Assembly: GCA_963742735.1 (NCBI GenBank)
Contig: CAVUMN010000004.1
Location: 1,312,001 to 1,376,000 of the forward strand
From: an uncultured Actinomycetes bacterium
GTDB lineage: Bacteria; Actinomycetota; UBA4738; JBBDTT01
DNA: 64,000 nt
Direction of reading: 5' to 3'
Notes under the pieces: generated by a model
Database searches by the model: none
What the model saw: only the letters and a program-made list of their open reading frames with translations
Told to the model about the DNA's origin: nothing
In this document: piece by piece, positions 1 to 64,000 of the stretch
How the letters are laid out: the number at the start of each line of letters is the position of its first letter
Position numbering within the stretch: the first letter of the stretch is position 1
Made by a program: the position numbers and the translations under genes

Positions 1-697
1 CGCGTTCCGCGACTACTACCGCTACCTCGACAAGGAGGTCGGCTCGCTGCTCGAGCTGATCCCGCAGGACGCGGTGACGATCCTCATGTCCGATCACGGC
101 GCCCGGCCGATGGTGGGCGGGGTGTGCTTCAACGACTGGCTCCAGCGCGAGGGCTACCTGGCGCTTTCGAGCTCGCTCGACGGGCCGACCCCCATCGCCA
201 AGGCCCCGATCGACTGGTCGAAGACCATGGCCTGGGGCGACGGCGGCTACTACGGCCGCCTGTTCCTCAACGTGAAGGGCCGCGAGCCGCAGGGCGTCAT
301 CGAGCCGGCCGACTACGAGCGCGTCCGCGACGAGATGATCGCGAAGCTGGAGGCGATGCCGGACCACCAGGGCCGGCCGATGGGAACGATCGTCTACAAG
401 CCGGAGGACGTCTACGCCGAGGTCAATGGCGTCGCCCCCGACCTGATCGTCTACTTCGGCGACCTCGAGTGGCGATCGGTCGGGACGATCGGCACCGGCG
501 ACGTGTATACGTTCGAGAACGACACCGGCCCCGACGGCGCGAACCACGCGCAGTCCGGGGTGTTCGCGATGGCCGGCGCGCCGGGGCAGCCGAGCGGCCG
601 GCAGGAGGGTTTGCGTCTGGTGGACGTGGGCCCCACGATCATGAAGCTCTACGGGCTCGACGTGCCCGGAGACGCAACCGGAAGGAGCATGCTGTGA
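1..697 (+). CDS. Alkaline phosphatase / nucleotide pyrophosphatase family protein (5'-truncated by window edge)
   Basis: Frame is open from the window start. Contains MSDHG, D-W-x-x-T-x-A and C-terminal H...G(V)F...LVDVGPTI motifs. Stop overlaps the next start (GTGA 694-697). Confidence 0.75.
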
Positions 698-1275
698 CGG
701 AGACGCAGGCGGCCACGAGGGAGCGGCCGATGAGGAACGGAGACGACCCGCGCGGGTTCTGTCTGTGGCTCACCGGGCTCTCGGGGGCGGGCAAGTCCAC
801 CCTCGCGGAGCTGCTGGTGGGCGAGCTCGCGCACCGCGAGGTGAGGACCGAGCTGCTGGACGGCGACATCGTCCGCACCAACCTCTCCAAGGGCCTCGGG
901 TTCTCCAAGGAGGACCGCGACACGAACATCCTGAGGATCGGCTTCGTCGCCCACCTGCTGCAGCGCAACGGGGTGGGCGTGGTCGTCTCCGCGATCTCGC
1001 CCTACAAGGACGTGCGCAACCAGTGCCGCGCGATGATGGGCGAGGACTTCATCGAGATCTACGTGAACGCGCCCCTGGACGTCTGCGAGTCACGCGACGT
1101 GAAGGGCCTCTACGCGAAGGCGCGGGCCGGTGAGCTCAAGGGCTTCACCGGGATCGACGACCCGTACGAGCCCCCGGACCACCCGGAGCTGGAGCTCCGG
1201 ACGGACGCCTTGTCGCCCACGGAGTGCCTGGCCAAGGTGCTGGGGCTCCTCGAGGAGAGGGGATACCTGCGATGA
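694..1275 (+). CDS. cysC: Adenylyl-sulfate (APS) kinase
   Basis: [13 protein letters not shown]-loop, [56 protein letters not shown] upstream of GTG 694. Confidence 0.95.
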
Positions 1276-1934
1276 ACGGAAAGTCCGGACGCGGCGCTGG
1301 AATCGGCATGGTCCTGGGGGCGGTGGCGGTGATCGCCTCCGCCTTCCTGATGTGGTTCACCCTGACGATCGCCGGGGTCGGCGAGCAGGAGGTCAAGGGC
1401 GTCGGAGGCGAGGGCGGCTCGCTGGTCATGGCCCTCGGCGCGATCAGCCTCGCGGCCATCGTCCTGATCCTCGGTCTGATCCTGGCCGCGTTGGGACGGG
1501 GCCGCGGCCTCGCGATCGCCGGGCTGATCGTCTCGCTGTTCCTGGTCTTCGTGGGCGCGTACGCGTCCTTCGCACCCGAGGGCTCGATCGTGGCGTTCGA
1601 GGCCCGGGAGTTCGGCGAGGAGCTGGGGATCTCCGAGTCGGAGGCCAAGGAGGTGCTCCAGGACGCGTTCGACAACGGGGAGCTCTCGGCGACCGCCGGC
1701 ATCGGGGCCTACGTCGCCCTCGCCGGCGCGGCGATCGCCCTGATCTCCTCCATCGCGGGCATCGCCACGGCCGGACGGAAGCCCGCCGCGGCTGCGCCCG
1801 AGTATCCGCAGGCTCCGATGGCCGCGGCTCCACCGCCTCCGGCGGCCCCACCCGCGGCCCCACCCGCAGGCCCCCCGGCGCCTCCGCCGCCGCCGGGACC
1901 ACCGCCGGCTCCGCCGCAGGCACCGCCGCAGTAG
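1272..1934 (+). CDS. Hypothetical membrane protein (about 4 TM segments) with Pro/Ala-rich C-terminal tail
   Basis: ATGA overlap with cysC stop; hydrophobic segments; [12 protein letters not shown] tail. Confidence 0.75.
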
Positions 1935-1961
1935 ACCGCGAGCCTCTCGAGGCAGGCGAGG

Positions 1962-1981
1962 GCCCGTTCTCACGAACGGGC
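1962..1981 (+). terminator. Hairpin downstream of cysC operon (possible terminator)
   Basis: GCCCGTTC-tcac-GAACGGGC perfect 8-bp stem; no clear U tract. Confidence 0.4.
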
Positions 1982-2024
1982 TGATGTGGGCTGGAAACTC
2001 CTCGACGCGGGGCGGATCGGCTGG

Positions 2025-2108
2025 TAACGTTCCGACATGGAGCATCCGGACGCCTGCCCTGACCCGGGCGGGCGTTTCGTGCATTCTGGGCCCACGCGAG
2101 CGCGGTAG
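2025..2108 (+). promoter_or_regulatory. Putative guaB3 leader: extended -10, 23-aa uORF and terminator-like hairpin
   Basis: TGG-TAACGT 2025-2030; ATG 2037 to TAG 2108; 10-bp stem 2050-2075 followed by TTCGT; the stop abuts the AGGAGG RBS. Confidence 0.4.
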
Positions 2109-2117
2109 GAGGCGACG

Positions 2118-3275
2118 TTGGAGATCGAGATCGGCAAGGGGAAGACCGCCCGGCGGGCGTACGGCTTCGACGACGTGGCGATCGTCCCGAGCCGGCGAAC
2201 GCGGGATCCCGACGACGTCGACATCAGCTGGGAGATCGACGCGTACCGCTTCGAGCTTCCCCTGATGGCCTCGGCCATGGACGGCGTGGTCAGCGTGGAG
2301 ACCGCCGTCCGCATCGGGCAGATGGGCGGCCTGGCCGTCCTGAACCTGGAGGGCCTTCAGACCCGGTACGAGGAGCCCGACCCCATCCTGGAGGAGATCG
2401 CCGCGCTGTCGCCCGAGAAGGCCACCCGCCGCATGCAGGAGCTCTACCAGGAGCCGATCAAGGACGAGCTCGTGGTTCGCCGGATCAAGGAGGTGAAGGA
2501 GGCGGGCGTCCTCGCCGCGGCCTCGCTCACCCCCCAGCGGACCACCCAGTTCGCGGGCCTGATCCTGGAGGCTGGCCTCGACGTCTTCGTGATCCAGGGC
2601 ACGGTCGTCTCGGCCGAGCACGTCTCGTCCAAGACGGAGCCGCTCAACCTGAAGGAGTTCATCGCCCGGTTCGAGATCCCCGTGATCGTGGGCGGGTGCG
2701 CGTCGTTCTCGACCGCGCTCCACCTCATGCGCACGGGCGCGGCCGGCATCCTGGTCGGGGTCGGCCCCGGGGCCGCGTGCACCACCCGTGGCGTCATCGG
2801 CGTGGGCGTACCCCAGGCCACGGCGATCGCCGACGCGGCCGCCGCGCGCATGGAGCACCTGCGCGAGACCGGCCGGTACTGCCATGTGATCGCCGACGGA
2901 GGCATGCGGACCGGCGGCGACATCGCGAAGGCGATCGCCATGGGAGCCGACGCCGTGATGCTCGGCTCGCCCCTCGCCCGGGCCTACGAGGCGCCCGGCC
3001 GCGGCTACCACTGGGGGATGGCGACGTTCCACCCGAGCCTGCCTCGGGGGACCCGCGTGGCCACCAAGCAGATCGGGACCCTCGAGGAGATCCTGCTCGG
3101 CCCGGCGCACGAGAACGACGGCACGCTGAATCTGTTCGGGGCCCTGCGCATGTCGATGGCCACGACGGGTTACGCCAACGTGAAGGAGTTCCAGAAGGCC
3201 GAGGTGATCGTGGCGCCCGCCATCAAGACCGAGGGGAAGGACCTCCAGCGGGCCCAGCACGTCGGCATGGGGTGA
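2118..3275 (+). CDS. guaB3: GuaB3-type IMP dehydrogenase family protein
   Basis: [63 protein letters not shown]; AGGAGG RBS; adjacent to guaA. Confidence 0.92.
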
Positions 3276-3279
3276 GCCG

Positions 3280-4818
3280 GTGACCGACGAGCCGAGGCCC
3301 GTCCTGGTCGTCGACTTCGGCGCGCAGTACGCGCAGCTGATCGCGCGCCGCGTCCGCGAGTGCAACGTCTACTCCGAGATCGTCCCGCACGACATCCCCG
3401 TGGCGGAGCTCCGCCGCCGCCGCCCGGCCGGTCTGATCCTGTCGGGGGGCCCGATGAGCGTGTACGAGGAGGGCGCCCCGCAGCTCAACCCGGAGTTCCT
3501 AGAGACCGGCGTCCCCGTCCTGGGCATCTGTTACGGCCAGCAGGCCATGACCCGGGCGCTGGGAGGCGAGGTGGCCCACAGCGGGATCCGGGAGTACGGC
3601 AAGACCGAACTGACCGTGACGACGCCGGGCGTCCTGCTCCGAGACCTCCCCACCGAGCAGATCGTCTGGATGAGCCACGGCGACGCCGTGACCCGGCCTC
3701 CCGAAGGGTTCCGCCCCACCGCCAGCACCGACGCCTCGCCGGTGGCGGCCATGGAGGACCCCGAGCGCGGACTGTTCGGCGTGCAGTTCCACCCCGAGGT
3801 GGCGCACACCCCGCGCGGGCTCGACGTCATGAAGCGGTTCCTGCACGACGCCTGCGGGCTCCTGCCGGACTGGACGCCGATCACCGTGGTCGAGCGCGCC
3901 GTCGAGCAGGTCCGGGCGCAGGTGGGGGACCAGGAGGTCCTGTGCGCGCTCTCGGGCGGCGTGGACTCGGCGGTGGCGGCACTGCTGGTCCACCGAGCGG
4001 TGGGGGAGCGCCTGACGTGCGTGTTCGTCGACACCGGCCTGCTGCGTCTGGGCGAGCCCGAGCAGGTCGAGGAGACCTTCCGCGGCCACTTCGGCATCGA
4101 CCTGGTGCACGTGAAGGCCGAGGACCGGTTCCTGGGACGACTCGCGGGCGTGACCGACCCGGAGGACAAGCGCAAGGCGATCGGCGAGGAGTTCATCCGG
4201 GTCTTCGAGGAGGTGGCCCGCGATCACACCGGCGCCCGCTTCCTGGTCCAGGGAACCCTGTATCCCGACGTCATCGAGTCCGGGACCCGCGACGCCGCGA
4301 AGATCAAGAGCCACCACAACGTGGGCGGGCTCCCTGAGGACATGGACTTCGACCTGGTCGAGCCCCTGCGCGACCTGTTCAAGGACGAGGTCCGAAAGGT
4401 GGGACAGGAGCTCGGTCTGCCCGAGGAGATCGTGTGGCGCCAGCCGTTCCCCGGTCCGGGCCTGGCGGTGCGCATCATCGGCGAGGTCACCAAGGAGCGC
4501 CTGGAGATCCTCCGCGGGGCCGACGCGGTGGTCCAGGAGGAGATCCGCCGCGCCGGCCTGACCCGGGAGCTGTGGCAGGCGTTCGCGGTGCTCCCGGCGA
4601 TCCGCAGCGTCGGGGTCATGGGCGACGGCCGCACGTACGCCTACCCCATCGCGGTACGCGCGGTCACGAGCGAGGACGCGATGACCGCCGACTGGGCCCG
4701 GCTGCCCTACGAGGTCCTGGAGCGCATCTCCAGCCGGCTGGTGGCCGAGGTGGCCGGGGTCAACCGGGTGGTCTACGACATCTCGTCGAAGCCGCCGTCC
4801 ACCATCGAGTGGGAATGA
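3280..4818 (+). CDS. guaA: GMP synthase (glutamine-hydrolysing)
   Basis: [52 protein letters not shown]. Confidence 0.98.
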
Positions 4819-5090
4819 CCGCCTCGCCGCTGCGGATCCCCGACGACGTGGTGTTCGAGGTGCTCGGGGAGGACACGGTGCTCCTGCAGCTCGAGAGCGG
4901 CGACTACTTCACGCTGAACGGCTCCGCCACGCGGGCGTGGCAGCTCATCGAGGAGCACGGCGACCTGGATCGCGTCCGCCAGGCGATGCTCGCCGAGTAC
5001 GAGGTGCCCCACGACCAGCTGAACGCCGACCTCGACCGGCTTGTGGGAGACCTCGTTGAGCGCGGCCTCCTCGACCGGTCCTCCGGCTGA
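4815..5090 (+). CDS. PqqD-family RiPP recognition element (lasso B1 protein)
   Basis: 91 aa: [34 protein letters not shown]...EYEV...[19 protein letters not shown] overlap with guaA stop. Confidence 0.9.
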
Positions 5091-5556
5091 GCCCCGGCCC
5101 CGGCGCGGCGCGGCCGGGGCGCTGGGCGCCTTCCTCCGACGGACCCCCGGCGAGCGGGCCGCGGTCGTGCGCGCCCTCCCGGCGCTCGCCCGGGTGGAGC
5201 TCGGCCTCCGCGGGCACGCCCCGCTGCCCGAGCTCGCCGCGCGGCTGGGGATCCGACTGGGCACGGATCCCACCGAGCGCCCGCGGCGGGGCGCCCCGCT
5301 CTCGGAGCGCGAGCGGCTGGACGTCGACGCGGCGCGGCGGATGGTGCGGCGGGTCCCCGCCGAGGCCCGGTGCCTCCGCCGCGCGCTCCTGGTCGGCCAC
5401 GCCCTGCGGGCGCGCGACCCGGTGCTCCGGATCGGGGCGGCCAAGCACGACGGCCACATCCACGCCCACGCGTGGATCGAGGTCGGCGGCCAGGTCCCCG
5501 AGGACACCGAGCACGGCGTGACGTTCCTGCCACTCCGACGGGCCCGGGGCTCGTGA
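5056..5556 (+). CDS. Lasso peptide leader peptidase (B2, transglutaminase-like)
   Basis: RCLRRAL...LRIG...HIHAHAWIEVGG catalytic Cys/His motif. Start uncertain (TTG 5041 or 5056). Confidence 0.88.
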   Translation: MSAASSTGPPAEPRPRRGAAGALGAFLRRTPGERAAVVRALPALARVELGLRGHAPLPELAARLGIRLGTDPTERPRRGAPLSERERLDVDAARRMVRRVPAEARCLRRALLVGHALRARDPVLRIGAAKHDGHIHAHAWIEVGGQVPEDTEHGVTFLPLRRARGS

Positions 5557-6476
5557 GCGAGGTCTACCTGGTCCACGGGTTCCGGATGGAATCCGACGTG
5601 GAGCTGCCCGCGCCGCGGACGGACGGTCGGGTGGACCTGTCGGTCACGGTGGAGGATCCCCGTCCGGTCGCGGACGCGCCGCCGCCCGGGAGGGTGCTCG
5701 CGTCCGTCGAGGAGGACGGGTTCACCTACACGGTGACCGACGACGGGGGCACCCTGCGGGTGCGGGTGCCTCGCTTCGCCGAATTCGAGGTGGACCCGGA
5801 GCGGCGGCGGGCGCGGATGCATCGCGACCCGTCGGCCGACGCGGGGATCGAGTCGATCCTCATCTGTGGATCCCTCCCGGCGGCCCTGCTCGCCGAGGCG
5901 GGGGCCTGCGTCCTTCACGGGAGCGCGGTCCAAGCCGGCGGCCGCGCGGTCGCCTTCGTCGGTGGTTCCGGCGGGGGCAAGTCCACGCTCGCGGCGGTGC
6001 TGTGCGCCGCGGGCGCCAGGCTGATCACGGACGACCTGCTTCGACTGATCGTGGACGGCGACGAGGTCCGCGCGGCCGCCGGGCCCCCCGAGATCCGGCT
6101 GCGGCCGGCGGCGGCTCAGCTGGCGGCGGGCCTGGCGGGTGAGGCGTCGCAGACCGCGGACGGCCGTACGGCGGTCCGCGTGGAGGAGGGCGCCGAGTCG
6201 CCGCTCGCGACGATCATCATCCCGTCGCCCGATCGTGAGATCGCGGAGGTGCACGCCGAGCGTCTGAGCGGGGCGGAGGCGCTGGTGGAGCTTGGGCGCT
6301 ACCCGCGGGCGGCGGGGTGGCGACCCCCGGAGGTTCGGGCCGCGCGGTTCAGGGCGCTGGCCCAGGTCTCGCGGGCCGTCCCCGTGTTCCGGGCGCGGAT
6401 CCCCTGGGGCCCCCCGTTCGCCGAGGACCTGGCGGAGGCGCTGCTCGGGCTGGCCGGACTCGGGGTGCCACGTTGA
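5553..6476 (+). CDS. HPr-kinase-like kinase (lasso peptide tailoring kinase)
   Basis: VLHGSAV, P-loop GGSGGGKSTLA, LITDD motifs; GTGA overlap with B2 stop. Confidence 0.85.
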   Translation: MSEVYLVHGFRMESDVELPAPRTDGRVDLSVTVEDPRPVADAPPPGRVLASVEEDGFTYTVTDDGGTLRVRVPRFAEFEVDPERRRARMHRDPSADAGIESILICGSLPAALLAEAGACVLHGSAVQAGGRAVAFVGGSGGGKSTLAAVLCAAGARLITDDLLRLIVDGDEVRAAAGPPEIRLRPAAAQLAAGLAGEASQTADGRTAVRVEEGAESPLATIIIPSPDREIAEVHAERLSGAEALVELGRYPRAAGWRPPEVRAARFRALAQVSRAVPVFRARIPWGPPFAEDLAEALLGLAGLGVPR

Positions 6477-8230
6477 GCCTGCGGCCCCTCAGCGACCTGC
6501 TCGCGGTCCGCTCGCCCGATCCCGGCCGGCTGGAGGCGCTCGAGGGCGAGCTCCGGTCGAGCGGCCGGTTCGCGCAGGTGTGGCGCCCGGCACCCGGCTG
6601 GGTGGTGGCCGCCGCGCCGCTGCCGGACTCGGACGCGGACGGTGAGGCGGTCCGGGGGGCCGGGCTGGCTTTCGTCGAGGGGCGCGAGGTCGTGGGTGCC
6701 GACGATCCCGGCCGGGCGATCGAGATCGCCCACCGCGCGGCGCACGCGCCGGCGACACTCGACGGCCTTCCCGGAGACTTCACGTTCCTGGCGTTCGGCA
6801 CCGATGGCTCGCTGACCGTGGTCCGGGCGGCGGCGGGTCTCGCCCCCCTCTACGTCACGGGGGAGGGGGCGGTGGCCAGCCGGATGGACCTCCTCCTCCG
6901 GTTCGGCCTCGCCGAGCCGGACCTGGACCCGCTGCCGAACGCGATGTGGCTCACGGGTTTCGCGCTGTTCCCCGACGGCCGAAGCCTGATCGCGGGGGTC
7001 CATGTGGTCGAGCGGGGGTCCTACTGGCGCATCGGCCCGGGCGGCGAGCGAAGCTCCGGCGTCTACTGGAATCCGCGCGCGCAGGAGCTGGCCCCGCCAA
7101 CGCCGGCCGTCCTCGAGGAACGGTCGGCGCGCCTCCGGGAGATCCTGGTCGAGCGCCTGACCGCCGACCTCGATCCACGGGAGGGGAACCTGCTGTCGCT
7201 CTCCGGCGGGATGGACTCCTCGTCGCTGCTGGCGCTGGCCGCCGGGACCCTCGGGCTGCCGGTGGCCGCCCTGTCGTTGCTGCCGGAACGGGGTCCCGCG
7301 GTGGACCGTGAGCTCGGCTACATCCGGGCGGCGTCCGAGCGCGGTCCGCTGGCCGAGCACTTCCAGTACCCCATGAGCGTCGAGTTCCGGCGCCGCCTTC
7401 GCCGGTCGGCCCCCGCGGTGGCGGTCCAGTGCCTGCACCCGATCCTGATGGTCCTGCCGGAGGTGCTCGAGCGGTGGCCGGTCCGGGTGCTGTTCGGTGG
7501 CGAGTCGGGGGACGACATCGCCGGCTCGCACTACACGATGGAGGACTGGGTCCACCACACCTCCCTCTCACGCCTGCTGGGCTCCGTCGGGCGGTTCCCG
7601 CACGGGCCCCAGGACGTGGCGCGTTGGCTGAAGTGGCGGTCGGAACGCCTCCGGGGGAGGCCGCGGCTCCCGTTCCCGGATCGCCTGGCGCCGTGGACGC
7701 ACCCGGACGTCCAGACGGAGTACCGGGCGTGGGTCGCCGACCGGCGCCGGGAGCTCCTGGACGACGAGCTGCCCCGGCCGAACTTCGCGATGCGGGACCG
7801 GATGGACGGTTGGCTGGCGATGAACTGGGAGGTGACCGCGACACTCGGCGTGCGGCGGTCGATCCCGTTCTACAACCGGGCGAGCGTCGAGCTGGCCTTC
7901 GGCACCCATCCCCGGACCCTGGTGGGACCGGGTATGAAGCGCCTGCTCAGGCGGGGGCTGGCCGCCGACGTCCCGCGGGTCGTCCTGGAGCGCCCGGACA
8001 AGGGGGGGTGGGGCTCCGCCGTCGAGCCCGAGCCGGCGTCCGTCCCGGAGGAACCGATGGACCTCTCCCTTGGGTCCATCCTGCATCCGAACCGCCTGGC
8101 GTCTCCCTCGCCGCCGGTCGATTCGGCCGAGGCGAGCCGCCTGTCGGTGCTCGTCCGATTCCTGGAGGGGGCGCGGGCGGCCCGTGCGGGTGATCCGACG
8201 GCTTCGCCGCGTGGCGGCGGATCTTCTTGA
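6473..8230 (+). CDS. Lasso cyclase (asparagine-synthetase-like isopeptide ligase)
   Basis: LSLSGGMDSSSL ATP-binding loop, GGESGDD, RSIPFYN, KRLLRRGL...RPDK. No N-terminal catalytic Cys. TTGA overlap with kinase stop. Confidence 0.88.
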   Translation: MSLRPLSDLLAVRSPDPGRLEALEGELRSSGRFAQVWRPAPGWVVAAAPLPDSDADGEAVRGAGLAFVEGREVVGADDPGRAIEIAHRAAHAPATLDGLPGDFTFLAFGTDGSLTVVRAAAGLAPLYVTGEGAVASRMDLLLRFGLAEPDLDPLPNAMWLTGFALFPDGRSLIAGVHVVERGSYWRIGPGGERSSGVYWNPRAQELAPPTPAVLEERSARLREILVERLTADLDPREGNLLSLSGGMDSSSLLALAAGTLGLPVAALSLLPERGPAVDRELGYIRAASERGPLAEHFQYPMSVEFRRRLRRSAPAVAVQCLHPILMVLPEVLERWPVRVLFGGESGDDIAGSHYTMEDWVHHTSLSRLLGSVGRFPHGPQDVARWLKWRSERLRGRPRLPFPDRLAPWTHPDVQTEYRAWVADRRRELLDDELPRPNFAMRDRMDGWLAMNWEVTATLGVRRSIPFYNRASVELAFGTHPRTLVGPGMKRLLRRGLAADVPRVVLERPDKGGWGSAVEPEPASVPEEPMDLSLGSILHPNRLASPSPPVDSAEASRLSVLVRFLEGARAARAGDPTASPRGGGSS

Positions 8231-8255
8231 CACTGTTCAGCACAGCCCCTACTGT
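8227..8255 (+). promoter_or_regulatory. Sigma70-type promoter for the lasso precursor gene
   Basis: TTGACA (8227-8232), 17-nt spacer, TACTGT (8250-8255); GAGGAG RBS at 8276-8281. Confidence 0.7.
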
Positions 8256-8289
8256 CCTCGGGACTTCCGGCCCACGAGGAGTTCGCCCC

Positions 8290-8427
8290 ATGGAAAGCCA
8301 GACCGAGCAGGAAGAGGCGCGCAAGCCGTACGAACCCCCGGCCGTGCGTGAGCTCGGCAAGGTCGCGGAGATCACCCACGGGATCAACGCCCTTCCGGGC
8401 AGCGACAACACGGTCGCCAGCGTCTAG
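8290..8427 (+). CDS. Lasso peptide precursor (45 aa; predicted core GINALPGSDNTVASV)
   Basis: MESQTEQEEARKPYEPPAVRELGKVAEITH|GINALPGSDNTVASV: YxxPx(V/L) leader motif, LG, Thr at -2, Gly1 and Asp9. RBS 8 nt upstream. Confidence 0.9.
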   Translation: MESQTEQEEARKPYEPPAVRELGKVAEITHGINALPGSDNTVASV

Positions 8428-8433
8428 AGCTCC

Positions 8434-9495
8434 TCAGCCCGACGCGTCACGGCGCCACACGGCCCGTCCGATCCACGCTCGAAACGCCCTCCAGTCCATG
8501 CGGCCGTTCGCGTCCCTGAACCGGCGCGGATCGAGCCGGCCGATCGCGTAGACCAGGCCCTCACGGGGCCCCAGCTCCCGGATCCTGGCGATCTGCAGCC
8601 GCACGCCTCTGGCGTCGGTCTGGCGGGCTTCCGCGAGCCGCCCCCGTGGCGCCGGCGTGGGCCGGGCCCCCCACCTGGGCTCGCCCAGGGCACGCTCGGC
8701 GGCGGCCAGGGCGTCCTCCAGGGCCCATCCGACCCCGTGGCGCCCCGCGAGCTCCCGCGCGGTCTCGACGTCGCCTGGCAGGCCGAGCTCCACGAAGTCC
8801 ATCACCCACTGGTACCGGAACGTCTCGGGCGGGTGATGGGCCAGGTGGACGGCCAGGGCCATCAGCTGCGCGGGCGCCGAGAGCCTCAGCAGGCCGTCGT
8901 CCCCCGGGTCGGCGTGCGCCGCGAGCGCCGCGTGGTCCAGTCCCCGGGCGCGACGCTCGGCGAACAGCCGCCAGTGCATCTCGACGGCGATCGGCGCGCC
9001 GGGGCCCGGTCGCGTGAAGACCAGGTGGTGGTGATAGCGCAGGGCCGACCGCGTCTCCCACGCGGTCGGCCCCGTGTAGCCGATCCCTTCCAGCGCCGTT
9101 CTCCACGCGGGAAGGTCGTCCACGGGAACCAGGAGGTCGACGTCGACGAACGTCCGGATCGCGGGATCGGCGTAGCGGGAGGCCACCGCGGGCCCCTTCA
9201 GCAGGATGGCCGTCGCGGCCTCGGGCGGAGCGGCCCCCGCCACGCGCCGCGCCTCCAGCCCGAGCACCGTGGCCAGTGCCCGGGCGGAGCCCCAGTCGTC
9301 GCGGAGCCCGGCCAGGACGGGCTCCGGCAGGCGCAGCCCCTCGGCCCTCGAGACCACCAGCCCGGAGAGGCCGTGGCGCGCCGCGCGTCCCCGGAGTGCC
9401 TCCGACGCCCCGGCGCCGAGGGCCCCGGGGTTCCGGCCCCCCACCAGGGCCTCGAGGTACCGGTCCGCCTCGTCCTCGGCCTCGACGGTTCCCAT
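8434..9495 (-). CDS. Nucleotidyltransferase family protein (NTP_transf_5-like), lasso-associated
   Basis: ILLKGPAVA..Y....R.FVDVDLLV and VEMHWRL motifs; convergent on the precursor gene. Confidence 0.82.
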   Translation of the reverse strand: MGTVEAEDEADRYLEALVGGRNPGALGAGASEALRGRAARHGLSGLVVSRAEGLRLPEPVLAGLRDDWGSARALATVLGLEARRVAGAAPPEAATAILLKGPAVASRYADPAIRTFVDVDLLVPVDDLPAWRTALEGIGYTGPTAWETRSALRYHHHLVFTRPGPGAPIAVEMHWRLFAERRARGLDHAALAAHADPGDDGLLRLSAPAQLMALAVHLAHHPPETFRYQWVMDFVELGLPGDVETARELAGRHGVGWALEDALAAAERALGEPRWGARPTPAPRGRLAEARQTDARGVRLQIARIRELGPREGLVYAIGRLDPRRFRDANGRMDWRAFRAWIGRAVWRRDASG

Positions 9496-9501
9496 CCGAT
9501 C

Positions 9502-10296
9502 TCAGTAGTCCGCGATCGCGCCGGTGCGCATCGCCCGGCGGATCGACCAGGCGAGTGCCCCCACGCCCATCCCGGCGAAGGCGACGGCCAGCCCGGCGAG
9601 CGCCGCGACGTCGCCGAGGGACGCGCCCCAGCCGTCGCCCCGGAGGAGGCCGGCCCGCACCAGCCGCAGCGAGTGGGTGAACGGCGAGAGCTCCGAGAGC
9701 GACTCCGCCCAGTTCGGGAGCAGGCTCGCAGGGAACAGGGAGCCGGCGGTGACGGTGAGCAGGCTGACCAGGAACGCGGCGGCGGCCTGCGCCTGCCGGA
9801 ACAGGATCACCAGCGCAGCGGCGACCAGCCCCAGTCCCGCGAACGCGATCGCTCCGGCGACGACCCCGTAGAGGGCGAGGCTCCAGTTGCCCCCGGGCGC
9901 TCGCGCGCCCAGCAGCGCCGCCACGCCGACGTAGAGCGCGGAGCGGCCGGCGGCGTACGCCATCGGGTACGCCGCCATCCCCGCGGCGACGGCTCGGGCC
10001 GGGAGGCCCACCGACAGCGTGGCCTCCAGGGTTCCCTGGACCTGCTCCTGCCGGAAGTTCGCGGACAGGATCGAGACGCCCGCCGCCAGGAAGGACGTGA
10101 GGGCGATGCCCGCCGCGGCGAAGGAGAAATAGCCTCCCGGAACCCGCCCCGGGTCAACCAGGCGCCCGACGAAGACGAACGTGATCAGCAGGAACGCGGC
10201 CGACAGCACCTCGCCGGCGATCAGCGGCAGGGGGTAGGACCACGCCACCCGGGCGTCGCGCCTGACGAAGGCGCCCACCGCGGACCGCGGGCTCAT
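9502..10296 (-). CDS. ABC-2 type exporter permease
   Basis: About 6 TM segments, EQVQGTLE, LFPASLLPNW...LSPFTH motifs; ATGA overlap with the ATPase gene. Confidence 0.88.
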   Translation of the reverse strand: MSPRSAVGAFVRRDARVAWSYPLPLIAGEVLSAAFLLITFVFVGRLVDPGRVPGGYFSFAAAGIALTSFLAAGVSILSANFRQEQVQGTLEATLSVGLPARAVAAGMAAYPMAYAAGRSALYVGVAALLGARAPGGNWSLALYGVVAGAIAFAGLGLVAAALVILFRQAQAAAAFLVSLLTVTAGSLFPASLLPNWAESLSELSPFTHSLRLVRAGLLRGDGWGASLGDVAALAGLAVAFAGMGVGALAWSIRRAMRTGAIADY

Positions 10297-10931
10297 GCCG
10301 GCTCCACGGCGGGCTGCAGCTCCAGCCGGACGTCCGGCTCGGGACCCTCCGCCTCGAGCGGCGCCGCGTACAGCACCACGCCTCCGCCGGACGTCCACGC
10401 CCGGCAGGCCGCCTCGACCGCCGCGCAGCCCGGCCGGTCGAGGTCCGCGTACGGCTCGTCGATCAGGACGACCGGGGGCCGGCCGACGAGGGCCCGGGCG
10501 ATGGCCACCCGTCGCCGCTGGCCCGTCGAGCAGACGCCCATGCGTCGTTCGAGCAGCGGTTCGGCGTCCAGGGCCTTGGCGGCCCAGGCCACGTCCGTGC
10601 CGCCCGCGCCCGAGATCCCGGCGAAGAACTCCAGGTTCGCCCGCCCCGTGAGCCGCCAGTACAGGCCTCGGTCGCCCGCCGGGACGAAGCCGCTCCGCCC
10701 CCGCCCGGGCGGGGCGCCGGCCACCTCGACCCGGCCCGCGTCGGGCAGCAGGACCCCCGCGAGCACCCGTAGCAGCGTGGTCTTGCCCGATCCGTTGGGG
10801 CCCACGAGGGCCGCCAGCGTGCCCGCCTCGAGCCTCACGGAGACGTCGTCCAGGACTCGCCGGGCGCCGAAGCTCCGGGTGACGCCCTCGGCCTCGAGGG
10901 AGCCGGGCGAGGCGGGGCCGGGCCGGTCCAT
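10293..10931 (-). CDS. ABC transporter ATP-binding protein
   Basis: GPNGSGKTT Walker A, CSTGQRRR signature variant, VLIDEP Walker B. C-terminal part of the long 10293-13445 ORF. Confidence 0.9.
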   Translation of the reverse strand: MDRPGPASPGSLEAEGVTRSFGARRVLDDVSVRLEAGTLAALVGPNGSGKTTLLRVLAGVLLPDAGRVEVAGAPPGRGRSGFVPAGDRGLYWRLTGRANLEFFAGISGAGGTDVAWAAKALDAEPLLERRMGVCSTGQRRRVAIARALVGRPPVVLIDEPYADLDRPGCAAVEAACRAWTSGGGVVLYAAPLEAEGPEPDVRLELQPAVEPA

Positions 10932-10937
10932 GCGCCG

Positions 10938-10949
10938 GATTCTAGAATC
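10938..10949. promoter_or_regulatory. Palindromic bidirectional -10 element between ABC ATPase and pcrA
   Basis: GATTCTAGAATC reads TAGAAT on both strands, 7 and 10 nt from the divergent start codons. Confidence 0.6.
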
Positions 10950-10958
10950 GCCGTACCC

Positions 10959-13133
10959 GTGACTCCCGAATCCCCCCTCCTGTCGACCCTCAACCCGGTG
11001 CAGCGCGAGGCCGTGCTGCACGCGGACGGCCCCGTGCTGATCGTGGCCGGGGCGGGCAGCGGCAAGACCCGGATCCTCACCCACCGGATGGCCTACCTGA
11101 TCCGAGAGATGGGCGTGTCCCCGTACGCCATCCTGGCGATCACGTTCACCAACCGGGCCGCCAACGAGATGGCCGAGCGGGTCGAGGCCCTCCTGGGGGA
11201 GCGCGTCGCCAAGGGCATGTGGGTGCTGACGTTCCACTCGTCGTGTGTGCGGATCCTCCGCCGCGAGCACAAGCGCCTCGGTCTGCCGGCGTCCTTCTCG
11301 ATCTACGATGAATCCGACACGCAGCGGGTCGTCTCGATGTGCCTCAAGGAGGCGAACCTGGACGTCAAGAAGTTCCCGCCCCGGGGCGTCGCCGCGGTGA
11401 TCGGCAAAGCCAAGGACCACCTGATCAGCCCCGAGGAGTTCGCCGACCAGGCCTCCAACTGGTACGAGCGCTCGGTGGCCGACGTCTACCGCGCCTACCA
11501 GCGGCGGCTCCAGGCGGCCGGCGCGCTGGACTTCGACGACATCATCGTGCGCACCGTGAACCTGTTCCGCTCCCAGCCCGAGGTCCTGGAGCACTACCAG
11601 GAGCGGTTCACCCACATCCTGATCGACGAGTACCAGGACACGAACCGCGCGCAGTATCACCTGGTGAACCTGCTGGCCTCCAAGCACCGCAACCTGTGCG
11701 TGGTCGGCGACGCCGACCAGGGCGTGTACTCCTGGCGCGGGGCGACGATCCAGAACCTCCTCGAGTTCGAGAAGGACTACCCGGACGCGGCCGTGTTCGT
11801 CCTGGAGCAGAACTACCGCTCGACGCAGAACATCCTCTCGGTCGCGAACGCGCTCATCGAGCACAACCTGGAGCGCAAGCCGAAGTCGCTGTGGACCGAG
11901 GCTCCGGGTGGGGAGATGGTCGTGCGGGTTCGCGCCAACGACGAGCACGACGAGGCCTGGTTCGTGGCCGAGGAGATCACGCGACTGACCGACGAGGGGC
12001 CGTACCGGTACGGGGACGTGGCGGTGTTCTACCGGACCAACGCCCAGTCGCGGGTCCTGGAGGACGTCCTGTCGCGGGCGGGCCTGCCGTACCGGGTGGT
12101 CGGGGGCGTGCGCTTCTACGAGCGCCGGGAGGTCAAGGACCTCATCGCGTACCTCCGCCTGCTGGTGAACCCGGCGGACGTGGTCTCGGCCCGGCGCGTG
12201 GTGGGCGTGCCGAAACGGGGGATCGGCGAGGCGACCGTGGCGGCGCTGGAGGGCTTCGCCCGCGACGAGGAGATCACGTTCCTGGAGGCGGCCCGCCGCG
12301 TGGAGGAGATCGACGTCCTCGGGTCGAGGGCCAGAGGCGCCGTCGCCGGCTTCGTTCGCCTCATCGACAGCCTGCGGGCCATGGCCGAGGACGGGACCTC
12401 GGTCTCCGGCCTGGTCGAGGCGGCGTTCACCGAGTCTGGGTACATGGCCGAGCTCGAGGCGGAGCGGACCGTGGAGGCCGAGGGACGCGTGGAGAACCTG
12501 AAGGAGCTCGTCGGCGTCGCCGCGGAGTTCGAGGCCCGGTCCGAGGAGGCCGGGCTCGCCGACTTCCTGGAGCAGATCGCGCTGGTGACCGACCAGGACG
12601 AGTACGAGGACGCCGAGTCGACGGTGACGCTGATGACGCTGCATACCGCCAAGGGCCTGGAGTTCCCGGCGGTGTTCGTCGTGGGCATGGAGGACGGGGT
12701 GTTCCCGCACTACCGCTCGATGGGCGACCCGTCCCAGCTCGAGGAGGAGCGGCGGCTGGCGTACGTGGGCATCACCCGCGCCCGGGAGCGCCTGTACCTG
12801 ACGCACGCGTGGAGCCGGAACCTGTGGGGCGGCTCGTCGTTCAACCCGCCCTCGCGCTTCCTGGGCGAGATTCCCGAGGCGTTCGTGAAGCTCCACCAGG
12901 TCGAGGGGACCTCGGAGGGCGCCGGGGCGGGCAACGGCGCCGGCCGTTCGGGCATCCAGCAGCGCGCGGTGCCCACCCTGGTCGCCGGCGACACCGTCAT
13001 CCACGACCGCTGGGGGCCGGGGGTGGTGGTCGAGGTGTTCGGGGCGGGACAGCGCGCCGAGGCGAAGATCGCGTTCGAGGACCAGGGCGAGAAGCGGCTG
13101 CTCCTCGCCTATGCGCCCATCCGGAAGGCATAG
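10959..13133 (+). CDS. pcrA: ATP-dependent DNA helicase PcrA/UvrD1
   Basis: AGAGSGKT, ITFTNRAA, IDEYQDTN, VVGDADQ, LEQNYRST, MTLHTAKGLEFP, EEERRLAYVGITRA, C-terminal Tudor-like domain. Confidence 0.97.
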   Translation: MTPESPLLSTLNPVQREAVLHADGPVLIVAGAGSGKTRILTHRMAYLIREMGVSPYAILAITFTNRAANEMAERVEALLGERVAKGMWVLTFHSSCVRILRREHKRLGLPASFSIYDESDTQRVVSMCLKEANLDVKKFPPRGVAAVIGKAKDHLISPEEFADQASNWYERSVADVYRAYQRRLQAAGALDFDDIIVRTVNLFRSQPEVLEHYQERFTHILIDEYQDTNRAQYHLVNLLASKHRNLCVVGDADQGVYSWRGATIQNLLEFEKDYPDAAVFVLEQNYRSTQNILSVANALIEHNLERKPKSLWTEAPGGEMVVRVRANDEHDEAWFVAEEITRLTDEGPYRYGDVAVFYRTNAQSRVLEDVLSRAGLPYRVVGGVRFYERREVKDLIAYLRLLVNPADVVSARRVVGVPKRGIGEATVAALEGFARDEEITFLEAARRVEEIDVLGSRARGAVAGFVRLIDSLRAMAEDGTSVSGLVEAAFTESGYMAELEAERTVEAEGRVENLKELVGVAAEFEARSEEAGLADFLEQIALVTDQDEYEDAESTVTLMTLHTAKGLEFPAVFVVGMEDGVFPHYRSMGDPSQLEEERRLAYVGITRARERLYLTHAWSRNLWGGSSFNPPSRFLGEIPEAFVKLHQVEGTSEGAGAGNGAGRSGIQQRAVPTLVAGDTVIHDRWGPGVVVEVFGAGQRAEAKIAFEDQGEKRLLLAYAPIRKA

Positions 13134-13140
13134 TGGCGCC

Positions 13141-15108
13141 GTGAGCGTCAACGCCCGCCCACGCGCCCGTACCGGTGGCGCGCTGGACCGCGACCGGCGA
13201 CGGGCCCGGCGCACCGTGCACCCCGGAGCCTTCCGGCGGCGCCGGTGGCCGTGGGTCGTCGGCGGCGGGCTCGCCCTCCTGTTCGGCCTGGTCACGTTCC
13301 AGGCGTACCGGATCGCGCTGTACACGGCGGAGGACCTCCGTTCGGCGGCCCTGGTCCTGAAGGTGGGCCCGGGCTTCCTGGTGGGCGGCACCCCCTTCTC
13401 CGACGACGCGTTCACCCGCGTGGAGACCTCGATCGACAAGGCCATCGAACGCGTGGAGAACGCGAACTGGTCGTTCGACGTGGTCGGGGCGGTGCCGCTG
13501 CTGGGGCGTCCCGTTCACGCCGCCGAGCACCTGGTCCGGGCGGCGGCCATCGAGCTCGACTCGATCAAGCTCGCCCGGAGGACGCTCGCCGACATCACGG
13601 GCGAGGACGGGTCGAGCCCGCTGCTGCGCAACGGCCAGGTGGACCTGGACACCCTCCGCGCCGCCGCGGCCACCCTGGAGAAGATCATGTCCGACCTCGC
13701 GCTGGTGGAGGCCGAGGTCCGGGCCGTGAAGCCGATCCCGTTCGTGGCCGAGACGGCGCGGCTCAAGGCCGAGGCTCTCGCGGAGCTCGCCCGGGTCCGG
13801 GAGAGCGCCGAAGTGATCCGCCGGGCGCTCGCCATCATCCCGAACTTCCTCGGCGACGAGGAGCCGCGGATCTACCTGCTCGCGGTCCTCAACAACGCCG
13901 AGCTGCACGGGGTGGGTGGGGCGTTCCTGTCCTTCGGCGTGGTGAAGGCGCGGTTCGGGCGCCTGGGCCTGGTGGGGGATCCGGGCGACCCCCTCATGCT
14001 CGATCCACGGACCGATCCGGAGCCGGTCCCGGCGCCCGCGGACAACTACTACCTGAACGAGATCTACCCCGTGCACCTGGTGAACGCGCTCAACGGGCCC
14101 GACTTCGCGCAGGGGGCCCGGCTGGCCTCGGATATCGCGGAGGCCAAGTTCGGCCGTCCGCTCGACGGGGTGATCGCCGTGGATGCGGTCGGTCTGTCCT
14201 ACATCCTGCCCGCGGTCGGCCCGATCAAGTTCCCCAAGCCCAAGGTCGTGCTCACGCCGCAGAACTTCGTGAAGTTCTCGACCAACGCGCAGTACCTGCT
14301 GTATCCCTACGACGTCCGCCAGCGGATCCAGAAGGCAACGATCGAGCACGTGTGGGGCCGGATCGGCAGCGCGGCGAATCCCCTCGCGCTGCTCCGGGGC
14401 CTGTCCCGGGGCCTCGAGGAGCGCCGGGTGCTGCTCTGGTCCCGCTTCCCGGAGGAGCAGCGCCTGTTCCGGTCCAAGGACTGGGCGGGGGCGCTGTTCA
14501 AGCCCCACGGCGACTACTTCCTGCTGAACCACCAGAACCTGGGGGTCGACAAGCTCGACTACTACCTGCGGGAGCACGTGCGCTACAGGGTCCGCATCGA
14601 GGAAGACGGCGACCTGGACGTCGAGGCCCAGATCGTGATGCGCAACACCGCGCCGCCGGACCTGCCCAGGCCGGTCGGCAACAACGACGGCTCGAAGATG
14701 CGAACGCTGCTGGGGGCATTCGTCCACGGCCGGGCGGAGTTCGAGGGCCTCGCCGTCCAGGACGACAGCGCCACGGTGCCCGACGGGCCTCGAGCCGAAC
14801 GGGCGACCGTCGGCTACGGCAAGAACCTGTACCTGACGATCGTCAAGATCGACGGGAAGTCGAAGGCGGTGGTCAAGATCCGGTACCGGGTCCCGAACGC
14901 GGTCGTGAACACCGACGCCGGCCGGTTCTACCGCCTGCTGATACAGCACCAGCCGCTGGTGCATCCGGCGACGGTGCGCGTCGAGCTGATCCCGGGTGAG
15001 GGGGTCTCCTTCGGGCAGCTCTCGGCGTTGTGGACGCTCGTCGAGGGCAAGGCCGTGTACGAGGGACCGCTGGAACGGGACCTGGTCCTGGACGTGCCCC
15101 TGCGCTGA
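13141..15108 (+). CDS. DUF4012-like membrane-anchored extracytoplasmic protein
   Basis: N-terminal TM, helical stalk, YLLAVLNNAELHGVGG, PDF, LDGVIAVD, KLDYY, YRLLIQHQP. Confidence 0.75.
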   Translation: MSVNARPRARTGGALDRDRRRARRTVHPGAFRRRRWPWVVGGGLALLFGLVTFQAYRIALYTAEDLRSAALVLKVGPGFLVGGTPFSDDAFTRVETSIDKAIERVENANWSFDVVGAVPLLGRPVHAAEHLVRAAAIELDSIKLARRTLADITGEDGSSPLLRNGQVDLDTLRAAAATLEKIMSDLALVEAEVRAVKPIPFVAETARLKAEALAELARVRESAEVIRRALAIIPNFLGDEEPRIYLLAVLNNAELHGVGGAFLSFGVVKARFGRLGLVGDPGDPLMLDPRTDPEPVPAPADNYYLNEIYPVHLVNALNGPDFAQGARLASDIAEAKFGRPLDGVIAVDAVGLSYILPAVGPIKFPKPKVVLTPQNFVKFSTNAQYLLYPYDVRQRIQKATIEHVWGRIGSAANPLALLRGLSRGLEERRVLLWSRFPEEQRLFRSKDWAGALFKPHGDYFLLNHQNLGVDKLDYYLREHVRYRVRIEEDGDLDVEAQIVMRNTAPPDLPRPVGNNDGSKMRTLLGAFVHGRAEFEGLAVQDDSATVPDGPRAERATVGYGKNLYLTIVKIDGKSKAVVKIRYRVPNAVVNTDAGRFYRLLIQHQPLVHPATVRVELIPGEGVSFGQLSALWTLVEGKAVYEGPLERDLVLDVPLR

Positions 15109-15169
15109 GCGTGAGCCCGGGAACAGGGCGAAACCTCCAAAGCCACAACCGTTCGATAGACTCGCCCGA

Positions 15170-17644
15170 ATGTCGCGCGACTTCCTCCCCGCGCCGGTCG
15201 AGTTCCCGGGGGGTCGCCGCCGCCGAACCAAGCGGCGCCGTCACCGAAGCCACGGAAGCCAGGGCTCCTCCTCCCAGGGCCGTCGTTCCGCGCGCCCCGG
15301 CGGGAGCGGGCCCGCGCGTGCCGACGGGAGCGTGCTCACCGACGAGCTCGACGGCCTCGCCCCCCTCGAGCCCCAGTCGCCCTATCGCCGCCGGCGCAGC
15401 CGGCGCAGCAAGCGAGGCCTCGGCCACCGCTACCGCAAGTGGCGCAGCCGGCGCGAGCGCCGGAAGTACAAGTCGTTCATGGGGGGCCACGCCGAGAGCT
15501 CCCGCGACGTCGCCCGTCGCTACGAGCGGTCGCGATCCCGCCGCAAGCGCCTGGTCATCGGCGGCGTGGCGGCGGTCGTCCTGGGGGCGTTCGGGGTCGC
15601 GGCCGGCGACGCCTACCTCCAGGCCTCGAGCGTCCTGGACAAGGTCCGCGACTCCGGGGAGAGCCTCAAGCAGGTCCGGTCGAACCTGATCCGGGGCAAG
15701 CTCCCGCCGGAGGAGGCGTTCGCGGCCGCCGCCAAGGCGATCGGTGAGGCCCAGGAACAGGTCAACGGGGTGCGGGCCACGTGGCCGGTGGTGCGCGCCG
15801 TGCCGTTCATCGGGCTGCCCGTGTCGGCCACGGAGCGCCTGCTCGAGGCGAGCCGGCACGAGCTGAGCGCCGCCATCGCGGCCAAGGAGCTGCTCGAGGA
15901 CATCCTGGGCCAGACGATCGAGGAGGCCCGGGCCGAGGCCGAGGAGGCGGCGGCCCGGCGCGAGGAGGCCGACGCCGACGGCAGCGGGACCCTGACGCCC
16001 GAGGAGCGCCGCGAGCTGAAGGCGGCCGGCCAGGGCCCGAAGGGCGGCGGCGGGAAGGAGGCGCCCGCCCAGGACGACCCGAACGCGCTGCTGTCCAACG
16101 GCAAGGTGAACCTGGCCCGGATGCGCGAGCTGATCCCCAAGGTCCAGACGCTGGAGACCGAGCTCGCCGCGGCCGAGGCGGCCGTCGAAGCGATCGGGCC
16201 CGTCCCGTTCGTGTCCAAGGTCGAGGAGCTCCGCCAGGACCTGATCGGGGAGATCCAGGAGTCACGTCGCCTGGCCCAGCGAGCCCTCACGGGGCTGAAC
16301 TTCATCCCCGCGTTCCTCGGGTCCGGCGAGCAGAAGAACTACCTGCTGCTGTTCTCGGACAGCGGCTTCCTGCGGGGCACGGGCGGGGCGTACTTCGCGT
16401 ACGCGGAGATCTCCGTGAAGTCCGGGAAGCTCTCACTGGTGAACCAGGGCCCGATCATCGACCTCGACAAGTACGTCAACGAGCCGGTCGACCACGTCGT
16501 CCCGAAGGAGAACTGGTACCTGGAGACCTTCGGGCTCTCCAAGCGGATGAACAACCTCAACTGGGACCCGCACTTCCCGAACACCGCCCCGGTCGCGGCC
16601 GAGATCTACAAGCTCCGCACGGCGGGCAAGGACATCAACGGCGTCGTGAAGCCCGAGGGCCGCCAGGTCGACGGCGTGTTCCAGATCGACATCACCGGCG
16701 TCTCGTATCTGGTCGACGCCATCGGCCCGATCGCGGTGGACTCGTGGCCGGACCCGATCGGCGGCGGCAACCTCGAGCGCGTCGCGCTCATCGACTCCTA
16801 CGTGGAGCTCTCCTCGGGCGCCGCGGCGGACGACGCGTCGGACTCCGGGGCCGCGCGCAAGGCGTTCAACGAGGACCTGGTCGACGCCACGTGGAAGAGC
16901 CTCCAGGAACCCGACGACCTGGTCCGCACCGTGTTCCAGCTCTCCCGCGCCCTGGCCGAGCGCCACATGCAGGTGTGGGTCCGGGCCCCGAAGCAGCAGG
17001 CCTTCTTCGAGGACCTGGGGATGGCCGGGGCGATCAAGGACGAGCCCGGCGACTACGTGTACGCGGTCGACCAGAACCTGGGCGACGACACCCTCGACGT
17101 CTTCACCTCGGAGCGGGTCGACTACGACGTGGTCGTGGACGAGGACGGCAACCTCGACGTGACGACGACCGTGAAGGCCACGAACTTCGTGGACGAGACG
17201 ATGCCGTACCCGATCCTCGACAACAGCGGCCCGCCGGACAAGAAGACCTACGTGAACCTCTACGTCCCGGCCAACGCCGAGCTGAAGTCGGTGAAGTACG
17301 TGAACCGGTTCAAGGAGAGCACGCCGCAGCAGATCGAGCCGCACCTCGAGGCCGGGCGGAAGGTGTTCAGCGCCCAGATGTCGATCAAGCCCCAGGAGAC
17401 CGCCTCCCTGGTGTTCAAGTACCGGGTTCCGGGCGGGCTCCTCGACGAGGATGGGCGGCTGTACCGCCTGCTCGTACAGCGCCAGCCCCGCTACGTGGAC
17501 CAGTCCCTGCGGGTGACGGTGCACTTCCCCGAGGACTGGGGCGCCGAGGGCTACGACGACGAGGTCTGGACGGTCGACGGGAACACGGCCACGGCGTTCG
17601 TCGAGGCCCTCGAGGAGGACGCGGTCTTCGAGCTGCGGTTCTGA
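15170..17644 (+). CDS. Second DUF4012-like protein with Arg-rich N-terminus and EF-hand-like insert
   Basis: YLLLFSDSGFLRGTGG, NWDPHFP, VDGVFQID, YRLLVQRQP; TAGACT 7 nt before ATG 15170. Confidence 0.72.
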   Translation: MSRDFLPAPVEFPGGRRRRTKRRRHRSHGSQGSSSQGRRSARPGGSGPARADGSVLTDELDGLAPLEPQSPYRRRRSRRSKRGLGHRYRKWRSRRERRKYKSFMGGHAESSRDVARRYERSRSRRKRLVIGGVAAVVLGAFGVAAGDAYLQASSVLDKVRDSGESLKQVRSNLIRGKLPPEEAFAAAAKAIGEAQEQVNGVRATWPVVRAVPFIGLPVSATERLLEASRHELSAAIAAKELLEDILGQTIEEARAEAEEAAARREEADADGSGTLTPEERRELKAAGQGPKGGGGKEAPAQDDPNALLSNGKVNLARMRELIPKVQTLETELAAAEAAVEAIGPVPFVSKVEELRQDLIGEIQESRRLAQRALTGLNFIPAFLGSGEQKNYLLLFSDSGFLRGTGGAYFAYAEISVKSGKLSLVNQGPIIDLDKYVNEPVDHVVPKENWYLETFGLSKRMNNLNWDPHFPNTAPVAAEIYKLRTAGKDINGVVKPEGRQVDGVFQIDITGVSYLVDAIGPIAVDSWPDPIGGGNLERVALIDSYVELSSGAAADDASDSGAARKAFNEDLVDATWKSLQEPDDLVRTVFQLSRALAERHMQVWVRAPKQQAFFEDLGMAGAIKDEPGDYVYAVDQNLGDDTLDVFTSERVDYDVVVDEDGNLDVTTTVKATNFVDETMPYPILDNSGPPDKKTYVNLYVPANAELKSVKYVNRFKESTPQQIEPHLEAGRKVFSAQMSIKPQETASLVFKYRVPGGLLDEDGRLYRLLVQRQPRYVDQSLRVTVHFPEDWGAEGYDDEVWTVDGNTATAFVEALEEDAVFELRF

Positions 17645-17656
17645 GCCGCCGGGCGA

Positions 17657-19819
17657 CTAGTCCGACACGGCGCGGTTGACGGCGTCGCGGAACAGCTCCT
17701 GAAGTTGCAGCGCGTACGTGACCGACACGTGGCTGTCGTCGCGGTAGGCGATGGTGTTGCCGATGACCGTGGGGCACTGGTGCTGGTAGCAGAACCAACC
17801 CAGGGTGTTGAGGAACGTACCCCCGGCGGCCTCCGTGGCCCGGCCCACGTTTCGGTAGGTCCAGATCTGGTCCGCCGTTCGCGTCAGCGTGCACCCGGCG
17901 AGCGCGGCCTCCCGGTACAGGCAGTCGACCGGCTGCTGGCGATGGGCGGGGGGGTCCCCGATCACGACGACGTTCGGCGCCAGGGGCGCCATCGCCGCGA
18001 CCAGGTCGCGCGTCCCCGTGACGTTGGCGCGCACCTGCTCGGGGTTCGACAGCAGGAACTGGCCGCCGATCAGGACGACGTCGGGCTCCAGGTCGCGGAC
18101 CTGCTGCACGGACCAGTCGACGAACGAGCGGCACTCCACCGCGTAGTGCGACGGCCCGCACCCCAGCTCCACGAGCGGCAGCACCCGCCATCCGTCCCGC
18201 GCGGCCATCCGCAGGATCGGCGGCATCCAGTGCCGGGCGTGCGAGTCGCCGAACACGACCATCGTCCGGGTGGCCGTCTTCGGACCCAGGCGGCAGATCC
18301 GCGGGCTGCTGGGCTCGCCGTTCTCTGCGAAGCAGTCCTCGCTCGGGAAGTGGTAGTTGTCGCCCAGGAGCCGGTTGAGCGGCGGCGCGAGCGATTCGGG
18401 GATGGCGTCGCCCCGGCGGGCGGCCTCCACCGCCGCGACGACCTCGGGGAGGACCCGGGCCACCGCGGGGTCACCGGGCGTCGGCGAATACGGGGTGACC
18501 GTGGGGAGCGGGCCCGTCGTCCCGCCCAGGGCCCCGATCGAAACGAGGCCGAGCGCCGCCACGATCAGGACGAGCCCCACCGAGGCCCCCCACAGCAACG
18601 CGCTCGTTCGGATCGGGCGGGCCAGCTTCGTCCGGCGGATGGGGTTCTCGATCCAGCCGTAGCTGGCGATCGACACCGCGAACGCTCCCGCGAGCAAGAG
18701 CAGGTTGGTGCCGAGCGGCAGGTCGCGGCCGACGGCGAAGGCGGCGATGGTCAGCGCCGGCCAGTGCCACAGATAGAAGGCGTACGAGCGGTCGCCGACG
18801 TAGCGAAGCGGGGCGCGCCCGAGCCATCCACCGACGCCCCCCCGGGACCTCTCGTTGCCGATGCCCGCGGCGATGACCATGGCGGTGCCAACCGTGGGCA
18901 GCAGCGCCGCGTACCCGGGGAACAACGTCGTCGAGGAGAACAGGACCGCCGCGCCGACGATGGCGAGGGCTCCGGCCCACCCCATCAGCGCCCGGGTCCG
19001 GTCGGACAGATGCAGGAAGCGCGCCGCGCCGATGGCCAGCCCGGCGCCGAGGGCGAGCTCCCAGACCCTGGCCATCGTCGAGAAGTAGGCGGCCGCCGGC
19101 GTCCGCGGCGTGGAGTAGAGGGACCACGCCAGCGACGCGATGCCGGCGACGGAGATGACCGCCGCCAGCCGCCGGACGTTCAGGCTCCCGCCAGGGTCCA
19201 CCTCGCCGTCGCGGCGTCCGCGGCGGAGAGCGATCCCGACGAGGACCAGTGAGAGCACGACCGGCCACGCCAGGTAGAACTGCTCCTCGACGGCGAGCGA
19301 CCAGTAGTGCTGGACGGGCGACGCGGGATCTCCCTGGGCGAAGTAGTCGACGCCCTGGCGCGCGAACTGCAGGTTCGCTGCGAAGAAGGCGGCCCACACG
19401 CCGTCGACGATCGCCTGCTCGGCCCGTACGACGTTCATCAGGAAGCGGGCGGCGATCGCGGTGACGATCAACGTGAGCGCGGCGGCGGGGAGGATCCGCT
19501 TGGCCCGTCGCGCGTAGAACCGGCTCAGCGAGACCCGCGAGGTCCTCCCCGCCTCCTCGAGCATGAGCCGGGTGATCAGGAACCCGGAGAGCACGAAGAA
19601 GACGTCGACGCCGATGAAACCGCCCTGCAGGAACGACACCCCGGCGTGCCCCAGCACGACCAGCAGCACGGCGACGGCGCGCAGGCCCTGGATGTCGAGG
19701 CGGTGCCCGAGGACTCCCGCGGTCGGGCCTCCGTCCGCCGGGATACGGTCGCTCGCCGGCCGAACCGCATCGGTGAGTGGAGGACGCGGCGGGGGGACGG
19801 GGGCCGACGTCGATCGCAC
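17657..19819 (-). CDS. OafA/OatA-type O-acyltransferase (Acyl_transf_3 plus SGNH domain)
   Basis: DIQGLRAVAV, GVDVFFVLSGFLIT, HYWSLAVEEQFY, FGDSHA, YRDDSH. Confidence 0.92.
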   Translation of the reverse strand: MRSTSAPVPPPRPPLTDAVRPASDRIPADGGPTAGVLGHRLDIQGLRAVAVLLVVLGHAGVSFLQGGFIGVDVFFVLSGFLITRLMLEEAGRTSRVSLSRFYARRAKRILPAAALTLIVTAIAARFLMNVVRAEQAIVDGVWAAFFAANLQFARQGVDYFAQGDPASPVQHYWSLAVEEQFYLAWPVVLSLVLVGIALRRGRRDGEVDPGGSLNVRRLAAVISVAGIASLAWSLYSTPRTPAAAYFSTMARVWELALGAGLAIGAARFLHLSDRTRALMGWAGALAIVGAAVLFSSTTLFPGYAALLPTVGTAMVIAAGIGNERSRGGVGGWLGRAPLRYVGDRSYAFYLWHWPALTIAAFAVGRDLPLGTNLLLLAGAFAVSIASYGWIENPIRRTKLARPIRTSALLWGASVGLVLIVAALGLVSIGALGGTTGPLPTVTPYSPTPGDPAVARVLPEVVAAVEAARRGDAIPESLAPPLNRLLGDNYHFPSEDCFAENGEPSSPRICRLGPKTATRTMVVFGDSHARHWMPPILRMAARDGWRVLPLVELGCGPSHYAVECRSFVDWSVQQVRDLEPDVVLIGGQFLLSNPEQVRANVTGTRDLVAAMAPLAPNVVVIGDPPAHRQQPVDCLYREAALAGCTLTRTADQIWTYRNVGRATEAAGGTFLNTLGWFCYQHQCPTVIGNTIAYRDDSHVSVTYALQLQELFRDAVNRAVSD

Positions 19820-19858
19820 GGCGTCCAGGGTAGCGCGTGGACGCGGCGCTCCGGCGCC

Positions 19859-20713
19859 CTAGGCGGGCTTCTCGCTGGCCGGAGCCCGCCGGCGGCGCGT
19901 GCGCGCCGTCTCGATGTGCCGCACGTTCCCGGGCTCCCGGCGGGCGAGCCGGACGACGACCTCGTGGATCAGCTCGGGCGAGACCAGGAGCGACATGTGG
20001 CCCAGGTCGCGGATCTCGACGTTCTCGGTGTCGAGGCCGGGCACCTCCAGGCGGCCGGAGCTGGCCGGGATGGTGAACGCGTCCAGGTTCGAGGAGAACG
20101 AGACCCACCGCACCCCGGCGCCGCGGCCCGGGCGGTTCAGCTGGCGCAGCAGGCGCGAGCCGGGCCGGAGCTGGCGCGCCACCCGGCTCGGGAAGGCGTA
20201 CGCGGCGTACGTGCCCCGGTGGGGGGTGCCGAGGGTCATCACCGTGTCCACGCGGTCGGCGCCGCCGAGCACCTGCACGTAGTACCGGGCGACGATGCCT
20301 CCCAGGCTGTGGCCGACCAGGTGCACCCGGTCCGCGCCGGTCGCCGCGAGCACCTCGTCCACGCGCTCGGCCAGCCGGGCGGCCATCGAGGGGACGTCCC
20401 GGCTGATCGCGGACAGGTTCACGTCGTAGAGGTGGGCGAACCCCACCCGGCGCAGCGCCCGGCGCATCACGAAGAAGCCGCTGCGGTTGTGGAGGTACCC
20501 GTGAACCATGAGGATCGGGGTCCCCCGGACCTCGCAATCCATGTCGATGGGGAGGGGGCGGTGGTGCCGGAGCCACCGCTCGGTCATGCGCTCGGAGGCC
20601 GACCCGGCCAGGAACCCCACTGGGTACAGGGCCACGTCCATCCCGAACCAGCACACCTCGCGGACCGCGCCGAGCACGGTGGCCGTCCGCCGGAGCACGG
20701 TTTTGTCACTCAT
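19859..20713 (-). CDS. Lipase/esterase (alpha/beta hydrolase)
   Basis: LMVHG, VGHSLGG, TLGTPHRGT, GHMSLL. Start may be 20713 or 20749. Confidence 0.88.
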   Translation of the reverse strand: MSDKTVLRRTATVLGAVREVCWFGMDVALYPVGFLAGSASERMTERWLRHHRPLPIDMDCEVRGTPILMVHGYLHNRSGFFVMRRALRRVGFAHLYDVNLSAISRDVPSMAARLAERVDEVLAATGADRVHLVGHSLGGIVARYYVQVLGGADRVDTVMTLGTPHRGTYAAYAFPSRVARQLRPGSRLLRQLNRPGRGAGVRWVSFSSNLDAFTIPASSGRLEVPGLDTENVEIRDLGHMSLLVSPELIHEVVVRLARREPGNVRHIETARTRRRRAPASEKPA

Positions 20714-20755
20714 GCCGGGGGGCGTGTACCCAAATGGAAACCAACGCAACCAGGG

Positions 20756-20777
20756 TGAATTACAAGATTGTAATTCA
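20756..20777. promoter_or_regulatory. AT-rich perfect inverted repeat (probable operator)
   Basis: TGAATTACAA-GA-TTGTAATTCA upstream of the lipase gene. Confidence 0.6.
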
Positions 20778-20809
20778 GGACTCGGCCGGACACCAGCCCG
20801 ATCGGGGTG

Positions 20810-20986
20810 TCAGAAGAGGCCGGTTCGGCTGAGGGCGAGGATGCCCGCGACGAGCAGGATCGCCCCGACCACGACCGAGGCGATCACCCAGTGGATTCCG
20901 AGGCGGCCGCGGAACGGCCCGAGGGGCCCGATCCGCGAGCCCTCACGCACCCACGGACCCCGCACACGCACGCGCTTGCCGGCCAT
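20810..20986 (-). CDS. Small single-pass membrane protein (58 aa)
   Basis: MAGKRVRVRG...IHWVIASVVVGAILLVAGILALSRTGLF; TAGACT 8 nt upstream of the ATG. Confidence 0.6.
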   Translation of the reverse strand: MAGKRVRVRGPWVREGSRIGPLGPFRGRLGIHWVIASVVVGAILLVAGILALSRTGLF

Positions 20987-21046
20987 CGGGGCCGAGTCTA
21001 GCGGCGCGACCTGCGCCGGGAGGCTTCGGATAGAGTCCGGACCCTG

Positions 21047-21457
21047 ATGCCGGACACCCCGCGGATCATCGTCGCCAAGCCCGGCCTGGACGGCCACGAC
21101 CGGGGCGCCAAGGTCGTCGCCCGGGCCCTTCGCGACGCCGGAATGGAGGTCATCTACACCGGCCTGCACCAGACCCCCGAGCAGATCGTGGAGACCGCGA
21201 TCCAGGAGGACGCCGACGCCGTGGGGCTCTCGATCCATTCCGGCGCCCACATGACGCTGTTCCCGAAGGTCGTGGCGCTTCTGCGCGAGCGCGGCGCCGG
21301 GGACGTGCTCGTGTTCGGGGGCGGCATCATCCCCAAGGAGGACATCGCCCCCCTCCGCGAGGCCGGGATCGAGCAGATCTTCACGCCGGGGGCGCCCACC
21401 ACCGAGATCGTCGGATGGCTGCGCGAGCGCCTCGCCAAGCGGGCCCCGGCGGGCTGA
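21047..21457 (+). CDS. Cobalamin-binding small subunit of methylmalonyl-CoA mutase
   Basis: [29 protein letters not shown]. Confidence 0.93.
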
Positions 21458-21479
21458 CCCGAGACAGAAAGCGAGCGAG

Positions 21480-22628
21480 ATGGACCTGTACGAACACCAG
21501 GGGAAGGAGCTGTTCGCGGCGTTCGGCATCCCCGTCCCACAGGGTCGGGTGGCCACGACCGCGGCGGAGGCCAGGGCCCTGGCCGAGAGCTTCGGGGGCA
21601 CGGCGGCGGTCAAGGTCCAGGTGCAGTCGGGCAAGCGCGGCAAGGGGGGCGGGATCGTGCTCGCCAAGAGCCCCGAGGAGGCCGAGGAGGCCGCCGCCCG
21701 GCTGTTCGCGGAGGGCTTCCAGGGGACCCCGGTGGACCGGGTGCTCGTTGAGCCGCTGGCCGACCTGAAGCAGGAGTTCTACGCGGCGATCACGCTCGAC
21801 CGGGCGTCGCGCAAGTACGTGGCGATGGCCTCCTCGGTCGGAGGGATGGACATCGAGGAGATCGCGGTCTCTCAGCCCGAGGCGCTGCGCCGGGCGGGCG
21901 TCGACCCGATCCTGGGCCTGACGTCCTTCCAGGCGCGATGGCTGGTCGGGCACTTCCCCGAGGAAGCTCGCAAGGGCACCGCCGAGATCCTCGCGAAGAT
22001 GTGGGACGTCCTGGTCGGGGCCGACGCCACGCTCGTCGAGCTGAATCCTCTGGTCCTGCTCGCGGACGGCACCGTCATGGCCCTCGACGCGAAGGTCACC
22101 CTCGACGACAACGCGCTCTTCCGCCACCCGGACCTCGCCGCCTACGGGGAGGCCTTCCCGGTCGACCCGACCCAGGCGAAGGCGAACGAGAAGGGCCTGC
22201 AGTACGTGAAGCTCGACGGCGAGGTCGGGATCATCGGCAACGGCGCCGGGCTGGTCATGGCCACCCTGGACGTGGTCCAGCAGGCAGGGGGCAAGGCGGC
22301 GAACTTCCTGGACGTCGGCGGCGGCGCGAGCGCGGACGTCATGGCCACCTCGCTCGAGGTCGTGCTGGGCGATCCCGCCGTGCGCTCGGTGTTCGTGAAC
22401 ATCTTCGGAGGCATCACCCGGTGCGACGAGGTGGCCAGGGGCATCCTGGAGGCGCTCGGGCGGATGGAGGCCCGGGTCCCGATCGTGGTGCGGCTGGACG
22501 GGACGAACGCCGAGGAGGGCCGGGCGATCCTGGCCGAGGCCGCCCACGAGCGCATCGTTCCCGCCGCGACCATGCTCGAGGCCGCCCAGAAGGCCGTGGA
22601 GCTTGCCCGCGAGGGGGCGAGCGCCTGA
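21480..22628 (+). CDS. sucC: Succinyl-CoA ligase beta subunit
   Basis: [44 protein letters not shown]. Confidence 0.97.
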
Positions 22629-23497
22629 TGGCCGCCCTCGTCGACCGGGACACCCGGGTCGTCGTCCAGGGGATCACCGGCGGCCAGGGCTCGTTCCACG
22701 CGCTGCGCAACAAGGCCTACGGGACCCAGGTCGTCGCCGGCGTGACCCCGGGCAAGGCCGGGGAGTCCGTGGACGGCATCCCGGTCTTCGACACCGTTCG
22801 CGACGCGGTGGCCGAGACCGCCGCGAACACCTCGCTGATCTTCGTGCCGGCGAGGTTCGCGGCGGACGCGGTGTTCGAGGCCGCGGACGCCGGCGTCCCC
22901 CTCATCGTGTGCATCACCGAGGGCATCCCCGTGATGGACATGGCCCGGGTCTACAACTACCTCCGGGGCAAGGGGCACATCCTGGTCGGCCCGAACTGTC
23001 CCGGGGTGATCTCCCCGGGCAAGGCCAACGTCGGGATCATCCCCTGGGAGATCTGCTCCGAGGGCAACGTCGGGCTCGTCTCGCGGTCGGGGACGCTCAC
23101 CTACCAGGTGGTCAACGAGCTGACCCGCAAGGGCATCGGGCAGTCCACGTGCATCGGCATCGGGGGCGACCCGATCATCGGCACGGGGTTCGTAGACGCG
23201 CTGAAGGCCTTCGAGGAGGACCCGGAGACGACGGCCATCGCCCTGATCGGGGAGATCGGCGGCTCGGACGAGGAGACGGCGGCGGAGTACATCCGCGACC
23301 ACGTGACGAAGCCGGTCGTCGCCTACGTGGCCGGACGGACGGCGCCCCCGGGCAAGCGGATGGGCCACGCCGGCGCGATCATCACCGGCTCGTCGGGCAC
23401 CGCGCAGGCGAAGGCCGAGGCGTTCAACGCCGTCGGCGTCCAGGTCGGGATCAACCCGAGCGAGGTCGCCGACCTGATCGAGGGGACGTTGCGATGA
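22628..23497 (+). CDS. sucD: Succinyl-CoA ligase alpha subunit
   Basis: [35 protein letters not shown]; TGATG overlap. Confidence 0.97.
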
Positions 23498-25155
23498 GGT
23501 GTCCGAACTGCGGCCAGGACAACGCCGAAGGGGTCCGCTTCTGCGGCAACTGCGGCACGGCGCTCGTGGCGGGGGCGGAGGACACAGCCGTCCTTCCCCC
23601 GGCGGCCACCGAACCTCCGGCCTCTCCACCGGTGTCGGGACCCCCGCCTCCAACGCCGCCGGCACCACCGTTGTACGGCGCCACGGTGCGCCCCGAGGAC
23701 GCCCCGGCCCCGCCGCCGCCGCCGCCCAGCAAGGTCGCCGAGGCCCTCACCACCGGCTGGGGCCGCGCCGTGGGCTCCGCGGCGCTGACCTTCCTGATCA
23801 TGGTCCTCATGGGCCAGGGACTGGCGGCGCTCGTCTACGTCTCCGGCAGCGATGGGCTGGGGATCGGCGACGTGATGAAGGGCGGCGGCCTGCTGACGTT
23901 CTCCTTCCACCGCGTGGGGATGCACGCCGAGTTCCCGCCGTTCAGCCCTCCGGGACTGACGGACTCGGGCCTCGACGGGTTGCCCCAGGTCGGCGGAGGG
24001 CTCTCGCTGGCGTTCACGGTCGCCTTCGCGCTGCTGCTGGGCACCATCGTGCTCGTGTGGCTGCTGCATCGGGCCGGGCGGGCCCTGGGGGACCAGGTCC
24101 TCGGCGGGTCGGCGTGGGCGCGGGGGCTTGCGGGGGCGAAGGTCGCGCTGCCGTACGCCGCGATCGCCGGGGTCGCCGCGCTGGTCCTTGCGGCCTTCCC
24201 GATGTCGCTCCCCGTCCCGGTGATCCCGGGCTTGACCGCCGGCGGCAACGTCGAGCTGGCGCCCTCGGTGGTCGCCGCGTTCGTGTGGCCGCTCGTGCTG
24301 GGGCTCCTCGCGGGGTTCGCCGGGGGCGTGTCCAGCGCGTCGAGGGCGGGCTGGGAGGCGCCGTCCACGGACCGGTTCGTGGTCGGCGCGCTCCGCGGAG
24401 GCGTCGTCGGCGTCGGGTTCGCGGTGCTCCTGGCCTTCGTGGGGGTTCAGGTCGTGGCCTTCCTCCATCCCGACGTCGCCTTCCCCTTCAGCCCGCAGTT
24501 CTTCACCGACGCGTTCGCGCAGGACCGGGGCGTCGCGGGGGTCTCCACGGTGGTGTTCGCCCTGTTCCTCGCGCCGAACATGGGCGGGCTGGTCCTGGCG
24601 CCATCGATGCTCTCCTCGCTCGGGTTCCACGTCGAGGGCACGTCGATCACGCTGCTCTCGCTGTTCGAGTTCCCCGTCGGGTTGAACCCCGAGGCGCTCG
24701 CCGGGCTGTCGGGAATCGGGGTTCCGGGGATCGGGGGCGGAGAGATCGTGGAAACGCAGGTCGCGCCGTGGCCGTACTGGTTGTTCCTGCTGGTCCCCCT
24801 GGTGGCGACGTGGCTCGGTGGGCGGGCCGCGGCGCGCCGGGCGCAGGCCGGGACGGCCGGGGAGGGAGCCGCGGCCGGCGCCCTGGCGGGGCTGGTGTTC
24901 GCCGGCCTGGCCTTCCTGGTCGTCGTGCTCTCCGGGGTCGGGATGCGCTTCGAGATCGGGGGGATTTCCCAGGCCGGGGTGGGGCACTTCGGCGGCGACT
25001 ACCTGACGACCGGTCTCCTTGCGGTGCTGTGGGGCCTGGTGGGGGGGACGCTCGGCGGGCTGGTGGGCGTCAACGAGCGCCCGGCGGTGGCCGCGCCCGA
25101 GGGCGCGACCTACGGCTTCGGGGGCCGGCCGGAGCCCCCTCCGCCCCCCGTCTAG
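23494..25155 (+). CDS. Zinc-ribbon, Pro-rich, polytopic membrane protein
   Basis: [10 protein letters not shown]...FCGNCG, Pro-rich linker, about 10 hydrophobic segments; ATGA overlap with sucD. Confidence 0.8.
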
Positions 25156-25165
25156 CGGCGCCGCA

Positions 25166-25208
25166 ACGAGAACGGGCCCGGGGGATCGCCCCCCCGGGCC
25201 CGTTTCGT
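25166..25208. terminator. Bidirectional terminator hairpin between convergent genes
   Basis: ACGA-g-AACGGGCCCGGGGG...CCCCCGGGCCCGTT-TCGT. Confidence 0.75.
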
Positions 25209-25220
25209 GTGGTGCCGGTC

Positions 25221-25742
25221 CTAGCCGGTGAACCCGCCGCTCGGCGGAGGCGGGGGAGGCGCGGCTCCGGGCGGCGGCGCCGGCGGCGCGGCCGCGGAGG
25301 GTCCGGCCTTCATCTCCTGGAAGGCCATGTACCCGCCGTACGCGACGGCGAGGGACAGCACGAGCCCGATCCAGGCCATGATCCCCACGCTCACGCCCGG
25401 GATCGGCTTGATCAGGACGCGCAGCAGCGTGAAGGCCACCAGGCCCAGTGACGCCCCGAGCACGATCGTGCCCGTGGGCAGGGTCGGCGGCATCTGGACG
25501 CCGAGGATCCGCATCACGGTCATCGCCAGGATCACGAGCGCAAGGAGGCCGGCGAGGACGCCGATCCCACTCCAGAGCGTGAACGCGCATCCGCCTCCGA
25601 CTGACCCCACGCCCGGGATGTCGACCCCGGGGACGCAGTTCCAGGCGAAGAAGGAGACGATCAGGTACAGCAGGGTGGCGCCACCGATGACCTTGGTCGC
25701 GGTGGAGAGCTTCGACACATCGAACCCTGAGCTCTGGGCCAT
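25221..25742 (-). CDS. 4-TM membrane protein with Pro-rich C-terminal tail
   Basis: AAAGGAG RBS, four hydrophobic segments, PPAPPPGAAPPPPPP tail. Confidence 0.8.
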   Translation of the reverse strand: MAQSSGFDVSKLSTATKVIGGATLLYLIVSFFAWNCVPGVDIPGVGSVGGGCAFTLWSGIGVLAGLLALVILAMTVMRILGVQMPPTLPTGTIVLGASLGLVAFTLLRVLIKPIPGVSVGIMAWIGLVLSLAVAYGGYMAFQEMKAGPSAAAPPAPPPGAAPPPPPPSGGFTG

Positions 25743-25819
25743 GGTCCGCTTGCTCCTTTCGATTCCCCGGCGGCCGTCGTCGGCTGCCCGGGCGATTCAA
25801 TCCCGCGCCCTGTGGCGAG

Positions 25820-26428
25820 TCAAGCGAGAGCGGGGTTCGTCCGATCTGACCGAAGCCGGGCCACGAGGGGGCCGGAGAGCGCCGCGACGAGTCCCGCGGC
25901 GATCGCGAGGAAGGGCACGACGCTCGGCCGGGTGAACGCGGGCGGGCGGGTGAGGGCCAGCAGCGACAGCGTGGTGACCAGCAGACCACCCGCGATCGCG
26001 ATGGCCGATCGGAGGCGCCGGCCCGCCTCGGCGGCCGGACGCGAGGTGAACCGCAGGGCGAGGAACGCGAGGATCGCGATCGGGCCGACCAGCGTCGAGT
26101 GACGGTACGGCGAGATCCCCCAGGCGCCGAACCACGAGGAGCTCACGCCGAAACGGGTCCACGGCAGCGCCGAGGCGATGACCACGAGCCCCAGGCACGC
26201 CAGGGCCACCCGGTCCTGGAGCGAGCGGCGGAGCGGTTCGGGGGCGGGGTCGGCCAGGGCCGGGGGGTCGGGAAGCACCGACGCGAGGCATTCGGATCCC
26301 ACCACCTGACCCCGGACGGGGATCGCGCACTCCAGACACAACCCCCGCCCGCACCCGTCGCACGGCGCGATGGTGGGGGAGCCGGGGTGGAGCTGGCAGC
26401 GCGAACGGATCGGCGCGGCCGTGTCCAT
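25820..26428 (-). CDS. B-box-like zinc-finger membrane protein
   Basis: CQLHP...CDGCGRGLCLEC...EC followed by about 4 TM segments; TAGACT 8 nt upstream. Confidence 0.72.
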   Translation of the reverse strand: MDTAAPIRSRCQLHPGSPTIAPCDGCGRGLCLECAIPVRGQVVGSECLASVLPDPPALADPAPEPLRRSLQDRVALACLGLVVIASALPWTRFGVSSSWFGAWGISPYRHSTLVGPIAILAFLALRFTSRPAAEAGRRLRSAIAIAGGLLVTTLSLLALTRPPAFTRPSVVPFLAIAAGLVAALSGPLVARLRSDRTNPALA

Positions 26429-26486
26429 CGCGGGCCAGTCTACGGCGGGTCCGGGCGGGGACCCGGAGCCCGGTATGGGTGCCGCC

Positions 26487-26888
26487 CTAGCGCTTGAACC
26501 AGGCGGCGGTGGTGACGAGCGCGTAGATGATGAAGCCGTAGAGGACAAGGTTGAGGATCGCCACCGGAGTTTGGGTAACCGCGAGGAGCGAAAGCAACGC
26601 ACCGATCCCGGCGACTACGAGTCCGAGCATCCGGCCCTGTTCTCTGCCGCCCATGACCTGGACGCCCGCGTAGATGGCGGCACCACCCAAGCCGATGTAA
26701 AGGATGCCGATGATGGTGAACATGGAGGAGACGCCGCTCAAGGTCAGCAGCAGCAGGGCCCCGAGGAGCGTCAGGCCGCCAACGACGTAGAGCGAAACGG
26801 CCGCTGCGGTGACCAGCGGCGGGCGGGCGCCGGCGGGGGCGGGTGGGCCTGCTTCGGGGGGCGGAGGTGGGACCTGGCTCATCGACAT
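26487..26888 (-). CDS. Small 4-TM membrane protein with Pro-rich N-terminus
   Basis: Hydrophobicity pattern; AAAGGGG upstream. Confidence 0.75.
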   Translation of the reverse strand: MSMSQVPPPPPEAGPPAPAGARPPLVTAAAVSLYVVGGLTLLGALLLLTLSGVSSMFTIIGILYIGLGGAAIYAGVQVMGGREQGRMLGLVVAGIGALLSLLAVTQTPVAILNLVLYGFIIYALVTTAAWFKR

Positions 26889-26942
26889 TCCCCTTTCGGG
26901 CGCTCGGTCACGAGGATCGGCCGAGTCTATCCCGTCCGTTGC

Positions 26943-27563
26943 TCAGTCGAAGGGAATACCGGGATTGGAGGGAAAGTCAGGGTTCGAGGCGACGATCGCG
27001 GCGACGATGATCGTGATGACCAGCACCCCCACGCCGATCCAGCCGAGCACGATCCCCGCGATGGCCATGCCCCGGCCGTCCTCCCTGCCTCCCGAGCGGT
27101 CGATCTGGCCGAGGGCCAGGTAGCCGAACACCAGGGCGAGGACCGACCCGATCCAGTAGATCCACACGATCCCCAGGACCATCGAGGCGATGGCCATCCC
27201 GTTCGTCCGCTGCGCCACGTACATTCCCGGCGGCACCGCGCCGGGCTGGGTGGGGACCGCGACCGCCCGCGTCTCGACCACCCGGTACTGACCCCACGCC
27301 CGCTCCCACCCCGCCGGCGTGCGCTCGAACCGCCAGGTCGGCTGGTCGGGCTTGGCCCGGTCCCAGATCCCGTAGTGATCCGCGCCGTAGCCGAGCACGT
27401 AGCGCTGCCCCGTGTGGGTGAACACCGGCGCGGCCTCGGGCGCCGGCGCCGGTCCCTGGGCGGCGGCCCCCCGCCCGGCGCCGGCCGTCAGATCGCTGCC
27501 GCAGTACCGGCACTTGATGGCCTCGTCCTGGATCTCCTCGGCGCAGTACGGGCACCGTTTCAT
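26943..27563 (-). CDS. Zinc-ribbon plus DUF4190-like membrane protein
   Basis: [21 protein letters not shown]; [13 protein letters not shown]...[12 protein letters not shown]; GAGGAGG RBS. Confidence 0.85.
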
Positions 27564-27573
27564 CGCGACCTCC

Positions 27574-28068
27574 TCATCCGAACGCGGGTCCCGGAGGAGG
27601 CGGGGGCCGGCTGCCCTCGCGGACGAGCCATCCGGCGCCGATGCCGCCCACGACGGCTCCGGCCGCCGCGATCAGCAGCCCGGCCCCGATCCGGACGTCG
27701 AGGGGTCCCGCCCCGACGATCGATCGTGGCGCGGCCACGGCGACCAGGAGCACGCCGAGCGCCGCGATCGCCGCGGCGCCCCCCAGTCGGCCGATCCCCC
27801 GGCGATCGATCGTCGGCGAGGCCAGGATCACGACCCCCGCGGCCCCCATCGCCAGCGCGAGTGCCAGCACGACCCATCCCGGCCACTCGGACAGGCCTCG
27901 GACCGGCGTGGTGAGGTCGAAGCCGATCCTGGTCGCGCTGGGAAGCCCCACGCGCCACCAGGGCAGGAGGGACGCCACGGCGAGGGTTCCGGCGCCGGCG
28001 ATCAGGAGGATCCCCCCCGTGGAGCCGTGGGCGGGGGGCGAGGATGGGGGGCCGGGCAGAGACGCCAT
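27574..28068 (-). CDS. Hypothetical 4-TM membrane protein
   Basis: MASLPGPP...LLPWW...; TACACT 8 nt upstream of the ATG. Confidence 0.65.
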
Positions 28069-28126
28069 GGCTCGGCAGTGTAGGGAGCGCCCGGCGACGC
28101 GGGCAAGGTCGTCACACGGCGGGGAA

Positions 28127-28156
28127 TTGACAGCGCCCGCCGCGCGTCCGTAGCGT
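28127..28156 (+). promoter_or_regulatory. Promoter for a probably leaderless purN operon
   Basis: TTGACA, 18-nt spacer, TAGCGT ending 8 nt before GTG 28165; no RBS. Confidence 0.6.
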
Positions 28157-28164
28157 CGCCCACC

Positions 28165-28791
28165 GTGAGCGCTCGGGCCGCCGTGCTGGCGTCGGGAACG
28201 GGTTCCAACCTGCAGGCGCTGCTGGACGATCCCATCGTCGGTCCCCGGATCGCGGTCGTGGTCTCGGACGAGGCCGGCGCGGGCGCGTTCGACCGGGCGC
28301 GCCTGGCCGATGTCCCGACGGAGCTCGTCGACCGGACCGCGTTCGCGTCGCGCCCCGAGTTCGACGAGGCCCTCCTCCAGCGGCTGCGGGAGACGGGCGT
28401 GGACACCCTGCTGCTGGCCGGGTTCATGCGGATCCTCGACGCCGCGGTGGTTCGAGCGTTCCCCGACCGAATCCTCAACGTCCACCCCTCCCTCCTGCCC
28501 GCGTTCCCGGGCGCGCACGCGGTGCGTGAGGCCCTGGCGTGGGGAGCGAAGGTCACGGGCTGCACGCTCCACCTGGTGGACGAGCAGGTCGATCACGGCC
28601 CCATCGTCCTGCAGGAGGCCGTGCCGATCCTCGAGGACGACGATGAGGCGTCGCTCCACGAGCGGATCAAGGAGGTCGAGCACCGGCTGTTCCCTCAGGC
28701 CGCGGCGCTGCTGCTCGAGGAGCGGCTGGTCCTCGAGGGGCGGTCGGTGCGGGTGTTGCCGGCCACCGTCGGCCACGAGGTGGCGCGATGA
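28165..28791 (+). CDS. purN: Phosphoribosylglycinamide formyltransferase
   Basis: VLASGTGSNLQAL, LAGFMRIL, LNVHPSLLPAFPG, VDHGPI. Confidence 0.97.
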   Translation: MSARAAVLASGTGSNLQALLDDPIVGPRIAVVVSDEAGAGAFDRARLADVPTELVDRTAFASRPEFDEALLQRLRETGVDTLLLAGFMRILDAAVVRAFPDRILNVHPSLLPAFPGAHAVREALAWGAKVTGCTLHLVDEQVDHGPIVLQEAVPILEDDDEASLHERIKEVEHRLFPQAAALLLEERLVLEGRSVRVLPATVGHEVAR

Positions 28792-30327
28792 ACGAGGTCC
28801 TCCCCGTCCGCCGGGCGATCGTCTCGGTCGCGGACAAGGCCGGGCTGATGGCGTTCGGACAGGCCCTGGCCAGCCTGGGGGTGGAGATCGTCTCGACGGG
28901 CTCGACGGCGGCGCTGCTGTCCGAGACCGGCGTGCCGGTCACGGCCGTGGCGGACGTCACGGGGTTCCCCGAGATGCTCGACGGCCGGGTGAAGACCCTG
29001 CACCCGGCGATCCACGCGGGCGTCCTGGCGGACAAGCGCAACCCCGAGCACCTCGAGCAGCTCGAGACGCAGCGGATCCAGGCGGTCGACCTGGTCGTCG
29101 TGAGCCTGTATCCGTTCCGGGAGACGGTCGCCTCGGGTGCCGACTTCGAGGAGGTCATCGAACAGATCGACATCGGCGGGCCCACGCTGGTGCGGGCCGC
29201 CGCGAAGAACTTCGAGTCGGTCGGCGTGGTGGTCCGGCCGGAACGGTACGAGTCGGTCGTCTCCGAGATCCGGCGGGAGGGAGGACTGAGCCGCGACCTG
29301 CGACTGGCCCTCGCACGGGAGGCGTTCGCGGAGATCGCCGCCTACGACGCCGCCATCTCCTCCTGGTTCGGCGCGGCCGGGGACGGTGCGCTCCCCGAGG
29401 TGGTCTCCCTGGCGTACGAGAAGGTGAGCGATCTCCGCTACGGGGAGAACCCACACCAGCGCGGGGCGCTGTACCGCGGCGGGCTCTCGGCGGGGCTGGT
29501 CTCCGGGGCTCGCGTCCTGCAGGGCAAGGAGATGTCGTTCAACAACTGGCTGGACGCCGAGGCGGCGTGGACGCTGTCCGGTGACCTGACCGGACCGGCG
29601 GTGGCGATCATCAAGCACCACAACCCCTGTGGCGCGGCGGAGGCGGACGACCTGCCCGCCGCCTACCGCGCGGCCCTGGCCTCCGACCCGGTCTCGGCGT
29701 ACGGGGGCGTGGTCGGGCTGTCCGAACGCGGTGGACGGGCCGACGGCGGAGGCGGTGGCCGAGGTGTTCACGGAGGTCGTCGTGGCGCCGGGGTTCTCGC
29801 CCGAGGCGATGGAGGTCTTCGCCGGCAAGCAGAATCTGCGGCTGATCGAGGCCGCGCCTCCGGCGGCCGGGGACCTCGAGGTTCGCCCCGTCTCCGGCGG
29901 CGCCCTGGTGCAGGACCGGGACGACGTCGCCGAGGACCCGTCGGAGTTCAAGGTCGTGACGAGCCGGCAGCCGACCGAGGCCGAGTGGGCCGACCTGCGG
30001 TTCGCGTGGAAGGTGTGCGCGCGGACGATCTCCAATGCGATCGTGCTGGCGTCGGGGCGGGCGACGCTCGGCGTGGGAGCCGGCCAGATGAGCCGGGTCG
30101 ACTCGGTGGACATCGCCGCCCGGAAGGCGGGAGACCGCGCCCGCGGCTCCGCGCTGGCCAGCGACGCGTTCTTCCCGTTCCGCGACGGTATCGACCGGGC
30201 GGCCCAGGCCGGCGTGGCCGCGGTGATCCAACCCGGGGGCTCCGTGCGCGACGAGGAGGTCGTCGCGGCCTGCGACGAGAACGGGATCGCGATGGTGTTC
30301 ACCGGGACCCGGCACTTCCGTCACTGA
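28788..30327 (+). CDS. purH: Bifunctional AICAR transformylase/IMP cyclohydrolase, frameshifted near 29720-29730
   Basis: [30 protein letters not shown] in one frame; [27 protein letters not shown] in the next. Confidence 0.92.
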
Positions 30328-30337
30328 GAGGGGCAGG

Positions 30338-31207
30338 GTGGCCGCGACGATCATCGACGGGAAGGCCCTCGCGGCGCAGATCCGCGGCGAGGTGGCCGAG
30401 CGCGTGCGAGCCCTGGCCGAGCGGGGATCCGTGCCGGGCCTGGCCGCCGTACTCGTCGGCGACGACCCGGCGTCGCACATCTACGTGGGGATGAAGGAGA
30501 AGGCCGCCGCGGAGGTGGGGATGCTGTCGCGGAGGATCGACGTCCCGGCGGACGCCACCCAGGACCGCGTGGTCGGCATCGTCCGGGACCTCAACGCCGA
30601 CCCGGAGATCTCCGGCTACATCGTCCAGCTCCCGCTCCCCCCGCAGGTGTCCGAGCTCGCCGTCCAGCTCGAGATCGACCCCGAGAAGGACGTGGACGCC
30701 CTCGCACCGACGACGGTCGGGCTCCTGGTTCGCGGCGAGGCCCCGTACGCCCCGGCGACGCCGGCGGGGATCGTCGAGATGCTGGTGCGCACCGGCGTGG
30801 AGATCTCCGGCTCGCACGTGGTGATCGTCGGGAGGGGCGCGCTCGTCGGGATGCCGCTCGCGGTCATGCTCGCCCAGAAGTCGCCCCGGGCGAACGCCAC
30901 CGTCACGCTCTGTCACACGGGGACGCGCGACCTGGCCGAGCACACCCGCCGAGCCGACATCCTGGTCGTCGCGACCGGGCGGCCGAAGACGGTGACCGGC
31001 GAGATGGTCAAGGCGGGGGCGACCGTGATCGACGTCGGCATCAACCGGACCGACGACGGGCTCGTCGGCGACGTGGACTTCGACAGCGCGGCCGAGGTCG
31101 CCGGGGCGATCACGCCGGTGCCCGGCGGCGTCGGGCCCCTCACGGTGGCGATGCTGCTGCACAACACGGCGACCGCCGCCGAGCGGGCGGCGGCTCGCGG
31201 CGCGTGA
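30338..31207 (+). CDS. folD: Methylenetetrahydrofolate dehydrogenase/cyclohydrolase
   Basis: VQLPLP, KDVD, ATVTLCH, TPVPGGVGPLTVAML. Confidence 0.96.
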   Translation: MAATIIDGKALAAQIRGEVAERVRALAERGSVPGLAAVLVGDDPASHIYVGMKEKAAAEVGMLSRRIDVPADATQDRVVGIVRDLNADPEISGYIVQLPLPPQVSELAVQLEIDPEKDVDALAPTTVGLLVRGEAPYAPATPAGIVEMLVRTGVEISGSHVVIVGRGALVGMPLAVMLAQKSPRANATVTLCHTGTRDLAEHTRRADILVVATGRPKTVTGEMVKAGATVIDVGINRTDDGLVGDVDFDSAAEVAGAITPVPGGVGPLTVAMLLHNTATAAERAAARGA

Positions 31208-32121
31208 CGCTCCGCTCGGAGAGCCGGCTCGAGCGCCTGCTGCACGACGGAACCTTCTGCGTGACGGCGGAGGTGGTCCCGCCTCGCTCGGCCGATCCCG
31301 CGCCGGTGACCGCCCAGGCCGCGCAGCTGTCCGGCTACGCCGACGCCGTGAACGTCACCGACAACCCGACGGCCGCCGTCCACATGTCGCCGGTGGCCGG
31401 CGCCGGACTCGTGTCGGCCGTGGGCCTCGAGCCGATCCTGCAGCTGACCTGCCGCGACCGGAACCGCCTGGGGCTCACCAGCGATCTCCTCGGCGCGTGG
31501 GCGCTCGGCGCGCGCAACGTCCTGTGTATGACCGGCGACCCGTCCGGTCTCGGCGATCACCCGGAGGCGACGCCGGTCTTCGACCTCGACGTGTTCGGCT
31601 TGATCGAGCTCGCGGTGCGGCTGCGCGACGAGCGGCGGCTGCTCTCGGGACAGATGCTCGATCCGGCACCTCGGTACTTCGTCGGCGCCGTGGAGGTGCC
31701 CCTGGTCTCCGGCTACGACCCGTCGCGGCTGGAGCGCAAGGCCGACGCGGGCGCCGACTTCGTCCAGACCCAGATCGTCTACGACGCCGACGCGATGGGG
31801 GAGTGGGCCGAGGCCGTGCGGACGCGCGGCCTGCTCGAGCGGATGTTCGTACTGGTCGGTGTCGCTCCGCCGCGAACCGCCGCAACCCTGCGGTTCATGC
31901 GCGAGCACCTGCCCGGTGTCGTCGTCCCCGACGCGCTGGTCTCGCGGATGGAAGCGGCGGGTCCGGACGCGCAGGCGGAGGGGGTGCGCCTCACGGTGGA
32001 GGTGATCGACGGTCTGCGCCGGATCGAGGGAATCCGCGGCCTCCACGTCATGGGCATCGGTCACGAGGAGGGCGTCCGGCGCGTGATCGAGGACGCCGGG
32101 CTCCTTCCCCGGCCGGCCTGA
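31204..32121 (+). CDS. metF: Methylenetetrahydrofolate reductase
   Basis: VNVTDNP, QLTCRDRNR, MTGDP, GADFVQTQ. Confidence 0.88.
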   Translation: MTLRSESRLERLLHDGTFCVTAEVVPPRSADPAPVTAQAAQLSGYADAVNVTDNPTAAVHMSPVAGAGLVSAVGLEPILQLTCRDRNRLGLTSDLLGAWALGARNVLCMTGDPSGLGDHPEATPVFDLDVFGLIELAVRLRDERRLLSGQMLDPAPRYFVGAVEVPLVSGYDPSRLERKADAGADFVQTQIVYDADAMGEWAEAVRTRGLLERMFVLVGVAPPRTAATLRFMREHLPGVVVPDALVSRMEAAGPDAQAEGVRLTVEVIDGLRRIEGIRGLHVMGIGHEEGVRRVIEDAGLLPRPA

Positions 32122-32124
32122 GGC

Positions 32125-32586
32125 TCAGTCCCAGGTGCCGGCCTCGATGCGTTCCAGGCGGCGGTCGCGGGTGAGGGGGGTCTTCCCCAGGAGCTGTTCG
32201 AGGGCCTCGGGCTCGTTCAGCGCCCCCGCCAGGAGGCCCGATAGGTCGCGCTGAGACACGACCCCGACGAGCTTGTCCCCGTCCAGGACGGGGAGGTGGC
32301 GGATCCAGCGGTCGGCCATGATCCGGGCCGCGTCGTGCAGGCTCGTCGAGGGGTCCACGGTGACGAGGTCCCTGGACATGACCTCCGAGACCGGCGTGGA
32401 CAGATCCAGGCCCTCCGCCACCGCGCGCAGCACGTCGCGCTCCGTGAGGATGCCCTGGAGGTGCTCGCCCTCCACCAGAAGGATCGAGCCGGTCTGCTGC
32501 TCCCACATCCGCTTGGCCGCCTGCAGCAGGGTCTCGTCGGCCCGGTCGGTGACGGCGGCCTCGGTCATGACCTCGGAGACCTTCAT
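32125..32586 (-). CDS. CBS-domain protein
   Basis: Tandem CBS motifs GILTERDV, IRHLPV, GVVSQRDL. Confidence 0.9.
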   Translation of the reverse strand: MKVSEVMTEAAVTDRADETLLQAAKRMWEQQTGSILLVEGEHLQGILTERDVLRAVAEGLDLSTPVSEVMSRDLVTVDPSTSLHDAARIMADRWIRHLPVLDGDKLVGVVSQRDLSGLLAGALNEPEALEQLLGKTPLTRDRRLERIEAGTWD

Positions 32587-33707
32587 GCCTCACGCTCCTC
32601 GACCGGGACGTAGGTCTGGTCCGTCGGGCCGATGTACTCGGAGTCGGGCCGGATGAGCCGGTTGTCGGCGTACTGCTCGCGGATGTGGGCCGTCCACCCG
32701 GCGATCCGGCTCGCCGCGAACACCGGCGTGAACAGGTCGGTGGGGATCCCCAGCGAGCGGTACACGCTCGCCGCGTAGAAGTCGACGTTCGGGTACAGGC
32801 CCTTCTGATCCATGACGGCCTTCTCGATGCGCTCGGAGATCTCGAACCAGCGGGTGTCGCCCGCGCTCGCGCCGAGCGATCGGGCCAGCCGCCGCAGGTG
32901 CGTCGCCCGCGGGTCCTCGGTCTTGTAGACGCGGTGGCCGAACCCCATGATCCGGGCGCCCTTCTGGCCGAGCTTCTGGGAGATGTAGTCCTCGGCCTTC
33001 TCGGGGTCGTCGATCTCCTCGAGCATCTTCATCACCTGCTCGTTGGCCCCGCCGTGCAGCGGCCCCTTGAGCGCCGCCACCGCCGCGGTCGAGGAGGAAT
33101 GGATGTCGGCCAGCGTCGACGCGCACACCCGCGCCGCGAACGTCGAGGCGTTCATCGTGTGGTCGGCGTGCAGGATCAGGCAGACGTCGAGCGCGCGGGC
33201 GGCGTCCTGGTCCGGCTCCTCGCCCAGCAGCATCGCCAGGAAGTTGGCGGCGTGGGGCAGCTTCGGGTTGGGCGGCACGATGTCGTGGTTCGTGCGCATC
33301 CGGTGGTAGCTCGCGATGCGGGTGGGCAGGCGCGCGGTCAGGCGCAGGGCCTTGCGGTAGTTCGCCTCGGGTGAGGTGTCCCAGCCGTCGGGGTCGTGCG
33401 CCGACGCGGCCGAGATCGACGTCCGCACCATCGACATCGGGGAGCTCTGGGCGGCGAGCGTCTCCATCAGCCTGAGCCCGAACGGCGTCATCTCGCGGTC
33501 GTTCACGAGCGCCTCGGTGATCTCGTCGAGCTCGTCCTGGGTCGGGAGACGGCGATTGTGGAGCAGGAAGACGGTCTCCTCGAAGGTCGAGCTCTCGGCC
33601 AGGTCGTCGATGTCGTAGCCGACGTACCAGAGCTTGCCCTTGACCCCGTCGATGTCGCTGACGGAGGTCTCTGCCGCGACGACGTCCGCCAGACCCTTCT
33701 CGCTCAT
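32583..33707 (-). CDS. Citrate synthase (short type)
   Basis: ADHTMNASTF, LKGPLHGGAN, MGFGHRVYK, YPNVDFY; start at MSEKGL. Confidence 0.95.
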   Translation of the reverse strand: MSEKGLADVVAAETSVSDIDGVKGKLWYVGYDIDDLAESSTFEETVFLLHNRRLPTQDELDEITEALVNDREMTPFGLRLMETLAAQSSPMSMVRTSISAASAHDPDGWDTSPEANYRKALRLTARLPTRIASYHRMRTNHDIVPPNPKLPHAANFLAMLLGEEPDQDAARALDVCLILHADHTMNASTFAARVCASTLADIHSSSTAAVAALKGPLHGGANEQVMKMLEEIDDPEKAEDYISQKLGQKGARIMGFGHRVYKTEDPRATHLRRLARSLGASAGDTRWFEISERIEKAVMDQKGLYPNVDFYAASVYRSLGIPTDLFTPVFAASRIAGWTAHIREQYADNRLIRPDSEYIGPTDQTYVPVEEREA

Positions 33708-33774
33708 GACCGTGGCAGAATAGCCGCCGCCCTTCAGAGGGCGCCAACCCCAACCCAAACGGGAGGTCAGCCTC

Positions 33775-34857
33775 GTGGCGTACCGAGTGACGTTCATCCC
33801 CGGCGACGGCGTCGGGCCGGAGCTCTCAGAGGCGACGCGTCGCGTGCTCGAGGCGACGGGCGTCGAATTCGACTGGGACGTGCAGGAGGCCGGCGCCGAC
33901 GTGATGGACACATTCGGCACGCCGCTGCCCGAGCCGGTGCTGGAGTCGATCCGCGCGAACGGCGTCGCGATCAAGGGCCCGATCACGACCCCGGTAGGGA
34001 CCGGGTTCCGCAGCGTGAACGTGGCACTTCGCAAGGAGCTCGACCTGTACGCCTGCCTGCGACCGTGCAAGCACTACACGGGCGTGCGCTCGCGATATGA
34101 GGACGTCGACGTCGTGATCGTCCGGGAGAACACCGAGGACCTCTACGCCGGTATCGAGTTCGAGCAGGGACTCGAGGAGACCCAGAAGCTCATCGAGTTC
34201 CTGAAGGAGCTCTCCGGCAAGGAGATCCGGGAGGACAGCGGCATCTCGATCAAGCCGATCAGCGTGACGGGGACGCGGCGGATCACCAAGTTCGCCTTCG
34301 ACTACGCCCGCAAGTACGGCCGCAAGAAGGTCACGGCCGTGCACAAGGCCAACATCATGAAGTTCTCCGACGGGCTGTTCCTGCAGACCGCGTCCGAGGT
34401 CGCGAAGGAGTACTCCGACGTCGAGTTCGAGGACCGGATCGTCGACAACCTGTCGATGCAGCTGGTCGGCCGGCCCGAGGAGTACGACGTCCTGGTCCTT
34501 CCGAACCTCTACGGCGACATCATCAGCGACCTCTGCGCGGGGCTCATCGGCGGCCTGGGCGTCGCGCCCGGCGCGAACATCGGCGACGACGTCGCGGTGT
34601 TCGAGGCCACCCACGGCAGCGCCCCGAAGTACAAGGGCCTGAACAAGGTCAACCCCATGGCGATGATGCTCTCGGGCGTCCTGATGCTCCGCCACCTCGA
34701 GGAGGACGACGCAGCCGACCGGCTGGAGGCCGCGATCGCCGCGGTCATCGCGGAGGGCAGCTCTGTTACCTACGACATGAAGCCCTCCCGCGACGACCCG
34801 ACCGCCGTCGGGACCAGCCAGGTCGCCGACGCGGTCATCGAGAAGCTGAACGCCTGA
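33775..34857 (+). CDS. icd: Isocitrate dehydrogenase, predicted NADP-type
   Basis: [43 protein letters not shown]. Confidence 0.88.
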
Positions 34858-34908
34858 GCTCAGCAAGCCGAGCGTTTAGCTGCGGGTCGCGTTCGGTATG
34901 CATCGTTC

Positions 34909-35433
34909 GTGGCGAAGCAGAGCATGTCGACGATTCCCGAGGCGCCGCCGCCCGCCAGGCTGAAGCAGGCGCGGCTCGCGCGGCGCATCGGGGTCACGAT
35001 CCTCGTGTTGTTCGTGGGTACGGGGGCCCTCGGCTTCCTCGGCGTCCGCAGCGACTCCGTGTCGGCCAGTGGCGGAGGGATCACGCTCGAAGTCCAGTAC
35101 CCGAAGGTGACCCGTCCCGGGCTGGAGAGCCCGTGGGGGTTCCGGGTCAGCCAGGAGGGTGGGTTCGGCGACTCGCCGGTCACGATCGCCACGAGCCTGG
35201 CCTGGCTCAGCATGTTCGACGAGAACGGCCGCAACCCGGCGCCCTCGGCAGAGTACGTCGACGGCGACATGGTCGTGTGGGAGTTCGACCCGCCGCCGGG
35301 TGAGACGTTCACGTTCGAGTTCGATGCGCGGCTCGGGCCCTCCGTGCAGCAGGGAATGACCGCCGTCACCGAGCTCCGTGAGGGAAACGTCGCGGTCCTG
35401 TCGGTCAGCTACACCATGCGGGTGATGCCCTGA
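34909..35433 (+). CDS. Hypothetical membrane-anchored protein paired with a DUF421 gene
   Basis: One TM followed by a beta-rich domain; TGATG coupling to the next gene. Confidence 0.7.
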   Translation: MAKQSMSTIPEAPPPARLKQARLARRIGVTILVLFVGTGALGFLGVRSDSVSASGGGITLEVQYPKVTRPGLESPWGFRVSQEGGFGDSPVTIATSLAWLSMFDENGRNPAPSAEYVDGDMVVWEFDPPPGETFTFEFDARLGPSVQQGMTAVTELREGNVAVLSVSYTMRVMP

Positions 35434-35909
35434 TGGAGATCGTCGTCCGGTCGACCGTCATCTTCTTCTTCCTGTACGTGCTCACCCGGATCATGGGGAA
35501 GCGCGAGCTCGCGCAGCTCTCCGCGTTCGAGCTGATCCTGCTGGTGACGATCGGCGACTTGGTGCAGCAGGGCGTGACGCAGGAGGACATGTCGCTGACC
35601 GGCAACATGCTCGCCGTCGGCACGATCGGCGTGTGGATCCTGCTGCTGTCGTACCTGAGCTACAAGTTCAAGCGAGCCCGCACCGTGCTCGAGGGGGCCC
35701 CGGTGGTCATCGTTCGAGACGGTCAGATCCTCGAGGACTCCCTGCACATCGAGCGGCTCACCGACGACGAGGTCCTGGCCGAGGCCCGCGAGCAGGGGAT
35801 CGACGACCTGTCGAAGGTGCGCGTGGGGATCCTGGAGGCGGACGGGAAGTTCTCGTTCATCCAGGATCCGCCGAAACAGCACGAGGAAGAGGAGCAGACC
35901 GCGTCCTGA
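35433..35909 (+). CDS. DUF421/YetF family membrane protein
   Basis: RIMGKRELAQLSAFELILLVTIGD, LEADGKFSFI. Confidence 0.88.
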   Translation: MEIVVRSTVIFFFLYVLTRIMGKRELAQLSAFELILLVTIGDLVQQGVTQEDMSLTGNMLAVGTIGVWILLLSYLSYKFKRARTVLEGAPVVIVRDGQILEDSLHIERLTDDEVLAEAREQGIDDLSKVRVGILEADGKFSFIQDPPKQHEEEEQTAS

Positions 35910-35915
35910 TCCTCG

Positions 35916-36317
35916 CTAGAGGATCGTGCCGCCGATGATCGCCCGGATCTCGGTGATCGTGGAGGCCTCGTTGGCGAAGACGATCCAGTTGGCGTCCTCG
36001 AGAAGCGTCCCGGGGTCGTCCTCGGGCGGAACGGCGGCGGTGAACTCCGCCAGGCCGGATGCCTGCGCGTCGGTGTCCTCGAAGATGATCACGCTGTAGG
36101 CGTCGCAGTCGCTCTCGGTGCCGCCGAACGAGTCGCCGAGCTCCTCGAGCTCGCCGCCACAGGACACGCCGCCCCCCTCCAGGGCCGCCACCAGGTCGGC
36201 GCCGGTCGCGAACGTCCGTGGGCCGGCCGCGGTGGGCGAGGGGTCGTCACCGCCGCCTCCGCCGCAGGCGGCGAGGGTCAGCGAGAGCATCAGGACGAGC
36301 GGGAGAACACGTCGCAT
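35916..36317 (-). CDS. Putative lipoprotein
   Basis: Lipobox LAAC; AAGGAGG RBS. Confidence 0.78.
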   Translation of the reverse strand: MRRVLPLVLMLSLTLAACGGGGGDDPSPTAAGPRTFATGADLVAALEGGGVSCGGELEELGDSFGGTESDCDAYSVIIFEDTDAQASGLAEFTAAVPPEDDPGTLLEDANWIVFANEASTITEIRAIIGGTIL

Positions 36318-36359
36318 CGGGGCCTCCTTCGGGGCGCGAGAGCGGGTCAGTCTAGACGG

Positions 36360-36506
36360 CTACTTCGCCAGGCCGAGGAACTTGAGCTCGAACCGTCGGT
36401 TGCAGGCGAGGCAGACGTACTGGCGCTCCTCCTCGTCCGGCCGCAGCTCCTCCTCGCCGCAGTACGGGCAGTTGAACGGCTGAGCCCGGCCGGTGCCCTC
36501 AGCCAC
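36360..36506 (-). CDS. 48-aa zinc-ribbon microprotein (absent from the ORF track)
   Basis: MAEGTGRAQPFNCPYCGEEELRPDEEERQYVCLACNRRFELKFLGLAK; overlaps the sulfite reductase stop. Confidence 0.8.
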   Translation of the reverse strand: MAEGTGRAQPFNCPYCGEEELRPDEEERQYVCLACNRRFELKFLGLAK

Positions 36507-38163
36507 GGGCGGCGGCGACCACGGACTCGCGCTCGGGCATCTCCAGTCCGTTGATCCACGAGGAGAAATCCTGGCCCTCGTCCCGATGCTCCAGCCACGT
36601 GCCGACCAGGCCGGAGACGAACCTGGGCAGGTCCTGGCCGGCCACGCGCAGCCCCTTGACCTTCGTGCCGAACTGGTGCTCGCCCCCGAGCTTCCCGCCC
36701 AGGTGGACCTGGAACCCCTCGATGCGCTCGCCCTCCTTCGACTGGACGAGGGAGCCCATCAGGCCGATGTCGGCGAGCTGGTAGCGCGCGCACGAGTTGG
36801 GGCAGCCGTTCAGGTTGATGCGAACGCGGTCGTGGATCCCCGGCAGCAACCGGTCGAGCTCGTCGATGAGCCACTTGGCACGTGCCTTGGTGTCGACCAC
36901 GGCCAGCTTGCAGAACTCGATGCCGGTGCAGGCCATGGTCGAGGCGCGGAAGGCACTGGGCCGCGCGGGGAGGCCGTAGTCGTCGAGCGCCGTCACGAGG
37001 GGCTCGACGTCCTCCTCGGGCACGTCGAGGATGAGCATCTTCTGCTGGGTCGTGGTGCGGATCCGGCCGCGGCCGAAGCGCCGGGCCAGGCCGGCGACGC
37101 GGACGAGCTGCGTCCCGCTGATCCGCCCGGCCATCGGCGCGAACCCGACCGCGAAGCGGCCGTCCGCCTGCCGGGTGATGCCGAGGTGCTCGCGGTGCGC
37201 GGTGTCGGACTCGGGAGCCGGGGGGCCGTCCTCGAGGGGCCTGGTCAGGTAGACCTCCTCGAGGGTCTCCCGGAACTTCTCCGGTCCCCAGTCGGCCATC
37301 AGGAACTTCAGGCGGGCGTGGGTGCGCGACCGTCGGTAGCCGTAGTCGCGGAACAGGCTGCAGATCCCCACCGTGGTCTCGACGACCCGCTCGGGAGGGA
37401 CGAAGGCGCCGAGCCGCTGCGCGAAGTGCGGCTGGGGCCCGAGACCGCCCCCGACCCACAGGTCGAACCCGACCCGGCCGTCGTCGAGCTCGATCCCGAC
37501 GAGTCCTACGTCCATGATCTCGTGGACGCCGCACTGGTCGCGGCACCCGGAGATCGAGATCTTGAACTTGCGAGGGAGGTTCGAGAACTCCTTGGTCCCG
37601 GTGATCCGCCGGTTCACGGCCAGCACGTAGGGCGTCGCGTCGATGAGCTCGTCGTCGGCGATCCCGGCCAGCGGGCAGCCCAGGATGTTGCGGGGGACGT
37701 CGCCGCAGGCCTCCTGGGTGGTGAGCTGGACGGCGGCCAGCTTCGCCCACACGTCGGGGACGCTCTCGATCGTGATGTTGTGGAGCTGGACGTTCTGGCG
37801 ATCGGTGACGTCGGCCACGTCGCCGCCGTACTGCTGGCTGATGCGGCCGATGGCCTCGACCTGGTCGCCGGTGAGCACGCCGCCCGGGATCCGGATCCGC
37901 ATCATGAACAGCCCGTCCTCCTCGGGGCGCTGCGTGTACAGGCCGTACCAGCGGTACCGGACGTTCAGGTCCTGGGGCATGATCGACCGGAACCCCTCCT
38001 TGGCGTGAAGGGTCACGATGCGGTCGTAGACGTCGAGGGCGTCCTGGTCGCGCTTGACGCGCTCGGCGGGCGTCTGGGGCTCGTAGTACCCCATCGCCCA
38101 CTGCGACTCGGAGCGTCGCCGAGCCCCCTTGCGCGGCGCCGCCCCCGGGATCTGCTCTGCCAC
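36499..38163 (-). CDS. sirA: Ferredoxin-dependent sulfite (nitrite/sulfite) reductase
   Basis: WYGLYTQR, TDRQNVQ, ACGDVPRN, LPRKFK, ACTGIEFCKLA, GCPNSC siroheme/FeS motifs; GGAGG before GTG 38163. Confidence 0.9.
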   Translation of the reverse strand: MAEQIPGAAPRKGARRRSESQWAMGYYEPQTPAERVKRDQDALDVYDRIVTLHAKEGFRSIMPQDLNVRYRWYGLYTQRPEEDGLFMMRIRIPGGVLTGDQVEAIGRISQQYGGDVADVTDRQNVQLHNITIESVPDVWAKLAAVQLTTQEACGDVPRNILGCPLAGIADDELIDATPYVLAVNRRITGTKEFSNLPRKFKISISGCRDQCGVHEIMDVGLVGIELDDGRVGFDLWVGGGLGPQPHFAQRLGAFVPPERVVETTVGICSLFRDYGYRRSRTHARLKFLMADWGPEKFRETLEEVYLTRPLEDGPPAPESDTAHREHLGITRQADGRFAVGFAPMAGRISGTQLVRVAGLARRFGRGRIRTTTQQKMLILDVPEEDVEPLVTALDDYGLPARPSAFRASTMACTGIEFCKLAVVDTKARAKWLIDELDRLLPGIHDRVRINLNGCPNSCARYQLADIGLMGSLVQSKEGERIEGFQVHLGGKLGGEHQFGTKVKGLRVAGQDLPRFVSGLVGTWLEHRDEGQDFSSWINGLEMPERESVVAAARG

Positions 38164-38264
38164 GGTGCCTCCCGGGAGAAGCGGTGAACCGCAAATCCTA
38201 CTGGGACGATGGGGAATTGCAACTGCGAACGTCTCGCTCCGCTGTTCGACCGGAGCGTCAGTAG

Positions 38265-40431
<2,167 letters not shown>

Positions 40432-40440
40432 GATGCGTTC

Positions 40441-43400
40441 GTGAAACGGTGTCCGAACTGCGGCGAGGAGAATCCGGCCCGGGCCCGCTTCTGCCTCCAG
40501 TGTGCGTCGCCGCTCGCCGAGGAGAACCCCGCCCCGGCGGGCGACGTCCGCAAGGTCGTGACGGTGGTGTTCGCCGATGTGACCGGCTCGACGGCCCTGG
40601 GCGAGAAGCTGGACCCAGAGACCCTCCGCCGCGTGATGGGCCGCTTCTTCGACGAGATGGCCGCCGTGATCGAGCGCCACGGTGGCACCGTCGAGAAGTT
40701 CATCGGCGACGCGGTGATGGCCGTGTTCGGCATCCCGCAGCTCCACGAGGACGACGCGCTCCGCGCGGTTCGAGCCGCGGACGAGATGCGTGGCGCGCTG
40801 ACGGGGCTGAACGTCGACCTGGAGCGCGAGCACGGGACGGGGCTGGCGGCCCGGATCGGCGTGAACACGGGCGAGGTCGTGGCCGGCGACCCCTCGGCCG
40901 GGCAGCGCCTGGTCACGGGTGACGCCGTCAACGTGGCGGCCCGCCTGGAGCAGGCGGCCGAGCGCCGGGCGAGATCCTCCTCGGAGAGTCCGACCCACCG
41001 GCTCGTCAAGGACGCCGTGGGAGTCGAGCCCGTCGACCCCCTCGACCTCAAGGGGAAGGAGCGACCCGGTACCCGCCGTCCGGTTGTTGACGGTGTACGC
41101 CGACACGGCGGGACACGAACGACACCTGGACTCGCCGATGGTCGGCCGGGGCAAGGAGCTCGATCTGCTCGAGCGGGCTCTCGAGCGGGCCGTCACGGAT
41201 CGCACCTCGCAGCTGTTCACCGTCATGGGCCCGGCCGGCGTCGGCAAGTCCCGGCTCGTCGCGGAGTTCCTGCGCGGATCGGCGGGCTCCGCGACGATCC
41301 TGCGCGGCCGGTGCTTGTCCTATGGCGAGGGCATCACGTTCTACCCACTGGCCGAGGTGATCCACCAGGCGGCCGGGATCGCCGAGGAGGACACCGCCGC
41401 CGCGGCCCGGGACCGGCTCGATGTGCTGCTCGCCGGCGCGCCGGATGGCGACCGGATCGCGGGCCTCGTGGCCGGGCTGTTCGGGTGGGCGGAGCCCGGC
41501 GCCACCGAGGACGCATTCTGGGGAGTGCGGAAGCTTCTCGAGCATGTCGCCGCCGAGCGGCCGCTGGTGGTCGTCTTCGACGACATCCACTGGGCCGAGC
41601 CGACGTTCCTGGATCTGATCGAGCACCTCGCCGACTGGACGCGGGATGCCGCGGTGCTGCTGGTGTGCATCGCCCGGCAGGAGCTGCTCGAGGTCCGCCC
41701 CGGCTGGGGCGGCGGGAAGATGAACGCGACGTCCATCCTCCTCGAGCCGCTCCCGGGCGACGAGGCGTCCCAGCTGGTGGACAACCTGCTGGGGCGCGCC
41801 GAGATCCCCGAAGCGGCGCGGGCGCGGATCCTCGAGGCCGCCGAGGGCAACCCCCTGTTCGTCGAGGAGATGCTGGCGATGCTCATCGACGACGGGCTGC
41901 TCCGGTTCGAGGAGGGGGCGTGGCGATCCGTCGAGGACCTGGAGAACGTGACCGTCCCGCCGACGATCCACCTCCTGCTCGCGGCACGCCTCGATCGCCT
42001 GGATTCCGAGGAACGAGCCGTGATCGAGCGGGGAGCCGTGGAGGGCAAGGTCTTCCACGCGGGCGCCGTGACCACGCTCAGCTCCGAGGGCGCCCGGCCA
42101 AACGTTCGGTCGCGGCTCCTGGCGCTGGCCCGCAAGGAGCTGATCCGGCCGGACCGGCCCGAGTTCGCCGGCGAGGACGCGTTCCGCTTCCGGCACCTGC
42201 TGATCCGCGACGCCGCCTACCAGGCGATGCCGAAGGAGCAGCGTGCCAACCTCCACGAGCGGTTCGCGGAGTGGCTCACCGGCGCCGCCGGCGAGCGGCT
42301 CGCCGAATACGAGGAGATCCTCGGTCATCACCTCGAGCAGGCGTACCGGTACCGGGCCGAGCTCGGGGCTGTCGACGAGGGCACGCGCGAGCTCGCTCGC
42401 CGAGCCAGCGAGCATCTGCATGCCTGTGGCCTCAGGGCGGCCGAGCGTGACGACCAACCCTCGGCCCTCGCCTTCCTGGAGCGTGCGGCGGACCTCGTGG
42501 AGGGAGAAGGACGCGCCCGCGCGCTGGTCCTGCTCAGCGAGGTGCTCGACGACCTTCTCGACTTCCGACGTGCGAAGGAGGCGGCGGAGGCCGCGACTGG
42601 GGCGGCCGAGGCGATCGACGATCGCCGGCTCGCCCTTCGCGCCGCTCTGGTTCGCATCAACGCGATGGGCCAGCTCGATCCCACCTTCACGGTGGCCCGC
42701 GCACTGCGTGAGGCGGAGGCGGCCCGTGCCGAGCTGGACTCGCTCGGGGACGAGGAGGGCCGGGATCGCGCGCTCATCCTGGAGGCGCGGCTCTGGTTCT
42801 TCCTCGGACGGTCCGCGCGATCGCTGGAGATGGCAACCGGCCTGCTCGAGCGCGGCCGCATCCCGCCGCGGTCTCGACGGGCGCTGGTGAACGAGGCCTC
42901 CGGCGCGCTGTACTTCGGCCCCCAGCCGGTCGAGGAGGCCTTCGAGGCGCTCGAGCGCGCCGCAGCGAACGTCGGCCCGAGCGTCGGGGCCGAGGCCCGG
43001 ATCCAGAAGACGATGTGCGGGTTGCTCGGGATGGCCGGCCGCTTCGACGAGGCTCGAGCAGCAGCACGTCGCTCGAGCGAGCTCTTCGCCGAGCTCGGGA
43101 CCCCGATGCGAGATGTCCTGTCGAACCAGATCGTGGCGGAGACCGAACGGCTCGCCGGCGAGTTCGAGGCCGCGGAGCGAATCTTCCGCGCGTCCCACGA
43201 GGCCTTCGAGACGATCGGGGAGACCGGATTCAACTCGACGGTTTGCGGCCGCCTGGCCGAGGTCCTGTGCGACCTGGAGCGCTACGACGAGGCCGACGAG
43301 TTCGCGGAGCGCAGCCGCACCATGGCGGCCGAGGACGACTTCGCGTCCCAGGCGGTGTGGCGCCAGGCTCGCGCGCTCGTGCTCGCGCACCGCGGCGACC

Positions 43401-43630
43401 ACGACGGCGCGCTGGCCCTCGCGGACGAGTCGGTCGCCATCAACGAGACGACCGACTACGTGGCCTGGCAGGGGGATGCCCTGGAGGCGAGGGGGCGCGT
43501 CCTCGCGGCGGCGGGGCGGCTCGACGAGGCGCGACGGACCTATGGGGACGCGCTGGATCGTTACGACCGCAAGGGGGTCCTTCCCTCGATCGAACGGCTC
43601 CGCAACCGGATCGCCGCGCTGGACGCCTAG
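40441..43630 (+). CDS. Class III adenylate/guanylate cyclase with zinc ribbon, AAA/STAND ATPase and TPR-like repeats; frameshifted about 40960-41070
   Basis: CPNC...CLQC; VFADVTGST, EKFIGDAVMAVFG, GDAVNVAARL; GPAGVGKSRL, FDDIHWA, GNPLFVEE, FRHLLIRD. Confidence 0.88.
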
Positions 43631-43917
43631 GCGGTCCAGTCCAGGAGGACGTCCCCGAGCCAGGCCACCAGCAGCCAGACGCCCAGGAACGCGAACGGTG
43701 TCATCAGGACTAGGGCCGGGCGTGCCCGGCCGCGGATGGCTACCGCCACGGCCACGATCCACAGGAGGGCCACGACCGCGACGCCGTAGACCGGCATGAT
43801 CAATCCGCTGACGACCACCAGCGCCCCGCCGGCCAGCAGCAGGAGGAACCCCAGGACCACGGCGATGCGTTCGATCCCAGACGGCTCGTTCGTCTCCGTG
43901 TGCCCTTCCTCCCTCAC
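43627..43917 (-). CDS. Small 3-TM membrane protein
   Basis: Hydrophobic C-terminal part of ORF 43627-44715; GTGA overlap with the GNAT gene. Confidence 0.65.
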   Translation of the reverse strand: MREEGHTETNEPSGIERIAVVLGFLLLLAGGALVVVSGLIMPVYGVAVVALLWIVAVAVAIRGRARPALVLMTPFAFLGVWLLVAWLGDVLLDWTA

Positions 43918-44849
43918 GGCTCGAGCCGCTTCTCGTAGAAGTCGAACCGGAACTTCGAGCGCATCCCGACGCGCTCGTACAGCCGCGTGGCGCCGGTGGT
44001 GTTCTCCGAGTCGACCGACAGGACGGCTTCCGGCGCGCCCCTGGAGGCGAACCGCGCGAAGGAGGTCCGGAGCAGGGCGGCGCCCAGCCCACGGCCTCGC
44101 CAGGCCGGCCGTACGCCGAGCTCGGCGATCCAGCCTCGGTCGCCGGTCATGCGGGCGGCGAGCACCCCCGCGACCGTGCCGTCGTCCTCCGCGATCACCC
44201 ACAGGCTGGGGTCGAACTCCGCGCCCCTCAGGAAGTCCTGCGACCACTCCTCGAACGGCGCCACCGGCGTTCCCCAGTGGTCCACGAACGCCTCCACGAG
44301 CGCGGCGTGCGCGGCGTGTCCGTCCACGGCCGGATGGAAGGCCCGAAGCCGGATGCCGTGCGGCGGCTCGGGCTCGGACTCGTCCCCCGTGAGGTCGATG
44401 GCCATCCGCCAGAAGTAGCGAACCGGCGCCAGGCCCGCCTCCCGAAGCAGGGCCGCCCCCTCGCGCTCGGACTCGTAGATCGCGACGCGAAGGGTGCGCT
44501 CGCCCCCGGCCTCGGCCAGCCGCTCGCGCGCGCGGGCCTCGATGCGCCCGAGGAGGTAGCCGTACAGGTGGGCGTGGTCGGGATGCGGCGCGGCCCAGCC
44601 GACGACCTTCGCCCCAGGCTCGGACTCCCACACGTACGCGTACCCGGCCACGGTCCCGTCGGGGCCGATCACCAGCACGGGGTCCGTCTCCAGCTCGAAC
44701 CGCGGCCGCCCCCACTCGTCGGCGAGGTCCTCCTCGTGGTAGTCGACCTCGCCGATGAGGGAGCGGTCGGACGCCGCCATCACCTCCACGATCGCGCCGC
44801 GATCGCCGGTGGTGACCGGCCGGGTGGTGTAGCCGTCGGGCAGGTTCAC
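43914..44849 (-). CDS. Tandem-domain GNAT acetyltransferase
   Basis: LGVRPAWRGRGLGAALL, LSVDSENTTGATRLYERVGM; GTGA overlap. Confidence 0.85.
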   Translation of the reverse strand: MNLPDGYTTRPVTTGDRGAIVEVMAASDRSLIGEVDYHEEDLADEWGRPRFELETDPVLVIGPDGTVAGYAYVWESEPGAKVVGWAAPHPDHAHLYGYLLGRIEARARERLAEAGGERTLRVAIYESEREGAALLREAGLAPVRYFWRMAIDLTGDESEPEPPHGIRLRAFHPAVDGHAAHAALVEAFVDHWGTPVAPFEEWSQDFLRGAEFDPSLWVIAEDDGTVAGVLAARMTGDRGWIAELGVRPAWRGRGLGAALLRTSFARFASRGAPEAVLSVDSENTTGATRLYERVGMRSKFRFDFYEKRLEP

Positions 44850-45544
44850 GAAGGCTTCACCCCCACATACAGGCCACGTCCCATGAGTCCGTCGGGGTGG
44901 TGACGGACCTCGAGTCCGGCGCGCTCCATCGCGTCGACGTACTGCTCGGGGGTGAACAGGCCCAACTCGTGACGCTCGGTAAACCGCTCGACGGACTCGG
45001 GCGTCCCGACCAGATAGTGGAATTCCAGCACGCACTCGCCGCGCGGGCCTGCGTTGTTCACCCGTGCGATCTTCAGGTCGGGTTGGTCGACGAACGTTGC
45101 GTACACGCCGTCGTACAGGTAGTCGTCGAGGTAGATCCAAGGTTCCACGATCACCACGCCACCGGCCGAGGCGTGGCGGACGAGGTTCGCGGCGGCCGCG
45201 TTCAGCTGATCGGTTGTGCGCATGTAGCCGATCGAGGAGAAGAGGCACGTCACCGCGTCGAACGTGCGTCCGAGGTCGAAGTCGAGCATGTCCCCCGCAT
45301 GCAGTGGCACGCCCGGGAGGCGTTCGGAGGCGATGGTAAGCAACTCCGTGTCGAGGTCGACGCCGGCCGTCTCGTAGCGGCCTTTGAGGTGTTCGAGGTG
45401 CTTGCCGGTCCCGCAGGCGACGTCAAGCAGTGTGACTGCTCCCGGGTTTGCCTCCTGTATCAGCGCGTGCACCCGTTCCGCCTCGGCGGCGTAGTCCTTA
45501 CTCCCGTAGATCGCGTCGTAGAAGCGCGCGGACTTCGTGAACAT
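44846..45544 (-). CDS. Class I SAM-dependent methyltransferase (TylM1/DesVI-like)
   Basis: LLDVACGTGKH, GDMLDFDLGRTFDAVTCLFSSIGY, VEPW. Confidence 0.85.
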   Translation of the reverse strand: MFTKSARFYDAIYGSKDYAAEAERVHALIQEANPGAVTLLDVACGTGKHLEHLKGRYETAGVDLDTELLTIASERLPGVPLHAGDMLDFDLGRTFDAVTCLFSSIGYMRTTDQLNAAAANLVRHASAGGVVIVEPWIYLDDYLYDGVYATFVDQPDLKIARVNNAGPRGECVLEFHYLVGTPESVERFTERHELGLFTPEQYVDAMERAGLEVRHHPDGLMGRGLYVGVKPS

Positions 45545-45569
45545 GACCGCATCCTAGAATCGAGAGGCG

Positions 45570-46424
45570 ATGGGCGACGTGCGGGAGGTGCCGGCCGAGG
45601 CGATCGCCGGCGCCGTCCGCGAGCTGTGCATGGAGATCTGCTACACGGTTCCCGAGGAGATGGTCGAGCTCATGCGCCGCGCCCGGGAGCGCGAGGAGTC
45701 CCCGCTGGGGCGGCAGATCCTCGACCAACTCCTGGAGAACCAGTCGGTCGCCGCGGAGGGCGAGTTCCCGTACTGCCAGGACACCGGGTACACGGTGGTC
45801 TTCCTCGACCTCGGGCAGGACGTCCACGTCACCGGCGGCGACCTGTACGAGGCGATCGACGGGGGTGTGGCCGAGGGGTATCGCGACGGATACCTCCGCG
45901 GCTCGATCGTTCGCGACCCCCTGTTCGAGCGGCGCAACACCGGCGACAACACGCCGGCGTTCGTCCACACCCGGATCGTCCCCGGCGACGGGGTCCGCAT
46001 CCAGGTCGACGCGAAGGGCGCGGGCTCGGAGAACATGGGCCGCCACGCGATGCTCAAGCCGAGTGACGGTCTGGAGGGCGTCGTGGCGTTCGTGCTGCAG
46101 GCGGTCCGGGATGCCGGGCCGAACGCGTGCCCGCCGGGGATCATCGGGGTCGGCATCGGCGGGAACTTCGAGACGAGCGCCGTCATCGCGAAGCGCTCGC
46201 TGATGCGCAAGGTCGGACAGCCCAACCCCGACCCTCGGATCGCCGAGCTGGAGGCGCGGCTGTACGAGCAGTGCAACGCGCTCGGCCTCGGCCCCGAGGC
46301 GCTGGGCGGCACGCAGACGGTCCTCGCCGTGCACGTCGAGACCGCGCCGACCCACATCGCCTCGCTCCCGGTGGCCGTGAACATCGAATGCCACGCACAC
46401 CGCACCGGCGTGCGGGTCATCTGA
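45570..46424 (+). CDS. Fe-S fumarate hydratase alpha subunit
   Basis: CQDTG, NTGDNTP, KGAGSEN, NACPP, GLGPEALGG, HIASLPVAVNIECHAHR. Confidence 0.92.
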   Translation: MGDVREVPAEAIAGAVRELCMEICYTVPEEMVELMRRAREREESPLGRQILDQLLENQSVAAEGEFPYCQDTGYTVVFLDLGQDVHVTGGDLYEAIDGGVAEGYRDGYLRGSIVRDPLFERRNTGDNTPAFVHTRIVPGDGVRIQVDAKGAGSENMGRHAMLKPSDGLEGVVAFVLQAVRDAGPNACPPGIIGVGIGGNFETSAVIAKRSLMRKVGQPNPDPRIAELEARLYEQCNALGLGPEALGGTQTVLAVHVETAPTHIASLPVAVNIECHAHRTGVRVI

Positions 46425-47038
46425 TGCCGGTCGACCGCCTCGAGGACGGCCGGGTCCGCGTGCAGGCGCCGTTGTCCGACCAGGACGTGCGAGAGCTCCA
46501 CGCCGGTGACGTCGCGCTGCTCTCCGGCGTGGTGTACGCGGCGCGGGACGCGGCCCACAAGCGGATGCTCGAGGACCTCGAGGCCGGCCGCGGGCTGCCG
46601 TTCGATCCGGCGGGACAGATCCTCTATTACGTCGGCCCCACCCCGGAGCGCCCGGGCAACGTCATCGGCTCGGCCGGCCCCACGACGGCCTCGCGGATGG
46701 ATCGCTACACCCCGGCGTTGCTCGACCACGGCCTGAAGGCGATCGTCGGCAAGGGCGGGCGCGGGCCGGCGGTGGCCGAGTCGCTCCGTACGCACGTGGC
46801 GGTCTACCTGGCCGCGCTGGGCGGCGGCGGGGCACTCGCCGCGCGGCGCGTCGTCGGCCAGCGGGTGATCGCCTACGAAGACCTGGCGACGGAGTCGATC
46901 CGGGAGATCGAGCTCGACGATCTGCCCGCCTGGGTCGTGAACGACGCGGATGGGGGAGACTTCTACGCGCACGCGGCCCGGCCGTGGCGCCGCGACGACC
47001 TGCTGCCCGAAGCGCTCCGCCTCCCGGAAGGGGACTGA
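46424..47038 (+). CDS. Fe-S fumarate hydratase beta subunit
   Basis: ARDAAHKR, YYVGP, GPTTASRMD, VGKG; TGATG overlap. Confidence 0.92.
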   Translation: MPVDRLEDGRVRVQAPLSDQDVRELHAGDVALLSGVVYAARDAAHKRMLEDLEAGRGLPFDPAGQILYYVGPTPERPGNVIGSAGPTTASRMDRYTPALLDHGLKAIVGKGGRGPAVAESLRTHVAVYLAALGGGGALAARRVVGQRVIAYEDLATESIREIELDDLPAWVVNDADGGDFYAHAARPWRRDDLLPEALRLPEGD

Positions 47039-47274
47039 TGGCCCGAAAGAAGCGCCGCGACGACGACCACGAGCACCACGACCACGAGCGCCACGATCAC
47101 CAGCACGACCACGAGAAGCGCGATCGCGGCTCCTACGGCGCGTACATCACCAACTGGAACGAGTACGCCGCGCCCACCGGAAAGAAGCTGGCCCTCGCGG
47201 CCCGGAACCTGTTCATCAGCCGCTGGCACCATCGGCTGCTCTGTTGCGGGCATCCGGGCCAACCCGGCTGTTGA
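47038..47274 (+). CDS. His-rich 78-aa protein with C-terminal CCGHPGQPGC
   Basis: TGATG overlap with fumarase beta; GC-biased codons; DDDHEHHDHERHDHQHDHE tract. Confidence 0.75.
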   Translation: MARKKRRDDDHEHHDHERHDHQHDHEKRDRGSYGAYITNWNEYAAPTGKKLALAARNLFISRWHHRLLCCGHPGQPGC

Positions 47275-47318
47275 CAGACGGTCGTTGAGGAGCCCGGTCG
47301 GGCTCCGGAGGAAGACGA

Positions 47319-48383
47319 CTAGCTTCGAAGGCGGCGCGCCAGGTCCTCGGCGACATCCATGGTTCCCGCCGTCCCACCCATGTCCCGGGTGAGAACCGAA
47401 CCCGCCTCCAGGAGGTCGCGGACGGCACGCTCGATGCGCGCCGCGGCCGTGGGCTGGCGGAGGTGACTCAGCATCATCGCCGCCGACAGGATCATCGCGA
47501 TCGGGTTTGCCACGCCCTTCCCCGCGATGTCCGGCGCGCTCCCGTGGACCGGCTCGAACACCGCGTACTCCCACCCGAGGTTGGCGCCTGAGGCCAGTCC
47601 CAGCCCGCCGACCAGGCCCGCGCACAGGTCGCTGATGATGTCGCCGTACAGGTTCGGCAGGAGCAGCACGTCCATCTCTTCCGGCTGCCAGGCGAGGCGC
47701 ATGGCGAGCTCGTCCACCTGCAGCTCCTCGAAGCTGACCTCCGGGTGGAACACCGCCTCGCCGGCCGACGCGAACAAGAACACGCCGTCGGAGAACTTCA
47801 TGATGTTGGCCTTGTGTCCGACGGTGATCCTGGCGCGGCCGTGCCGGCGCACGTAGTCGAACGCGAACCGAACGATCCGCCGCGTCCCGCTCACCGAGAT
47901 CGGCTTGATCGTCACCCCGACGTCCTCCGCGAGCTCGTAGTCCGTGAGCTCGCGGATCTTCTCGCGCAGCCGCTGCATCGATTCGCTGCCCATCTCGAAC
48001 TCGATCCCGGCATAGAGGTCCTCGGTGTTCTCGCGGATGACGACGATGTCCACGTGCGGATGGCGCGTCTCGAGGCCGGGCCAGGTGACCGAGGGCCGGA
48101 CCGCCGCGAACAGATCGAGCTCCTGGCGCAGGGCCACGTTCACGCTTCGGAACCCCGTCCCCACCGGCGTGGTGATCGGCCCCTTGAGCGCGGTGCGCGA
48201 CGCGCGGATGGAGTCCAGGACCCGCTCGGGCAGCGGCGTGCCCTCGGCCTCCATGACCTCGGCGCCGGCGCGCTGCACGTCCCAGTCGAACTCGACGCCG
48301 GTCGCCTCGAGCACGCGCCGAGTCGCCTCGCTGACCTCGGGGCCGATCCCGTCGCCGGGGATGAGGGTTACGCGATGGGCCAC
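47319..48383 (-). CDS. Second isocitrate dehydrogenase paralogue, predicted NAD-type
   Basis: [46 protein letters not shown]. Confidence 0.85.
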   Translation of the reverse strand: MAHRVTLIPGDGIGPEVSEATRRVLEATGVEFDWDVQRAGAEVMEAEGTPLPERVLDSIRASRTALKGPITTPVGTGFRSVNVALRQELDLFAAVRPSVTWPGLETRHPHVDIVVIRENTEDLYAGIEFEMGSESMQRLREKIRELTDYELAEDVGVTIKPISVSGTRRIVRFAFDYVRRHGRARITVGHKANIMKFSDGVFLFASAGEAVFHPEVSFEELQVDELAMRLAWQPEEMDVLLLPNLYGDIISDLCAGLVGGLGLASGANLGWEYAVFEPVHGSAPDIAGKGVANPIAMILSAAMMLSHLRQPTAAARIERAVRDLLEAGSVLTRDMGGTAGTMDVAEDLARRLRS

Positions 48384-48387
48384 GCGC

Positions 48388-49179
48388 TCAGAGGTCGAAC
48401 ATGACCGAGCGCTTGACCTCCTGGATGGCCTTCGTGACCTTGATGCCGCGCGGGCAGGCCTCGGTGCAGTTGAACGTGGTCCGGCACCGGAAGACACCGG
48501 ACTTCTTGCCGAGGATCGCCAGGCGCTCCTTCGCGCCGCGGTCCCGCGAGTCGTAGATGAACCGGTGGGCGTTCACGATCGCCGCCGGCCCGATGTACTG
48601 CCCGTCGCCCCAGAAGATCGGGCACGACGTGGTGCAGGCCGCACACAGGATGCACTTCGTGGTGTCCTCGAATCGCTCGCGCTCATGCGGCGACTGGAGG
48701 CGTTCGCGTCCGTCCGGGGCTGGCTCGTCGTTGATCAGGAACGGGAGCACGGCCTTGTAGCCGTCGAAGAACGGCTCCATGTCGACGATGAGGTCCTTCA
48801 GCACGGGGAGCCCCCGGATCGGCTCGATCGTCACCTTCGGCGCCACGTCCTTGACCAGGACCTTGCACGCCAGCGCGTTCTTGCCGTTGATGAGCATGGC
48901 GTCGGACCCACAGATCCCGTGGGCGCACGAGCGGCGCAGGGCCAGCGTGCCGTCGAAGTGCCACTTCACCTCGTGAAGCGCGTCGAGCAGGCGGTCGAGG
49001 GGGTCCACCTCGACGACGTGCTCGCTCCACCACGGATCGGGCTGGACCTCGGGGTTGAAGCGCTTGATCTTGACCAGCAGCTCGATCTTGTCGTGCGCGC
49101 TCGTCGCGGCGAGGGGCTGCTCGCCCGCGGGTTCGCGCGGCGCGCCCTCGCGGACCTGGACCTGCGGATCCTCGGCCAT
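48388..49179 (-). CDS. sdhB: Succinate dehydrogenase iron-sulfur subunit
   Basis: SCAHGICGSD, CILCAACTTSCP, CRTTFNCTEACP. Confidence 0.96.
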   Translation of the reverse strand: MAEDPQVQVREGAPREPAGEQPLAATSAHDKIELLVKIKRFNPEVQPDPWWSEHVVEVDPLDRLLDALHEVKWHFDGTLALRRSCAHGICGSDAMLINGKNALACKVLVKDVAPKVTIEPIRGLPVLKDLIVDMEPFFDGYKAVLPFLINDEPAPDGRERLQSPHERERFEDTTKCILCAACTTSCPIFWGDGQYIGPAAIVNAHRFIYDSRDRGAKERLAILGKKSGVFRCRTTFNCTEACPRGIKVTKAIQEVKRSVMFDL

Positions 49180-50918
49180 CAGTATTTCCGTTCCATCGGG
49201 ATGTAGGGGCCCATCTTCACCGGCTTGTACTCCAGCCGCACCGAGCCGTCCTCCTCGCGGTACGCCAGCGAGTGCTTGAGCCAGTTCGCGTCGTCGCGCA
49301 GCGGGTGGTCCTCGCGGTAGTGGCCGCCCCGGCTCTCGTCGCGAGCGAGCGCGGCGGCGACCAGGGTGTCGGCGCAGTCGAGCAGGAACCCGAGCTCCAC
49401 CGTCTCCATCACGTCGGTGTTGTACACGCGGCCCTTGTCCATGACCACGACGCGGTCGTAGCGCTCGCGGAGGCCCTTCAGGATGCCCTGCATCTTGCGC
49501 AGGCCCTCCTCGGTGCGGACCACGCCGGCGAGGTCGAACATCTCCTCCTGCAGCTCGGCCCGGATGTCGGCGGCGTTCGCGGTGCCCGTGTCGTACAGCA
49601 GCCGGTGCAGCTGATCGGCCACCGGCTTCTCGGGCTCCGGGCCGGTGTCCGCCAGGCTGGCCGATGCCGCGTACTCCGCCATGTGCGACCCGCCGCGGCG
49701 GCCGAACACCAGGATGTCCAGCAGCGAGTTGGTCCCCAGGCGGTTCGCGCCGTGGACGCTGACACACGCGCACTCTCCGGCCGCGTAGAGCCCCGGGACC
49801 GGGGTCTCCTCGGGACCGACGACGACCTGGCCGTCGACGTTCGTGGGGATGCCCCCCATGGCGTAGTGGGCGGTGGGCTGGATGGGAACCGGCTCGGTGA
49901 GCGGCTCGACGCCCAGGTAGATCCGGGCGAACTCGGTCACGTCCGGGATCTTCGTCTCGATCACCTCGGGGTCCAGGTGGCGGACGTCCAGGAAGACGTA
50001 GTCCTTCCCCTCGATCCCGCGGCCCTCCTTGATCTCCTGGTAGATCGCCCGGGAGACCATGTCTCGCGGCGCGAGGTCCTTGATCGTCGGCGCGTAGCGC
50101 TCCATGAACCGCTCGCCCTCCGAGTTGATCAGGATCCCTCCCTCGCCCCGGACGGCCTCGGAGATCAGGATCCCCATCTTGTAGATGCCCGTGGGGTGAA
50201 TCTGGAACATCTCCATGTCCTCGAGGGGGATGCCGCGCCGGTAGGCGACCGCGGGGCCGTCGCCGGTCAGGGCGTGGGCGTTCGAGGAGACCTTGAAGAT
50301 CCGCCCGAACCCGCCCGTGGCGAACAGCGCCGCCTTCGACCGGAACACATGGAGCTCGCCGTTCGCCAGCTCGTACGCGACGACGCCCGCGTGCCGGCCG
50401 TCTTCGTCGCGGAGCAGGTCCAGCACGTAGAACTCGTTGAAGAACCGGACGTTCCGCTTGATGCACTGCTGGTACAGCGTCTGCAGGATCATGTGGCCGG
50501 TGCGGTCCGCCGAGTAGCAGGCGCGCCGGACGGGGGCCTCGCCGTGGTTGCGGGTGTGCCCCCCGAACCGACGCTGGTCGATCCGCCCGTCGGGGGTGCG
50601 GTTGAACGGCAGCCCCCAGCGCTCGAGCTCGATCACCGCGTCGACGGCCTCGCGGCACATGATCTCGGCGGCGGGCTGGTCCACCAGGTAGTCGCCGCCC
50701 TTCACGGTGTCGAACGTGTGCCACTCGGGGTTGTCCTCCTCGACGTTGCCGAGGGCCGCGCACATGCCCCCCTGCGCCGCTCCGGTGTGCGAGCGGGTCG
50801 GGTAGAGCTTCGAGATCACCGCGACGTCGAGCCCCGCGTCGGCCGCCTCGATCGCGGCGCGCAGGCCGGCTCCGCCGGCGCCCACGATCAGCGCGTCGTA
50901 CGAGTGGGTGCTCGTCAT
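49179..50918 (-). CDS. sdhA: Succinate dehydrogenase flavoprotein subunit
   Basis: GAGGAG, RSHTGAAQGG, HPTG, HYAMGG, HGANRLG, ESRGGH. Confidence 0.97.
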   Translation of the reverse strand: MTSTHSYDALIVGAGGAGLRAAIEAADAGLDVAVISKLYPTRSHTGAAQGGMCAALGNVEEDNPEWHTFDTVKGGDYLVDQPAAEIMCREAVDAVIELERWGLPFNRTPDGRIDQRRFGGHTRNHGEAPVRRACYSADRTGHMILQTLYQQCIKRNVRFFNEFYVLDLLRDEDGRHAGVVAYELANGELHVFRSKAALFATGGFGRIFKVSSNAHALTGDGPAVAYRRGIPLEDMEMFQIHPTGIYKMGILISEAVRGEGGILINSEGERFMERYAPTIKDLAPRDMVSRAIYQEIKEGRGIEGKDYVFLDVRHLDPEVIETKIPDVTEFARIYLGVEPLTEPVPIQPTAHYAMGGIPTNVDGQVVVGPEETPVPGLYAAGECACVSVHGANRLGTNSLLDILVFGRRGGSHMAEYAASASLADTGPEPEKPVADQLHRLLYDTGTANAADIRAELQEEMFDLAGVVRTEEGLRKMQGILKGLRERYDRVVVMDKGRVYNTDVMETVELGFLLDCADTLVAAALARDESRGGHYREDHPLRDDANWLKHSLAYREEDGSVRLEYKPVKMGPYIPMERKY

Positions 50919-50928
50919 GTCGGCGAGC

Positions 50929-51378
50929 TCAGCAGCCGGCCCCAGGCCACTTCGAGCAGTCGAAGCTCACGACGACGTAGGTTCCGATCCCGAACAGGAT
51001 CACGCCGAGGATGTTGAAGAACCAGGTGATGCTCGCCCGGACGCCCGGCCGGCGGACGTAGTCGAGGATGATCACGCGCAGCCCGTTGACCCCGTGGACC
51101 AGCGCGAGCGAAAGCATCAGCCAGTCCCACGTCTTCCAGAACACGCTGTTCCATCGAAGGGCCACGAACCCGAAGTCCACGCGGTCCACGCCCTCCTCGA
51201 GCACGTGCATGATCAGCACGTGTCCGACGGCCAGGACCAGCAGGACCAGCCCGGACAGACGCATGAAGAGCCACCACCAGAACTCGGCGCCGCGGCCGGG
51301 CGGACGCTGTCGCCCGATCTTCGGGGAGCCGGGTTCGGGCGCCCGCGGCTCGGACGGCGGCGCTTCCTGGACCGCCAT
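50929..51378 (-). CDS. sdhD: Succinate dehydrogenase membrane anchor
   Basis: WLFMRLSG...GH...HGVNGLRVIILDY. Confidence 0.9.
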   Translation of the reverse strand: MAVQEAPPSEPRAPEPGSPKIGRQRPPGRGAEFWWWLFMRLSGLVLLVLAVGHVLIMHVLEEGVDRVDFGFVALRWNSVFWKTWDWLMLSLALVHGVNGLRVIILDYVRRPGVRASITWFFNILGVILFGIGTYVVVSFDCSKWPGAGC

Positions 51379-51842
51379 CAGAACCACGCCTCCAGGACGG
51401 GCTTCCCGATGATGTAGGTGATCGGGATCATCGACCCGATGAACAGGACCATCTCGCCCCAGAAGAGCGCCGCGTTGTTGTCGGTCAGCTTCGGGAAGAA
51501 GTCGATCAGCATGATCCGGGTGCCGTTGAGCGCGTGGTACATGACCATGGCCACCAGCCCCAGCTCCAGCAGCCGGATGAAGGGGTTGTGGTAGACGGCG
51601 ACGACCTTGTTGTAGGCCTCCGGACCCCACCCGACGAGCGCCGTGTCCAGGATGTGGGCGAAGAGGAACAGGATGATGCCGACGCCGCTCACGCGATGGA
51701 AGAGCCAGGACCACTGGCCCTCGCGGCCCCGGTACGGCCATCCAAACTGGCGGACCTTCTTGCGGATGCGGGGATTCGAGGAGACGACCTCCTGGGCCTT
51801 CTCCCGGGCCCGCACCACCGGGTTCCTCGAGCGTCCCGCCAC
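51378..51842 (-). CDS. sdhC: Succinate dehydrogenase cytochrome b subunit
   Basis: YRGREGQWSWLFHRVSG, HILD, YHALNG; GGGAGG before GTG 51842. Confidence 0.92.
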   Translation of the reverse strand: MAGRSRNPVVRAREKAQEVVSSNPRIRKKVRQFGWPYRGREGQWSWLFHRVSGVGIILFLFAHILDTALVGWGPEAYNKVVAVYHNPFIRLLELGLVAMVMYHALNGTRIMLIDFFPKLTDNNAALFWGEMVLFIGSMIPITYIIGKPVLEAWF

Positions 51843-51911
51843 GCGGTTTCCTCCCAACGGAGCGTATCGCGTCCGCGAGAAAGAGCCCTCGCGGGCAAAC
51901 CGCGCGGGAGT

Positions 51912-53288
51912 CTACTCTCTGAGCGCTGCGAGCCGGTTCGCCAGCTCGGCCTGCAGCTCGGCCACCGACGGGCGGCCCGCGAGGTTCGTCAGCTGGAAGG
52001 GGTCGGCGGCCAGGTCGTAGAGCTCGACGCCCCCGTCCTCGTACTCGACGTAGGTGTGGCGCTCGGTCCGGACGGCGGTGAAGCCGGGCGGCAGGAATCC
52101 GTCGTGGAAGTGCCCGAGGTACTCGATGAGGACCTCCTGCCGCCACTGTGTCGGAGCGCCGCGCAGGATCGGGACCAGGCTCCGGCCATCGGGCGGCAGG
52201 CCGGGCGCCACGCCGGCCAGGTCGAGCAGCGTGGTCGGGAGGTCGACGTTGCTCACGAGGCGGTCGTCCACGAGGCCCCCCTCGCCGCCGGGGATCCGGA
52301 TCACCAGCGGCACGCGGATCGACTCCTCGTACGGCCACACCTTCCCGAGGAGGCGGTGCTCGCCCCACAGGTAGCCGTTGTCCGAGGTGAACACGATCGC
52401 CGTGTCCTCGAGCTCGCCGGCGGCCTCGAGGGCGTCGACCAGCCGGCGCACGGCCCGGTCCACGGCGAGGAGCGTCTCGAGCGCGGTACGCCGGAGCCGG
52501 TCGGACTCGGCCGTCTCCTCCGCGGTGAGTGCCGGATGGTCCCGGGCCCACGGCTTGTCGAGGACGTCCCCCTCGTTGAAGGACGGGGGCCGAACGGGCG
52601 GCACCAGCTCGAACGCCCCCACGTCCTGGGGCGCCGGGATGGAAGGGAAGTGGGGGGCCACCGGCGTCAGGTAAGTGAAGAACGGCCGGTCGTCGTCGCG
52701 TTCGATGAACTCGATCGCCCGGTCGGTGACGACGTCGGTGAAGTAGTCCTCGGGGGCGTCGCCGTAGGTCCGCTCCGTCCCGTTCTCGCTGAGGGTGTAG
52801 CCGTAGAACTCCTCGGCGCCTCCGGCCAGCGCGTGCCAGTCGTCCCAGCCGGGCGGGACGTAGCCCTCCTCCAGCTGCTGGTAGCCGTTCAGGTACTTGC
52901 CCGACAGTGAGGTCCGGTAGCCGGCGTCGCGGAGCCACACGGCGATCGTGTCGGCGTCTCGGAACGACTGCGCGCCGCCGTCGGGCGGGGCTCGGTCGAG
53001 CACCCCGTGATGGCGGGCGTACTGCCCGGTGAGCAGGCTGGCCCGCGACGGGCAGCAGAGCGACGTCGTCGCGAACGCGTTCGAGAACGTCACGCCGTGT
53101 CCGCCGAGCAGCGTGCGCACGTTCGGCATGACGTCGAGCGTGTCCGCCCACTGGTCGTCGGTGACGATCATGACCAGGTTCGGGCCGTCGGCGATGGGGG
53201 GCCGGTCGGGGGGCTCGCCGTCGCACGCCGAGGCGAGCAACGCCAACGCCAGCGCGCCTCGGAGGAGCCTCGCGAACGGCTGGGCCAT
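51912..53288 (-). CDS. Exported (lipoprotein) sulfatase, N-acetylglucosamine-6-sulfatase-like
   Basis: Lipobox [39 protein letters not shown]. Confidence 0.9.
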
Positions 53289-53328
53289 GTGCGTCCGAAG
53301 GATGTCAGATGCGGCTACGCTTGGCCCG

Positions 53329-54908
<1,580 letters not shown>

Positions 54909-54912
<4 letters not shown>

Positions 54913-55589
54913 GGATCGCGATCGTCGGCGGGACGGGAGATCAGGGGTTCGGCCTGGCGCTCCGGCTCGCCACGGCCGGGGAGACGATCGTGATCGGATC
55001 GAGGGACGCGGAGCGCGGAACGCAGGCCGCCGACCGCGCGCGGGAGCGGCTGGGCGGCTCCGGCGCCGTATCGGGAACCTCGAACGAGGAGGCCGTCAAG
55101 GTCGCCGAGGTCGTGTTCCTCACGGTTCCGTTCGCGGGGCAGGCCGAGATCCTCCGCAGCGTCAAGGACCACGTCCCGGAGGGCGTCGTGTTCTGCGACT
55201 GCACGAGCCCGCTGGCCACCGCCGTCGGCGGACGGCCGTGGCAGGTGCTGCGGCCGTGGCACGGCTCGGCGGCCGAGCAGGCCAAGGAGATCCTGCCCAA
55301 GCACGTACGGCTGGTCAGCGCCTTCCACACCGTGGCTGCCGAGGCGCTCGAGGCCGTCGACCGCGAGCTGGACGGCGACGTCCTCATCGCCGGCGCCGAC
55401 GAGGAGGCCAAGGCCACGATCGGGGGGCTGGCCACGAAGATCCCGAACCTCGGGTGGGTGGACGCGGGCGTGCTGTCCGCGGCGCGGTTGCTCGAGCCGC
55501 TCACCGCGATCCTGGTCAACGTGAACCGGCGCTACAAGGTTCGCGACGCGGGCTTCCGGATCACCGGCCTTCCCGGCAAGGACGCGTGA
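54909..55589 (+). CDS. npdG: NADPH-dependent F420 reductase
   Basis: [41 protein letters not shown]. Confidence 0.88.
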
Positions 55590-56443
55590 CCGAAGGCCAC
55601 CTGGTCGAGGTCCTCGACACCCGGCTGTACGTCGAGGAGCGCGGCGACGGGTTCCCGTTGATCCTGCTGCACGGCGGTCCAGGCCTGGACCATCACGAGT
55701 TCGGCGACTACCTCGACCCCCTGGCCACCACGTTCCGGCTGATCCTGGTCGACCAGCGCAGCCAGGGCCGGTCGGACCTGGCCCCCGAGCACACGTGGAC
55801 CATCGAGAACATGGCCGAGGACGTCCTGCACCTGGGGTGGGCCCTCGAGCTCGACCGCTACGCCGTCCTCGGCCACTCCTTCGGCGGCTTCGTGGCGATC
55901 CAGAACGCGGTCGACTTCCCGGGGATGGCGTCGGCAACGATCGTCTCGAGCGGGGTGGCCTCCGGGCGCCATCTGGCGGGCGTCGAGCGCAACCTGGCGC
56001 AGTTCGAGCCGGAGGACATGCGAGAGCGGGTCAAGGCGTCCTGGGCGCGTGAGCCCGAGGTGCGCAGCCCCGGCGAGGTCGGAGAGATCGTGAGCGAGCA
56101 GCTCCCGTTCCACTTCGCGGACCCGCTCGACCCACGGATCCCCGAGTACGAGGCGCGGTCCGCCGGTGCGCGGTACTCGCCGGACGTCCTGCGCCGCTTC
56201 GCGGAGTCCTCGTACGGAGGGATCGACGTCGAGGACCGCCTGGTGCACGTGCTCCAGCCCGTCCTGGCCCTGGCCGGCCGCCACGACCGGACCTGTTCCG
56301 TCGCGGGGGCCGAGGCCATCGCGGCCGGCGTGCCGGCCGGCGAGCTGGTCGTGTTCGAACGCAGCGCGCACATGACGTTCGTCGAGGAGACCGAGGCCTA
56401 CCTGGAGGCCGTCCGGTCCTTCCTCACGCCGATCGCGGGCTAG
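55586..56443 (+). CDS. Alpha/beta hydrolase (proline iminopeptidase-like)
   Basis: LHGGPG, GHSFGG, GRHD, SAH. Confidence 0.85.
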   Translation: MTEGHLVEVLDTRLYVEERGDGFPLILLHGGPGLDHHEFGDYLDPLATTFRLILVDQRSQGRSDLAPEHTWTIENMAEDVLHLGWALELDRYAVLGHSFGGFVAIQNAVDFPGMASATIVSSGVASGRHLAGVERNLAQFEPEDMRERVKASWAREPEVRSPGEVGEIVSEQLPFHFADPLDPRIPEYEARSAGARYSPDVLRRFAESSYGGIDVEDRLVHVLQPVLALAGRHDRTCSVAGAEAIAAGVPAGELVVFERSAHMTFVEETEAYLEAVRSFLTPIAG

Positions 56444-57871
56444 CTACCTCGCGGCGATCAGGTCCGGCCCACTCCGTTGGTGGGCGACGCAGATGCAGTT
56501 GCCTTCCGCGTCGTCCGTGTAGGCGATGTGCGCCCGGCCCTGTGGGTCGATCGCCACATCGATGAAGTCGAGCAGGCTGCGGTTCGCGCCGACCGGCTCG
56601 AACACGGTGCAGAAGATCCCCAACACGCAGATGTCGCCGAAGTGCATCGGCTCCGTGGTGATCTTCTTCACCGTCCAGGTGGGCGCCGTCGAGCGCAGGT
56701 TGAGCGTCTGGGCCGCGTAGAGGTCCCATGTCGCGTCGGGGTCGCCTCCCGGGAAGGACTTGCCGTAGGGGAGGGTGGGCACGATCGTCTCGCTGCGCAG
56801 GTAGGTCACCACGGCCTTGCCCGGATCCCCCGCGGCGATCGCGGCGAACAGGTGTGAGCCCTTGGTGTTGTTCACCTTGAGGGGCTGGCCGCCGCCCGTC
56901 CAGGAGAAACCGCCGTCGAACGACGCCATCGCGAATGCGTCGACCTGGTTTCCCAGGTTCATGCCGAACGCGACGTAGGGGTTGCCGAGTCGGTCCAGGC
57001 TCAGGTCCGCGAACAGCGCGCTCGCGTCGTGGCCGAAACCGCCGTCGAAGACCCGACGGTTGGACCATGTGGCGCCCTCGTCGTCGCTCCACGCGATCCA
57101 GACGGTGTGGAAGGTGGTGAGCTGGGTGATGTTGCAGCCCGTTGCGAGATTGGTCACGACGTCGCCGGCCAGCCACAGGACATACACCCGCCCGGCGTAT
57201 GGGCCCTTCTTGGCCACCGCCAGCCCGCCGGGGATCGTGTCGCAGAACGAGTCGAGGTTCGCCTCCGCTCCGAGCACATCGACCGGCTCGCCGAACGTCT
57301 TCCCCCCATCCTTCGAGGTGTTGACCCAGATCTGGCTGGGGACGAAGTCGTGATAGGTCAGATAGACGCGCGCTTCGTGGGTGGTCTTCCCCGGGGGAAT
57401 GAACGCGTCGGTCCACTGGCGATCGACGAAGAACGCCGAGTTCGAGGCGTTGGTGCCACCGTCGGTCAGGCCCTTCTGCGGCCAGGTGGCTCCGTGGTCG
57501 AAGGACTTGTAGACGTCGCCCTGGAGGGAGCCGTTGAGGTTGGACTCGTAGACGGCCCCCGACGAGTCCACGTTCACCGTGGTGTCGCCCGAACCCGTGT
57601 CCGCGAATCCGCCCTGGGTCCAGGTCCGGCCGCCGTTGTTGGAGCGGGCGAAGTGCATGCCGCCGTCGCCCGGCCAGGAGGTGTAGATCCATCCATCCTT
57701 CGCGACCGCGATCGAGGGCTCGCCGCCCGTCTTCTCGTGCACGTTGGAGATCTGGAACGACAGCCCGGCCGGCTTCTTCGGCTTGACCTTCTTCTTCGCG
57801 GCGCCGGCGGTGGTGGCCAGTGTGGTGATGAGGACGGCGGCGATCAGTGCCGAGAGCAGCTTGCGGGTCAC
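56444..57871 (-). CDS. Secreted BNR/Asp-box beta-propeller (sialidase-like) protein
   Basis: Signal peptide; Asp-boxes SNNGGRTW, SFDHGATW, SKDGGKTF, SDDEGATW, SFDGGFSW; AAGGAGG RBS. Confidence 0.82.
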   Translation of the reverse strand: MTRKLLSALIAAVLITTLATTAGAAKKKVKPKKPAGLSFQISNVHEKTGGEPSIAVAKDGWIYTSWPGDGGMHFARSNNGGRTWTQGGFADTGSGDTTVNVDSSGAVYESNLNGSLQGDVYKSFDHGATWPQKGLTDGGTNASNSAFFVDRQWTDAFIPPGKTTHEARVYLTYHDFVPSQIWVNTSKDGGKTFGEPVDVLGAEANLDSFCDTIPGGLAVAKKGPYAGRVYVLWLAGDVVTNLATGCNITQLTTFHTVWIAWSDDEGATWSNRRVFDGGFGHDASALFADLSLDRLGNPYVAFGMNLGNQVDAFAMASFDGGFSWTGGGQPLKVNNTKGSHLFAAIAAGDPGKAVVTYLRSETIVPTLPYGKSFPGGDPDATWDLYAAQTLNLRSTAPTWTVKKITTEPMHFGDICVLGIFCTVFEPVGANRSLLDFIDVAIDPQGRAHIAYTDDAEGNCICVAHQRSGPDLIAAR

Positions 57872-57906
57872 GACGGTGTGCCTCCTTCGGCGTGGGCGTG
57901 CTGAGC

Positions 57907-59631
57907 CTATTCGACGATCAGCAGAGTCTGACCTGTCTCCACCACGTCGCCCGCGGACACCTCGATCGTGGTCACGGTGCCGTCGGCGTGGGCGGCGATG
58001 TGGTTCTCCATCTTCATGGCCTCCAGGATGCACATCACGTCACCCGCGCTGACCTCCTGGCCCGGCTCGACCATGACCTGCAGGATCGTGCCCTGCATGG
58101 GAGCGGTGATGACGTCGCCCCCTCCCTGATGGCCGCCGCCGCGCGACCCGAGAGAGGCCGGGGGCCGAGGGGCCGGCGAGACGCCGTCGCCCCACATCCG
58201 CACCGGGAAGCGGCGGCCCTCGACCTCGGCCTGGATGAGGACCGACCGGCCGTCCCCGGCCGCGGGAGACGCCGGCTCGGCCTCGCCGAGGGGCCCGTCC
58301 TCCAGCGCGACCTCGACCCACCGCGTGGTGGCGGTCGCCTCGATGAACTCCTTCGTCTCCAGCACCCAGCGGTGGAAGGGGATGGTGGTGGGGATGCCCT
58401 CGACGCGCATCTCGCCGAGGGCGCGGAGCATGCGCCGGCGCGCCCGTTCGCGGTCCCCGCCCCACACGACGAGCTTGCCGAACAGCGAGTCGTAGTCGCC
58501 GGGGATGGTCCGGCCCTCCTCGAACCCGGCGTCCAGGCGAACGAACGGCCCGCCGGGTGGGATGAGCCGGGTGATCTTCCCGGGGCCGGGGAGGAAGTCG
58601 TGGTACGGGTCCTCCGCGTTCAGGCGGCACTCGATAGCGTGGCCTCGGCGGTCGGGCGCGACGTCGACCTTCTCACCGAGCGCCGCCGCGATCTGGAGGG
58701 CGACAAGGTCCAGCCCCGTGACCATCTCGGTGACGGGGTGCTCGACCTGCAGCCGCGCGTTGACCTCCAGGAAGTAGTACGACCCGTCGGTGTCGTCCAC
58801 CAGGAACTCCACGGTGCCCGCGTTCTGGTAGCCGACCTCCTTGGCCAGGGCCAGGGCGGACTCGCCGATCCGTCCGCGGAGGTCGTCGTCCACGATCGGG
58901 GACGGGCTCTCCTCGACGAGCTTCTGGTACCGGCGCTGAAGGGTGCAGTCGCGCTCGCCCAGGAAGCTCACGTTCCCGTGGCGGTCCCCGATGATCTGAG
59001 CCTCGACGTGATGGCCGCGCTCGATGTAGCGCTCCAGGTAGACCTCGGGGCGCCCGAAGTACGACTGCGCCTCTCGGGCCGACCGGGCCACGGCCTCGTC
59101 GAGCTCGCCGGGCTCGGTGACCACGTGCATGCCGCGCCCTCCGCCTCCGTACGCGGCCTTGACCGCGATCGGGAAGCCGATCCGGGCCGCGGCCTCGGAG
59201 GCCTGGTCCGGGGTGATCGGGTCGGGGGTTCCGGGGACGGTGGGGACTCCCACCTTCTCGGCGGTGCGGCGGGCGGTGACCTTGTCGCCCATGGCGTCCA
59301 TCGCCTCCGGCGGCGGGCCGATGAACGTGAGCCCGGCGGCCGCGACGGCGCGGGCGAAGTCGGCGTTCTCGGCGAGGAAGCCGTAGCCGGGGTGCACCGC
59401 CGTCGCGTTCGAACGGCGGGCGGCGTCCAGGATGGCCTCGACCTTGAGGTAGGACGAGGCGGCGGGCGCGGGGCCCAGCCGGTACGCGTCGTCGGCCATG
59501 TCCACGAACAGGGCCTCGCGGTCGGCGTCGGAGTAGACCGCGACGGTGGGAATCCCGAGCTCACGGCACGTACGGATCACGCGGACGGCGATCTCTCCGC
59601 GGTTCGCGATGAGCACTCGGGTCTCGGCCAC
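57907..59631 (-). CDS. Acyl-CoA carboxylase alpha subunit (biotin carboxylase plus biotin carrier)
   Basis: ANRGEIA, HPGYGFLAEN, GGGGRGM, RLQVEHP, EAMKMEN. Confidence 0.95.
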   Translation of the reverse strand: MAETRVLIANRGEIAVRVIRTCRELGIPTVAVYSDADREALFVDMADDAYRLGPAPAASSYLKVEAILDAARRSNATAVHPGYGFLAENADFARAVAAAGLTFIGPPPEAMDAMGDKVTARRTAEKVGVPTVPGTPDPITPDQASEAAARIGFPIAVKAAYGGGGRGMHVVTEPGELDEAVARSAREAQSYFGRPEVYLERYIERGHHVEAQIIGDRHGNVSFLGERDCTLQRRYQKLVEESPSPIVDDDLRGRIGESALALAKEVGYQNAGTVEFLVDDTDGSYYFLEVNARLQVEHPVTEMVTGLDLVALQIAAALGEKVDVAPDRRGHAIECRLNAEDPYHDFLPGPGKITRLIPPGGPFVRLDAGFEEGRTIPGDYDSLFGKLVVWGGDRERARRRMLRALGEMRVEGIPTTIPFHRWVLETKEFIEATATTRWVEVALEDGPLGEAEPASPAAGDGRSVLIQAEVEGRRFPVRMWGDGVSPAPRPPASLGSRGGGHQGGGDVITAPMQGTILQVMVEPGQEVSAGDVMCILEAMKMENHIAAHADGTVTTIEVSAGDVVETGQTLLIVE

Positions 59632-59681
59632 GTCGCACCCTCTCGGGGGATACTGCCGCGCCGGCGAGGAGGGCCGGGCGG

Positions 59682-60464
59682 ATGCTGGATGAGGATAGCC
59701 TGCGATCGGCGGCCGAGACCTATGGCGGCGAGGTCGTCTGGAGGAACTCGACCGGCTCGACGAACGCCGACGCGGTCGCGCTCGCCGAGGCAGGAGCCCC
59801 GCATCTGTCGGTGGTCGCCGCGGGCCATCAGACCGCCGGGCGCGGGCGGCTGGGGCGCACGTGGGAGACCGCTCCCGGGTCGTCCCTCCTCATCTCCGTG
59901 GTGTTGCGGCCGAACGTCGAACCGGAGGCGGCCTCCCTCATCCCCCTGCTCGCCGCGCTGTGCATGGGCGAGGCCTGTGGAGGAGGATTCGGGATCGAGA
60001 CGCGGATCAAGTGGCCGAACGACCTGCACGTCAACGGCCGAAAGCTCGCCGGGATCCTGCCCGAGGCGAAGGTGAGCGCCGGCGCCCTCGAGTACGTCGT
60101 CGTCGGTGTCGGGGTCAACCTCTACCAGCGGACCGAGGACTTCCCGCCCGAGATCAGGGAGCGGGCCACGAGCGTGGTCCTCGAGGGCGGCACGCCCGAT
60201 GTGCACGAGGAAGAGTCCGCGGTACACACCTACCTGTGGGGCTACACCCTGTACGACCTGACCACGGACGACGCCCGCGCGAGGATCGTGGGCAACTCCC
60301 GGCACCTGTGCGAGACGATCGGACGCGAGGTTCGGGCGACGACCACCGACGGGCGCGAGGTCGTCGGGACGGCGGTCGACCTCGACGAGCGCGGGGGACT
60401 GGTCATCGAAGCCGACGGGACGCGGGAGACCGTGGCGTTCGGCGAGGTCCATCACCTGCGCTAA
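59682..60464 (+). CDS. birA: Biotin--protein ligase
   Basis: STN, QTAGRGRLGRTW, IKWPND, KLAGIL, GVGVN. Confidence 0.93.
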   Translation: MLDEDSLRSAAETYGGEVVWRNSTGSTNADAVALAEAGAPHLSVVAAGHQTAGRGRLGRTWETAPGSSLLISVVLRPNVEPEAASLIPLLAALCMGEACGGGFGIETRIKWPNDLHVNGRKLAGILPEAKVSAGALEYVVVGVGVNLYQRTEDFPPEIRERATSVVLEGGTPDVHEEESAVHTYLWGYTLYDLTTDDARARIVGNSRHLCETIGREVRATTTDGREVVGTAVDLDERGGLVIEADGTRETVAFGEVHHLR

Positions 60465-60473
60465 CCTGCGGGC

Positions 60474-61157
60474 GTGGCGTTCCCGCGGAGGTTGCTGGCC
60501 GATCACGAGCAGCTGGTGCTCGACATGCGGCCGCACTGGATCGCGCTGGTGTGGCCGGCCGCCCAGGCGATCGTGATCATCATCGGGTTCGGCGTCGTGT
60601 GGAGGTACACGCCCGACACCTGGCCCGAGTGGGTCTACCTGGCGGAGCTCGGGCTGGCCCTCTTCCTGCTGCTGGCGTACCCGGTCCGGCACCTCATAGC
60701 GTGGCTGACCAGCCACTTCGTGGTCACGTCCGACCGGGTCATCCACCGCGAGGGTTGGTTCGCGAAGAAGTCGATGGAGATGCCGCTCGAGCGGATCAAC
60801 GACGTGCGCTTCAAGCAGTCGGTGTTCGAGCGGATCGTCGGGGCCGGGGACCTGGTGATCGAGTCGGGCGGCGAGTTCGGCCAGAACCGGTTCACCGACA
60901 TTCGCAAGCCCGAGGACGTGCAGAAGACGATCTACGAGATGTCCGAGAAGAACCAGGCGCGCCCGGGCGCGCCCGCGACTCCCACCCGCCCCACGGACCG
61001 GTTCGAGGCGGACTACCGGACCACCGAGACCGTCGAGCGTCCGCCCAGTGTGACGGAGCAGCTCGAGCGGCTGGCCGATCTCCGCGAGCGAGGCGTGATC
61101 AACGAGGCCGAGTTCCAGGAGGCCAAGGAGCGTGTCCTGGACGACGCGCCGGAGTGA
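60474..61157 (+). CDS. Membrane protein with bacterial PH domain and C-terminal SHOCT domain
   Basis: RPHW, two TM segments, VVTSDRVI..G, LERLADLRERGVINEAEF. Confidence 0.82.
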   Translation: MAFPRRLLADHEQLVLDMRPHWIALVWPAAQAIVIIIGFGVVWRYTPDTWPEWVYLAELGLALFLLLAYPVRHLIAWLTSHFVVTSDRVIHREGWFAKKSMEMPLERINDVRFKQSVFERIVGAGDLVIESGGEFGQNRFTDIRKPEDVQKTIYEMSEKNQARPGAPATPTRPTDRFEADYRTTETVERPPSVTEQLERLADLRERGVINEAEFQEAKERVLDDAPE

Positions 61158-61161
61158 TTCG

Positions 61162-61833
61162 GTGGCGTCCTCGCCGGCATTCGAGCCGCTGACCACGGCG
61201 CTGCGCGACGGCACCCGCGTCCTGATCCGCCCCATCGCCGCCGACGACAAGGAGCTGCTCGTCCGCGGGTTCGAGCAGCTCTCCGAGCAGTCTCGCTACC
61301 GGCGGTTCCTGGCCCCGGTCCCGAACCTGTCGGACGCCCAGCTGAAATACCTCACCGAGGTCGACCACGACGCCCACGACGCGTTGCTCGCGGTCGACGC
61401 GGGCGAGCCGTCGCGCGGCTACGGCGTGGCCCGCTACGTGCGGCTGCACCAGGAGCCCGAGATCGCCGAGGCGGCGGTGACCGTCATCGACGAGTACCAG
61501 GGCAAGGGACTGGGCACGCTCCTCCTCGCGCTCCTCGCCCGGCTGGCGGTCTCGCGCGGGATCCGGAGCTTCCGCGCCTACGTGCTGTCGGAGAACCGGC
61601 CGATGCGCGACCTGCTCGAGTCGCTGGGCGCCGACGTCGACCACGGCGTGAACGTGCGTCACGACTCGCCCGGATTGCTTCGCATGGACACTCCGCTGCC
61701 CTCGGATCCCGAGGCCGTCCTGGACACGCCGGCCGGCGAGATCCTGCGCGCCGTGGCCCGCGGCGACATCCCCGAGGTCGCCACCGACCGGCGCACGGGA
61801 GAGATCGAGATCGTGCGCCTGGAGCCGGAATAG
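61162..61833 (+). CDS. GNAT acetyltransferase
   Basis: LRDG..VLIRPI, SRYRRF, AEAAVTVIDEYQGKGLG, ENRPM. Confidence 0.85.
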   Translation: MASSPAFEPLTTALRDGTRVLIRPIAADDKELLVRGFEQLSEQSRYRRFLAPVPNLSDAQLKYLTEVDHDAHDALLAVDAGEPSRGYGVARYVRLHQEPEIAEAAVTVIDEYQGKGLGTLLLALLARLAVSRGIRSFRAYVLSENRPMRDLLESLGADVDHGVNVRHDSPGLLRMDTPLPSDPEAVLDTPAGEILRAVARGDIPEVATDRRTGEIEIVRLEPE

Positions 61834-61845
61834 ACTCGGCTCGGC

Positions 61846-62208
61846 ATGAGCGACTTCGTCCGGGGCATCGATCACGTCTACTACTGGACCGGCGACATGG
61901 ACCGCGCGGTCGACTTCTACAAGGACGTCCTCGGCCTGAACCTGACCCGCCGCGAGGGCTCCAACTGGGCCGAGTTCGAGGCGGGCCCGATCCGGTTCGC
62001 GCTCCACGGCGCGGTCGAGGGCCATCCGTTCACCCCCGGGGGCGCGACGGCTTCGTTCCAGGTGAGCGACCTCGACGCCGCGGTCGCCGCCGTCGAGTCC
62101 CGCGGGGCGACGATCGGGCACCGGGGCGAGGTCGGCACCGAGGCCCGCTACGCGATCCTGCAGGACCCCGACGGCAACTCGGTCCAGCTCATCGAGTACG
62201 CCGGGTAG
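61846..62208 (+). CDS. VOC/glyoxalase family protein
   Basis: IDHV, AVDFYKDVLGL, DPDGNSVQL. Confidence 0.88.
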   Translation: MSDFVRGIDHVYYWTGDMDRAVDFYKDVLGLNLTRREGSNWAEFEAGPIRFALHGAVEGHPFTPGGATASFQVSDLDAAVAAVESRGATIGHRGEVGTEARYAILQDPDGNSVQLIEYAG

Positions 62209-62217
62209 TCTTCGGAC

Positions 62218-63765
62218 ATGGCAGAGGAGTCGCGTCCCGACCACGCCGAGGCCATCGCCCGGGCCGCCGAGGCGGCCCACGCCGGCGGCGCGGAGAAGTA
62301 CCACGCGGCCAACGCGGAGAAGGGCAAGCTCTTCGTCCGCGAGCGGCTTCGCCTGCTCCTGGACGGCGCCGACGGGTTCGCGGAGGACGGCATCCTGGTG
62401 AACGCCCTGGCGGGCGACCTCCCCGCCGATGGCGTGGTCACCGGCGTCGGAACCGTCAACGGCCGGCCCGTCGCGGTGATGGCCAACGACTCCACGGTCA
62501 AGGCGGGGTCGTGGGGCGCACGCACCGTCGAGAAGATCATCCGGATCATCGAGCTGGCCCGGAAGCACGAGCGCCCGATCGTGTACCTGGTCGACTCGGC
62601 GGGGGCCCGCATCACCGACCAGGTCGACCTGTTCCCCGGCCGGCGCGGCGCGGGGAAGATCTTCTACAACCAGGTCCAGGCGAGCGGAAAGGTCCCGCAG
62701 GTGTGCTGCCTGTTCGGCCCGAGCGCGGCCGGCGGCGCGTACATCCCCGCGTTCTGCGACGTCGTGTTCATGGTCGAGGGCAACGCCTCGATGTACCTCG
62801 GCTCGCCCCGGATGGCCGAGGAGGTCATCGGGGAGAAGGTGACCCTCGAGGAGATGGGCGGGGCGAAGATGCACACCGAGGTCTCCGGGTGCGGCGACCT
62901 GCTGCTCCCGGATGAGAAGTCCACGATCGAGGCCGCCCGCCGGTACCTGACGTTCTTCCCCCGGTCGTTCCGCGAGACGACCGAACGGACGGAGCCGCGG
63001 CCGCCGGCGCTCGCCTCGTTCGAGGGCGTGGTGCCCGACAACGAGCGGATCGCCTTCGACATGCGCAAGGTCATCGACGCGGTCGTCGACGACGGCTCGA
63101 CGTTCGACGTCAAGCCGTCGTTCGCGAAGGAGCTCATCACCACGCTGGCCCGGATCGACGGGCGCGCCGTCGGGATCGTCGCGAACCAGCCGATGCAGAA
63201 GGGCGGCGTGCTGTTCGTCGACTCCGCCGACAAGGCCGCGCGGTTCATCTGGCTGTGCGACGCGTTCAATCTCCCGCTCGTGTTCCTGGCCGACGTGCCG
63301 GGGTTCATGATCGGCACCGCCGTGGAACGGCAGGGGATCATCCGCCACGGCGCCAAGATGATCACCGCGGTCAGCGAGGCCACCGTCCCGAAGTTCAGCG
63401 TGATCGTTCGCAAGGCCTACGGGGCCGGGCTGTACGCGATGGCCGGCCCGGGGTTCGAGCCCGACGCCACGATCGCCCTGCCCACCGCGCGGATCGCCGT
63501 GATGGGTCCGCAGCCCGCGGTGAACGCCGTCTACTACAACAAGATCCAGGCCATCGAGGACGAGGCCGAACGCGAGGCGTTCGTTGCGGACAAGCGCCGG
63601 GAGTACGAGGAGGACATCGACATCCTCCACCTGGCCGCCGAGAACGTAGTCGACGCGGTGATCCAGCCCGACGAGCTCCGCGACGAGCTGATCCGCCGGC
63701 TCGCCGCCGCCGAGGGCAAGGAGCGGCACTTCAGCGAACGCCGCCACGGCGTTCCTCCCGTATGA
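62218..63765 (+). CDS. Acyl-CoA carboxylase beta (carboxyltransferase) subunit
   Basis: DSAGARI, GPSAAGGAY, LADVPGFMIG, RKAYGAGLYAM. Confidence 0.93.
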   Translation: MAEESRPDHAEAIARAAEAAHAGGAEKYHAANAEKGKLFVRERLRLLLDGADGFAEDGILVNALAGDLPADGVVTGVGTVNGRPVAVMANDSTVKAGSWGARTVEKIIRIIELARKHERPIVYLVDSAGARITDQVDLFPGRRGAGKIFYNQVQASGKVPQVCCLFGPSAAGGAYIPAFCDVVFMVEGNASMYLGSPRMAEEVIGEKVTLEEMGGAKMHTEVSGCGDLLLPDEKSTIEAARRYLTFFPRSFRETTERTEPRPPALASFEGVVPDNERIAFDMRKVIDAVVDDGSTFDVKPSFAKELITTLARIDGRAVGIVANQPMQKGGVLFVDSADKAARFIWLCDAFNLPLVFLADVPGFMIGTAVERQGIIRHGAKMITAVSEATVPKFSVIVRKAYGAGLYAMAGPGFEPDATIALPTARIAVMGPQPAVNAVYYNKIQAIEDEAEREAFVADKRREYEEDIDILHLAAENVVDAVIQPDELRDELIRRLAAAEGKERHFSERRHGVPPV

Positions 63766-64000
63766 GCTTCGCGGCGTTCGAGCGGCGCGACCGGATCGCG
63801 ATCGTGACCCTGAGTCGACCGGAGGCGCTCAACGCCATCTCGTCGCAGGTCGCCGACGACCTCCGGGACGCCTTCCAGGCCGTGGCCGCCGACCACGAGG
63901 CGTGGGTGATGGTCCTGCGCGCCGAGGGCGAGAAGGCGTTCTGCGTGGGCGCCGACCTCAAGGAACGCGCGGCGTTCTCCGACGACGACTGGCGCGAGCG
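63762..64000 (+). CDS. Enoyl-CoA hydratase/isomerase (3'-truncated by window edge)
   Basis: VTLSRPEALNAIS...KAFCVGADLKE; ATGA overlap. Confidence 0.85.
   Translation, partial: MSFAAFERRDRIAIVTLSRPEALNAISSQVADDLRDAFQAVAADHEAWVMVLRAEGEKAFCVGADLKERAAFSDDDWRE

Follow-up and report, generated by a model that had tools for sequence, protein, structure and literature searches.

A putative lasso-peptide cluster with kinase and nucleotidyltransferase genes and a core without terminal serine in an uncultured actinobacterium

Which peptide do the eight genes between guaA and pcrA of an uncultured Actinomycetota lineage make, and where on this peptide would the encoded tailoring enzymes act? We addressed this question in a stretch of 64,000 nt (the window, to whose first letter all positions below refer), for which the original prediction had proposed an actinobacterial cluster for a modified lasso peptide. 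All elements that it named are present and this reading is supported. The locus is probably a functional split-B lasso-peptide cluster with two tailoring enzymes, whose peptide would be phosphorylated and then further decorated; gene content, catalytic motifs, predicted folds, purifying selection and a conserved locus were observed directly. Judged by its sequence, the cluster belongs to a known kind, and what appears to be new is a core that has neither the terminal Ser nor the bulky locking residues of the studied examples.

Gene content and organization of the locus

Eight intact genes fill the interval between guaA (3280–4818; family match of 791 bits against a cut-off of 400) and pcrA (10959–13133; 969.8 bits against 911.2), with the positions and the convergent layout that had been predicted. 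On the plus strand we found, in this order, a PqqD-like leader-binding protein (B1 or RRE, 91 aa, 4815–5090), a transglutaminase-like Cys protease as B2 leader peptidase (up to 171 aa, 5041–5556), an HprK-like peptide kinase (307 aa, 5553–6476), an Asn-synthase-like lasso macrolactam cyclase (585 aa, 6473–8230) and a 45-aa precursor peptide (8290–8427). They are met convergently by three genes on the minus strand, which encode an NTP_transf_5 tailoring enzyme of nucleotidyltransferase fold (N, 353 aa, 8434–9495), an ABC-2 type permease (264 aa, 9502–10296) and an ABC transporter ATPase (212 aa, 10293–10931). The coding signature of the genome is present in all eight genes, with GC3 values between 0.89 and 0.95. 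The ATG of the RRE gene overlaps the guaA stop (ATGA), the GTG start of the kinase gene overlaps the B2 stop and the TTG start of the cyclase gene overlaps the kinase stop. The B2 start is uncertain and may be TTG 5041 or TTG 5056, both of which overlap the 3' end of the RRE gene. For the permease the open frame extends to 10398, and the start is most likely ATG 10296, which overlaps the ATPase stop (ATG/TGA). The precursor ATG at 8290 lies behind a GAGGAG Shine-Dalgarno site, and the GC3 of this small gene is 0.89.

The 27-bp gap between the divergent starts of the ATPase and pcrA genes holds the perfect 12-bp palindrome GATTCTAGAATC (10938–10949), which occurs once in the window against 0.02 matches expected by chance and is absent from the other 60 loci searched. 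On either strand the palindrome reads as a TAGAAT -10-like box, and it may represent an operator or a pair of divergent promoters that are leaderless or nearly so. A promoter scan returned 0 sites, no direct or inverted repeats were found at the cluster borders, and the single terminator-like hairpin (8203–8221) matches the chance expectation of 1.0. In a word search of sequencing runs, one soil DNA run contained 0.08 of the words and no RNA run was among those listed; in short read-derived contigs three cyclase pieces were identical, and the depth in the precursor bin was 0, results that bear neither on expression nor on variants.

Lasso-peptide machinery and precursor

The original prediction followed the logic that an RRE, a B2 peptidase, an AsnB-like cyclase and a precursor with a YxxP motif and Thr(-2) define a lasso cluster. 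This logic holds in the Pfam and NCBIfam searches and in our reading of the leader, and the four profiles proposed for checking it (PqqD, Transglut_core3, Asn_synthase and NTP_transf_5) all matched above their cut-offs. The RRE reaches 62.6 bits on PqqD (PF05402; cut-off 23.4), and its best NCBIfam matches are lasso PqqD models, yet these stay under their cut-offs. B2 scores 52.3 bits on Transglut_core3 (PF13471; cut-off 26) and 59.7 bits on lasso_biosyn_B2 (NF033537; cut-off 33), and keeps the Cys in an ARCLRR stretch and the His in an HAWIEV stretch. As in other split-B systems, a discrete PqqD-like RRE is found together with a transglutaminase-like B2 peptidase.

The cyclase matches Asn_synthase (PF00733) with 33.7 bits against 21, while no GATase domain was matched in the Pfam search. 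Its sequence begins MSLRPL, without the Cys2 that would serve as glutaminase nucleophile, and carries the ATP site SGGMDS at residue 244. On TIGR01536 it scores 50.3 bits in an alignment that begins only at model position 113, compared to 406.8 bits for a true asnB elsewhere in the genome; grouping with true asparagine synthetases, which would have spoken against the prediction, was thus not observed in the comparison with the genome's own AsnB. A PDB sequence search of the cyclase returned nothing useful. The scores on the NCBIfam lasso-cyclase models are far under the cut-offs, so that the assignment as cyclase rests on the genomic context and on the PF00733, TIGR01536 and no-Cys2 features.

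The precursor consists of a 30-aa leader and the 15-aa core GINALPGSDNTVASV. It matches the lasso leader model lasso_leader_L3 (NF033521; 24 bits against 19), and we observed the features of a lasso precursor: the leader motif Y(-17)xxP(-14)xV(-12), Thr at -2 and Asp at core position 9, which is the sole acidic residue of the core. We predict a product of 15 residues, in which a Gly1–Asp9 ring of 9 residues is followed by a 6-residue tail. The computed mass is 1395.6994 Da for the cyclised peptide and 1475.6657 Da with one phosphate (HPO3), which agrees with the earlier hand calculation (about 1395.70 and 1475.67 Da); for the phosphopeptide with one and two hexoses we obtained 1637.7186 and 1799.7714 Da. 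The core ends in Val (...VASV, then TAG), which means that the C-terminal Ser used by all characterised paeninodin-type kinases is missing and that the phosphorylation site is a guess among Ser8, Thr11 and Ser14. No bulky plug residue occurs in the tail NTVASV, and none of the 15 core residues is F, W, Y, R, K or H. In a word search of 5.8 billion proteins the precursor matched only itself, which does not imply uniqueness because small ORFs are rarely called.

Tailoring enzymes and transporter

None of the HprK models in Pfam and NCBIfam is matched by the kinase above its curated cut-off (21.3 against 33.3 for Hpr_kinase_C), and the assignment of the enzyme draws on motif and fold in addition to these weak matches. 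All eight motif residues are present (H122, G137, G140, G142, K143, S144, D160 and D161), and their spacing equals that of H148...D187 in the kinase BsfK. The locus thus contains the in-cluster HprK-like kinase with a His ... GxxGxGKS ... DD motif that marks paeninodin-type clusters. The predicted structure (pLDDT 96.3) matches the folds of PEPCK and HprK/P. The kinase subfamily comprises 464 clusters at E<=1e-30 and was found in 2 of 294 genomes of its own class and in 7 of 401 genomes of a phylum sample; a profile scan with a 9-sequence kinase alignment gave at least 9 loci, several of them P-loop matches only. The subfamily is large but patchy, and it is common in metagenomes. Neither this frequency nor the terminal Val of the core was mentioned in the original prediction. 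A kinase tree of 19 rows, from which L027 (an unpublished genome) was left out, is poorly resolved with 6 of 16 inner branches open, and neither supports nor excludes one clade of clusters without terminal Ser.

N matches PF14907 with 106.9 bits against 31.2, and we take PsmN of the pseudomycoidin cluster to be a member of the same Pfam family. The enzyme carries an invariant G-x16-DxD, its residues K100, G101, D118 and D120 are invariant in all 15 aligned sequences, and its predicted structure (pLDDT 90.3) matches the fold of MenT and ANT(2'') nucleotidyltransferases. With D118/D120 as its DxD, the PsmN-like nucleotidyltransferase that distinguishes the pseudomycoidin type is present. The transporter genes match ABC2_membrane (permease; PF01061, 49.7 bits against 26.9) and ABC_tran (ATPase; PF00005, 86.9 bits against 25).

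Related loci and selection

The location of N, permease and ATPase on the opposite strand could mean that they form an unrelated neighbouring operon outside the lasso pathway. Of the 10 distinct related loci whose flanks were long enough, three carry an N-like gene, from which we conclude that N is accessory in the wider clade; the other seven lack such a gene, and at locus L032 neither N nor a transporter is nearby. However, in the three closest relatives the homologs of N (87, 52 and 51% identity, on contigs of length 17381, 144753 and 7739) and of the kinase (85, 53 and 53%) occur on equal-sized contigs. At L024 two kinases flank a permease gene and an ATPase gene of 44.5% identity, with an N-like gene beside the precursors, and at L034 an N-like gene lies directly upstream of B1. 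Moreover, the eight genes together fill the guaA–pcrA gap, which measures 76 bp in genome G013. We therefore regard an unrelated operon as unlikely and treat the three genes as part of the lasso pathway.

A metagenome contig, L020, is collinear with our locus (guaA-B1-B2-K-C-A) at 77.6% nucleotide identity. It conserves the leader, and the contig ends precisely where leader and core meet. The comparison, from which the out-of-frame 3' end of guaA was excluded, gives dN/dS values of 0.21–0.31 in B1, B2, K, C and leader, which point to purifying selection. These values, the intact frames with high GC3 and the retained catalytic residues all argue against a silent or decaying relic, which we consider very improbable.

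Comparison with characterised systems

The original prediction likened the locus to the kinase-bearing paeninodin cluster and to the pseudomycoidin cluster, which has a kinase and a nucleotidyltransferase, and this proved apt in the light of the published descriptions (PMC9266682, PMC6993621), from which the likeness to PadeK was judged. By analogy, the cluster would work like these systems, minus their defining precursor feature, the C-terminal Ser. Paeninodin from Paenibacillus dendritiformis (PadeK) and the ThcoK and SyanK systems share with it, as described, the split B1/B2, an AsnB-like cyclase, an HprK-like kinase with a His/P-loop/Asp-Asp motif and the leader-bearing precursor as substrate, and a class II core in which a small N-terminal residue is joined to Asp9. 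PadeK, ThcoK, SyanK and PsmK are all described to phosphorylate a C-terminal Ser, and kinases of this kind to act on the precursor prior to leader removal (PMC9266682). In contrast to the strictly C-terminal Ser of these systems, the core here ends in ...ASV and is much shorter (15 aa). Their hosts are Bacillota or Proteobacteria, whereas our cluster comes from an uncultured Actinomycetota lineage, and it differs in its order B1-B2-K-C-A and its two-gene ABC-2 exporter.

In pseudomycoidin from Bacillus pseudomycoides, the kinase PsmK is accompanied by PsmN, described as an 'uncharacterised nucleotidyltransferase' of limited likeness to ANT(2''), on which it was modelled; its catalytic DxD is D134/D136, compared to D118/D120 in N (PMC6993621). 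According to this report, PsmN puts a hexose on the phosphate, and its authors propose the phospho-hexose as a lock that maintains threading (PMC6993621), an idea which suits the plug-less tail predicted here. Unlike N, which is convergent, psmN shares the strand of psmB2 and psmD, between which it lies, and PsmA ends in Ser, whereas our core ends in Val.

The bsf cluster of Bradymonas sediminis is also described as a lasso cluster with a kinase (BsfK, of identical motif spacing) and a predicted nucleotidyltransferase (BsfN). The leader positions -17, -14, -12 and -2 of our precursor are those named for BsfA, and B1 is described to speed up phosphorylation by BsfK. BsfK is described not to use a C-terminal Ser; its target is Ser3 with Ile(-2) in the leader, whereas our precursor has Asn at position 3 and the canonical Thr(-2). 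The linear polyphosphorylated peptides (LPPs) of Bacillota share the RRE, HprK-like kinase, NTP transferase and exporter, and LppN was inactive in a heterologous host; LPP clusters have a signal-peptidase-like protease and no cyclase or B2, whereas both lasso enzymes are present here. The HPr-rel-A system (TIGR04352 kinase, TIGR04353 PqqD) gives the best or near-best NCBIfam matches for kinase and RRE, but membership was rejected at 29.2 against 200 and 30 against 35 bits, respectively. A characterised actinobacterial kinase-tailored lasso peptide was not found in the reviews and papers searched.

Proposed pathway, modification site and threading

For the pathway we infer how the steps are ordered, which residue is modified, by what chemistry the second modification proceeds, and likewise threading and biological activity. 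The PqqD RRE would bind the 45-aa precursor via the YxxPxV leader, and the HprK-like kinase would phosphorylate a Ser/Thr hydroxyl with the leader still attached, the likeliest site being core Ser14, which adjoins the C-terminus. B2 would remove the leader by cleavage behind T(-2)-H(-1), and the 9-residue ring with its 6-residue tail would arise when the Asn-synthase-like cyclase couples Gly1 through its amine to the side chain of Asp9. Following the example of PsmN, N may then decorate the phosphate with a hexose-type or nucleotide-derived group, and the ABC-2 ATPase/permease pair would export the product. Provided that the peptide is threaded at all, the phospho(-glycosyl) group is likely to act as its steric lock, since the tail NTVASV offers no bulky residue.

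It is also possible, though doubtful in our view, that the same enzymes modify an internal residue, with the kinase targeting Ser8 in the ring or Thr11 instead of Ser14. BsfK and LppK are described to phosphorylate Ser3, so HprK-like RiPP kinases are not bound to the C-terminus, and the ring motif with Ser8 recurs in related precursors, as PGSD(N) in L003 and as GSD in L036. However, the cores of both L003 and L036 also bear a C-terminal Ser, the classical site. In addition, all 12 related cores without terminal Ser keep a Ser/Thr at -2 to -5, a weak argument given that these cores are Ser/Thr-rich and eight of the 12 come from one locus.

The lasso cyclase family folds its substrates ahead of ring closure, which counts against a branched-cyclic, unthreaded macrolactam whose modifications serve solubility, export or activity rather than locking. 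We give such a product a minor share of the probability. In its favour, all six residues behind the 9-residue ring (N, T, V, A, S, V) are small, the core has no aromatic or basic residue, and lasso topology normally requires disulfides or bulky plugs. When psmK and psmN are left out, pseudomycoidin is reported not to be threaded, while its authors' proposal that the phospho-hexose maintains threading speaks for a lasso (PMC6993621).

We tentatively suggest that this cluster and its relatives with short Gly/Ser/Thr-rich cores and no terminal Ser may form an actinobacterial branch, in which the kinase may have shifted from a strictly C-terminal Ser to a sub-terminal Ser/Thr and the phospho(-glycosyl) group, in place of a side chain or disulfide, may be the sole plug of a minimal 15-residue threaded peptide. 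If true, such a plug would be the barest form of what the published account of pseudomycoidin proposes as a 'third strategy' for stabilising lassos. In the reviews and papers covered, the characterised phosphorylated and phosphoglycosylated lasso peptides all come from Bacillota, Proteobacteria and Bradymonadales, and no product is described for the kinase subfamily, abundant as it is in metagenomes. With a 15-residue core that allows a single ring, contains three hydroxyl residues and lacks any plug residue, the cluster is a very small test object, which could address what sets the modification site of HprK-like RiPP kinases and whether a post-translational group alone locks a lasso.

Gene layout of the cluster

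The interval between guaA (3280-4818; NF000848, 791 bits) and pcrA (10959-13133, GTG at 10959; TIGR01073, 969.8 bits) is filled by eight genes without spare space, all with family matches, which confirmed the original prediction of a complete lasso-peptide cluster at this site. On the plus strand, the RRE gene (4815-5090; PqqD, 62.6 bits) starts with an ATG that overlaps the guaA stop codon as ATGA (4815-4818), an arrangement also found in the related metagenome contig L020. The leader peptidase gene B2 (5041-5556; Transglut_core3, 52.3 bits; NCBIfam equivalog domain lasso_biosyn_B2, 59.7 against a cut-off of 33) overlaps the 3' end of the RRE gene, and its start is uncertain (TTG at 5041 or 5056). 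It is followed by the kinase gene (5553-6476; GTGA overlap; Hpr_kinase_C match below cut-off) and the cyclase gene (6473-8230; TTGA overlap; Asn_synthase, 33.7 bits against 21), and a 59-bp spacer with a GAGGAG Shine-Dalgarno site separates the latter from a precursor gene of 45 codons (8290-8427; lasso_leader_L3, 24 against 19). On the minus strand we found the NTP_transf_5 gene, N (9495-8434; 106.9 bits against 31.2), whose stop lies 6 bp from the precursor stop, a permease gene (10296-9502; ABC2_membrane, 49.7 bits; ATGA overlap) and an ATPase gene (10931-10293, ATG at 10931; ABC_tran, 86.9 bits). All four profiles proposed for checking the cluster (PqqD, Transglut_core3, Asn_synthase and NTP_transf_5) were matched. 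The G+C content is 71.4% in the window and 75.6% in the cluster, and GC3 ranges from 0.89 to 0.95 in all eight cluster genes, with similar values in guaA and pcrA.

Because the RRE gene overlaps guaA and no promoter-like site was found for the lasso operon, it may be transcribed by read-through from the guaB3-guaA operon. The last cyclase codons, just 5' of the precursor gene, contain a terminator-like hairpin of 8 pairs with a T-rich tail behind it (8203-8221); chance alone predicts one such hairpin in the region scanned, and one was seen. A perfect 12-bp palindrome, GATTCTAGAATC (10938-10949), lies in the 27 bp that separate the divergent ATPase and pcrA starts and is the sole AT-rich spot for kilobases. 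It reads TAGAAT on either strand, 7 and 10 nt ahead of the two start codons, and may represent an operator or a pair of leaderless promoters shared by both genes; no second copy was observed in the window, and it is not present in the pcrA upstream regions of relatives.

Cyclase, kinase and nucleotidyltransferase

The possibility that the cyclase is a true asparagine synthetase was rejected. It reached only 50.3 bits on the AsnB model, aligning only from model position 113 on, compared to 406.8 bits (cut-off 267.1) for a separate, real asnB in the same genome (G000:C4:1245882-1247591), and its N-terminus, MSLRPL, lacks the Cys2 nucleophile. The SGGMDS ATP-pyrophosphatase loop is kept, and cyclase orthologs adjoin lasso precursors at the related loci L020, L024, L032, L033 and L036.

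The kinase is the weak point of the cluster in profile searches (Hpr_kinase_C, 21.3 against 33.3; HprK_rel_A, 29.2 against 200), and motif spacing and predicted fold support its assignment. Residues H122, G137, G140, G142, K143, S144, D160 and D161 are present with exactly the spacing of H148-G163-G166-G168-K169-S170-D186-D187, the motif tested by mutation in the Bradymonas sediminis lasso kinase BsfK (PMC10368454). The AlphaFold model (29 sequences; pLDDT 96.3) matches the folds of PEP carboxykinases and HprK/P. Many kinase homologs bear the precomputed Pfam accession PF27840.1, which was not among the matches in the Pfam scan of the window's kinase. The predicted model of N (pLDDT 90.3) matches nucleotidyltransferase folds, namely those of MenT1, MenT3 and ANT(2'')-Ia. 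The matches include entry 4xje, through which the pseudomycoidin authors located the catalytic D134/D136 of PsmN (PMC6993621). The residues K100, G101, D118 and D120 do not vary among the 15 aligned homologs of N.

Distribution and age

Among 1.84 billion cluster representatives we observed 14,495 kinase relatives at E<=1e-3, 2,386 at E<=1e-10 and 464 at E<=1e-30, none of them, except the kinase itself, above 48% identity. A 90%-cluster search yielded further relatives, at 85% and <=53% identity; those that carry a name come from Actinomycetota MAGs, Cellulosimicrobium, Nocardioides and one 'Jannaschia sp.' record. The kinase was found in 2 of 294 genomes of the window's own class (its own genome, G000, and G001; E<=1e-20), in 7 of 401 genomes of an even phylum sample (E<=1e-25; G000 and the unpublished G542 included) and in 1 of 21 genomes in the order of genome G345. 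From these counts and sparse genome matches, the kinase subfamily is large but patchy. A profile search detected N-like genes at L024, L034 and L035, 3 of the 10 distinct related loci whose flanks were long enough, as well as at two short loci, L014 and L017. For the three closest kinase relatives, N homologs occur on contigs of identical size, which implies that N neighbours the kinase there as well.

L020 (3,757 bp) is collinear with the window from the guaA end to the precursor leader and stops exactly at the leader/core junction, so that the comparison covers no core. Nucleotide identity is 77.6% overall; the guaA end reaches 91%, kinase and cyclase 64-82%. The dN/dS ratio is 0.31 for the RRE gene, 0.25 for B2, 0.31 for the kinase, 0.30 for the cyclase and 0.22 for the leader. 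Judged by this collinearity and these ratios, the cluster is under purifying selection and has stood behind guaA since before the two lineages split. Apart from the window's own genome, the genus is represented by G001 alone (61% complete), which carries an RRE-B2-kinase-cyclase block (L011, G001:C190; kinase 51% identical) that is preceded by a secreted-protein gene, not guaA, on a contig ending within the cyclase; this block is a diverged second form of the cluster that occupies a different site. In 2 of 20 relatives of the order, pcrA follows guaA at a distance of <=1.5 kb (G013, locus L050, 76-bp gap; G019, locus L053, 860 bp; the unpublished G006 and G014 were both counted negative), which suggests that the 6.1-kb cluster inserted into an older guaA-pcrA junction. 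Border repeats flanking the cluster were looked for and none were found.

Precursor and proposed modification

The leader, 30 residues long, carries Y(-17), P(-14), V(-12) and T(-2) and is followed by the core GINALPGSDNTVASV. Since Asp9 is its only acidic residue, the ring can only be Gly1-Asp9, leaving six tail residues, a very short tail for a 9-residue ring. The calculated mass is 1413.71 Da for the linear core, 1395.6994 Da after cyclisation, 1475.6657 Da with HPO3, and 1637.7186 or 1799.7714 Da with HPO3 and one or two hexoses; the earlier hand calculation for the cyclised and phosphorylated forms was right.

A C-terminal Ser is the classical phosphorylation site, used by all characterised paeninodin-type kinases (PMC9266682, PMC10368454). 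Precursors end in Ser at L003 (Nocardioides flavus; it shares the ring motif G-x4-PGSDN with the window), L022/L025, L023 (two precursors), L035, L036 and the distant L012-L014, which come from the same taxonomic order as the window. The window's precursor ends in VASV, and L032 (GSAV), L002 (NTSL) and L033 (SGGL) likewise lack the terminal Ser. The metagenome locus L024, with two HprK-like kinases, an ABC pair, a cyclase and an N-like gene, contains at least nine precursor genes in two arrays (1960-2732 and 7061-7884; also 259-38, minus strand), whose Gly/Ser/Thr-rich cores of 15-17 residues never end in Ser. Eight of these, together with the other four, gave a set of 12 non-Ser cores (15-24 residues), 6 of which are devoid of F, W, Y, R, K and H. 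All 12 keep a Ser or Thr at positions -2 to -5; as evidence this is weak, given Ser/Thr contents of 17-44% and the shared origin of eight of the cores at L024. Branching in the kinase tree neither united this group as one clade nor split it.

By analogy, the kinase would act on the leader-bearing precursor, aided by the RRE protein, as described for characterised kinases (PMC9266682, PMC10368454); B2 would then cut off the leader and the cyclase close the ring, and N would add hexose to the phosphate as PsmN-type enzymes do (PMC6993621). Ser3 is the target of BsfK (PMC10368454) and of LppK, the kinase of linear polyphosphorylated peptides, whereas position 3 of the window's core is Asn, and its C-terminus is Val where paeninodin-type substrates have Ser. 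As the modified residue we favour Ser14, whose hydroxyl is closest to the C-terminus, with Ser8 and Thr11 as alternative candidates. Lasso topology requires disulfides or bulky plugs (PMC8498205), and the tail offers neither. Either the predicted phospho(-glycosyl) group would act as the lock, a role that Zyubko et al. proposed for it in pseudomycoidin (PMC6993621), or the product would be branched-cyclic and not a locked lasso.

The literature searched contained neither this core, which the original prediction had not recognised, nor a paper pairing 'lasso' with PF14907. It described kinase/nucleotidyltransferase lasso systems only from Bacillota, Proteobacteria and Bradymonadales, and actinobacterial kinase clusters may already be catalogued in earlier surveys. 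Taken together, our findings support an actinobacterial kinase and nucleotidyltransferase lasso cluster that works like those of paeninodin and pseudomycoidin but departs from them in the precursor, which does not end in Ser.
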